Assembly (NCBI GenBank): GCA_964016885.1
Contig: OZ024757.1
Coordinates: 32,426,001 to 32,490,000 of the forward strand
Direction of reading: 5' to 3'
Source of the DNA: Eledone cirrhosa
Taxonomy: Eukaryota
DNA: 64,000 bases
The notes beneath the pieces were generated by a model. The model worked only from the letters and a program-made list of their open reading frames with translations, did no database searches and was not told where the DNA came from. The position numbers and the translations under genes are program-made. The stretch's first letter is position 1. Every line of letters starts with the position of its first letter. Shown in pieces: positions 1-64,000 of this stretch.

Positions 1-298
1 TTACTATATGTAATCTTCACTTTTTGTTAGCAAAACATTCTCTAATTTGAGCATCCAGGTGTAATAGTTATTATTGGATAGTTAGTACATTTTATTTTAT
101 TCCTGTAATTAATCTATATTCGCCTTTCCTTTCGTAGACAACATTTTCATCACTCTGGTAGTTTATTATCCCCAATGATTAAACACATACCTCTCTGTGT
201 ACTTCTCTCTATATACTGATTTATAGAGAGCCCGGAATCTATTCCTCGAGCTCATTAAATTATAGGGTGTTAATGTCTTTAACTCGTTTTTTAATTTT

Positions 299-925
<627 letters not shown>

Positions 926-962
926 TATATTTAGATGAATATGTATATATATATATATCCTC

Positions 963-1012
<50 letters not shown>

Positions 1013-1185
1013 TTTTAAAACGGGTGTATAGGGGCGGAATATGATGTGGGCTAGGGGTGGGAGCACTGTAATATTCTATGTTGTTTAAATTGCCGGAGGG
1101 TTCGCAACAGGACTAGACTTAATAAACAGTTCATCAAAGGGCCTCTGCAAATTTAGTATTAATTTTATTATCATTTTTATTATTA

Positions 1186-1219
<34 letters not shown>

Positions 1220-1772
1220 CAATGAAGGCATAACAAATTCATACATAAATAAACAAATACACGAATAAATAAATAGATAAATAAATAAACAAATAAATTA
1301 AGCGTTTATAAGGAAACAGACCCTTATATTCAGAATATTTTATTTCCTCGTTACCGTTTCAGTGTGAATATTATAAGGTTATAATGTTTTCCTGTACAAT
1401 GTTCTGATACGCCATTTTGTTGGGGGATTAATGGGGTGAAAGAGGGATTTTTTTAAGGGACATGGTGGCAAGAGAGGATTTTTATTTTTTTGCGATTTTT
1501 CAGTGCGGTTTCAGACTGAATTTATTTCGATTCCCACCCGCCTAACCCCGCACCCGGCGGCAAGCTGTGTTTCCATATATTATATGTAACTTCACAAGGA
1601 AAGTAATACAGGAGTTATTAACACACACGTACGAAGGAAGGAATTCTTTTATTTATTTTTTTCTTTTGATTTTCAGATCTTTTAATAGCAAAGGTGGCTT
1701 TTTTGTTTTGTTAGTAGCAATAACCTAATACCACACTCCTCCACACCTACACCCACCCCCTGTGGCAGAGAA

Positions 1773-1833
1773 AATAAAATAAAATAAAATAAAATAAAAT
1801 AAAATAAAATAAAATAAAATAAAATAAAATAAA
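1773..1833. repeat. (AAAAT)n microsatellite
   Basis: Perfect pentanucleotide run. Confidence 0.97.
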
Positions 1834-2178
1834 AACTATGCGATCTAACTTCCATTTTGTTTGATAATGTTATGGAAAATTCTGGTTAACCTTTTTACTC
1901 AACATTCTTTAGAATAAAAGAATAAATAAATACTCCGGTTAGAAACCCAGCTGAATTCCTTTTCGCATAAAGAAACCATTGTTACAAGCCCTAGTCTATT
2001 CTGCATTCTTTTATTCTTTTATTCTATAAACATTTTTACTGTTTTCCATCATTGGACTGCAGTTATGCTAGGACACAGCCTTCAAGGAATTCAGTCGATC
2101 CTATCGACCCCAGTATTTCTTTTTAAGTCTGGTACCTATTTTATCGATCTCATTTTGGGAAAATGCTTGACTACAGAG

Positions 2179-2361
2179 CATAACCTGTAAGAACATACAT
2201 ACACATATACATATATGCATGCATACATCCATACAAACAAGACAGAGAAACAGTGACACATACATACATACAGGCATACATACATACATACATACATACA
2301 TACAGGCATACATACATACATACATGCATACATACATACATACATACATACATACATACAT
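2179..2361. repeat. Target-site duplication of the RTE insertion, copy on the element's 3' side
   Basis: cataacctgtaagaacatac...agagaaacagtgacac...(cata)n matches 5843-6025, including the caggcata and tgcata interruptions. Confidence 0.9.
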
Positions 2362-2420
2362 GATGGCTGCCCCCTCGTTATCGAGTATGGCCATTGCACA
2401 ATAAAAAAAAAAAAAAAAAA

Positions 2421-2511
<91 letters not shown>

Positions 2512-2590
2512 GCAATAATAATAATAACGACAACAACAATAATAATATACATATTCATATATATATACACACACACGCACGCACATAAGC

Positions 2591-2628
<38 letters not shown>

Positions 2629-5600
2629 GATAGCAACTAACAGTGCTGCGATCGAGTGTGGCTTTTTAGCCCAGCCAATGATCCAAAATGTCTTGCACAG
2701 AGTCGGCAACCAAAACATTTACTGGGAATAGTCGGCTGTGGTTGGAGTTCGTGTACTTTTGCATGTCGCTTGAGTCCTCCTGCTGATTTACATTCTCTAC
2801 CACATGTTTGGCAAGCATGATGAGTAGCATCTCCAACAGCAGCCTGGTAGTCAACCACTGGTCTTACTTTATGACTGCGAAGATGACTTTCGAGTCCAGC
2901 TTTGCTTAGGCAGAGTCTCGCACAGACGCTGCATGTCAGAAACATAGGAGGACCCTCGCCGTCTGGAAGTGCAACAGCAATACCCTTCCTCACGTCCCGC
3001 TTTACTTTCTCGTGTGCGATTCGAGATGCCTCAAAGGCAACTTTTCCCTCATATACAGTCTTTCTCCATTTATTACGATCAGCAGCAATATTTTCCCATG
3101 TATCAGCAGAGATGTTAGCGTCTCTCAGAGAGGCCTTCAAGGAATCCTTATACCTCTTTTTTGGTTTATGTGGCGGTCGTTTTCCTTTAACCAACTCTCC
3201 ATAGAAGAGTTGTTTTGGTATTCTAGAATCCTTCATCCTGGCAAGGTGACCACTCCAACGGAGTCGCTGCTTAAGCACAAGAGCTTCTATACTGTCACAC
3301 ATAGAGCTTTCCAAAATCTCGACATCACTGATGTGGTCCCTCCAGCGAACGCCATGTATCCGTCTGAGACACATCTGATGGAAACGCTCCAATTGCTCAA
3401 GGTGGCGTCGATATGTGACCCAGGTCTCGCAGGCATAAAGAAGACAAGAGAGTACACATGCCCTGTACACCCCTACCTTTGTCCTCCTGCATATGTCTCG
3501 CCGACCCCAGAGTCGCCTTTCTAGCTTTCCGAAAGCATCACTTGCTTTCCTAATCCTAAGTGAGATTTCACTGTCAAGGTTGCCGTATCGATTGACAGTG
3601 CTTCCCAGGTAGACAAACTGATCAACCACTCCAAGTCGTTCGCCATACACATAGATGTTTGGTTCAGTGTACTGCCTACCAGGTGCAGGTTGGTACATGA
3701 CGACGGTTTTCTTGAGACTGACAGTCAAACCCAGGGCAGTGCAAGCGTCAGAAAATACATTCAAAATGTGCTGCATATCACTCTCTGTGTGCGCTACAAG
3801 ATCGCAATCATCTGCATACAAGAGGTCTCTTATGACTGATGTAAATACTTTTGTCTTCGCAGCAAAGCGCCTGATGTTAAATATGCTGCCTGAGGTTCGA
3901 TATCGGATGTAAACACCATGCTCGCAATTCCTGAATGCAATACAGAAAACCATTGCAAAGTATATGGCAAACAGGGTCGGTGCTGGAATATCCCCCTGTT
4001 TCACTCCATTTTTTACTGAGATAGGCTCCGACATGTTACCTCCGACATTAACCCAAGCCCTCATGTCGTCATGGAAAGACCTAACTAAAGCAAGGAACTT
4101 ATCAGGGCAACCAAGTTTCTGGAGAACCTTCCATAATGCATCTCTGTTGACAGTATCGAAAGCCTTTGTCAGATCGACAAAAACCTGATACAGATCCAAG
4201 CCCTGTTCAATGCACTTCTCCTGGAGCTGTCTAGCTGAGAAGATCATATCAGTAGTGCCGCGTCCAACACGAAAACCAGATTGACTTTCAGGAAGGACAC
4301 AATCTGCAATGTGTGTCAGCAGACGGTCCAGAAGCACCCTACATAAAACTTTCCCCACGACAGAAAGCAATGATATACCTCTGTAGTTCCCACAATCATT
4401 CCTGTTACCCTTTCCCTTGTACAAGACCACCATTACTGCATCTCTCCAGTCCTCAGGCACGGATTCATTAGCCCATATCCTTCCAAACAGAGAGTGAAGA
4501 TGTTGCAGGAGTCTCTCACCACCATATTGTAGGAGCTCAGCATGTATGCCATCCATACCTGGAGATCTTCCACTGTTCAGCTTCGAAATAGCCACTGCAA
4601 CCTCCACAAGTGTCGGAGGCTCTGCGAGAGCTACTTTCACAGGACTTTCCGGAATGAGATTGAGGAAATCTTCACTGACGACAGACGGCTGATTCAAAAG
4701 ATCATCAAAGTGCTCCCGCCACCTTCGTAGAATTCCCTGTGAGTCACGAAGAAGTTCTTTGCCATCCTTGCTGCGAATCGGTGTCACCAGAGAAGAAGAC
4801 GGTCCATAAACCTCACGCAAGAGACTGTACAACAGCTTTGTGTTATTGCAATCAGACGCAGTTTGTATCTCACCAGCCTTCTCACTCCACCACTGATCCT
4901 TCATCTGAGAAAGACTCCGCCTAACACGTGATTTTACATCCCTGAGCTCCTCATGCAACGTATTCCTCTCCTGTGGTCTTGCCGTCAAGTAGCGTGACAG
5001 AGCGCGCCTCCTATCAGCCAACAAGTCATCTATATGCACATCTTTCTCATTAAACCAGTCCTGATGTTTTCTCTGCACCAATCCCAGAACACGTCTGCCT
5101 ACATCATAAACCGACTTTTTAAGGGTCGGCCAATCCTCACCAAGATCTGCAGCCTGCATCTCTTCTTCCAATGTCCTCTTCACATTTTTATCCTTAAGAC
5201 GAGCAGCATTCAATCCTTTGGGCAGGGTAACACCAGGAGCCCGGATTTTACGTTTGGTGATTAGATTCACTTTTGCGCGTACCAGGCGGTGGTCCGTCCA
5301 GCACTCAGCTCCACGAAGAACACGAACACACCGCACATCCTGTCTGTCACGCATCCTGACTAGGACGTAGTCCAAAAGATGCCATTCCTTAGATGCAGGA
5401 TGCATCCATGTGGTCTTGAATTTGTTCTTTTGTTGGAACATGGTGCTGGTAACACACAGATCCAGCTCCTCACACATCTGCAGCAAGAGCATACCATTGC
5501 TGTTACACTTTCCCACCCCATGCCTTCCGATTACATTCCATGTGTTAAAATCCCTACCCACTCTAGCATTAAAGTCACCAAGCACGATGACTTTGTCTGC

Positions 5601-5843
5601 CTGAGGGATATTTCTTAAAACACCTTTCAAGGCATGGTAAAAGGACAGTTTTTCTTCATCGACAGAATTCATAGTTGGAGCATACACACTCACCAGGGTA
5701 GCATATCTTCCCTTGTCCAGCGGAACTCTCATGGACATAAGACGCTCACTAATCCCCACTGGGAATTCTTCCAATTTATTCACCAGTACAGTCTTAACAG
5801 CAAATCCTACCCCAGCCTCTCTTCTGGTTCCTTCATCTCTTCC
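2361..5843 (-). mobile_element. RTE-clade non-LTR retrotransposon, 5'-truncated, young
   Basis: Single APE-RT ORF, 3' UTR ending in stem-loop TGGCCATACTCG-ATAA-CGAGGGGGCAGCCATCA followed by (TGTA)n, and a long TSD. Confidence 0.95.
2637..5843 (-). CDS. RTE ORF: N-truncated APE endonuclease, reverse transcriptase, three C2H2 zinc fingers
   Basis: APE motifs GVGFAV, SVYAPT, LGDFNARVG, LLDYVL, TDHRLV; RT motifs NYRGISLL, QSGFR, FVDLTKAFD, GVKQGD, YADD, YLGS; RLRWSGHL; C2H2-type fingers at the C-terminus. The first ~104 aa of the 6155-start ORF are microsatellite read-through. Confidence 0.95.
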   Translation of the reverse strand, partial: GRDEGTRREAGVGFAVKTVLVNKLEEFPVGISERLMSMRVPLDKGRYATLVSVYAPTMNSVDEEKLSFYHALKGVLRNIPQADKVIVLGDFNARVGRDFNTWNVIGRHGVGKCNSNGMLLLQMCEELDLCVTSTMFQQKNKFKTTWMHPASKEWHLLDYVLVRMRDRQDVRCVRVLRGAECWTDHRLVRAKVNLITKRKIRAPGVTLPKGLNAARLKDKNVKRTLEEEMQAADLGEDWPTLKKSVYDVGRRVLGLVQRKHQDWFNEKDVHIDDLLADRRRALSRYLTARPQERNTLHEELRDVKSRVRRSLSQMKDQWWSEKAGEIQTASDCNNTKLLYSLLREVYGPSSSLVTPIRSKDGKELLRDSQGILRRWREHFDDLLNQPSVVSEDFLNLIPESPVKVALAEPPTLVEVAVAISKLNSGRSPGMDGIHAELLQYGGERLLQHLHSLFGRIWANESVPEDWRDAVMVVLYKGKGNRNDCGNYRGISLLSVVGKVLCRVLLDRLLTHIADCVLPESQSGFRVGRGTTDMIFSARQLQEKCIEQGLDLYQVFVDLTKAFDTVNRDALWKVLQKLGCPDKFLALVRSFHDDMRAWVNVGGNMSEPISVKNGVKQGDIPAPTLFAIYFAMVFCIAFRNCEHGVYIRYRTSGSIFNIRRFAAKTKVFTSVIRDLLYADDCDLVAHTESDMQHILNVFSDACTALGLTVSLKKTVVMYQPAPGRQYTEPNIYVYGERLGVVDQFVYLGSTVNRYGNLDSEISLRIRKASDAFGKLERRLWGRRDICRRTKVGVYRACVLSCLLYACETWVTYRRHLEQLERFHQMCLRRIHGVRWRDHISDVEILESSMCDSIEALVLKQRLRWSGHLARMKDSRIPKQLFYGELVKGKRPPHKPKKRYKDSLKASLRDANISADTWENIAADRNKWRKTVYEGKVAFEASRIAHEKVKRDVRKGIAVALPDGEGPPMFLTCSVCARLCLSKAGLESHLRSHKVRPVVDYQAAVGDATHHACQTCGRECKSAGGLKRHAKVHELQPQPTIPSKCFGCRLCARHFGSLAGLKSHTRSQHC

Positions 5844-6025
5844 ATAACCTGTAAGAACATACATACACATATACATATATGCATGCATACATCCATACAA
5901 ACAAGACAGAGAAACAGTGACACATACATACATACAGGCATACATACATACATACATACATACATACAGGCATACATACATACATACATGCATACATACA
6001 TACATACATACATACATACATACAT
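5843..6025. repeat. Target-site duplication of the RTE insertion, copy on the element's 5' side
   Basis: Direct repeat of 2179-2361, offset 3664 bp. Confidence 0.9.
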
Positions 6026-6111
6026 ACATACATACATACATACATACTGACTGACTGATTGACACAGACAAATGGACATACACACACGCACACACACACA
6101 CACACATACAT

Positions 6112-6145
<34 letters not shown>

Positions 6146-6240
6146 GATCTTCCAACCATCATCGGTATTTCACGGTAGATCACTGATGAAGGACCACTTT
6201 ATTCATATGTAACCCATTTGCAACTCCGCAGCACGTTTAT

Positions 6241-6322
<82 letters not shown>

Positions 6323-6444
6323 CAGACAGAGATACAGTCACACATACATACATCTATTCATACATACATACAGCCAGACAGATAGACAGAAGCCCTGTAG
6401 TTGCGAAGCGGCCTCGTTATCCTGACAACCAGTGACTGTGCCCC

Positions 6445-6918
6445 AGTATGTTACTGGTACTTTAATTTAATAGTTTCTAATAATGGCTCAAGGCCAGAAA
6501 TTTTGTGGAATAAAAAAATCAAATCAAATATATCGATCCCGATACTTTACTGGTATTTTTATTTTATCGATCCCGGAAGGATTAAAAGCACAGTTGATCT
6601 CGGCAGGACTTGAACTTAGAACATAGAAAATCGTAATCAAATACCGCAAAGTATTTTGTCCGTTGCTCTACTGACTCTATCAATTCACAACCCTTCTTGA
6701 TTTAATTATATAGGCACAAGGCCAGCAATTTTGGGGGAGGGGAAAGTCGATTAAATCGACCCCAGTGCGTGACTGGTACTTTATTTTATCGACCCGTAAG
6801 TTAACCTCGGCGGGATTTGAACTTAGATCATAAAGAGCCGTAACTCTATGCTGCAACTCATGGCATCCGACCCTCTACCATAACTGCCAATCCACCGCCC
6901 GCCTTCTTGATTTAATTA
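6445..6918 (-). mobile_element. Two adjacent tRNA-derived SINEs (tail type A); second copy has a 17-bp TSD
   Basis: Reverse complement of the Pol III A/B-box head and the TCGATAAAATAAAGTACCAG core; ccttcttgatttaatta at 6692-6708 and 6902-6918. Confidence 0.85.
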
Positions 6919-7389
6919 GTGACATTTTATTGTGGGCGCCTCCACGCCAAAGAGTACAATCTCGTGAGTGGAATGTCTCACTCATCCCCCTCTTTTCATA
7001 TACCCCCAGTCACCCACCGTTTGATCACATGACAACTAGGCGGAGATTTCCGTAATAAAATCCTGGGATACAACAACAGACCCCAGTGAATGATTCACAT
7101 GATACTACTGGGAATAGAAGAAAAGGTTCACGGTTAATTACCACAGCTTGGTTTCAATTAACCTTTCTTTGAAACCCATATCCTTACAAACCCTAACAAG
7201 TGTGGGCCAATCTCAACGCCGGCGAGTTTTTAGCCTCTTTATTTAGTTTATCGTTTTATTTCATTTTATTTTCATCCACAACGTACTGAACCGACTAAGG
7301 GGTTAAAAGTACTCGAACAACATACCATTGGTATTTTATCTATGTTTCATTATTATTATTATTATTTATTTTTTTAAATTATTATTATG

Positions 7390-7720
7390 ATTTTACGATC
7401 TGAGTTCAAATCCCGCCGAGGTTGACTTTGCCTTTCATCCTTACAAGGTCGATAAAATAAAGTACCAGTAATGCACTGGGTAATTGCTGGCCTTGTGCCT
7501 AAAGTAGAAACAATTATTATTATTATTTTATGGCGGTGGATTGGCAGTATCGGTAGAGGGTCGGACGCCATGCTTTGCAGCATAGTTACGTCCCTTTACG
7601 ATCTCAGTTCAAATCCCGCCGAGGTTGACTTTGCCTTCATCCTTACAGGGTCGATAAAATAAAGTACCAGTAATGCACTGGGTATTTGCTGGCCTTGTGC
7701 CTAAAGTAGAAACAATTATT
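7390..7720 (+). mobile_element. Tandem tRNA-derived SINEs (tail type A)
   Basis: A-box TGGCAGTATCGG, B-box GTTCAAATCC, core CCTTTCATCCTTAC..GTCGATAAAATAAAGTACCAG, tail GCCTTGTGCCTAAAGTAGAAACAATTAT. Confidence 0.88.
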
Positions 7721-7824
7721 GCTATATATGTGTATGCATGTATGAAGGTGTGCCTCAATATGTGTATATATACATTACATGCATATGTGTTTGTGTGTGT
7801 GAATGTATATATATATATATATAT

Positions 7825-7884
<60 letters not shown>

Positions 7885-7977
7885 AATTGTTTGTATTTTT
7901 GAGGTACAATTTCAAAGGAAGGGAAAAGTTGATTATATCGACCCCAGTGCGTTACTGGTACATTATTTTATCGATAC

Positions 7978-8020
<43 letters not shown>

Positions 8021-8064
8021 TTTACATATATATATATAAAGTCATAGATATATATGTTTTTATG

Positions 8065-8097
<33 letters not shown>

Positions 8098-8100
8098 CGT

Positions 8101-8180
<80 letters not shown>

Positions 8181-8399
8181 ACCACACATATATATGTTTT
8201 AAATATACAAATTGTTTTAAAGCAGAGAGAAGAACACACATTACACTTTGCTGCAAAGGAATGCACATATACAGACATGGTGCAGTTCATATATATATAT
8301 ACAGACATGGTACAATTTATACACATATACACATATACAGACATGGTGCAATGTATACACTTATTCAGTCAAAATGCACTTCATACATATATTTGAGAA

Positions 8400-8490
8400 G
8401 AATATAGGACGCTTCACGAATTTGCGGGTCATCCTTGCGCAGAGGCCATGCTAATCTTCTCTGTATCGGTCCAATTTTAGTATATGTACT
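8400..8490 (-). pseudogene. U6: U6 snRNA pseudogene, 5'-truncated
   Basis: Reverse complement reads AGTACATATACTAAAATTGGACCGATACAGAGAAGATTAGCATGGCCTCTGCGCAAGGATGACCCGCAAATTCGTGAAGCGTCCTATATTC. ACAGAGA box and AGC triad present; first ~14 nt, promoter and oligo-T terminator absent. Confidence 0.95.
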
Positions 8491-9089
8491 ATATATATAT
8501 ATATATATATATATACAAACGCACATGGTGTATTATTATGGTTGATTATCGAAGAAGGGGCCTGCTCCAAAATGTTAAGATTTTCTTCTGCTCACAACAA
8601 CAAAAGAAATCTAACGCTATTTCATAGTTTTTCCCTTTAAACTGTTGATACTATGATAATGTTTTTCAAAATCTTTTGATAAATGCATGTGTGAGATATT
8701 AACTGAAAGAGCGGTTTAATTTAACCTTCACAAGAATCCACTACCCCCGGGAGGCATCTTCCATCATACCAGGTGTTTTGGCTTGCTATTGTTTATATTT
8801 CCCCAAAGTATAATCAATTTATTTGTTTTGAAAACCAAGGAAATTGCTGCCAACTATTCACTAACTGTTATAACGTTCTCTCCAGCTCTCTCCTGGATAT
8901 TTCTTGATTCTTTGAGAAAGAAAAAAAGGCAATTATTTTCCTCAGCTATACACTGAAACTTTGAAGTTACAAACAGCTCAAACAATCTGGGATTTATATA
9001 TTCACTTTGAAATAAACGCTTTAGAATACAAATGCAAATATAACTATATATACATATGTGTGTGTGTATATATATATATATAATTATTA

Positions 9090-9413
9090 TAAAATAACAG
9101 GAGGCTGGGCTGGTGTAATTCCTTAAAGGTTTATTATACTATGAATATTTCAATGACCGGGTTCACTATGAATCCGGTGACATCATCAGGAATTCCGAAA
9201 TTTATCCAACAAAGGAATATAATAATAGACACAATCCAAGGGGCTGAAAAGCAGAGAGAGATGCCCAAGACGAGAAGGCGGCTAAAAATTAGCAGTTGCT
9301 AGTCCGGGCGGCCGCTTTCAAGTTACATTACGTCGAGTGCTCTCCCTAATATTACATCAAGGTTGACTGTACGGAATGACCAGTTCTATCCAGTGGTGAA
9401 CCAACAAACCTAA

Positions 9414-9415
<2 letters not shown>
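9090..9415 (-). mobile_element. Probable PLE terminal-repeat remnant with degenerate hammerhead core
   Basis: Minus strand CTGATGA-TGTCACCGG..CCGGTCATT-GAAA at ~9147-9189; homologous to 12485-12720 and 12862-12910. Confidence 0.55.
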
Positions 9416-9497
<82 letters not shown>

Positions 9498-9659
9498 GAT
9501 GGGGATGAAGGCACCTCAATAAGGAATCGTTGATACAGTGGATATTGCTGGCTGTTCGTTGCGGCCATCTTGTCTCTCGTAGTGTGCAGTTGGTATGTCA
9601 TGTCACACCGGGGCTATACAGTCTGCTCCCAGCTTCTTTTTTCAATTTTTAAGGCCAAT

Positions 9660-10380
9660 TAATTGTTTCTAATACAGGCAGATTGTCTATGATTATCGGG
9701 GGAAGAAGTTGATTTAATCGACTCCAGTACGTGACTGGTACTGCATTTTATTGCCCTCGGAAGGATTAGAGGCAGAGTTTGGACTCAGAACGGAAAGAAC
9801 CAGAATAAATAACGTAATGACATTTTATCCGACAGTCTACAAATATAAATTTAATAATGATTTCAGACCGTAAAGGACCGTAACTCTATGCTACAAAGCA
9901 TGGTGTCCGGCGCTCTACAAATACTGCCAATCCACCGCCCTTTATAAATTTAAATAATTGTTTCTACTTTTGGCACAAGGCCAGCAATTACCCAGTGTAT
10001 TACTGGTACTTTATTTTATCGACCCCGTAAGGATGAAAGGCAAAGTTAACCTCGGCGGGATTTGAACTCAGAATAACAAGGGCCGTAACTCTATGCGTCA
10101 AAGCATGGCGTCCGACCCTCTACCGATACTTTATAAATTTATAAATTTAAATAATGATTTCTAGTATAAGCACAAGGCCAGTGATTTGGTGGGAGAGGAA
10201 AGTTGATTAAATCGACCACAGCACGTTCCTGGTGCTTTGTTTCATCGTCCTCGTAAGGATGAAAGGCAAAGTTAACCTCGACGGGATTTGAACTCATACC
10301 GTAAAGGGTGGTAACTCTATGCTGATAAGCATGGTGCCCGCCGCTCTACAAATACTGCCAAGCCACCGCCCTTATAAATT
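9660..10380 (-). mobile_element. Head-to-tail cluster of about four type-A SINEs
   Basis: Repeated SINE bodies separated by ataaattt(a)aataat-like duplications. Confidence 0.85.
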
Positions 10381-10868
10381 TAAAAAATAAAACCTTTTTT
10401 TGTATATAATAGAAATAGATATTTACAAGACGAACGAACGAGGCAGCCTTCATTTGATCGGTGGATCTGCTAGAAATGGCAGACTAGTCTGCCTCAAATC
10501 AGAGCCTATTGTCTTAACAAATAAACAGGAAAGACACATTAAATAATGTAGTCATAAATACACTATGTCTGGAAGAGGCGGGGAAAGATAAGGAGAAACA
10601 GAAAAAGACGGGATGGCTACTGCTAGTACGCCATCAATTATGGATCTGACCTTTAATCAGGGTTGACCTGGATCTAAACAACAACAAGGAAGACGACGAC
10701 AACAACGAAGATGACGAAAATAACAACAACAACAACGAATGCCTGATGTTCAGAAATGTTATTATTTCAGCGCCATTCGTCATAATTCCTCTTTGAATTG
10801 GTCATGCCACTTCCTGTCTGTTGCACCTTACATATATATATGTGTGTGTGTTTATATATATACATACA

Positions 10869-10925
<57 letters not shown>

Positions 10926-10970
10926 ATATATATATATATATATATAAACATATATATATATATATATATA

Positions 10971-11099
<129 letters not shown>

Positions 11100-11407
11100 A
11101 TATACTTATATACATATATAGATACACACACACTCACACTCACACACATATATATATATATATCTTCAGAAGTCGAACCAGATGTCAACAACTGAAGTTT
11201 GCTAATGGCATTCACAAATGTACCACGTGTCTTTTGATTTGTCTCAGATTGATGTCTTAAACGACACTGTAAAATGATGCCATATATACAACCCGGTGTA
11301 ATAGTCTAATAGCGGCGAAATATTCTAATTCAATTTTAAAATTCCGCTCGCCGTCTCCTAGACACACATGCTTTCTATATATATAAATATATTTATATAT
11401 ATATATA

Positions 11408-11781
<374 letters not shown>

Positions 11782-11875
11782 TATGTATGTATGTATGTAT
11801 ATATATATATATATATATATATAAATATTTACACATACACCAATCATGCTTTACTCTATAGTATATATATATATA

Positions 11876-12208
11876 TATAAACGTTTGTATATGTATAATA
11901 AAGCCAAAACAATGCAGGTATGGACATAGAATAAAGAATGCAAATGCAAAAGATATTGTTGACAATTAGTCTTTTACATTAGATTTATTTAAATGTCCTT
12001 AATTTTCGAGATAATATCTCTTCTTCGGAGGGAAGTAAAGCGGTTAAACCATTGTTCTAAATAGCTTGCCAAGTCATGCTGACAGGAAAATTTAAATAAA
12101 TCTAAGGTAAAAGACTAATTGTCAACAATATCTTTTGCATTTGCATTCTTTATTCTATGTCTATACCTGCATTGTTTTGGCTTTATTATACATATACAAA
12201 CGTTTATA
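11876..12208. repeat. ~125-bp inverted repeat with a degenerate hammerhead-like motif in the spacer (PLE-type inverted terminus)
   Basis: Arms 11876-11999 and 12084-12208 are nearly perfect; minus-strand spacer reads CCCT-CCGAAGA-AGAGAT ATT ATCTC-GAAA-AT-TA-AGG. Confidence 0.8.
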
Positions 12209-12484
12209 CCGCATTACACAATGCTTCAAGTGAACTATAACCTCCTCCTCATATATACATATATATAGCACCAGCAAGAAACTCCCTTGTGCAATCAAGG
12301 CTGGCAATAGAAGGTGTAGCATCGGTGCCCCAGCATGGCCCCAATCGAGTCCACACTCGAGGGTGGTCAGCCAAACTGGCAACAATTGGCTCTGACCGCC
12401 TTCAAGTCATAAACATTTTTCTGTTGTTTTAGTCTCTTGGATTGTGTTTACCATTATTCCTAATTATATAACTTTTATGCAATA

Positions 12485-12720
12485 AACACCTGATGATATT
12501 ACCAGGATCTTACTGAACTTGGTCACTGAAATGTACACATTGTTTGCTATAATAAATCTGTGAAGGTATTTCACCAGTCCGGCCTCCTGTCATTTTACTC
12601 CGTTCTCGCACCCCCAACAAAATTCAAAATCGAAAATGGATGAGTTGCATAACGTCGAGTGCTTTTCCTAATATTACATCAAGGTTGTTCTATCCAGTGG
12701 TGAACCAACAAACCTAAATG
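12485..12720 (+). mobile_element. Probable PLE terminal-repeat remnant, same family as 9090-9415
   Basis: AAACAC-CTGATGA-...-GAAA-TGTACA-CA-TTGTTT; shared downstream sequence and cgtcgagtgct...ccagtggtgaaccaacaaacctaaat block. Confidence 0.55.
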
Positions 12721-12824
12721 AATACACACGCACACAGACACACACAGCATATATATATATATATCTTTTACTCTTTTACCTGTTCCAGCCATCCGGCTGA
12801 GGCCATGTTGGGGCACCGCCCTTG

Positions 12825-12858
<34 letters not shown>

Positions 12859-13524
12859 ATTCATTTAGGTGTGTTGGTTCACCACTGGATAGAACTGGTC
12901 ATTCCGTCATATTTAAAATATAATGAATGAAAAAATATTCGATTAATTGAGATTACCCTCACAATTTGAAGACAAAAATTCCTTATAGTGGTGTTCAAAT
13001 CCAATTTTAATATACATTACCGACGCTGACATTACTATGACTGCTGGCACCAGACTTGCTCGCCAGTCGGCCTTCTTTAACATATTCGTGTATATTCTGT
13101 CTGAATGCACATATAAGTTGACCCATTTCTTTTCTTGTCTGTTGCCTATAACAATGTCACCAACAATACCAATCTGGACATGAAAAGCTCTGCTATATGT
13201 AAGGCATACATTTTTTTTTTCTTGTTTGATTTAGTTATTAGAATAACTGTAATAGTAGTTAGCAACAAAAAATTGGGGCCTCCATAACTCTAACTTGATG
13301 TTCTATGCTTGGAGTATTCTGCAAGGGTCTCCGCACAAAACAGAGTCAATAAATGTGTTTCATTTTTTTCAGACCCTGCAACAGTAACATAGCTAGGAAA
13401 TGGGACAGCGACTGAGGAGGATCGCTCTGCCCGGGCGATACTTTTATGGGGGCGACAGTTTTGAGTTTGTTTTATATATATGAGTATGTGGGAACCGGGA
13501 ATGGGATGGAGCAAACTCGAACTC

Positions 13525-13800
13525 AATGACTGCTCCGCGTCTTGAGACACATGAAATAGCCAAAGTGCTCCAAAGACCACGGTCAGTTGCATCTATCATC
13601 TATCAATACATCGTTCCAACTTTCGTTGGCGGGTTTCAAGTCTCTGTTGATCGTCTGCCACCATTTGATCTTGGAAAGTCTTCTTCACCTCTTTCAATGG
13701 GGTACAAGAGCTGATTAGCATGTCTCTCACTTGGCAGTCGTGTGACGTGTCCCAACCAGCAACGTCGACGCTTGCACATGATGTTAGACACGTTGTTGGT
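13525..13800 (-). mobile_element. Decayed 3' fragment of an RTE-group LINE
   Basis: KRRRCWLGHVTRLPSER then, after a frameshift, PKIKWWQTINRDL...ATDRGLWSTLA. Confidence 0.7.
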
Positions 13801-13928
13801 GGTAAAGACCGGACCTTGACTTAATGTCAACTGACATGTTTCAACCTTGTTAAATCTCATTCAACAATTTGCTTCCTTGACTAGAATGGTACTCGAATTA
13901 ATAATTTGTAAATGCGTATTGTATCTTT

Positions 13929-14255
13929 AGGTGACGAATTGATAGAGTCGTTAGAACGTTTGATATAATACCTTGCGGTATTTGTTTCGGCTCTCTGCTC
14001 TCTGAGTTAAAATCCCGCCGAGGTCAACTTTGCCTTTCATCCATTCCAGGTCGATACAAAAAGTATCAGTCAAGAACTGAGGTCGATTCTTCCTCCATAC
14101 CACTTTCTCACTCTCTCTATCCTTCTCTGGAAGAGCTCTGCTGTGTTCAGGCCTGGAGAGGATATGGGCTCCACGAGGTTTTGAAATGCCCTAGAAACAC
14201 TATATTTCAATACGGCACCCAATGATGTCTGGGGAGTAATGGGGATGTGCATACA
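13929..14255 (+). mobile_element. tRNA-derived SINE with alternative tail (type B)
   Basis: Same head and core as type A, but the 3' part ctggaagagctctgctgtgttcaggcctggagagg...tcaatacggcaccc is shared with 23550-23735 and 25810-26000. Confidence 0.75.
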
Positions 14256-14643
14256 TGTTGTGTCATTAAACAGGAGATTTTATTTCACGTTGTTCTGATC
14301 CACTCATCTGGCAAAAATTAGTTGTACGTGTAATGTATCAGGCTAACCTTATCACACGTTTTGTCGCGTTGAATTCCTACACGAGAACTACGTTAAGGGT
14401 GCATGCCTTTATGGAATGTTCAGTCACTTGCACTTTACGGTCACGAGCAAGCCGTTCCATTGATTGTACAACTAGAACACTCATCGACGGAACCGACGGA
14501 GGACCACAACCAATTCTTCACTGAATCCAAAGTAAACTGAGCCAGCATTTTAGACACATTCATGAAACCACATTAAACTTTTCAAGGAAGCCTTATAGTA
14601 ATTAGTAACTATTAATTATCCATTGTAAGGGTTATGTCTGTCT

Positions 14644-14692
<49 letters not shown>

Positions 14693-14936
14693 ATGTATGT
14701 ATGTATTTATTATGTATGTGTGTATGTGTGTATGTATGTATGTATGTATGCATAACCGTATGTATGTGTGCATATATACACACATGTATGTGTGTGCATG
14801 TGTGAACGTATGTATGCATGCATGTATGCATGTATGCATGTATGCATGTATGCATGTATGCATGTATGCATGTATTTATGTATGTAAGTATGTACGTATG
14901 TGAGTATGTATGAATGTGTGCATGAATGAATGCATG

Positions 14937-14971
<35 letters not shown>

Positions 14972-14998
14972 TTATGCGTGTGTGTGTCTTTGTAACGC

Positions 14999-15042
<44 letters not shown>

Positions 15043-15114
15043 AGAGAGAGAGAGAGAGAGAAATTACAAGTGTGATATATCAACCCCCACGCACAAAGAT
15101 ACACATCGACACGC

Positions 15115-15162
<48 letters not shown>

Positions 15163-15166
<4 letters not shown>

Positions 15167-15267
15167 CGGAGAAGTGTGGTAAGCAACCAGATGGAACATA
15201 ACGCACCAGAGTACTCAATACTTAGGGTCGAAACGGCTTGAGCTCTGCCGTCGGAGTTAAACATTTT

Positions 15268-15270
<3 letters not shown>
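15163..15270 (-). mobile_element. Internally deleted member of the fold-back half-hammerhead family within (TA)n
   Basis: Shares cataacgcaccagagtactcaatacttagggt and gtcgaaacggcttgagctc-gccgtcgg with the 16448 and 28008 copies. Confidence 0.7.
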
Positions 15271-15348
<78 letters not shown>

Positions 15349-15488
15349 TGAAAGGGGGAACAAGAATATTTATTTACCGAAAAAGTGACATAAATGACTT
15401 CATGATAATAGAATACCTTTGATGTTTTTTTCGACGACTATTTTTTTAGCTGTACCAGAGAGACCTTCCTAATGGTAAACACCAGACA

Positions 15489-15565
<77 letters not shown>

Positions 15566-16399
15566 GTATGAGTCTCTCTCTATATATATATTTTATAGTT
15601 GAGACAGTAAACAAAAAACAAAAAAAAAACAACGTGGGAGCGAAGAGACAGTACAAATATAAATTTCTATATATAAACAATGAATAAAAACAAAGAACAA
15701 GTTCCTTATATTAAAAAATTCATCATTTTACGATCGTTTCTAGGATATATATGTGTGTTGGTATGTATATCACATAGATCTATGTAAAAATATTACAAAT
15801 TATCAGAGGAAATATACATATGTTCACATATATATGGTGTCTTCAGAAATGATGTATGTATGTATGTATGCATAACCGTATGTATGTGTGCATGTATACA
15901 TACATGTATGTGTGTGCATGTGTGAATGTATGTATGTATGTAAGTATGTATGTATATATATATATATATATATAAAGTTTCATTGACAAATATATCAATG
16001 TGCCCCGACATGCAGATATATTGCCCTTGGTATGATATGTATATATATATATATATATACTTCCTCCTAAGCGCGATACTAATAAGACTTTGGGTTTTTG
16101 CACCCCTGTGTCTATATTGTCATTTCTTCAACTATATATGTGTGTGTGTCTGTGTGTGAGTGTGTGTCTGTCTGTATGTACGTTTGTATGTATATATTTA
16201 TACGAACATAGTACACGTTAAAAAACGACGGGCTTTATAATAAAATATGTCCGATTTTATAATTCCCTTCTATGTAAAAATGGTTGAATCCTCAAATTTC
16301 ATTGACCTTCTCCCTTTTACCGCTCAGGTTAAATCTATATTTCCTTTTATATTCACTGAAATATATAGCCACAAAATTATCATGACTTTATTATCTCTT

Positions 16400-16437
<38 letters not shown>

Positions 16438-16447
16438 AATATATATA

Positions 16448-16636
16448 GGAACGAGTAGGACCCCGACGGCTGAGCTCAAGCCGTTTCGACGGCTAATTCT
16501 GTCCAGAATTAGCCGTCGAAACGGCTTGAGCTCAGCCGTCGGGGTCCTACTCGTTTCTATTACCCACTCGACTACCCTAAGTATTGAGTACTTTGGTGCG
16601 TTATGGTCCATCTGGTTCCTTACTACATTTCCTTCG

Positions 16637-16640
<4 letters not shown>
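16448..16640 (+). mobile_element. Fold-back palindrome element with perfect ~52-bp arms plus unique tail, within (TA)n
   Basis: Arms 16450-16501 and 16504-16555 with a 2-nt loop. Confidence 0.85.
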
Positions 16641-16671
<31 letters not shown>

Positions 16672-16673
16672 TA

Positions 16674-16943
16674 GCTGCTGACAGAAAGGACTGGGAAGAA
16701 AGGTGCCATAGTGCGATCAAGGGCTTTGAATCCAGTCGCATGGAGAAATTGCGTGTTGACCGAACAGGGACGAAGCAATGGGCCTTGAAACCTGCAAGAC
16801 TCTCCATAAACTCTTGCTCTTGTACCCTATGTGGCTTGGTTTATGGGTCACTGGCGGGATTGAAATGTCACATGAGACACCACCATCCAAGTAGCTGAAC
16901 TTTTGTTGGGCACTCATACATCGGATATCGACGGAAGAGTCCA

Positions 16944-16946
<3 letters not shown>
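16674..16946 (+). mobile_element. 3' fragment of an RTE LINE with one C2H2 finger
   Basis: AADRKDWEERCHSAIKGFESSR...CTLCGLVYGSLAGLKCHMRHHH*, similar to the C-terminus of the 2637-5843 ORF; hairpin-like 3' end. Confidence 0.8.
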
Positions 16947-16989
<43 letters not shown>

Positions 16990-16991
<2 letters not shown>

Positions 16992-17195
16992 TGACAACAG
17001 ATGGACGATCAGGGTGACAGAGTGGACACCAAGAAAATGGACAAGATCAAGAGTTTATTCAAAGACAAGACGACCTTACCAACCACCTGGGACCCTCAAG
17101 GCCAAGATGGCAAGGGACGGAAGTCAGTGGAAGGAGTCCAGGCAGGGGCTCCTCCTCCGTGAGTGATTTCAAGACCTTGGATCAAGATCAAGAAT
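16990..17195 (+). mobile_element. 3' fragment of another RTE-family LINE
   Basis: DNRWTIRVTEWTPRKWTRSR...MARDGSQWKESRQG; (GATCAA)2 tail. Confidence 0.7.
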
Positions 17196-17384
17196 ATATA
17201 AGTATATATATATATATATATATAGATAGATGCTGTTCTAGAACAGAACATCTTGTCAACAGTTTGAGAAAGATGTAGGGAGGAAGATATCAAATTAACA
17301 TTTCCCAGACAAATCTAGCACAAAGTGACACTCGTATACATATATATATATATATGTATGTATGTTTGTATGTATATATATAAG

Positions 17385-17477
<93 letters not shown>

Positions 17478-17789
17478 TTGCTTGGATCTGACCCTGTTTT
17501 TTTTTTACAAATTCAAAAAGCGGAAGACACACAGATATATAGATTTGTGCACGAACGCACACACACATACACATGCTCTCTCTCTCTCACACACACACAC
17601 ACAACATATGCAATGCTTATTTACATTTTATGTATATTTAAACTCCATCGACAACTTAGAGAAGAAAACGGATAATAAACATAGGAAAATGAATAAATTA
17701 AAAGCTTAACAAATATACAGAAATAACGATTAAAAAAATTTATTTTTAAAGCATGGATGGGCATTCTGCGTCTATCTCACGGCTGTGTG

Positions 17790-20970
<3,181 letters not shown>

Positions 20971-21026
20971 CTACAACGTTCCTAACTACAGTAACATATC
21001 AAAAGCAAAAACATTACAACTTTTCA

Positions 21027-21097
21027 CCTGTCTGATGAGAACACGTCAAAGGGTTATTATGCAATCACTTTCACGTCTTTGAAATACGTATAACAGG
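21027..21097 (+). ncRNA. Minimal type-I hammerhead ribozyme motif
   Basis: CCTGT-CTGATGA-[stem II]-GAAA-T-ACGT-A-TA-ACAGG: 5-bp stem I and palindromic loop 3. Confidence 0.7.
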
Positions 21098-21422
21098 AGT
21101 ATACAATAAATAGAGGATGTACATTTAAAACCGTTTCTTTTCTTTATAACGTGTATATATGTATATACATAAATTGAAGTTTAGTAAGATCGAAGTTTTG
21201 GCGATGACCAAGCTAACGAGATACAGTTGGGTTTGTGCAGCAAAGCACTCAATAGGGCGCATCACCCTAGAGTAATTACCATACGTTAGATAGAGTGACA
21301 AATTGAAAACTGCGAGGCAGGCGGGCCTAGCCACACCGTACACCAAAACAACGAAAATACATTCAGGTTAGATAATATATATATCCCTCTTTATCTCTCT
21401 CTAGCTTTTTCGCACTCCCTTC

Positions 21423-21494
<72 letters not shown>

Positions 21495-22220
21495 ACTCTC
21501 TGTATCTATCCTTGTCCCTCTCTTTTGCCCTATTTTTCATTCTCTGAAGAAATCGGTTGCGGTCAAACATAGAAAATTAAGGGCTTCGTCGGGTTTTGAA
21601 GGACGGTGGATGATGATGGTGGGGGGGAATGGTAGGGGGATGGCGATGGTTGGAGAATGGTAGGACGATGGCGATGGTGTGAATGGTGGGGGATGGCGAT
21701 GGCTGGAATGGTGGGAGATGGCGGTGGCGAGAATGTTAGAGGGGTGACGATGGTTGGAATAGTGAGGTGATGGCGTTGGCTGGAATGGTGGGGTGATGGC
21801 GATGGTTGGAATGGTGGGAAGGATGGTGATGGTGAAGATGTTGGAGAGGGGGGGGTAGATGGTGAGAATAGTTGGGCGTGATGGTGATGGTTGAAATGGT
21901 GGGGGTAATGGCGAGAATGGTTGGGGGGGATGGCGAGGGTTGAAAAATGCTGGGAATGCGGATGGTGGGAATGGTGGGGTAATTGCGGCGGGGATAGTGG
22001 CTGGGGGGGGGGGGGGCAGAGACGGTGGTGGTGGTGGCGGCGGCGACGACGACGATGATGATGATGATTATGAGCTTAATGATGATGATGAGAATGGTGA
22101 TGCTGATAATGATATATTTGAATGTAGAAACATTTAATTATCTAAATTATATCTTTAAAACAACCTCTGCCCCGTCCTACACACACACACACTCCACAAT
22201 CCAGAAAATTCCAAAGTATG

Positions 22221-22259
22221 GTTCCTATGGTAACGAAAGAAGGATTAAATGTGACGTCA
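22221..22259. promoter_or_regulatory. Candidate RFX X-box plus CRE
   Basis: GTTCCTATGGTAAC (22221-22234) and TGACGTCA (22252-22259) in a short non-repetitive island; motif match only. Confidence 0.3.
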
Positions 22260-22330
22260 TGTTTTGTTTCTTGATAGTTGACAGGTGTGTATATCGGTAG
22301 ATCGGCTGTACTTTTGACAAAATAGCAGTG

Positions 22331-22367
<37 letters not shown>

Positions 22368-22369
22368 AA

Positions 22370-22444
<75 letters not shown>

Positions 22445-22459
22445 TCTTTTATATATATA

Positions 22460-22490
<31 letters not shown>

Positions 22491-22530
22491 AATATCTTTT
22501 ATATATATATATATATATTATATATATATA

Positions 22531-22597
<67 letters not shown>

Positions 22598-22689
22598 CAT
22601 ATGTATGTATATATATATATGTATATATATATATATGTATAAATATATATATATATATATATGTATAAATATATATATCTATAAATACA

Positions 22690-22725
<36 letters not shown>

Positions 22726-22747
22726 AATATATATATCTATAAATACA

Positions 22748-22867
<120 letters not shown>

Positions 22868-23157
22868 ATAAACTAGTTGTAAAACATATAATTGTAATTT
22901 GTTATACAGATTGCAACATTATCTGATACAACATGGCCGCTGTGTATGATTGAAACCAGTAAATAATAAAAGGAGAATAAAAGGAGAATTATCATTGGCA
23001 TAGATTAAATCTACCATATATAGAACTAAAGTTATACACTTATATGTATCAAGATGATTTTACATGATGATTCTATTAATACTCCGTACAAGAGTGCTCA
23101 GACATTTGACCAAGGTTCAGTTTGTGTAGTCTAAATAGTGTATGTATAAGTGGTCTC

Positions 23158-23735
23158 TGGCGGCGGATTGGCAAAGTCGTTAGAACGTTGGATAGAATGC
23201 TGTGAGGTATTCCAGCTCTCTGCTCTCTGAGTTCAAATCCCGCCGAGGTCAACTTTACCTTTTATCCGTTCGTGGTCGGTAAATAATGGTTTCTTATATA
23301 GGCACAAGGCCAGCAATTTTGGGGGAGGGGGAAAGTCGATTAAATCGACCCCTGTGTGTGACTGGTACTTTATTACTTTATTTTATCGACCCCGTAAGGT
23401 TTAAAGGTAAAGTTAACCTCGGCGGGATTTGAACTCAGATCATAAAGGGGCGTAACTCTTTGCTGCAAAGCATGGCGTCCGACGCTCTACCGATACTGGC
23501 CTTTATGAGGTCGATAAAAAAAATGTACCAGCTTAATACTGGGGTCGATTCTTCCTCTATATCTCTGTCTCACTCACTGTCTCTCACTTTGTGTCCTTCC
23601 CTGGAAGAAATCTGCTGCGTTCACAGTTGGAGAGGAATGGGCACCACCTGGCCTAAAATGCTCAAGAAACACCGTATGATAATACGTTGCCCTTACGACT
23701 CTATTAGGAGTTACGGGATCATGCATACATACACA
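23158..23735 (+). mobile_element. Type-B SINE with a nested antisense type-A SINE (~23285-23500), flanked by a diverged ~71-bp direct repeat
   Basis: Head and core are interrupted and resume at gtcgataaaa; direct repeats at 23087-23157 and 23736-23807. Confidence 0.7.
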
Positions 23736-23854
23736 TACAAGAGTGCTCAAACATTTGAACTAAAGTTCAGTTTGTGTAGTTGATATAGTGTATGTATACG
23801 TTATCTCGCATAGACTTGTAGTAAGGGTGTAACAATATGTCTTGCTGCTGGTGG

Positions 23855-23935
23855 AGTTTAGCCTCTGGTGTTTAGCTCCTGGTGTTTAGCTCCTGGTGTT
23901 TAGCTCCTGGTGTTTAGCTGGTGGTGTTTAGCTCA
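23855..23935. repeat. 14-bp tandem repeat (TTTAGCTCCTGGTG)n
   Basis: Five to six units visible. Confidence 0.9.
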
Positions 23936-24028
23936 TGGTTAGTCATGATTAAGCAGACCTTTTATCATAGGCGTCCCAGCCGTCATTCTCATGTTATTTC
24001 GTATATCCAAAAATTAGTGTCTTTCTTT

Positions 24029-24270
24029 CGTGGCCTAGTGGTAAGGGTGTCCAACTTACGATCATAATGTCATGGGTTCGATTCCTGAACTGGGTTGCGT
24101 GTTGTGTTCTTGAGCAAAACATTTCATTTCAAGTTGGTCCAGTATACTCCACTGAAAATGATTGCCATCAGTAATAACTGGGTATTTAACCCTGTGGTGG
24201 ACTGGCGTCCTGTCCAGGGGGGAGTCTTGTACTCTCAGTTGCTTCATGCCACGGAAAACGGGATAAGCAA
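24029..24270 (+). mobile_element. Second tRNA-derived SINE family (CORE-like body)
   Basis: A-box TGGCCTAGTGG, B-box GGTTCGATTCC, body GTGTTCTTGAGCAAAACATTTCATTTCA; relatives at 26048-26390, 37498-37620 and 47780-48045 (-). Confidence 0.75.
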
Positions 24271-24847
24271 TGGTATATATATATATGTGTGTGTGTGTGT
24301 GTGGTTGTGTAGTTTGTATTTATAGGTTGAAATTGAGAGAGTATATTTGAGCACGTATGTGTATACGCGCGTGTGTGTATACGCGCGTGTGTGGTGTTTA
24401 ACGCATGTTTAGATCTGACGTGTGGGTGAAACGAAAGATACGAGGTGAGAACATGGCATAAACGTCTATCGTCATCTCTTTAACACCAGACTGATGACAA
24501 GAGTTTCAGTATCAGTTGTCTTATTGAAAGATCAACAATTAAAACATATTTGTGAACAACACAAACATATCATATAGAATTCACGCACACATACACACAC
24601 GCCTTCACACACATACATATGTGTGTGTGTTTATATATATATATTTAATATGGTTAGGTGATGTGTCTTGTTACTCTGGAGTTGATCCTTTGTGTACACA
24701 GGTGAAACTTTAAAGTAACAAGACTCGTTACTTTCCTATAATAAAAACATATTTAAAAATCTACTTCGGTATTGAGTACTCATTATCACGTTCGTTAATA
24801 TAACGCGGATATATATATATGTGTGTGTGTGTGTGTGTCTGTGTGTG

Positions 24848-24905
<58 letters not shown>

Positions 24906-25038
24906 TGTGTGTGTGTGTGTGTGTGTGTTAGACACAGAAATATATGTTAAAGTAAATAAATTCCTAATATCTCATTTTTCGCCGATGTTTATATTTTTCC
25001 TGGTGCAATACTTGCTTATATTATATATATATATATAC

Positions 25039-25107
<69 letters not shown>

Positions 25108-25654
25108 AAAAATTTGATGTCAATAAATATACATAATATACATAATAATTTTTTTGTTTTCCAATTTCTTTTACTGTTATGATGAAATATGTCGCATTTA
25201 TTCTGCGAATATGAAAACAAGATTTAAAGAAATATTTACGATATGTACTTACCCTGCCGATAAAAATCATGGCAATGCCTTTTCGGATGATGTATTGGTT
25301 TGTGGCGCAATTTTCTAGCAATGAGTAGCAGGCAATAAAATTAGCAGACGATGAAATTACCAGAAGATTGTATTTTTTCTGTGATGTTATTTACGCGTGA
25401 TGAATTTCCAGTGATGGATTTACTGGACACCCTAAGGAGAGACAAAATGCAGAGAGAATATGTGAAACGTTGTTTCTATGTGTTAGTGTGTGAAGGATTC
25501 TTTGTCAGTCTGTTCAATGTGGTCTAAGACGTCTGTGTGCGTAGCTGCGAACGTAGCATAGCTAAAGAGTTTTAAATAGGCAGTATCGTATGATAAAACT
25601 AGGGTGGTTTAGGCGGGTAGGTATCAAAGCGATTTTGACCCGGACTTAGAACAG

Positions 25655-26000
25655 GGTAAGGTGATGAATTGGCAGAATCGTTAGTATGTCAGATAGAATG
25701 ATTTGCTGTATTCGTTCTGGCTCTCTACTCTCTCCGTTCAAATCTTACCGAGGTCAACTTTGCCTTTCATCCTTTTTGAGGCCAATAAAAAAAGTTCCAG
25801 ACGAATACTGGGATCCATTCTTCCTCTATATCTCTTTCTCAGTTCCTCTCTCTCATTTCCTATCATTCTCTGGAAAAATTTTGCTGTACTCAGGCCTGGA
25901 GAGTAGATGGGCTCTGCCAAGCTTAACATGTCCAAGAAACGCTATATTTCAATACGGCGCCCCCTGTGACCTCATCAGGAGTTGCGGGACCGTACCATAC
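25655..26000 (+). mobile_element. Type-B SINE
   Basis: Homologous to 13929-14255. Confidence 0.75.
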
Positions 26001-26047
26001 CAGGAACAGGGTGGACATGCGGAATGAAAAGTCAGCGACATTACTGA

Positions 26048-26390
26048 GGCGTGGCTGTAGCATGGCCGAGTGGTTAAGGAATTCACGTCACAATCTTTAG
26101 ATCCCGGGTTTTGATCCCACTGTGTGGTACGTTGAGCAAATGTCATTTACCACAGACTTAAATTGATCCATGCTTTGTGAATGAAATTTGGTAGACGGAA
26201 ACTGTTTGGAAGCCCATCAGATGGACATTACCTGTAATTCAAAGTGAAAGCTTTGTCATGCATTATGTCACGCTGAATCTCCCTGAGGATTATGTTAAGG
26301 GGATATACGAGTCTGTGGAATGTTCAGCTATTTATACGTTAATTTCATGAATAGGCTGGTCCGTTGATCTAAGAACTGGAACACTCAATA
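26048..26390 (+). mobile_element. tRNA-derived SINE, second family
   Basis: TGGCCGAGTGG A-box; degenerate B-box; tail shared with 14350-14490 and, in reverse, 47780-47900. Confidence 0.65.
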
Positions 26391-26582
26391 TCGAAACTGA
26401 CGGAGGTTATTGTGTATTACCCTTACGATTTCATACATACACATACTACAATAGAACAACTTCGTATATGGGGGCAAAACTCCAATGTTCTCCCGCACCC
26501 CAGAATAATCTATGCATGATCGAAGCCGTTCCAGACGGAAGCGCCCCATTATTTTTAGAGGTACATTATCTAATGTGCTGTA

Positions 26583-26772
26583 TGCGGTGGATTGGCAATA
26601 TCGGTAGAGGGTCGGATGCCATGCTTTGACGCATAGAGTTACGGCCCTTTCCATTCTGAGTTCAAATCCCGCCGAGATTAACTTTGCCTTTCATCCTTAC
26701 GGGGTCGATAAAATAAAGTACCAGTAATGTACTGGGAATTTGGTGGCCTTGTGTCAAAAGTAGAAACAATTA
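26583..26772 (+). mobile_element. Type-A SINE, full length
   Basis: A and B boxes, core and GTAGAAACAATTAT tail. Confidence 0.88.
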
Positions 26773-27000
26773 TCTAATGTGGTGTATATTTATTTAAATA
26801 AAGGCTGTGATTGCTTTGAGGCAAATTTGGTTGTTATCTCTATTACGGCAAAGTATCAAATAGTAGCTCTTATGGGATGTTGTGACATTCATCTCATACC
26901 AGGAGACAAGTATCTCCTAAATCTTGCTTTGTACTTTTTTCAACATCTGAAATTCAACATCAACACTAGAGTCCATATAACAGCAGGAGTAGTAGTAGTA

Positions 27001-27096
<96 letters not shown>

Positions 27097-27712
27097 AAAA
27101 GATATACTTACGATATATTACAACCAGCTGCTGATAGAGCTTGTGTAAACGTTCACGTACATGCATAATACATTAACACATACATTCGTACACATATACA
27201 CACCAACATACATACCGGTATATGTAGCAACATACATACATACATACATACATACATACATACATACATACATACGCATACACACTATTGCACAAAAATA
27301 TATATCTATATACTAAAAAATATTTACATATACATACATGTATGCAGACATACACTAATACATACACACATACATACAAACATACATCCGTAGGAAAAAG
27401 CGTTTACACTTAAAACAAGTACACCCAGACATATATACCTATATAGATACAAACATTTGCACATACATACGTACATACTCATACACAAACATATTTGTTT
27501 GGACATACACAAATATAGATATTTTATTTATATATTATATACATATATATATATATTATATACATACACATATATATATATATATATATATACAAATGTC
27601 TGATGTATATATATATATATATATACAAATATCCTGATGTCTTCCAAAAGTAACGGTCGCATTTTGAAAGGGTACGTCAATGTCTATTTATAAAACTGGT
27701 ATATATTGTATA

Positions 27713-27770
27713 TTGTCTGATGAAGGCATACCATAATTTAACTTGGTATCCTTGAAATATGTATAATGAA
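27713..27770 (+). ncRNA. Degenerate minimal hammerhead motif
   Basis: TTGT-CTGATGA-AGGCATACCA..TGGTATCCTT-GAAA-TATGTA-TA-ATGA; good stem II, wobble-only stem I. Confidence 0.5.
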
Positions 27771-27854
27771 ATAAATATGGTTTTATAAATATAGTTTCCA
27801 TTTGTTAATATCGTATATATATATATATATATATGTGTATGTATATATATACAA

Positions 27855-27995
<141 letters not shown>

Positions 27996-28007
27996 GTATA
28001 TATATAT

Positions 28008-28322
28008 ATAACAAAGGAATTGTGGTAAGGAACCAAATGGACCATAACGCACCAGAGTACTCAATACTTAGGGTTGTAGAGTTGGAAATAGGAAAAAGTA
28101 TGACCCCGACGGCAGAGCTCAAGCCGTTTTGACGGCTATTTCTGGACCAGGTGGTCCATAACGCACCAGAGCACTCGATACTTAGGGTAGTAGAGTGAGT
28201 AATAGGAAAAGTCAGGACCCTGACGGCTGAGCTCCGGCTGTTTCGACAGCTAGATCCGAACCCAGTTCGGATCTAGCTGTCGAAACTGCCGCAGCTCGTC
28301 CGTCGGGGTCCTGAATCTTTTC
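28008..28322 (-). mobile_element. Dimeric member of the fold-back half-hammerhead family within (TA)n
   Basis: Two tandem units (28008-28150, 28151-28322); the second ends in a palindrome centred on gatccgaac-cca-gttcggatc. Confidence 0.8.
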
Positions 28323-28591
28323 ATATATATATATATATATCAAGTAAGTATGTACGTCAATACTCATATTTTTTCCATTTATCTGAGGGTTCTAAACCCC
28401 ATTATCAGGCTAAAATTCCTTTAGTCAAAAATACGGTGAAAGCTATTCTATTATCTAATATATATATATATATATATAAATCATACACAAACGCCAGCAC
28501 CAATAGTTTTGCAAGAGATGTCAACATGAATGGACCTGTTATTTTTAGCTAAAGCCACCCGTCCCCTCAATCTATCTTATTTCTCATTCTT

Positions 28592-28627
28592 TCTTCTGAT
28601 GAAGGACTAGCGTCCGAAACGTTAAGA
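28592..28627 (+). ncRNA. Ultra-minimal type-I hammerhead motif
   Basis: TCTT-CTGATGA-A-GGAC-TAGC-GTCC-GAAA-CG-TT-AAGA; palindromic AACGTT replaces stem III. Confidence 0.65.
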
Positions 28628-28725
28628 CCCTCTTCCTGCTAAAACCAGCGTTAACCTAATATATACCTTACATATACTGTACCGATTGTGTTGTTATTTC
28701 TGTTTACCTTTTACATACATACACG

Positions 28726-28805
<80 letters not shown>

Positions 28806-29542
28806 TGTCTGTCTGTCTGTGTATATACATACATACATATATATACATATATATGCATATATATATATATATACACATACACGCACACACACATACACAC
28901 ACACATATATATATATATAACACATCCTCCTATATCTCATCTCTACCTCCCACGAGAAACTCAACTGAGGCAGTCACCATGTCATCTCACGCCCATTTGA
29001 ACCCTAAAAATAACAACTTTCAACTCAAAATATCAACAAGATCCATCACAAACTCTCTATCTCTCCATTCCAATCCTTCTCTCTGTTACTCTGTCTTTAT
29101 CTATCTATCTTTCTATCTATCTATATATCTATCTATATCCCTCTTTGTCTAACTATCTCTTTCTCTCTCTCTCTCTCTCTATGTATCTATTTCAATCAAT
29201 CTATCTATCTATCTCTCATTCTCTCCCCCTCTCTCTCTCTCTCTCACTCTCTCTCTCTATCTCTCTCTCTCTCTCCCTCTCTCCCTCTATCTAACTATCT
29301 CTCCCTCTCCCACTGTTTCTCCTTCCAATAACAACATTAAAGCAACTCCAGTTAGATTCAATTCCAATTGTAATTAGTTGTTTATTGAAATGAAACTTTA
29401 GATTTTGTTACCATACACACACACATACACATACATACATACATACATACATACATACACACATACATACATACATACATACATACATACATACATACAT
29501 ACATACATACATACATACATACATACATACATACATACATAC

Positions 29543-30150
29543 ATGGTGGCTGCCAACTCGTTTTCGAGTACGGCCACTACTTTATATCCATGTAGGAGAA
29601 CCCCTACCGATGCGTTGAACGAGTGTGACTTTTTAGCCCAGCCAGCGACTTGAAAACTCTGGTACAAACACTACACTTGTGACAATTATTGACACATAGT
29701 GCTGGGCCCATGGTACCATGTGACGACAAGTGCAGAGAGATCTCCAGATATAAAGCAATGCCTGTGCCGTGAAGCTTTTATAGTGAGCAAAGGCACTGCA
29801 CAAAGCCAGTCCCACTCTCTTAACCAAGATGATATTTACCAAAAAGAAGAACAAGTCAACATCATTGGATACCATCAGGGTTGCAGGTGTTATATCAGAG
29901 TTTTCCTTCTCCTAGAATTCTGCCTTGACAAAGGCTAAGGGGTCATCTCTCCCGGTGATTTTGGATGGCCATTGACTCTTAAGAGCTCCTTTGCCCTTTG
30001 ACAGGTTTTGTTTTTAGTCCTGCAGGATGTCCAAAGTCACCCTCCTCACCAAGAAACCTTGGTGGGGTTGTCAGTTTAGTCGCCAACGACCCGACAATGA
30101 GACAGGTTGTACTGGATACATGTTACCAGTAGCACCAACTGGTGACCTGA
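29543..30150 (-). mobile_element. Non-autonomous bipartite RTE derivative (~610 bp) within (CATA)n
   Basis: 3' part encodes a CSVCTRVFKSLAGLKSH finger remnant and ends in the same stem-loop and (ATGT)n tail as the 2361 element; 5' head recurs at 37809-37902. Confidence 0.75.
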
Positions 30151-30184
30151 CATACATACATACATACATACATACATACATACA

Positions 30185-30215
<31 letters not shown>

Positions 30216-30500
30216 GGATACATACATACATACATAAATATATAGATACAAACATACACATACATACATATACATACATACACATGTATATATACATACA
30301 TACATAGATACATACATACATATACATACATACATACATACACACATATATATATATATACATACATAGATACATATATGCACATACATACATACACACA
30401 CACACACATACATACATACATACATATATACATACATACATATATAGATACATACATACATATATAGATATATACATACATACGTACACATATACACATG

Positions 30501-30540
<40 letters not shown>

Positions 30541-30663
30541 GGAGGTGAGTTTTATTGTAGTACAATAAAGCAATGCAGATATCGGATAAGAAGCACTCTA
30601 CAGTTTGTAGGACTGGAGTATGCATAATATAAGATCAAAAGATGGTTAAAGGAGTTCCATGTA

Positions 30664-30730
30664 TTTTATTATGCGCATTTCAAAAACAAACATCATCATG
30701 CAATAATATTTGTGTTTTCATCAGATAAAA
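30664..30730 (-). ncRNA. Minimal type-I hammerhead ribozyme motif
   Basis: TTTTAT-CTGATGA-[long stem II]-GAAA-T-GCGC-A-TA-ATAAAA: perfect 6-bp stem I and palindromic loop 3. Confidence 0.75.
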
Positions 30731-30799
30731 CAGGAGAACATGATATGAAGGCTAAAAAACACTTGTGGATAGTGCAGTTTTAAGTCAACATTAAGATAT

Positions 30800-31450
30800 G
30801 TTCTAGAATCGTCGTGGACAGGAAAAAAACAGTTATCAACCGAGCTAGAATCGTCTCAGACAGAAAAAACAGTTATCAAGTGAACTAGAATTATTGTGGA
30901 CAGGAGTGATAAAAACAGTTATGAACCAAACTGGACTTATCTTGTGCAGAAAAAAAACAGTTATCAACCAAATTAGAATCGTCGTGGACTAGATTTATCG
31001 TATACAAAGGAAAAACAGTTATCTGTCGGACTGGAACCATTGTGAAGAAAAAATAAAACCGGACAAGAATCGTCTTAAACAGAAAAAAGTTACGAGCCGG
31101 ATTAGTATCATCGTGAACAACAAGAAACAGTTTTCAGTGGGACTAGAATAATCGTGAAGAAAAAACAGTTAACAGCCGGACTAGAATAATCGCGAACAAG
31201 AAAAAACAGTTAACAGCCGAATTAGAATAATCGTGAAGAGAGAAAAAACAGTTAACAGTCGGACTAGAATAATCGCGAAGAAAAAACTGTTAACAGCCGG
31301 ATTGGAATAATCACGAACAAGGAAAAGCAGTTAACAGCCGAACTAGAGTAATCGTGGAGAAGAAAAAACAGTTAACTGCAGGACTAGAATAATCGCGAAG
31401 AAAAAACAGTTACCAGCCGAACTAGACTCATCGTGTACAAGAAAAAACAC
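30800..31450. repeat. Minisatellite, ~35-40-bp unit AAAAAACAGTTAACAGCCGGACTAGAATAATCGTGAAG
   Basis: About 17 diverged units. Confidence 0.9.
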
Positions 31451-31516
31451 GTGGTTGTGGCGGCATTGGTGGTGGTGGTGGTAGTAATAGTAGTAGTGGT
31501 GGTGGTGGTGGTGGTG

Positions 31517-31587
<71 letters not shown>

Positions 31588-31604
31588 GGTGGTGGTGGTG
31601 GTAA

Positions 31605-31655
<51 letters not shown>

Positions 31656-31789
31656 CAGCAGCAGCAGCAGCAGCAGTAGTAGCAGCAGCAGCAGCAGCAG
31701 TGTCTTTATTTCGCCCCGGGCGCTGCACCAACACAAGTAGTACGACTGAATATAAATTTAAATTAATAATTGCAACAACAACAACAACA

Positions 31790-32175
31790 ACAACAGCAAT
31801 AGGACCAGTGATGGCTGCAACAACAAAACAACAACAACAGCAATAGGACCAGTGATGGTTGCAACAACAAAACAACAACAACAGCAATAGGACCAGTGAT
31901 GGTTGCAACAACAAAACAACAACAACAGCAATAGGACCAGTGATGGTTGCAACAACAAAACAACAACAACAGCAATAGGACCAGTGATGGTTGCAACAAC
32001 AACAACAACAACAGCAATAGGACCAGTGATGGCTGCAACAACAACAACAACAACAACAGCAATAGGACCAGTGATGGCTGCCACAACAACAACAACAACA
32101 GCAATAGGATCAGTGATGGCTGCAACAACAACAACAACAACGACAACAGCAATAGGACCAGTGATGGTTGCAACA
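31790..32175. repeat. Minisatellite CAGCAATAGGACCAGTGATGG(T/C)TGCAA with variable (CAA)n spacers
   Basis: About 10 units. Confidence 0.92.
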
Positions 32176-32317
32176 GCACCAGCATCAACAGCAGCAGCTG
32201 TGACTGCAGCACATATTTACCTATACAGCCGTTGAAATATAATGACCAACAGTGTCGTCAGCTGCAACAATAACTGCAGCAGCAATAGACGCTGCGGTGA
32301 CCGAGACAGCAATTGCT

Positions 32318-32363
<46 letters not shown>

Positions 32364-32649
32364 TAGAAGCAGCAATTACTGCAGCAGCAATGATTGCAGC
32401 TGCTGGAAAGTAGTATCAACAGCAACTACAACGGCAGTGAGAGCAACAACAGCAATAAAAACTGCAGCCGGAGCAACAACAACAGACACTGTACCCTGAA
32501 CAGCAATGAATAGCAGCAACAACAACAAGAGCAACAACAGCATCAGCAGCAACAACAACAACAGCAGCAGCAACAACAACAAAAACAGCAGCAACAACAA
32601 CAACAGCAACAACAACAACAACAGCAACAACAGCACAAACTGCACCCTG

Positions 32650-33680
32650 AACAGCAATAAATGCATCGCCTATACTATAAATGCAACCACAATAGTATCA
32701 ACCATAGATGCAACGCCTATAGTATAGGAACAGCAAATGCATCATCAACAGCAACAGTTACTGTTGCAACTATATATGCAGCTACAACAGTAACTGCAAT
32801 AGATTCAACACCTATAATATATGTGAAACACTAACTGCAGCATGAACAGTTATAACTGCAATACATGCAACACCTATAATATATGTGCAGCAATAACAGC
32901 ACACGAAGAGCAAGAAATGTAGCGCATATAATGCAGCAGCTCCGGAATATAAGCTGCAATAGATGCAACATCTATAACACAGGTGCAACAATATCATCAT
33001 CAACTGCAATAGATGCAACACATATAGAAGAGGTGCAACAACACCAACTGCAATAGATGCAACGCCTATAGCCAACTGCAATAGATGCAAATACAGAGGT
33101 GCAACAACAGCATCATCTAGTGCAATAGATGCAACAGCAATGGTATAGGGGCAGTCATATCAACTGCAATAGATGCATCAAATAAATCATAGGGGCAATA
33201 AATGCAACGCCTATGGCATAGGTGCAACAACAGCATCATCAACTGCAATGTGTTGATGTTGCTACACCTATACTATAGGCGTTGCATTTATTGCAGTAAA
33301 TGCAACACAACTGCAGTAGATGCAGCACATATAGTATAGGTGCTGCATCTACTGCAGTAAATGCAATAACTATAGTATAAGTGCAGCAACATCAACTGCA
33401 ATTGATGCAACATCTATAGTATAGGTGCAGCAGTAACACCAGCATCAACTGCAATAGATGTAATATCTATAGTATAGGTGCAGCAGTAACACCAACAACA
33501 ACTGCAATAGATGCAACACCTATAGTATAGGTGCTGCACCAGCAACACCAACTGCAATAGATGCAACGCCTATAACATAGGTGCAGTAATATTAACATCA
33601 ACTGCAGTAAATACAATACCTATAGTATAGGTGCACCAGTAACACCAGCAGCAACTGCAATAAATGCAACACTGCTAGAG
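32650..33680. repeat. Diverged ~50-55-bp minisatellite with internal palindrome CACCTATAGTATAGGTG
   Basis: Recurrent CAACTGCAATAGATGCAACACCTATAGTATAGGTGCAGCAG. Confidence 0.85.
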
Positions 33681-33771
33681 CACTCAATGCTGCAATATAT
33701 ATACTAAATCTATCAATAGCAGCATTTACTTCTACTACTACTACTACCACTACTACTACTACTACTATTGT

Positions 33772-33803
<32 letters not shown>

Positions 33804-33847
33804 TTGTTACTACTACTACTACTACTATTGCTGCTGCTACTATTACT

Positions 33848-33903
<56 letters not shown>

Positions 33904-34388
33904 CCTACTACTACTACTACTTCTACTACTACTACTTCTACCACTACTACTATTGCTACTACTACTACCACTACCATTACTACCACCACTACTACTACTA
34001 TTGCTACTACTACTATTGCTACTACTACCACCACTAATACTACTACTACTATTGCTATGACTACTACTACTACTTCTATTGTTACTACTACTACTACCAC
34101 TACTGTTACTACCGCCACTACTACTACTAATACTACTACCACTATTGCTACTACTACCACTACTACTATTGCTGGTGTTACTACTACTATTACTACTACT
34201 ACTAACACCACTACTACTACTATTACTACTACAACATCTAATACTACAACTACTACTATTACTATACTAGTACTACTATGACTATTACTACTACTACTAT
34301 TACTATATTAGTACTACTATGACTATTGCTACTACTACTACCACCGCCACTACTACTACTATACTACTAGTACCAATACTACTACTAC

Positions 34389-34424
<36 letters not shown>

Positions 34425-34564
34425 TGCTGCTGTTGCTTCAGTTGACCTTGCAAATGTTATTGTTTTCCGAATGTCTCATTCATGTTACTATGGCTACCAG
34501 GGATACCAGTAATATCACCCCCACCACCCCACCATCATACTATTTATCGGTCTGTCTATCTATA

Positions 34565-34980
34565 TATGAAAGGTGGGTGAAAGTGGCGAGAATGGCCCGA
34601 GTGAATGGGCCTTCTCTCTATATCAGCCTGTAGGTTGAGGAAAAGGAGGAGGAGAGGAAAGGAGTACAAGCTCTTCGTACTCCTGAAGATGAGGGTTGCA
34701 CATTTTTTTTTCGGGGGTATGTGTTACCCATATAAACTGTCTCCCTCTATTGGGGAAAATCGACTAACTTTTTAAATTCCATTTGTGATAACATTTTACA
34801 CGTTTTTATTGTATGTAAACTTCCCCCTTTGTATTTGTCCCCTTCTTTTGTGCCCCTGTGGCTAATAAAGAAATATATCTATCTTTTGTCCCCTTCTTTT
34901 GTGCCCCTGTGGCTAATAAAGAAATATATCTATCTTTTGTCCCCTTCTTTTGTGCCCCTGTGGCTAATAAAGAAATATAT
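34565..34980 (+). mobile_element. 3' fragment of the Tx1 family with a triplicated 51-bp terminus
   Basis: YERWVKVARMARVNGPSLY..L* and a 3' UTR homologous to 55380-55685; begins after tctatctata; terminal unit occurs three times from 34834. Confidence 0.9.
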
Positions 34981-36352
34981 ATATCTATATATACACACAT
35001 GCACACAGATACATATAAACATATACATACACATGTATTTATGTATATATAGATATACATATATATATGTAAGTATGCACACGTACAGACACACATATAT
35101 ATATATATATATACACACATTTATATACATATACATATTTATGTATGTGTTATATCGAACATTAATAATAATGTTCGATGTATGTATATATATATATATA
35201 CATAAATATATTCGTATGTACGCACGTACATACATATATACGTGTACAGAGTTACATGCATACATACATGCCATTTCATTCACACATATACACATATACA
35301 CATATACACATATGCTTGTACACTCAGGCTTACTTACATGCATGTACATACAAATGTACATACAAATGTATATGCATACATACATGCATGCATTTACATA
35401 CATACGTACATGCATGCATACATACAAACATACATACATAGATACATATATACATACATGCATACATACATATATGTCTACATGCTTGTACGCATACTTA
35501 CATACATATATGCCTACATGCTATACACATACATACATGCTTGTATATACATATAAATAAGATTAAACGCTCAGCAATTGAATATTGAGTGATATCGGGG
35601 CCAATAAATTGCGAGGCAAAGATAATATCAAGATTTTATATTCGGTTTTTAAGATTCCATGAAACTTTCAAATGCTCTTTAAGGAATTACAAGATGGCTG
35701 CGGTAAAACGATCTAGCACATTTGGCGTCCATATTGGACGCTAAGATGATGTGAGACTAACTTATCTACACAGATTTCGCAACAGAATTGCGCAAAGGTT
35801 TATGTCTGTTTACCTTTTACATACATACATATATATATATATATAAATATATATATATGTGTCTCTGTGTGTGTGTGTGTGTGGACATATATGTGAATAA
35901 GTATGTTGGTGTGTATGATTTTGTGTAGGTGTATGTGTATGTTCATATATGTGTGTTTGTGTAATTATGTGTATTAATGCGTGCATGTGTGTGTATGTTT
36001 ATATATGTGTGTTTGTGTAATTATGTGTATTAATGCGTGCATGTGTGCGTATGTTTATATATGTGTGTTTGTGTAATTATGTGTATTAATGCGTGCATGT
36101 GTGTGTATGTTTATATATGTGTGTTTGTGTAATTATGTGTATTAATGCGTGCATGTGTGTGTATGTGTATGTTTATATGTGTGTTTGTGTAATTATGTGT
36201 ATAAATGTGTGCATCTGTGTGTAAGTGTATGTCTATATGTGTGTACATATATGAATGTGTGTGTGTCTGTATTATGTGCGTCGTTATGTCTATGTATGTA
36301 AGTGCATGTGTGAGTCTATGTATATACGTGTATATAAAGGTATGTCTATATG

Positions 36353-36436
<84 letters not shown>

Positions 36437-36624
36437 GTGTCTTTATTTGTGGAAATTTGCAAAAGTATGAAATATGGTGGCACACGTTATTTCGAGCGAA
36501 GATTTCCAACAGCTCAATTGGGAACACTATAAAGAGTAACCGAGACGCAAATGTGTATATGTATGTAGTATGTATGTATGTATGTATGTATGTATGTATG
36601 TATGTATGTATGTATGTTTGTATG

Positions 36625-37345
36625 CTTGTGTAGGTTTCTCTTTCTATTAATTTTGAGTACATTTTTGACTGGCCACCTTCCTGGTGGCAAGGTTATAAAA
36701 GAAATGAAATTGTCATTCCTTGAATCGCAAGAATGTTTTGCAAATTTTGAAGGTGTCAGCTATCGCGGCCATTTGTAGTCTATGAATTAAGGGAGCTGCG
36801 CTCTTTGGCCACAAATCCAAGTTCAGTTATACTTTGGTCCAAGTGGGTTGGTATATAACCTGCAGCTCCAATAATTGTTTCTACTTTTGGCACAAGGCCA
36901 GCAATTACCCAGTGCATTACTGGTACTTTATTTTATCGACCCCAAAAGGATGCAAGGCAAAGTAAACCTCGGCGGGATTTGAACTCAGAATGGCAAGTGC
37001 CGTAACTATGCGTCAAAGCATGGCGTCCGACACTCTACCGATACTCCCAATCCAACCTGCAGCTCCAATAATGATGGGTATAAAGCTAAAGATGGATCTT
37101 GGATACTGGATCTGCAAACTCCTCATCAATGATCCGTAGATGTCCTCCTTCTCTTGTATTTTTCTTACAACGTTGACATCAAGTGGGCAGCTGATCTCTA
37201 CAACAGAGCACGTTTACAATGTGTGGTCCCAAACAACAATATCGGCCGGTTGTGCTTTAATTTGGTGGCAGTTTTTATTTTCAGGTTCCACCAGTATTCC
37301 TTAGTGCAATCTATCTCAACATATTCCTCCTCAATTGTTTTTCTA
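36625..37345 (-). mobile_element. Decayed 3' fragment of an RLE-type (R4/Dong-like) non-LTR retrotransposon within (CATA)n
   Basis: With a frameshift: EYWWNLKIKTATKLKHNRPDIVVWD..TCSVVEISCPLDVNV..KIQEKEDIY..L...FIPIIIGAAG, a PD-(D/E)xK restriction-like endonuclease C-terminus. Confidence 0.8.
36876..37053 (-). mobile_element. Type-A SINE inserted in the R4/Dong fragment, 19-bp TSD
   Basis: aacctgcagctccaataat at 36857-36875 and 37054-37072. Confidence 0.92.
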
Positions 37346-37497
37346 TACATGTATGTCTGTATATATGTATGTATGCATAAATGTATGTATGTATGTATGT
37401 ATGTATGTATGTATGTATGTATGTATGTATGTATGTATGTATGTATGTATGTATGTATGCATGAAGTTAAGTATGTATATGTATGTATCAATGTGAA

Positions 37498-37620
37498 GGC
37501 GTGTGGTTGAGTGGTTAGAGAATTGGATTCGCAATCGTGAGGTTGTGAGGTTGTGAATTCCTGGACCGGGCGATGCGTTATGTCCTTGAGCAAGACACTT
37601 TATTTCACGTTGCTCCTTCT
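37498..37620 (+). mobile_element. tRNA-derived SINE, second family, partial
   Basis: TGGTTGAGTGG head; GTCCTTGAGCAAGACACTTTATTTCACGTTGCTCC body. Confidence 0.7.
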
Positions 37621-37706
37621 ACCTGGAGTTGCGACCGATAGATAGTACATGCAATTGGAAAGACCAACGGAAACATTGTTTCCTTGGTCCGATTTGACGA
37701 AAGTCG

Positions 37707-37767
<61 letters not shown>

Positions 37768-37808
37768 GTACGTACGAATTTATGTTTGTATGCATGTATG
37801 TATATATG

Positions 37809-37902
37809 TCAGGTCGCTCTCGAGTGCTACTGGTAACATGTAACCCAGTACAACCTGTCTCATGGTCGGATTGTCGGCGACTAAACCGGCAACCCCACCA
37901 AG
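37809..37902 (+). mobile_element. Isolated 5' head of the RTE derivative family
   Basis: tcaggtc...gtgctactggtaacatgta.ccagtacaacctgtctcat..gtcgg..ggcgactaaac.g.caaccccaccaag matches the reverse complement of ~30058-30150. Confidence 0.75.
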
Positions 37903-37999
37903 TTAGAAACAGTTATTAGAGATGTTGGCGTCCATGTTGATGTTTAGCACCAGGTCGACACCGATTGACCAGTCTAATGCTTCCCTTTATTATTTCAAA

Positions 38000-38660
38000 C
38001 ATGGTGGATTGGCAGTATCAGTAAAGGGTCGGATGTCATGCTTTGCAGCATAGAGTTACGACCCTTTACGGTCTGAGTTCAAATCCCGCCGAGGTTAACT
38101 TTGCCTTTCATCCTTACGGAGTCGATAAAATAAAGTACCAGTAATGCACTGGGTAATTGCTGGCCTTGTGCCAAAAGTAGAAACAATTATTTCAAACATG
38201 GTGGATTGGCAGTATCGGCAGAGGGTCGGATGCCATGCTTTGCAGTATAGAGTTACGACCCTTTATGATCAGTCAGGCCCATTGAGTTATGGGTCCAATC
38301 TATCTTGTACCCTTAACTGAGTATTCTACCTGCATATGTGTAATCTGTGACAATGCTGGTCCTTTGAATTACAGGTACAATATATCTTGTATTATAGTGT
38401 AGTGTCTGTGTATTTCACAGGCACGTGTACTCTTAATATAATTCTTAGGGGATCCAGCATGACCCAATTTGTGACATGGCTGATCCTTTGGATCACAGGT
38501 ACAATTTATCTTGTATTGGCAGTATCGGTAGAGCGTCAGACACCATGCTTTGCAGCATAGAGTTATGGCCCTTTAAGTTCTGAGTTCAAATCCCGCCGAG
38601 GTTATGCACCAGTAATGCACTGGGGTAATTGCCGTGCCAAAAGTAGAAACAATTATTTCA
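38000..38660 (+). mobile_element. Cluster of type-A SINE copies and fragments
   Basis: Repeated heads; tatttcaaacatggt recurs at ~37991, ~38188 and ~38654. Confidence 0.85.
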
Positions 38661-39432
38661 AACATGGTAGATTCATGTTTCAGAATGAGTTAACTGCTCA
38701 ACAAGAGACTTTACCAAAATCTGCAAGAATCCATTATTCGTCGTCTTCAGAAAATGGAAAGCTTTTCTATTCGTTCCCAAGGAAAATTAGTTGCTAAGCA
38801 ACACAAATAGAAATAAATCAAGGTCGTCTCCATAATTAAATCCGAATCATGCACATACATAATTAATGAGACATAATGATTTCCACAAATTATAATGGGG
38901 TTGGCGAGGGGGGAGGTGACAAGGTGTAGTGAAGAGAATGTGGAGTGACAAATTGTAGTAGGGGAGGAGGTGGAGTGACAAAACTTTAGTGGGGGAGGGG
39001 AGGCAGAATGACAAACTTTAGTGGGGAGAAGGTAGAATGATAGGGAGGGGAGCAAGGGAGGGGGATGAGGAGGTGACAGACAAAGGAAAAGATGGAGATT
39101 CGGTTGAATCAATAGAAACAACGCCTGGCAAAATATTTATCGAAACGAAACCGTATCGAGGAAAAGTAAAGGCGACACATCGGAGGTGTTTGAACTCGGA
39201 AAGTAAAGCGCCAAGACTTAATACCATATAACAACTAGCCGACGTGAAAACTCCTACCTAATATCTCAACCAGCTTCTCTTATATCATACCCACATACGT
39301 CTTAAAAAATGGAAATGACACATTGGATGTGTGTAGGTATATATATATATATATAGTACGTTATTCCGGGTTGAATCGGAGGTAACCACAGTAAGTAAGG
39401 TACTCAATACATTGCAGAGTATAAAAGTTTTA

Positions 39433-39541
39433 ATATAGATGAGATTCTACAGGACTAGAACTGTTTCATTCTTTAGAAATCCTGATTCCTGATGATTTCT
39501 AAAGAATGAAACAGTTCTAGTCCTGTAGAATCTCATCTATA

Positions 39542-39542
<1 letters not shown>
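39433..39542 (+). ncRNA. Fold-back palindrome containing a complete type-I hammerhead (39484-39532)
   Basis: 49-bp arms; GATTC-CTGATGA-TTTCTAAAGAAT-GAAA-CAG-TTCTAGTC-CTG-TA-GAATC with a GUA cleavage triplet. Confidence 0.75.
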
Positions 39543-39600
<58 letters not shown>

Positions 39601-39809
39601 GGAAAAAGTATGACCCCGACGACAAAATATAAACAAAAGTATTTATTTCGCGATAAAGTATTGATTTTCTTTGCAAGGAAAAAACCCCTGGTAATCTAAG
39701 ACGAATTTATTTTATAAGCACAAAATGTAGACACCATCCCGAGACCGAGGTATTCCGTACTTCTCTGTACTGTTTCAGGAGGGATACACATGTAAATCTA
39801 TGTTTAGAA

Positions 39810-39840
39810 TCCCGAGCAACGCCGGGCTATTCGGCTAGTA
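39810..39840 (+). mobile_element. Helitron-like 3' terminus
   Basis: GC-rich hairpin CCCGAGCAACGCCGGG, 8 nt, then CTAG|T. Confidence 0.6.
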
Positions 39841-39870
39841 TATTATATATATATATATAATATCTATCTA

Positions 39871-39978
<108 letters not shown>

Positions 39979-39995
39979 TTAGCCTCCCAAAGTAT

Positions 39996-40048
<53 letters not shown>

Positions 40049-40128
40049 ATAGTACAGCATATTCGAAGTTCGATCAGCAACCAAGCCAACGAATGCCTTC
40101 AGCAGTGGAGCTAAGATGTTATATATAG

Positions 40129-40210
<82 letters not shown>

Positions 40211-40225
40211 TATACATATATATGC

Positions 40226-40274
<49 letters not shown>

Positions 40275-40319
40275 TATGCATATATATATATGTATATACA
40301 TATATATACATATATATGC

Positions 40320-40352
<33 letters not shown>

Positions 40353-40377
40353 TATACATATATATACATATATATGC

Positions 40378-40422
<45 letters not shown>

Positions 40423-40437
40423 TATACATATATATGC

Positions 40438-40496
<59 letters not shown>

Positions 40497-40934
40497 AATA
40501 TATATTTTAATGCACATATAGATGTATACGTGTGCTCATGTATGTGTGAGAGAGATGGGGAGAGAAGGGGGGGGCAGAGAGGGGGACAGAGAAGGGGAGA
40601 GAAAGAGAAAGAGTGGGAAAGATGGGGGGGGGGGCATCTTATTTCCGCATTGCATGCCCGTAGGCTCCTCAAGGGAAGCCGATGTAGAGAAGGAATAAGG
40701 GAATGTGCGATTAAGGGAATTGAGTGAATGAGGGGATGAATGAATGAGGAGAGATGGAGGTAGGAGGGTATGAAGGTATGAAGGTATGATAGAATGATGG
40801 GATGAAGGTATGAGGGAATGAGGGAATAGCAGAAAAGGCTTGAAATACAAAACAAGTAACATTCCAACACCTTTAACAAACAGATCACAGCTAATTCTTT
40901 GCTTCACAACACCCCACTAACTGGTTTCTGGTTA

Positions 40935-41949
40935 GCTGATGGTGATGATGATCATGGCGCTGGTGGTGGTGGTGGTGGTGGTGGTGGTGGTTGTGTTGGT
41001 GGTGGTGGTGGTGAAGGTGGTGGTGGTGATGGTGTTGGTGGTGGTGAAGGTGGTGGTGGTGGTGGTGGTGGTGGTGGTAGTGGTGAAGGTGGTGGTGGTG
41101 GTGGTAGTGGTCGTGGTGAAGGTGGTGGTTGTGTTGGTGGTGGTGGTGAAGGTGGTGGTGGTGATGGTGTTGGTGGTGAAGGTGGTGGTTGAGTTGGTGG
41201 TGGTGGTGGTGGTGGTGAAGGTGGCGGTGGTGGTGGTGGTGGTGGTAGTGGTGAAGGTGGTGTTGGTGGTGGTGGTGATCGTCGTCGTCGTCGTGATGGT
41301 GGTGGTGGTGGTGGTGGTGGTGGTGGTGGTAATGGTGGTAATGATGTTGGATGGTGACGGTTGTGGTGGTGGTGGTGGCGGTGTCCTTGTTGTTGTTGTT
41401 GTTGGTGGTGTTGATGGTAATGGTGTTGGATGGTGACGGTTGTGGTAGGAACAGTGATGGAGACGAGGGTGAGGAGTCGGGAGGGGTAATAGTTGCTGCT
41501 GTTGGTGGTGGTGGTGGTGGTGGTGGTGTTGATGATGATAACGATGGAGATGGTGATGGTAGTGGTAGTTAGTGGTCAGGTTATGGTGTAGGGTTGGCGG
41601 CGTCAGTTGATAGTGTTGGTAGTGGTGGTAGTTGTGCCAGTTGATAATGGTGATGGTGGTGGTGTCACGGTCGTGGAGTTGGGGGTAGCTGGTGGGTAGA
41701 GAGCTTGGGGTGGTGGTGGTGGTGGTGTTGTTGATTGGGGTGGTGGTGGGGTGAATGGGGATGAAATTAATTTACCTTGATAGAAATGAAAAAAACTGTT
41801 GAAGTGTAAAAGGCATTGAGGAAAACAACTACTACTACTACTACTACTACCACTACCACCACCACCACCACCACCACTATTACCCTATTACTACTACTAC
41901 TACTACTACTACACCACCACCACCACTATTGCCCTATTACTACTACTAT

Positions 41950-41991
<42 letters not shown>

Positions 41992-42105
41992 CACCACTAT
42001 TGCCACTACTACTACTAGTACTAATACCACCACCACCGCTATTACTAATACTACCAGAACTACTACTACTACCACCACCACCACAACAACTACTACTACA
42101 ACTAG

Positions 42106-42149
<44 letters not shown>

Positions 42150-42237
42150 GCACCACCACAAAAACAACAACTACTACTACTACCACCACCATCGCCACTA
42201 CTATTAGTAACACTAATACCATCATCACCACCACCAT

Positions 42238-42275
<38 letters not shown>

Positions 42276-42320
42276 TTACTACTACTACCACAACCACTAC
42301 TACTACTACCACCACCACAG
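40935..42320. repeat. (GGT)n and (ACT/ACC)n trinucleotide blocks
   Basis: Direct inspection. Confidence 0.95.
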
Positions 42321-42374
42321 CCACTCACCAAGTGCCATATTAATAGAAGCAAAGAAAAATAACAATAATAACAA

Positions 42375-43330
42375 TGTGCTGACGTCATCAGTTCTTAGGC
42401 TACTATGGTGTAGAACCAGGCAACTCAGTTCCAAGTCTGTATTACCGTTAAGGGTAATTACTCTGCCTAACTGTCTGAAACGTCGGGTAGCTGGACATTT
42501 CTCAGGAGGAACTTTGTTCCGGTTGCGGCACTTGGACAATATTTCGGATCTTCAGTAAAGAGATATCACAGCAGGTTGCTTCAGGCCCTGCAACTTTTCA
42601 ATTAGGCAACGGCTTAAGTTCTGTAATTCGTTAATGTATGGAGTGATACAATCAACGATGTGGATTGGCAGTATCGGTAGAGCGTCGGACACCATGCTTT
42701 GCAGCATAGAGTTACGGCCCCTTTACGTTCTCGGTTCAAATCCCGCCGAGGTTTGCGTTGCCTTTCATCCTTACGGGTGGATAGAATAAATAAAATAAAA
42801 CACCAGTAATGCACTGGGGTCGATTTAATCGACTTTCCCTTCCCACCGAATTGCTAACTTTATGCCTATAGTAGAAATCGTTCTTAGAGGCGTCAGTGAC
42901 ATCACCAAAGGGTGTGAAAAGGGGGTTCGAATCGTTCAGGGAGACACACAAATTATTACATAATTTCCTTGGTCCAATCTGACTATATGCTCCTTTCATT
43001 TATCATTATTTTTAATAATAACTCTTTATTCCAACTACACGGTTCCTAATTATGGCTGCTGGTGGTTTATTGATATGTTTATGGTTATGATGATGGCAAT
43101 GGCGTCCTGATCCAGATTTTTGTAGGGATTATTATTTATTTGTCTGTCATTGTGTCTGCTGTTATGTCCACGAAGTTGGCTATCGTTAAATTTTTGCTAA
43201 TGGTCGTCTTTAAAGCAAGCTCCTTAAATATTTCTATTAAATTCTTTCTACATTTATCTATGCTGTAGTTATATTGTATGAGGTCGCTAAGCCATCGCTT
43301 TAGGGGTTGCCTCCAAACTAGCACTACACA
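42375..43330 (-). mobile_element. Heavily decayed Penelope-like element (Naiad/Chlamys-type), interrupted by a SINE
   Basis: RT remnant IDKCRKNLIEIFKELALKTTISKNLTIANFVDIT; FEPPF-like linker; C-terminus CLIEKL...SLY*RSEILSKCRNRNK(F)LLRN; downstream CTGATGA at ~42386-42392. Confidence 0.65.
42659..42878 (+). mobile_element. Type-A SINE, long variant
   Basis: A/B boxes, core, GGGGTCGATTTAATCGACTTTCCC insert and tail. Confidence 0.85.
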
Positions 43331-43920
43331 CCAGCAACGCCACGCTACACACTAAATACCGCCACCACCACCACCACCACTACCACCATCATCATCATCA
43401 CCACCAACATCATCATCACCATAACCACCATAGGACTCACTCATGCAGTCAAAACATACACACTGATACGTTCTTTCACGGCCGCAATACACATTATCAT
43501 GCCAAAACTACACAACATATATCATCACCATAATTACCACCACAGCACCACCACCACAACACCACCACCACCACAGCACCGCCACCACCACCACCACCAC
43601 CACCACATCACCATCACCACCACCACCACAACCACCACTACCATCACTACACATACCACGATTAGTGCCAACATTAAAATTACACAGTAGCACTCCCAGT
43701 ACGATAAACCATACACTCCACCATCACACACACCGCCATCAACATACACCACCCCATTACAAGCACCACCTTCACCACCGCCACCACTGTCGCACGTACA
43801 CGTACACACTGTAATATACATACTCAAACATAACCACCACCACTACTACCACCAGAACACAACAAATATGCACATAGAAATACGTGCACGAACACTAAAA
43901 CTATTACCACCACAACTACT

Positions 43921-43975
<55 letters not shown>

Positions 43976-44731
43976 CACAACAACCACCACTACCATGGGA
44001 CATACAGATACACATACATACACAAACACTATATACCACTAAAACACCACTTTTCATACACTTCACACCACCACCATAATACCACACCCTCGCCACCCTT
44101 TTACGTCATCCATCAACCCATCCCCTATATATACAACATCACCACTACTACCACCATCAACATCAACACCACCATCAGCATTAACACCCCCATCACCACC
44201 AACACCACCATCACCGTCAACAACACCATCATCACCGCTACTAACACCATCACCATCAACGCCGCAACCACCTCACCATCACAACCCCAACCATCACCAC
44301 CACCACCGCCATTGCTACCCCAACCACCACCATCACAACCATCACCACCACCATCATCACAACCATCAACACCACCACCACCACCATCACAACCATCACC
44401 ACCACCACCACCACCATCATAACCATCACCATTGCTACTACAACCATCACAACCACCAACACCACCATTGCTACCACAACTACCAGAACCACCACTACCA
44501 TCACAACCAGACCTCCACCACCACCACCATCACAACCATCACCACAACCACCACCACGACAACCATCACCACGACCACCATCACCATTACCACCATTACC
44601 ACCACGACCATCACCACCATCACCACCATCACCACCATCACCACCACCATCACCACGACACCACGACCATCACAACCATCACCAACACTACCACCATCAC
44701 AACCATCTCCATCACCAAAACCACCACAACC

Positions 44732-44765
<34 letters not shown>

Positions 44766-45450
44766 CCACCACCACAACCACCACCACCACCAACAACACC
44801 ACCACCAAAACCACCACCACCACCACCATTACCACATCACATACCTCCTCCTTTCATGACCTCAGAATCACCTCCTCATTGTTGTTGTTGTTGTTGTTGT
44901 TGTTGCTGTTCCTAAGAGTAGGGCCAATTATAACAATCCCCACCAACAGCCCCACTCCCATGACACCCTCCTTCACACCGCCACCACCGCCGCCACCACC
45001 ACCACCACCACTACCACCGCCACCACCACCACCATCATTATAACGACTCTAGCACGTCATCACCCCACCTTCATCATCACCAATGCTATCATCATCATCA
45101 TCGCCATCATCTTCATCATCACCATCATCACCATCACCACCACCACTTCATCATCATCACCATCATCACCTCCAATGCTACGATCATCATCACCATCATC
45201 ATCATCTTCATCATCATCATCATCACCATCACCATCACCACCACCATCTTCACCACCACCATCTTCACCATCACCATCATCATCATCACCATCACCATCA
45301 TCATCACTATCACCATCACCACCACCATCTTCACCACCATCATCTTCACCATCACCATCATCTTCACCATCATCATAGTCATCATCATCATTAGTATCAG
45401 CATCATCACCCCATTAATCACCACTGTCATCATCACATCCAAAACTATCG

Positions 45451-45481
<31 letters not shown>

Positions 45482-45721
45482 AAGTGTCAGCATCATCATC
45501 GCTATCATCAACATCTCCCCACCATTCTATTAACCCTGCCTCCACTATTGTCACCACACCATTATCACAAAACCATTACCATCACCAACACGTGTATACA
45601 CACATACACACATACATACATACATACATACATACATACATACATACATACACACATACACACACACATACATACATACATACACACATACAATCATACA
45701 TACATACATACATACATACAT

Positions 45722-45756
<35 letters not shown>

Positions 45757-45808
45757 TACACACACACACACACACATACAATCATACATACATACACACA
45801 TACATACA

Positions 45809-45840
<32 letters not shown>

Positions 45841-46116
45841 CATACATACTTGCATGACTGCATGCCTGCATGCATACATACAAACAAACATGCATACATA
45901 CATACATACATACATACATGCATGCATGCATGCATACATACATACATGCTTGCATGCATACACACGTGAATGCATGCATACATACAAACATGCATACATA
46001 CATACAAACATGCATACATACATACATACATACATCACATGTAATGTATGTATGTAAGTTTCTATATATGTACAAACGTAGCTATATATATTTATATATA
46101 TATATATACATATATA

Positions 46117-46173
<57 letters not shown>

Positions 46174-46629
46174 CCATACCTAGCTATGTTTGTACATATA
46201 TAGAAACATATATATATATATATATATATATATACTAACATATACACGTACATGACATACACACACGCACACACGCACACACACACATACGTACACACAC
46301 ACACTCACACACACAAGCACACACAGGCACACACACACACAGGCACAGCTAATCTAATCTATCAACACAAGATATTGATTCGCCAGCAGGTGATAATGGC
46401 GGACAACACTTAAGATATCATCTCTACCTACCCCCATCCCCACCATCACCACCACTACTACCACTACTACTACCACCACCACCGCTACTACTACTAACAC
46501 TACTACTACTACCACCACCACCACTACTACTACTTCTACCACCACCACCACCGCTACCACTACCACCACCATCACCACTTCTACTAACACTGCTACTACT
46601 ACTACCACACAACTACTAACTTACCATTT

Positions 46630-47500
46630 GTACCAACGATATCACACAACTACTAATTCTACCATTCATACCACCGATATCACACAATTACTATACTACC
46701 ATTCATACCACCGATATCACACAATTACTAACTCTACCATTCATACCAACGATATCACACAATTACTATACTACCATTCATACCACCGATATCACACAAT
46801 TACTAACTCTACCATTCATACCAACGATATCACACAATTACTAACTCTACCATTCATACCACCGATATCACACAATTACTATACTACCATTCATACCACC
46901 GATATCACACAATTACTAACTCTACCATTCATACCAACGATATCACACAATTACTAACTCTACCATTCATACCACCGATATCACACAATTATTATACTAC
47001 CATTCATACCACCGATATCACACAATTACTAACTCTACCATTCATACCAACGATATCACACAATTACTAACTCTACCATTCATACCAACGATATCACACA
47101 ATTGCTAACTCTACCATTTATACCACCGATATCACACAATTGCTAACTCTACCATTCATACCACCGATATCACACAACTACCAACGATATCACACAATTA
47201 CTAACTCTACCATTCATACCACCGATATCACACAATTGCTAACTCTACCATTCATACCACCGATATCACACAACTACCAACGATATCACACAATTACTAA
47301 CTCTACCATTCATACCACCGATATCACACAATTGCTAACTCTACCATTCATACCACCGATATCACACAACTACCAACGATATCACACAATTACTAACTCT
47401 ACCATTCATACCACCGATATCACACAATTACTATACTACCATTCATAGCACCGATACCACGCAATTACTACTACTGCCATTCTACCACTCATACCACTGA
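46630..47500. repeat. Minisatellite, ~36-38-bp unit TACCATTCATACCA(C/A)CGATATCACACAATTACTAACTC
   Basis: More than 20 units, with a higher-order ~96-bp period at 47140-47430. Confidence 0.95.
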
Positions 47501-48746
47501 TACGGCACGACTACTATTTATACCAGCAATACGAACGAACAGTTCCAATATCCTTCAGCTTCCATAAATAGTGCGTAATGGAGGCGGAATTAATTACATC
47601 TCTGAAACTGTAGTACTGAAAGTGCTATGCATTCTCTACAGGTCTTATAACGTTATTCTTGGCCCCTTATATACAGGCGGTATTTCTCATTACACAAGCG
47701 TCTTTCTGAGACTTTTGTCATTTGGTATGAGTGTGCGTTTGTCCTCCATCGTTTACGATGATGAATGACCTGGTAGTTTAACAAACGGAACAGTCTGCGT
47801 GTGAAATTAACGTGTAAGTGGTTGACTATTCAACAAACACGGGTACCGTTAACATAGGTCTCAGGGAATTTCAATGTGACACAGTGTGTGGCATGACTAG
47901 CCCTTTGAATTACAGATATAAATCATTTTCCAGTTGAGGGCATTGGAGTAAATAAAGTGGCTTGCTCAATGATACAACACACCGCCTAGAACCGAACTCA
48001 CGACCTTACGATGGCAAGCCCCCAAATCCTAACCATGAAGTCACACGTCTTCCCGAGTATGTATATAAGACGAGATGTTGCTGTAATTGCATTATGGTTA
48101 TTGGATTGGAATTTCTGTTTCTATTGCGTCGATTGTTTTGAGATATTTAGAAAGCACACTTTCCAAGCAAGTGTAACTAACTTTAACATCAAGTTTATTA
48201 AATAGTTTGTGATATGTATAGGATGGTGGTGAAATGTTTTCTTATTAATGACAGTTGTGCGTATTGTTATAAATATTCTAGTTCGTTTTTTTGTTTTGTT
48301 TTGTTTGTAGGTTTTTCTTTAAAACCACTTCATATTAATGCATCATTAGGGTAGGATGCGGCTTCATTGATTATGTTCTTGTGGAAGGATAAGTTGGATA
48401 CATTACTACTTACGAAGTATTTCATGATGACGAGGGGTGGTATGTGTTTACATAAAGAAAAACAAGAACTACCTCCATGCAATGACGAAAAAACATCACC
48501 ACTATCATCAAGAATAACAAAAACAACACCCCCATCATCACCCTCACCAACAAGAAAAAGGAGCCAGAGAAGATCCTTTATGGGGTTGCATTATCTGCTA
48601 GAAATAGCAACAAATCTTCCTCCGATCTCACCTATCGTTTTTAAAAATAGAAAAGACACATGGAGAGTGTGGTCCTTTCTACACTATCCCCGAAAACAAA
48701 ATGAGTAGTCACAATTGGGAAGATTTGTATCATATCCCTCTCTCTC

Positions 48747-48803
<57 letters not shown>

Positions 48804-49102
48804 ATGATGTAGACATGTCGACATACGCATGTGTATGCATCTATTTATCTATCTATAAGGCCGCCTACTTGACTATACATACAATGGAACTCACACATGC
48901 ACACTATACATACACACATACACTGATGCAGGCATTTGAACAAGCGGAAAGGGGTTGCTCTTTTAAGGCACGTCTCCGGCAATTGACAGGATGGTGGGAG
49001 GGATGGAGAGAGGGAGAGGTGAGCTGTAAAGAGAGGGAAGGGGACGAGCTGTAGATTGAAGAGAGATGAGACCACGAAAATGTACAGGGAGCTGATATAT
49101 AT

Positions 49103-49184
<82 letters not shown>

Positions 49185-49283
49185 TATTCAATTTATATAT
49201 ACATAGATATATACATATACAGATACACGCACAAACACATATACAATACATATATATATGCATATGTATGTATAGGTATATAC

Positions 49284-49354
<71 letters not shown>

Positions 49355-49954
49355 ACCGTAGAGAGGATGTCTGTCTGGATTCCAATTGTTCACCTACCAT
49401 GTCAGACAATCTATTAGCAAATCTCCCCTCTCCCTCTATCACACACGCTCCTCCCTCTCTCTTTCACCCACACACGTTCCATCTTTCTTTCACACACGTT
49501 CCTTCTCCCTCTCTCACCCTTTCCCCCTCTCTTTCACTCACACACGTTGCTTCTTCCCCTCTCTCACCCTTTCCCCCTCTCTTTCACTCACACACGTTCC
49601 TTCTTCCCCTCTCTCACCCTTTCCCCCTCTCTTTCACTCACACACGTTGCTTCTTCCCCTCTCTTTCACTCACACACGTTGCTTCTTCCCCTCTCTCTCT
49701 ATTCGATTTTTCCTGCAGCAGAGAGGGTAAATAAGTAATGGCATCAAGCCATTCCGATATAAGCAGCCAATATGGCATAATCGGAGGTGAGAGGCATGTC
49801 AGGAATGGAAGGACAATGGCGTGCGTGGAAATAGTGGGTAGCTTAACTCATTTTCAATACTTCATTCAATAAGGTCACCTCATCTTACGAAAAACCACCA
49901 TCGCGACCACCATCATCATCATCATCGTCTAATTCTCATATGTATTGATTCTGT

Positions 49955-50114
49955 CACATACAGATCTCTCTCTCTCTATCTCTCTACCTATCCTATTTAT
50001 CTATCTAACAACAGATCTCTCTATCTATCTCTCTCTCTATCTATCTATCTAACTACAGATATATCTCTCTCTATCTCTCTACCTATCCTATTTATCTATC
50101 TAACAACAGATCTC

Positions 50115-50187
<73 letters not shown>

Positions 50188-50193
50188 ATATCC

Positions 50194-50232
<39 letters not shown>
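49955..50232. repeat. (TATC)n/(TC)n tract, the insertion site of the Tx1 element
   Basis: Perfect (TATC)n run abuts the element's 5' end. Confidence 0.95.
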
Positions 50233-50233
<1 letters not shown>

Positions 50234-52014
50234 CTGAAGAACAAAAAATAATTACAACAAAATTAGACATTGAAACAAACAAACAAAATGAAAAAACAAA
50301 TGTTAAGGAAAATGAGCAAACAGAAAACAAACAAACAGAAAATAATACAAATAACGACAGGGCAACTTTCGCCCAGAAAACAAAGCAATCCATTACATAC
50401 ACACCAATTGACCTAACTGCCGCCAGAGAAAAACTGGCCGAAGCAAAGAAACATATTGTTTTGGGGGAAAACGGAATGTTTTCCATTAACTCCCCCCCAG
50501 AATTCAAGAAAGCCAGAGCAGAAAACACAGTTATATACAGAACTATACTAAACCAGTCAAGAAAGCCAGCACAGCCCAGCCAAATGGAAATAGAGTTAGT
50601 CCTAAAAGACTATATGAAGAATATTCTCTTCATACGAAAGGACCGACTCTATGGCAGCATTTCGGTCCTAACAAGAGACAAAGAAACGGCGGTTCAGCTT
50701 TCCCTAAGCCCACTCTCGTCGACAACATATAGCTTCTATCCCTCCTACATGGGTAGAAGAACTCAGAGAATAAAAGTAAAAACAATGCTGCCCACAATGG
50801 ACTTCTGGTGGGCTATTGCTGGCTTCATTGATATGGGCGAAGACACTATGCTGTCAATGGGGAAGGCAACTGGAGATGCGTTCCTGGGAATGGGCCTCGA
50901 CATACTAGTCCAAATGAGGCCCGAAAGAATAGCACAAATCCCGGATCGCATCTGGCTGGATGACCTTACCCCAATAGACATAATTGTAGAGGGGAGAAGA
51001 CCAGCATGCTATTTATGCATGGAAAGGGGACACGTTAAGGCTAACTGCCCGAAACGTATCCCCCAAAAAGGACTATTGCCCACACCCACCACAAACAGTA
51101 CACCAGCACCACCCACCTCCAAAAATACACTAATACCACACACAGCAAACAAAATACAGACACCACCAACCACAAACACAACACAAACATCACCACCACC
51201 AGCACCAAACACAAGCACGACACAAAAATCACCACCACCAACCACAACACAAACATCACCACCACCATTACCAACCACAAGCACGACACAAACATTACCA
51301 CCACCACCACCACAAAACCCATTCCAAACAAATAATAAAAAAAACAGTAACAAATCTACCCCTCCCGCAAAAAAAAAACAACCACACAACACGTCCCTCC
51401 CACCTAGCGCTGAAGAGTTTCCCCCAACTTCTGAAGAAGAAGGAGGAGAAGCCTTCAGACAAGTTAAAAGAAAAAAAAGAAAACACACACCCAGCACACC
51501 ACAAATAACCCACACACAAACACCAACTCCAATCAAAAACACCCCACCCTCAACAAACAAAAATAAATCTGCGCCTCCCCTCTCCGAAACATTGACAGCA
51601 TCACAAAAAAAGACGTTGCAATACACATATATAAATAAAGAAAACAAAAAACTGGTTAAATTAATAAACAATAACCCTATGGTGCAGACCGAAGGGCCAA
51701 ACTTTATCTCAACAGAGAACTTCACCCATTTAAAAATGATAAAGGTCCCTCTGGACCTTTATCGTTCCTTAAAAGAACAATTTAGACGGGACGTGAGCCC
51801 CCCCTGTTTAAAACCGTTGAATCGCGTCCTCTTGAAAGATTTCCCCATAACCGCCCCTCTCCCTGACACAACTCCAAATACCCCAACCCCACCACACACG
51901 TGTACCCCCACACCACCACAAAACATCCCTCCACCCAACACACCTGATGCCATGGAAATTACGCCACCCGGAGAGGTAAGTGCTTTTCTTTCTTCACTTT
52001 CAACACCAAAATAG
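50233..52014 (+). CDS. ORF1, gag-like nucleic-acid-binding protein, N-truncated
   Basis: Zinc knuckle CYLCMERGHVKANC, P/T-rich disordered region, basic VKRKKRK; native start missing. Confidence 0.88.
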
Positions 52015-52019
52015 ATCAA

Positions 52020-55000
52020 TTGAGAGTTGGCTGTTTGAACGCGCGTGGCCTGAGCTCAGCTTGGAAGCAAGCAAAGCTTCTAAGTGACCTCAGGTCACAA
52101 AGTATAGATGTGATGGTTGTTTGCGAGAGCCGGATCAGCAGCGTGAGACAGCTGGCGCCCGCCTTCGATGACTTTGAGATGCACGCATCTCTCTGTCAAC
52201 CCGGAGGCGGGGGGGGAGTTGCCGTACTGCTGGATAAACGTCTGACTCTCGACGTACAGATTGTTCACTCGGACCCGGGGGGTCGATTACTGGTGCTGGA
52301 CGTCGGAGGTGGTGAAGGCGGGGCTTTCAGACTGGTCGGTCTTTATGCTCCCTTCGGGGCGGAGAGAGCCGACTTCTTCCAACGTCTGGAGACTTTTCTA
52401 GGAACGTCGCGTTCCCTGCTTTTAGTGGGGGACTGGAATGGAATCCTAGATGCGCGTTGGGACTATGCAGGGGCATGTCCCGATAGAGGGGGGTGTAGCA
52501 GCCTCAAGGGGTTACTCGATCGATTCGACCTGGTCGATAGATTTCGACTAGATTGTCCAACTGCGCCAACCTGGACCTGGGCAAACCGCAGTGGACAATC
52601 TAGATCGTACCTAGATAGGTTTTTGGTTAGGAGTAAGGATAGGGACGTATTTAGTTGTCCAGAACTGATCATGGTTGGCTATTCAGATCACAAATTAGTG
52701 ACCTGCGTGGTCAACCTTGATAGAACGCATAGACAGGGTCCCGGTTACTGGAAGATGAACTTGTCCTTACCGACAAAGAAAGATTACAGAAACCGGATTA
52801 GTAGCTTAGTTAAGATGCGGTTGACGGGAGCGATCGTCAACAGTAGGTGGTGGATATCTCTAAAGAGAGAGATTAGAGTAAGTTCGATAGGTTACAGTAA
52901 GGAACTAGCGGCGAATACAAATAGGAGGGAAAGGGAGTTAACAGATAAACTAGAAGAGGCGATTAGGAGCGGAGACGTAGCCAGAGTGTTAGCGACGAGA
53001 ACGGCATTGAGCCAGTTCTTTGACGCGAAGCACGAAGGCTGCGTTGTCCGAAGTAAAATACGTGCTTTAGGAAACGAGGGGACCAAAGCTGTTAGCTGGG
53101 CCCGCGTGACAGAAGCCAAGAGTGGGATTAAATCCACCATTCGGTCTTTGCGAGACCAGGATGGACGGGTGATCCTTGAACCTGAGCGAATGTGCGAGAC
53201 CTTTCAAAGGCACTTTGCTCGACTGTTCGGAGGTGGCGGGGGGCCGGACGGGGATGTGGACTTCGGTCCATACCTCGACGGTCTACCGCGTCTTTCGAGC
53301 GGCGAAGCGGAGTGCTGCGAAGGGCCAATCACAGCCACTGAAATCGGGGAAGCGCTCAGCCAATGCAGCAGACGCAAATCCCCGGGTCTCGATGGTCTAC
53401 CATACGAACTTTATTTAGCTATGCCGGTCTTGTTCTCCGAACTCCTCGAGGCTGTCTATTGCAACTGGCAACAGAACGGGAGAATTCCCTGTTCTGTGAC
53501 CAAGGGCGTGGTCACGCTAGTGAGGAAGGACGAGAGCAAGGGGGACGACTTAAGTAACTTTAGGCCCATAACTCTGCTGAATGCAGAGTTACAGATTTTG
53601 GCCAAGGTGTTGACGAAGAGGTTGGCGCTTGTGGTGGGTGGTTTGGTGGGAGACGCGCAGACATGCGCTATCCCGTCCAGGTCCATTCACGACAACCTCC
53701 ACCTCATGCGATACATCATAGAGAGGGTTGGCTACGAACCCGGCTTTGGTGGGGCCCTGATCAACTTGGATCAATCTAAGGCGTTCGATAGGGTCGACCA
53801 TGGTTACCTGGATGCGGTGCTAGCGGCGGCGGGCTTCGGACCCGTTTTCAGGGGCTGGATTTCTGCCATGCACAGTGGCAACATCTACTCTAGGATTAAA
53901 GTAAACGGCTACCTCTCGGAGCCGTTTCAAATCACCCGATCCATCAGACAGGGGTGCCCCCTCTCCTCCCTTCTGTACGTATTGACTCTCGAGCCACTGC
54001 TGCGGAAGTTGGAGTTGCTGCGGGGCATACCCCTGGAACCGGGATTGCACAAAGCGGTCTCGGCCTATGCCGATGACGTAACAGTAATGGTGGCGGACGC
54101 CTCGGAAATCGGGGCGATCGCCACCCTACTGGAGGAATACGAAAGGCTGACGGGGGCTAAGCTGAACCAGGACAAGTCAGTCGGTTTGCAACTCGGAACG
54201 TGGAGGGGCAAACCGATGCCGTTAGACGGTGTCGTCGGGCGGTGGACGGAGGGCCCGGTGAAGCTGCTCGGGGTCTGGTTCGGACCGGACCTCCAGGTGG
54301 AGAAGAATTGGGGCGAGGTGACGAGCAGGGTGTTTGCGCTGACCCAGAAGTGGGCCAAGTGCAAACTATCACTGAAAGGTCGGGCGGAGGTGACGAACGC
54401 TTACATAGCGTCCGTCATCTACTACCGCCTGACCGTCGTGCCTTGCCCCAAGGAAAAGCTCACCATCATGGAACGCATGCTCTTCCAGTTCCTCTGGAAG
54501 AAGCGGCCTCCCATGGTGAGGAGATCCATCTGCTGCCAGCACCCTTCGAAAGGAGGGCTGGGTATGCCGTGGCTGTTGATGCGTAGGCACGCATTGAGGC
54601 TACGGCATCTACAGGTATTCCTCAACGGTCAGCCGGTGTGGGCCCCGTTTGTGAGGCGAGCCTTCCCACAGCTCGTCTCGCTCACCGAACTGCAATCCTG
54701 GGTGAAGCAAAGACCGAGAAAAATGGGCAACTGGCACACTGAGTGTGCCCAGGCGCTCACGGCTATCTGGCAAGCGGACCCGACTGTCAGTGGAGAATCC
54801 ACCTCGACATTCTATAGAGGGTTGGTGGCTAGCAGGGGCGACGACACCCTTGGAGAGTCGCTAGGCATGGAGGAGGACGAACTGGCCAGCCTGTTCGGTA
54901 GAACTTTCGGCCCGGGACCCATGGACAACTTCCAGAGGTCCCTAGCCTGGCAGTGTTACCGGGGGGCTCTGCCCGTTCGAGAAAAGCTCTACAGACACGG

Positions 55001-55448
55001 GCGCCCGGGCAGGGATCCCGCGAAAAAGATCTGTCCCAGATGCGTGCGCGACGAGGAAACCGTTGCGCATGCACTGGTACACTGCCCGGGCGTTGCCGAT
55101 CTGTGGGGCTACGTCGAACGACTGCTGTCGCGTGTGGCGCCGATTCGATTAACCGCCGAGTCTGTGGTGAACATCAAGCCGCCTCCTCCCTTCAGAAATG
55201 AAGCAGAGGCGGTCTTTCTGTGCGTAATAGCCATGATGAAAGAGGTTGTGTGGTGGACGCGCCTGAAAGGTCTGAGGTCGGGTGACTTTCTCTCCGGCCA
55301 TCACCTGGTTTACTTCTTCCGATACCACTTCGGAAGAAGAATCAGGATGGAGGGAGAAGTGCTTGGTCCCAGACAGTTTTATGAAAGGTGGGTGAAAGAA
55401 GCGAGAATGGCCCGTGTAAATGGGCCTTCTCTCTACATTGTTCTGTAG
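52020..55448 (+). CDS. ORF2: APE endonuclease, reverse transcriptase, C-terminal CCHC-type zinc domain (TTG start)
   Basis: CLNARGL, VCES, LYAP, GDWN, YLDRFL, SDHKLV; GPGYWKMN (Tx1-typical); SPGLDGLPYE, NFRPITLLN, LDQSKAFDRV, RQGCPLS, AYADD, KGGLG, CPRC..DEETVAHALVHC. Confidence 0.95.
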   Translation: MRVGCLNARGLSSAWKQAKLLSDLRSQSIDVMVVCESRISSVRQLAPAFDDFEMHASLCQPGGGGGVAVLLDKRLTLDVQIVHSDPGGRLLVLDVGGGEGGAFRLVGLYAPFGAERADFFQRLETFLGTSRSLLLVGDWNGILDARWDYAGACPDRGGCSSLKGLLDRFDLVDRFRLDCPTAPTWTWANRSGQSRSYLDRFLVRSKDRDVFSCPELIMVGYSDHKLVTCVVNLDRTHRQGPGYWKMNLSLPTKKDYRNRISSLVKMRLTGAIVNSRWWISLKREIRVSSIGYSKELAANTNRRERELTDKLEEAIRSGDVARVLATRTALSQFFDAKHEGCVVRSKIRALGNEGTKAVSWARVTEAKSGIKSTIRSLRDQDGRVILEPERMCETFQRHFARLFGGGGGPDGDVDFGPYLDGLPRLSSGEAECCEGPITATEIGEALSQCSRRKSPGLDGLPYELYLAMPVLFSELLEAVYCNWQQNGRIPCSVTKGVVTLVRKDESKGDDLSNFRPITLLNAELQILAKVLTKRLALVVGGLVGDAQTCAIPSRSIHDNLHLMRYIIERVGYEPGFGGALINLDQSKAFDRVDHGYLDAVLAAAGFGPVFRGWISAMHSGNIYSRIKVNGYLSEPFQITRSIRQGCPLSSLLYVLTLEPLLRKLELLRGIPLEPGLHKAVSAYADDVTVMVADASEIGAIATLLEEYERLTGAKLNQDKSVGLQLGTWRGKPMPLDGVVGRWTEGPVKLLGVWFGPDLQVEKNWGEVTSRVFALTQKWAKCKLSLKGRAEVTNAYIASVIYYRLTVVPCPKEKLTIMERMLFQFLWKKRPPMVRRSICCQHPSKGGLGMPWLLMRRHALRLRHLQVFLNGQPVWAPFVRRAFPQLVSLTELQSWVKQRPRKMGNWHTECAQALTAIWQADPTVSGESTSTFYRGLVASRGDDTLGESLGMEEDELASLFGRTFGPGPMDNFQRSLAWQCYRGALPVREKLYRHGRPGRDPAKKICPRCVRDEETVAHALVHCPGVADLWGYVERLLSRVAPIRLTAESVVNIKPPPPFRNEAEAVFLCVIAMMKEVVWWTRLKGLRSGDFLSGHHLVYFFRYHFGRRIRMEGEVLGPRQFYERWVKEARMARVNGPSLYIVL

Positions 55449-55704
55449 GTGAAGAAGTGAAGAGGAAAGGGGGAGCGCCTCCTCTCTGGGCTTCCCCCGC
55501 GAAAAGAGTTGCACACTTTTCGGGGGTATGTGCAATCCCCAACACGCCCCCTCCCTTTTGAGGACTTTTTATTGTTATATTATTATTGTTATTCCTTTTT
55601 TCTTTACTCGATTTATGTAAACTCCCCCACTGTGTAAATGTCCCCTTCTTTTGTGCCCTCGTGGCAAATAAATAGAAATTTATCTATCTATCTATCTCTC
55701 TATC

Positions 55705-56230
55705 AGCCGATTAAATTGACCGCCGAGTCCGTGATGACAATCAAACCGCCTCCCCTCTTCACAAAGGAAGCAAAGGCGGTTTTTCTGTGCGTAATAGCCA
55801 TGTTGAAAGAGGTTGTTTGGTGGACACGATTGAAAGGTCTGAGGTCAGGCAACTTCCTCTCTGGCCATAGTCTGGTCTACTTCTTCCGATATCACTTCGG
55901 AAGAAGGATAAGAATGGAGAGAGAGGTGCTTGGCCACAGGCAGTTTTATGAAAGGTGGGTGATAGTGGCGAGAATGGCTCGTGTAAATGGGCCTTCTCTG
56001 TATACCATCCTGTAGGTAAAGAAGTAAAGGAGAGGGGAGCACCTTCTCCATGTGCTCCCCGGGCAAAGGATTGCACACTTTTTCGGGGGTGTGTGCAACC
56101 CCCATCACGTCCCCTCCCTTTTGAGGTTATTTTCGATTATTTTCATGTTACACCCTTTTTACTCGATTATATGTAAACTCCCCCTTTGTATTTGTCCCTT
56201 CTTTTTATGCCTTTATGGTAAATAAAGAAA
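55705..56230 (+). mobile_element. 3' fragment of a related, more diverged Tx1 subfamily in tandem behind copy 1
   Basis: PIKLTAESVMTIKPPP...ARMARVNGPSLYTIL* and 3' UTR; bounded by (TATC)n on both sides. Confidence 0.92.
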
Positions 56231-56457
56231 TCTATCTATCTATCTAACTACAGATATATCTCTCTCTATCTCTCTACCTATCCTATTTATCTATCTAACA
56301 ACAGATCTATCTATCTATATATCTATATATCTATATATTTGTCTGTTTGTATGTATGTCTTGATTATATCTATCTATCTATCCATCCATTTACCTACCCA
56401 TCCGTCAACCTATGTATTTATCATTCTAAAGACCCAGAAGAAACACCGACAGTCATA

Positions 56458-56617
56458 ACAATTGTTTCTACTTTTGGCACAAGGCCAGCAAATACCCAGT
56501 ACATAACTGGTACTTTATTTTACTGACCCCGTAAGGATGAAAGGCAAAGTTAACCTCGACGGGATTTGAACTCAGACAGTAAAGGGACCTAACTATGCTG
56601 CAAAGCATGGCGTCCGG
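56458..56617 (-). mobile_element. Type-A SINE, head-truncated
   Basis: Reverse complement of tail, core and B-box. Confidence 0.85.
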
Positions 56618-56679
56618 AGGAAATAATGCTGTACTCCTGTGTTTCAATTTAGCAAATGGTAATGAAAGGGTTAAGTAAT

Positions 56680-57345
56680 CATATTGATGGTCTCCCTACA
56701 GCCCCGGCGGACAGAATGGAGAAGGCGTTTCTCCGGAGGATGGTAAGGGAGATGCGCTGGAAGAGCCATTCCAACTCGCGAGGCTCACACCAGCGGCTGG
56801 CCAGCTCGGCGCCTATGGCGGTGAGTAGGGAGGGAGCCCAGAAGTCTCCACTGCCAAGGGGACGACCGCAAGCCTGACGGAGAGCGACCAGTACTTGGAG
56901 AGTTTGGCCTCCTCAGTCCGACGTGCAGCAGAACCTGGGTTAGTCGCAAACTGCACCAGGTTGCGGCAGCCAGAGTAGGCCCATTCAACCTCGACACACT
57001 CGCCACTCTCACCAATCTTTCATAAAACACACTAAAAGGCAACACCTCCCACTCTAACTTCGCCTTCCTCTTTAAATAATTGTTTCTAATTTAGGCACAA
57101 GGCCAGCAAATACCCAGTGCATTACTGGTACTTTATTTTATCGACCTCGTAAGGATGAAAGGTAAAGTCAACCTCGGCGGGATTTGAACTCAGATCGTAA
57201 AGGGACTTAACTATGCTGGAAAGCATTGTGTCCGACCCTCTACCGATACTGCCAATCCACCACCCTTCCTCTTTAAATAATGAACGCTGTCTATATAAAC
57301 CCCATTAAATTCCTTGATCATTCAACTATTGACACTGAAACCCCG
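56680..57345 (-). mobile_element. Old, diverged 3' fragment of a Tx1-like element, interrupted by a SINE
   Basis: EVLPFSVFYERLVRVASVSRLNGPTL parallels EVLGPRQFYERWVKEARMARVNGPSL; boundaries approximate. Confidence 0.6.
57081..57263 (-). mobile_element. Type-A SINE with an 18-bp TSD
   Basis: ccttcctctttaaataat at 57063-57080 and 57264-57281. Confidence 0.92.
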
Positions 57346-57406
57346 TATACACACACACACACCTTTCCTTCCTTCCTCTCTCTTCATACATACATACATA
57401 CATACA

Positions 57407-57438
<32 letters not shown>

Positions 57439-57463
57439 CATACATACATACATACATACACAT

Positions 57464-57508
<45 letters not shown>

Positions 57509-57618
57509 CGTGTGTGTATGTGTGTATCTATATATATATTATATATATATATATTTTTATATATTTAGATAGATGTATATATATATATGTGTGTGTGTGT
57601 GGTGTAAATGTATGTATT

Positions 57619-57688
<70 letters not shown>

Positions 57689-58739
57689 ATATATATATAT
57701 ATACAATATATATCGATCTATATCGAACGGGCACACTGATATATGATGGGAGAGTTGAAAATAAAATGACTGATGGAAGAGAAAGCCAATGTAGGTCAAA
57801 GAGGAGAGTGTGAAAGATGAGATGGTGGTTCCCCTTTTTGGGTGGTGGTGGTGGTGGTGGTGGTGGTGGGGTTGGTATGTAGTGGTGTTGGAGGGGTGTG
57901 TGTGTGGGGGGGGGGTGGAGTTTAAGAGTATTTTTGTTGTTGCTTGTGGTGGTGCTGTTGCTGGTGATGGTGGTGGTGGTGGTGGTGGCGATGTTGGTGG
58001 GGGATGGGGTGAAGTTTAAGAGCGTTTTTATTATTGTTTGTGGTGGTGGTGGTGGGGTGATGGTGACGGTGGAGGTGGTGGTGGTGGTGGAAGATGATGG
58101 TGACGGTGGAGGTGTTCGTGGTCTTGGTGGTGATCGTGGTGGTGATCGTGGTGTTGGTAGTGCTGGTAATGGCGGTGTTGATGGTGGTTGTGGTGATGGT
58201 GGGGTTAGTGTTCACGGTGGAGGTGGGGGTGGTGGTGGTGAGAAGAGGCAGGAAACTACGTGAGCGATAGACGGCTTTGGAAAATGTGGAACAGAATGGC
58301 CTATGAATCAGAAACTGTTACACAGACAGACAGACAGACAGACAGATAAATAGATAGATAGAAGATAGATAGATAAGCAAGCAGACAGGCAGGCAGACAG
58401 ACAGATAGATAGACAGTCACACAAATAGACAGACAGGCAGACAGACAGACAGATTGACAGAAGGACAAGTATAGAGACAGACAGACAGGCAGGGAAGTAT
58501 AGAGATAAATTTCTATTTATTTGCCACGAGGGCACAAAAGAAGGGGACATTTACACAGTGGGGGAGTTTACATAAATCGAGTAAAGAAAAAAGGAATAAC
58601 AATAATAATATAACAATAAAAAGTCCTCAAAAGGGAGGGGGCGTGTTGGGGATTGCACATACCCCCGAAAAGTGTGCAACTCTTTTCGCGGGGGAAGCCC
58701 AGAGAGGAGGCGCTCCCCCTTTCCTCTTCACTTCTTCAC

Positions 58740-61700
58740 CTACAGAACAATGTAGAGAGAAGGCCCATTTACACGGGCCATTCTCGCTTCTTTCACCCAC
58801 CTTTCATAAAACTGTCTGGGACCAAGCACTTCTCTCTCCATCCTGATTCTTCTTCCGAAGTGGTATCGGAAGAAGTAAACCAGGTGATGGCCGGAGAGAA
58901 AGTCACCCGACCTCAGACCTTTCAGGCGCGTCCACCACACAACCTCTTTCATCATGGCTATTACGCACAGAAAGACCGCCTCTGCTTCATTTCTGAAGGG
59001 AGGAGGCGGCTTGATGTTCACCACAGACTCGGCGGTTAATCGAATCGGCGCCACACGCGACAGCAGTCGTTCGACGTAGCCCCACAGATCGGCAACGCCG
59101 GGGCAGTGTACCAGTGCATGCGCAACGGTTTCCTCGTCGCGCACGCATCTGGGACAGATCTTTTTCGCGGGATCCCTGCCCGGGCGCCCGTGTCTGTAGA
59201 GCTTTTCTCGAACGGGCAGAGCCCCCCGGTAACACTGCCAGGCTAGGGACCTCTGGAAGTTGTCCATGGGTCCCGGGCCGAAAGTTCTACCGAACAGGCT
59301 GGCCAGTTCGTCTTCCTCCATGCCTAGCGACTCTCCAAGGGTGTCGTCGCCCCTGCTAGCCACCAACCCTCTATAGAATGTTGAGGTGGATTCTCCACTG
59401 ACAGTCGGGTCCGCTTGCCAGATAGCCGTGAGCGCCTGGGCACACTCAGTGTGCCAGTTGCCCAGTTTTCTCGGTCTTTGCTTCACCCAGGATTGCAGTT
59501 CGGTGAGCGAGACGAGCTGTGGGAAGGCTCGCCTCACAAACGGGGCCCACACCGGCTGACCGTTGAGGAATACCTGTAGATGCCGTAGCCTCAATGCGTG
59601 CCTACGCATCAACAGCCACGGCATACCCAGCCCTCCTTTCGAAGGGTGCTGGCAGCAGATGGATCTCCTCACCATGGGAGGCCGCTTCTTCCAGAGGAAC
59701 TGGAAGAGCATGCGTTCCATGATGGTGAGCTTTTCCTTGGGGCAAGGCACGACGGTCAGGCGGTAGTAGATGACGGACGCTATGTAAGCGTTCGTCACCT
59801 CCGCCCGACCTTTCAGTGATAGTTTGCACTTGGCCCACTTCTGGGTCAGCGCAAACACCCTGCTCGTCACCTCGCCCCAATTCTTCTCCACCTGGAGGTC
59901 CGGTCCGAACCAGACCCCGAGCAGCTTCACCGGGCCCTCCGTCCACCGCCCGACGACACCGTCTAACGGCATCGGTTTGCCCCTCCACGTTCCGAGTTGC
60001 AAACCGACTGACTTGTCCTGGTTCAGCTTAGCCCCCGTCAGCCTTTCGTATTCCTCCAGTAGGGTGGCGATCGCCCCGATTTCCGAGGCGTCCGCCACCA
60101 TTACTGTTACGTCGTCGGCATAGGCCGAGACCGCTTTGTGCAATCCCGGTTCCAGGGGTATGCCCCGCAGCAACTCCAACTTCCGCAGCAGTGGCTCGAG
60201 AGTCAATACGTACAGAAGGGAGGAGAGGGGGCACCCCTGTCTGATGGATCGGGTGATTTGAAACGGCTCCGAGAGGTAGCCGTTTACTTTAATCCTAGAG
60301 TAGATGTTGCCACTGTGCATGGCAGAAATCCAGCCCCTGAAAACGGGTCCGAAGCCCGCCGCCGCTAGCACCGCATCCAGGTAACCATGGTCGACCCTAT
60401 CGAACGCCTTAGATTGATCCAAGTTGATCAGGGCCCCACCAAAGCCGGGTTCGTAGCCAACCCTCTCTATGATGTATCGCATGAGGTGGAGGTTGTCGTG
60501 AATGGACCTGGACGGGATAGCGCATGTCTGCGCGTCTCCCACCAAACCACCCACCACAAGCGCCAACCTCTTCGCCAACACCTTGGCCAAAATCTGTAAC
60601 TCTGCATTCAGCAGAGTTATGGGCCTAAAGTTACTTAAGTCGTCCCCCTTGCTCTCGTCCTTCCTCACTAGCGTGACCACGCCCTTGGTCACAGAACAGG
60701 GAATTCTCCCGTTCTGTTGCCAGTTGCAATAGACAGCCTCGAGGAGTTCGGAGAACAAGACCGGCATAGCTAAATAAAGTTCGTATGGTAGACCATCGAG
60801 ACCCGGGGATTTGCGTCTGCTGCATTGGCTGAGCGCTTCCCCGATTTCAGTGGCTGTGATTGGCCCTTCGCAGCACTCCGCTTCGCCGCTCGAAAGACGC
60901 GGTAGACCGTCGAGGTATGGACCGAAGTCCACATCCCCGTCCGGCCCCCCGCCACCTCCGAACAGTCGAGCAAAGTGCCTTTGAAAGGTCTCGCACATTC
61001 GCTCAGGTTCAAGGATCACCCGTCCATCCTGGTCTCGCAAAGACCGAATGGTGGATTTAATCCCACTCTTGGCTTCTGTCACGCGGGCCCAGCTAACAGC
61101 TTTGGTCCCCTCGTTTCCTAAAGCACGTATTTTACTTCGGACAACGCAGCCTTCGTGCTTCGTGTCAAAGAACTGGCTCAATGCCGTTCTCGTCGCTAAC
61201 ACTCTGGCTACGTCTCCGCTCCTAATCGCCTCTTCTAGTTTATCTGTTAACTCCCTTTCCCTCCTATTTCTATTCGCCGCTAGTTCCTTACTGTAACCTA
61301 TCGAACTTACTCTAATCTCTCTCTTTAGAGATATCCACCACCTACTGTTGACGATCGCTCCCGTCAACCGCATCTTAACTAAGCTACTAATCCGGTTTCT
61401 GTAATCTTTCTTTGTCGGTAAGGACAAGTTCATCTTCCAGTAACCGGGACCCTGTCTATGCGTTCTATCAAGGTTGACCACGCAGGTCACTAATTTGTGA
61501 TCTGAATAGCCAACCATGATCAGTTCTGGACAACTAAATACGTCCCTATCCTTACTCCTAACCAAAAACCTATCTAGGTACGATCTAGATTGTCCACTGC
61601 GGTTTGCCCAGGTCCAGGTTGGCGCAGTTGGACAATCTAGTCGAAATCTATCGACCAGGTCGAATCGATCGAGTAACCCCTTGAGGCTGCTACACCCCCC

Positions 61701-62168
61701 TCTATCGGGACATGCCCCTGCATAGTCCCAACGCGCATCTAGGATTCCATTCCAGTCCCCCACTAAAAGCAGGGAACGCGACGTTCCTAGAAAAGTCTCC
61801 AGACGTTGGAAGAAGTCGGCTCTCTCCGCCCCGAAGGGAGCATAAAGACCGACCAGTCTGAAAGCCCCGCCTTCACCACCTCCGACGTCCAGCACCAGTA
61901 ATCGACCCCCCGGGTCCGAGTGAACAATCTGTACGTCGAGAGTTAGACGTTTATCCAGCAGTACGGCAACTCCCCCCCCGCCTCCGGGTTGACAGAGAGA
62001 TGCGTGCATCTCAAAGTCATCGAAGGCGGGCGCCAGCTGTCTCACGCTGCTGATCCGACTCTCGCAAACAACCATCACATCTATACTTTGTGACCTGAGG
62101 TCACTTAGAAGCTTTGCTTGCTTCCAAGCTGAGCTCAGGCCACGCGCGTTCAAACAGCCAACTCTCAA
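58740..62168 (-). CDS. ORF2 APE-RT, 1142 aa (TTG start)
   Basis: Same motifs as 52020-55448; about five amino-acid differences by eye. Confidence 0.95.
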   Translation of the reverse strand: MRVGCLNARGLSSAWKQAKLLSDLRSQSIDVMVVCESRISSVRQLAPAFDDFEMHASLCQPGGGGGVAVLLDKRLTLDVQIVHSDPGGRLLVLDVGGGEGGAFRLVGLYAPFGAERADFFQRLETFLGTSRSLLLVGDWNGILDARWDYAGACPDRGGCSSLKGLLDRFDLVDRFRLDCPTAPTWTWANRSGQSRSYLDRFLVRSKDRDVFSCPELIMVGYSDHKLVTCVVNLDRTHRQGPGYWKMNLSLPTKKDYRNRISSLVKMRLTGAIVNSRWWISLKREIRVSSIGYSKELAANRNRRERELTDKLEEAIRSGDVARVLATRTALSQFFDTKHEGCVVRSKIRALGNEGTKAVSWARVTEAKSGIKSTIRSLRDQDGRVILEPERMCETFQRHFARLFGGGGGPDGDVDFGPYLDGLPRLSSGEAECCEGPITATEIGEALSQCSRRKSPGLDGLPYELYLAMPVLFSELLEAVYCNWQQNGRIPCSVTKGVVTLVRKDESKGDDLSNFRPITLLNAELQILAKVLAKRLALVVGGLVGDAQTCAIPSRSIHDNLHLMRYIIERVGYEPGFGGALINLDQSKAFDRVDHGYLDAVLAAAGFGPVFRGWISAMHSGNIYSRIKVNGYLSEPFQITRSIRQGCPLSSLLYVLTLEPLLRKLELLRGIPLEPGLHKAVSAYADDVTVMVADASEIGAIATLLEEYERLTGAKLNQDKSVGLQLGTWRGKPMPLDGVVGRWTEGPVKLLGVWFGPDLQVEKNWGEVTSRVFALTQKWAKCKLSLKGRAEVTNAYIASVIYYRLTVVPCPKEKLTIMERMLFQFLWKKRPPMVRRSICCQHPSKGGLGMPWLLMRRHALRLRHLQVFLNGQPVWAPFVRRAFPQLVSLTELQSWVKQRPRKLGNWHTECAQALTAIWQADPTVSGESTSTFYRGLVASRGDDTLGESLGMEEDELASLFGRTFGPGPMDNFQRSLAWQCYRGALPVREKLYRHGRPGRDPAKKICPRCVRDEETVAHALVHCPGVADLWGYVERLLSRVAPIRLTAESVVNIKPPPPFRNEAEAVFLCVIAMMKEVVWWTRLKGLRSGDFLSGHHLVYFFRYHFGRRIRMEREVLGPRQFYERWVKEARMARVNGPSLYIVL

Positions 62169-62173
62169 TTGAT

Positions 62174-63997
62174 CTATTTTGGTGTTGAAAGTGAAGAAAG
62201 AAAAGCACTTACCTCTCCGGGTTGCGTAATTTCCATGGCATCAGGTGTGTTGGGTGGAGGGATGTTTTGTGGTGGTGTGGGGGTACACGTGTGTGGTGGG
62301 GTTGGAGTATTTGGAGTTGTGTCAGGGAGAGGGGCAGTTATGGGGAAATCTTTCAAGAGGACGCGATTCAACGGTTTTAAACAGGGGGGGCTCACGTCCC
62401 GTCTAAATTGTTCTTTTAAGGAACGATAAAGGTCCAGAGGGACCTTTATCATTTTTAAATGGGTGAAGTTCTCTGTTGAGATAAAGTTTGACCCTTCGGT
62501 CTGCACCATAGGGTTATTGTTTATTAATTTAGCCAGTTTTTTGTTTTCTTTATTTATATATGTGTATTGCAACGTCTTTTTTTGTGATGCTGTCAATGTT
62601 TCGGAGAGGGGAGGCGCAGATTTATTTTTGTTTGTTGAGGGTGGGGTGTTTTTGATTGGAGTTGGTGTTTGTGTGTGGGTTATTTGTGGTGTGCTGGGTG
62701 TGTGTTTTCTTTTTTTTCTTTTAACTTGTCTGAAGGCTTCTCCTCCTTCTTCTTCAGAAGTTGGGGGAAACTCTTCAGCGCTAGGTGGGAGGGACGTGTT
62801 GTGTGGTTGTTTTTTTTTTGCGGGAGGGGTAGATTTGTTACTGTTTTTTTTATTATTTGTTTGGAATGGGTTTTGTGGTGGTGGTGGTGGTAATGTTTGT
62901 GTCGTGCTTGTGGTTGGTAATGGTGGTGGTGATGTTTGTGTTGTGGTTGGTGGTGGTGATTTTTGTGTCGTGCTTGTGTTTGGTGCTGGTGGTGGTGATG
63001 TTTGTGTTGTGTTTGTGGTTGGTGGTGTCTGTATTTTGTTTGCTGTGTGTGGTATTAGTGTATTTTTGGAGGTGGGTGGTGCTGGTGTACTGTTTGTGGT
63101 GGGTGTGGGCAATAGTCCTTTTTGGGGGATACGTTTCGGGCAGTTAGCCTTAACGTGTCCCCTTTCCATGCATAAATAGCATGCTGGTCTTCTCCCCTCT
63201 ACAATTATGTCTATTGGGGTAAGGTCATCCAGCCAGATGCGATCCGGGATTTGTGCTATTCTTTCGGGCCTCATTTGGACTAGTATGTCGAGGCCCATTC
63301 CCAGGAACGCATCTCCAGTTGCCTTCCCCATTGACAGCATAGTGTCTTCGCCCATATCAATGAAGCCAGCAATAGCCCACCAGAAGTCCATTGTGGGCAG
63401 CATTGTTTTTACTTTTACCCTCTGTGTTCTTCTACCCATGTAGGAGGGATAGAAGCTATATGTTGTCGACGAGAGTGGGCTTAGGGAAAGCTGAACCGCC
63501 GTTTCTTTGTCTCTTGTTAGGACCGAAATGCTGCCATAGAGTCGGTCCTTTCGTATGAAGAGAATATTCTTCATATAGTCTTTTAGGACTAACTCTATTT
63601 CCATTTGGCTGGGCTGTGCTGGCTTTCTTGACTGGTTTAGTATAGTTCTGTATATAACTGTGTTTTCTTCTCTGGCTTTCTTGAATTCTGGGGGGGAGTT
63701 AATGGAAAACATTCCGTTCTCTCCCAAAACAATATGTTTCTTTGCTTCGGCCAGTTTTTCTCTGGCGGCAGTTAGGTCAATTGGTGTGTATGTAATGGAT
63801 TGCTTTGTTTTCTGGGCGAAAGTTGCCCTGTCGTTATTTGTATTATTTTCTGTTTGTTTGTTTTCTGTTTGCTCATTTTCCTTAACATTTGTTTTTTCAT
63901 TTTGTTTGTTTGTTTCAATGTCTAATTTTGTTGTAATTATTTTTTGTTCTTCAGACTTGGGGGGCGTGGCAGAGCTAATGGCAGACATGTCTGCCAT
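62174..63997 (-). CDS. ORF1, gag-like CCHC protein, 607 aa
   Basis: ATG in aagATGG context; CYLCMERGHVKANC knuckle. Confidence 0.9.
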   Translation of the reverse strand: MADMSAISSATPPKSEEQKIITTKLDIETNKQNEKTNVKENEQTENKQTENNTNNDRATFAQKTKQSITYTPIDLTAAREKLAEAKKHIVLGENGMFSINSPPEFKKAREENTVIYRTILNQSRKPAQPSQMEIELVLKDYMKNILFIRKDRLYGSISVLTRDKETAVQLSLSPLSSTTYSFYPSYMGRRTQRVKVKTMLPTMDFWWAIAGFIDMGEDTMLSMGKATGDAFLGMGLDILVQMRPERIAQIPDRIWLDDLTPIDIIVEGRRPACYLCMERGHVKANCPKRIPQKGLLPTPTTNSTPAPPTSKNTLIPHTANKIQTPPTTNTTQTSPPPAPNTSTTQKSPPPTTTQTSPPPLPTTSTTQTLPPPPPQNPFQTNNKKNSNKSTPPAKKKQPHNTSLPPSAEEFPPTSEEEGGEAFRQVKRKKRKHTPSTPQITHTQTPTPIKNTPPSTNKNKSAPPLSETLTASQKKTLQYTYINKENKKLAKLINNNPMVQTEGSNFISTENFTHLKMIKVPLDLYRSLKEQFRRDVSPPCLKPLNRVLLKDFPITAPLPDTTPNTPTPPHTCTPTPPQNIPPPNTPDAMEITQPGEVSAFLSSLSTPK

Positions 63998-64000
63998 CTT

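Follow-up and report, generated by a model that had tools for sequence, protein, structure and literature searches.

A 5.7-kb LINE of the L1/Tx1 type with two ORFs, referred to here as family A, is present in two copies in the 64-kb stretch of Eledone cirrhosa DNA that we analysed (the window). It is highly probable that family A is young and belongs to the APE-type elements of the L1 superfamily (Tx1 being the likely clade), and that both its ends lie in (TATC)n/(GATA)n microsatellites; the likely reason is that the endonuclease of the element nicks the GATA strand, from which reverse transcription is then primed.

Copies of family A and related fragments in the window

Copy 1 (50233..55680, + strand) is truncated at element nt 256, and consequently lacks the 5' UTR and the start of ORF1. 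Copy 2 (58508..64000, − strand) is full length, with both ORFs open; it extends 211 bp beyond the window to a 5' end at the window-equivalent position 64211, where its first letters are TGATAGAGTAAGAC, and a 37-nt perfect ATCT run stands directly before this end. An alignment of the copies over 5452 sites shows 22 differences (99.6% identity). In both of them ORF2 is open and contains APE, RT, and zf-RVT domains, which confirms the two open ORF2 copies of the preliminary description.

That description had also placed (TATC)n at both ends of copy 1, and this was found. Upstream is a target tract (50115..50233, + strand) with perfect runs at 50115-50186 (72 nt) and 50194-50233 (40 nt), the last bases of which overlap a TCT microhomology at the 5' junction; TATCTATCTATCTATCT lies downstream. 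The 3' UTR (55449..55680, + strand) ends in AATAAA-TAGAAAT-T, with the AATAAA at 55667-55672 and, as noted before, no poly(A). The next 19 nt, TATCTATCTATCTATCTCT (55681..55699, + strand), are identical to 19 nt at the 5' junction, and this match, including the 3-nt microhomology, is likely a target-site duplication. The 3' end of copy 2 reads GAAATT-TATCTC and adjoins TGTC/TATC tracts, again in line with the earlier reading.

A 78-bp stretch (50036..50113, + strand) is repeated exactly at 56231-56308, bracketing copy 1 and an older fragment, and a further partial unit is present at ~49958-50020. This repeat may be an older minisatellite that was there already, or else a duplication of unusual length.

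Two fragments had been assigned to the same family as copies 1 and 2. One of them, at 55706..56231 (+ strand; earlier given as 55705-56230), is 5'-truncated and has TATC on both sides, as claimed. The other, at 34565..34874 (+ strand), is a 5'-truncated 3' fragment with the 3' end of a family described below as family B; it has TCTATCTA upstream and TATATCTATC downstream, and its flanks read as they had been reported, the fragment coming after TCTATCTA-TA and terminating in GAAAT-ATATCTATC. Measured against copy 2, the fragments are 81% and 69% identical to family A, respectively. The one-family picture thus holds for copies 1 and 2, but the two fragments represent sister families. Two more family B 3' termini of ~50 bp stand in tandem at 34887..34987 (+ strand), with TATC/TA letters after each.

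Other repeats were also seen in the window. A short interspersed repeat, which we take to resemble an octopus SINE, occurs twice between the family A copies (~56470-56620 and ~57090-57260). A second LINE (2637-6158, − strand) has an open frame of 1173 aa with APE, RT, and weak C2H2 fingers; it is presumably RTE-like, going by its motifs, and served as outgroup only.

Coding regions and classification

ORF1 of copy 1 (50233..52014, + strand) is without its first ~18 codons, and encodes an RNA-binding-like region, one CX2CX4HX4C knuckle, and a long Thr/Pro-rich tail. In copy 2, ORF1 (− strand) begins at an ATG at 64009 and encodes 611 aa. ORF2 of copy 1 (52011..55448, + strand) encodes 1145 aa, counted from an ATA, and comprises the APE endonuclease, an RT with the YADD motif, and zf-RVT; that of copy 2 extends over 62177-58740 (− strand). 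The endonuclease domain of family A corresponds to window 52011-52730. The ATA overlaps the ORF1 stop at the place where the sister families have ATG, and was found in 57 of 62 family A copies, the other 5 being unmatched; AAATAG occupies this overlap (window 52011-52014 and 62174-62177) in 56 of the 62. There is no AUG before the endonuclease core in family A ORF2; the frame has its first Met at residue 35, already within the endonuclease.

It may be noted that a splice-donor-like GGT(A/G)AGT and a pyrimidine tract are found ~40 nt before the ORF2 start (window ~51975-52014) in family A, in another TATC family (L205), and in the (ATT)n families, despite their different ORF1s. A GT..AG stretch at the end of ORF1 was considered as an intron fusing ORF1 to ORF2 and was rejected, as such a splice gives a stop two codons on.

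In Pfam searches, ORF2 matched PF03372 (E 2e-11), PF00078 (E 1e-23), and PF13966 (E 3e-5, below its cut-off). Residues 26-876 could be aligned to human L1 ORF2p in one alignment of 168 bits, the score for R2 being 85 at most, and the APE catalytic motifs are intact and align to those of L1 ORF2p. At the level of the predicted protein, membership in the L1 superfamily of APE-type non-LTR elements is established.

In a phmmer search with ORF2, Tetraodon BAC82605 scored 340 bits, a YTX2-labelled Polyodon protein 323, and a fragmentary TX1-labelled protein 92; the scores of the fish Tx1-labelled or Tetraodon pol-like proteins are about twice that of human L1. An RT tree (FastTree), in which labelled L1-clade rows were absent, placed the octopod clade in an unresolved group with Tx1-labelled fish proteins. 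ORF1 proteins of the Tx1 clade have an RNA-binding region and a CCHC zinc knuckle. In family A, the CCHC knuckle CX2CX4HX4C was seen directly in ORF1 (PF00098, E 0.006, below cut-off), and the Atlas look-alikes of ORF1 were CCHC proteins (0.92) and ZCCHC3-type RNA-binding domains (0.90). Placement in the Tx1 clade is likely, judging from sequence comparison. Among named proteins, an Argonauta hians protein was closest to ORF2 (67%, for part of the query), and in the RT tree this protein and the octopod elements formed one clade, sister to a 44%-identical group.

Flanks of family A across the genome

The exact 27-nt motif from the 3' end of family A occurred 618 times in the 3.0-Gb genome, the reversed control giving 0, and 599 of these ends (97%) were followed by N-TATCT. 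For N-TATCT, the background in twenty spaced 10-kb stretches was 0.23% (928 of 399,760 positions), and (TATC)2 within 14 nt of a random position was found at 0.057% (226/399,440; 20 spaced 10-kb stretches). The 20 background stretches contained 902 TA runs vs 5 TATC runs. Chance is excluded as the source of the TATC flanks.

The exact 5' motif of family A occurred 314 times. Among the first 100 listed 3' ends, 46 could be paired by position with this motif, and of the remaining 54, 34 were full length once fetched; the full-length share is at least 80 of these 100. In all 62 full-length copies with both flanks (contigs C1 and C2, and the window), TGATAG was preceded by 6-56 nt of in-phase ATCT; this sample is non-random, as it mixes top-scoring copies with copies picked for a missing exact 5' motif. 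TATC was likewise enriched in the 5' flank of 30/30 full-length copies in another count. The specificity for TATC/GATA that had been proposed is therefore upheld at both ends. As set out in the relevant part of PMC4494074, a Tx1 family is target-specific if more than 20% of its flanks are in one repeat type; for family A, the values are 97% of the 3' ends and 62/62 of the 5' ends.

TATC runs were also seen with no element adjoining them (window 29098, 29199, and 39861; loci L226, L232, and L240). After the 3' end, TATC was replaced by (TC)n at L130, L149, L193, and L197, which indicates that the letters after GAAA-NN come from the target, and in some copies the 3' TATC run was as short as 4-5 nt. 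Separately, a sequence starting with GCGGGTAAAATT was observed after TATC-type runs (L221:6627, L221:7575, and the 3' flanks of L150 and L192); this repeat is possibly a further TATC-associated element.

The 232-nt 3' UTR was 100% identical in 40 of 40 scored matches, and 19 of the 62 full-length copies had a partner at 99.5% identity or more. ORF2 was open in 15 of the 62, and both ORFs in 9. The young age suggested in the preliminary description, together with a high copy number, is supported for family A. Near-identical copies and arrays could also arise by segmental or tandem duplication, or as assembly artefacts, and not by recent retrotransposition. Tandem head-to-tail copies are indeed common, and copies 1 and 2 are inverted, 2.8 kb apart. 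However, copies whose bodies agree at 99.5-99.9% have different flanks, copy 2 has its best match (L044, 99.9%) on another contig, neighbours in arrays are 8-43 substitutions apart, and copy 1 has a truncation and a duplication of its own. We consider that such an origin deserves hardly any credence.

TATC as target DNA

Recent retrotransposition into TATC has to be weighed against a reading in which TATC is only a 3' tail (and a 5' leader) encoded by the element, the insertion itself occurring without sequence preference or into the tails of other copies. The ATCT-TGATAG junction is invariant in full-length copies, as a leader would give. Since the TATC 5' of full-length copies could be such a leader, truncated copies decide. 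Among truncated family A copies, copy 1 and L125 had TATC upstream and L128 and L158 did not, while L119, L124, and L127 were chimeras with relatives. The true truncated family A copies being few and mixed, the test rests mainly on family B, an element of 5.84 kb with 5,752 exact 3' ends that is ~80% identical to family A over ORF2 and the 3' UTR, and different in its 5' part.

We took 52 family B copies from contig C1 in listing order. Of these, 13 had the 5' end beyond the locus and 6 had internal deletions (by eye), and both groups were left out before the 5' counts; 3 were full length and 30 truncated. TATCT directly followed the 3' end in 47 of the 52. The truncation points were scattered along the element, and (TATC)2+ was nevertheless found within 14 nt of the 5' junction in 23 of the 30 truncated copies (background 0.057%). 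Many copies are arrayed, so that a preceding copy's tail could supply the TATC upstream of them, and a relative's 3' end did lie upstream of 12 of the 30. But among the 18 for which no such end was detected within 200 nt upstream, 13 still had (TATC)2+ at the junction. No TATC was present upstream of 4 of the 30 (L191, L207, L213, and L220), where a later deletion is possible. A lack of TATC enrichment in the 5' flanks of other copies had been named beforehand as an observation that would count against a TATC target; full-length family A copies (30/30 and 62/62) and truncated family B copies (23/30) gave the opposite result.

Target-site duplications starting at TATCT and reaching into non-repeat flank were found at L125 (16 bp), L184 (17 bp), L209 (17 bp), and L210 (12 bp), and also at J203_0 (21 bp) and J203_1 (16 bp); a 21-bp duplication was seen near 17.31 Mb of contig C2, at two family A copies in tandem. 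Several of these target-site duplications contain 2-4 nt of microhomology. They reach unique flank from a start at TATCT, which shows the TATC at the 3' end to be target DNA. Runs of just 4-5 nt, or (TC)n, at some 3' ends also disagree with an encoded tail. A tail-only origin of TATC is unlikely, and we would assign it a very small probability.

Sister families with other targets

A single GATA-targeting family had been proposed. That family A targets TATC is correct, but a multi-family lineage with at least three targets had been overlooked. A degenerate 3'-end motif common to the relatives occurred 39,944 times (control 159), followed by TATCT in 20,218 cases (control 1) and by ATTAT in 12,233 (control 1); 30 loci were read from the remaining ~7,500 ends.

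The (ATT)n family (loci L281-L294, L325-L354, L227, and L233) has 7,621 exact ends and an ORF2 67% identical to that of family A. NN-ATTAT was found in 26/30 loci. All four aligned 5' ends of full-length type had (ATT)n upstream, as did 5/11 truncated copies; with this low count for truncated copies, the family looks less strict. The same downstream sequence was observed after several of its copies (L227, L233, L331, and L351), which suggests insertion into a different, oppositely oriented repeat that ends in (TAA)n.

The satellite family (loci L275-L280 and L295-L324, e.g. G000 C1:4.22-4.26 Mb) has 327 exact ends, and its ORF2, with open frames, is 80% identical to that of family A. In 30/30 loci its 3' end was followed, in one phase, by NN-ACTCT of a 72-bp AT-rich satellite, and the satellite was also upstream of 8/8 full-length 5' ends and of the sole truncated copy seen. 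On C1 and C2, its copies were only near contig ends, among the matches listed. The end geometry is the same in the TATC, (ATT)n, and satellite families. Several unrelated 5' UTRs were seen on the shared ORF2 across the sister families.

In a tree of the C-terminal 625 aa of ORF2, the satellite family was nested in the TATC clade (100/100 for the clade, and 96/99 for the branch that leaves one TATC family outside). A TATC-only clade was rejected by the AU test (p = 0.028), in which the group tested was named after the first tree had been seen and 6 of the 17 rows were omitted. A TATC-targeting ancestor is the likely origin of the satellite family. Between endonucleases, the satellite family shares 82% identity with the TATC family L205 and 74% with family A, and the (ATT)n endonuclease is 58-63% identical to those of the other families. 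Apart from one residue, the hairpin loop of the satellite family, a part of the protein implicated in reading the target, equals that of L205; hence specificity need not lie in that loop. At 15 endonuclease positions the satellite family departs from a residue common to two TATC families; one of these changes, G116W, adjoins the tyrosine of the catalytic YAP motif, and so a protein change is available as the cause of a target switch.

Proposed mechanism of insertion

The phase of the junction is fixed, the element ending in GAAA-NN and TATCT following. The first nick would fall near 5'-AGATA/GATA-3', to within ~1 nt, with target-primed reverse transcription starting from it. Only 8 nt separate AATAAA from the end of the element, so that the transcript likely runs on into the TATC; it would read a few TATC units past AATAAA, pair with the nicked strand, and be copied from there, and no poly(A) would then be inserted. 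The second nick would be made 12-21 nt downstream of the first. At its 5' end, a full-length RNA likely carries some TATC as well. If this TATC paired with the target, the high full-length share of family A (at least 80 of 100 copies) and the constant phase of the joints would be accounted for.

Among informative copies, duplication of non-repeat letters was seen in 5 of 17 truncated ones (one not at the junction) vs 2 of 26 full-length ones (one locus), a difference that is not significant (Fisher p = 0.09); 2 full-length copies with the 5' end of another copy as 3' neighbour were left out of this count. The contrast would fit 5' joining by repeat pairing. Newer copies often lie in TATC left beside older ones, and head-to-tail arrays result. 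As a separate observation, the 5' end of family A, TGATAGAG (window-equivalent 64204-64211; also L031 and L165), is complementary to the target strand, so that the junction reads as a short inverted repeat.

We infer that the endonuclease is the specificity factor. It could instead be only loosely specific, for a short pyrimidine-rich core such as TCTAT, the sharp preference coming mostly from pairing of read-through RNA with the nicked target, so that families keep landing in the repeat from which they were transcribed. TCTAT does stand at an equal distance from the element end in TATC and satellite targets (NN-TATCTAT and NN-ACTCTAT), the hairpin loop W-S/T-NRSGTSRSY is found in both one TATC family and the satellite family, and there is leakage to (TC)n. 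Against this, the 15 endonuclease positions, G116W included, do distinguish the satellite family from two TATC families, and the Tx1L endonuclease alone is sequence-specific in vitro, according to the experiments in PMC1950540 that concern it. We think a leading role for RNA pairing rather unlikely, though worth serious attention; it leaves the targeting claim intact and alters its cause.

Family A may be active at the present day. Comparison of the 3' 4.5 kb of copy 2 with four runs (contig sets of ~0.1-3.8 billion letters or RAD-seq) gave no empty-site or junction-spanning evidence; relatives at 85% or more were found in the runs of three differently labelled organisms. A metagenome scan returned 4 distant loci at 25-36%, and a homologue search started from one of these yielded no labelled L1 sequence.

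On a broader view, which we put forward tentatively and hold at somewhat less than even, an octopod Tx1-type lineage of ~40,000 copies may have switched target at least twice (ATT, TATC, then the 72-bp satellite) with few endonuclease changes and a near-unchanged recognition loop, RNA-target pairing at both ends giving insertions that are in phase and for the most part full length. Such a lineage would be a site-specific LINE that is active today and can be retargeted by natural means, and it would split and multiply the GATA tracts of this genome.

Comparison with known systems

How APE-type LINEs choose their targets is poorly understood. Here, one genome holds intact, very recent families that differ in target. 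Their endonucleases share 74-82% identity between the satellite and TATC families and 58-63% between the ATT family and the rest, so that the residues and RNA ends worth exchanging are few, and such sister families would make the rules of target choice testable. GATA is a widely used class of marker microsatellite, and in these animals GATA loci can be disrupted by 5.7-kb insertions.

For LINEs, the microsatellite targets given in the portions of PMC3812793 that treat them are ACAY, AC, TC, TTC, and TAA. The Tx1 targets named in the text consulted of PMC4494074 are TC, TTC, TTCC/TTTC, U2, and transposons, to which a figure legend adds satellites, U5, and 5S. A telomere-specific Tx1 is cited from Repbase Reports in an excerpt of PMC10088271. 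In the searchable literature, a scope outside which Repbase/Dfam and Repbase Reports fall, we found no GATA-specific LINE and no cephalopod microsatellite-specific Tx1. The (TATC)n-specific LINE is thus, provisionally, a new target for a known kind of element, the microsatellite-specific Tx1. As far as that literature shows, such elements are extended to cephalopods, and GATA joins the known LINE targets.

L1-Tx1 elements as such are on record in cephalopods. In Octopus vulgaris, 13 recently active families with 421 insertions have been described (main text of PMC13282606), and young or expanded L1-Tx1 are recorded in other coleoids too (PMC8967140, in part). Unlike the present data, these records, in the sections concerned, name no target preference, and 'GATA' and 'target' have 0 occurrences in the main text of PMC13282606. 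Relatives of family A may be among these families.

Dong elements differ from family A and its sisters in clade, and have a restriction-like endonuclease. They are TAA-specific members of the R4 clade (PMC3812793, section on targets), and the repeat class is that of the (ATT)n sister family; no TAA-specific Tx1 was found in the parts of the literature on LINE targets that were covered.

Tx1L of Xenopus, like family A, has an APE-RT ORF2 and integrates sequence-specifically; its endonuclease, like that of L1, nicks the integration target, and does so alone, as described in the pertinent part of PMC1950540. Its target, however, is the Tx1D transposon. In Tx1L the hairpin loop is 11 residues long with RDGH at its tip, whereas that of family A is shorter, NRSGQSR (alignment to the LTx chimera). 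Grafting loops among L1, Tx1L, and R1 gave no clean transfer of specificity (PMC1950540, same part).

The nearest parallels are Kibi and Koshi of teleosts and the crocodilian Tx1 families, likewise Tx1-type LINEs with a specificity or preference for microsatellites and with the repeat on both flanks (Kojima 2015, PMC4494074, sections on these families). In the RT tree the octopod clade stood apart from all sampled fish proteins, none of which was labelled Kibi or Koshi. (TC)n is a Kibi/Koshi-type target and in family A is minor leakage only. The vertebrate families, as given in the same sections of PMC4494074, use (TC)n in the case of Kibi, (TTC)n in that of Koshi, and (TTCC)n and (TTTC)n in crocodilians, whereas the target of the octopod family A is (TATC)n.
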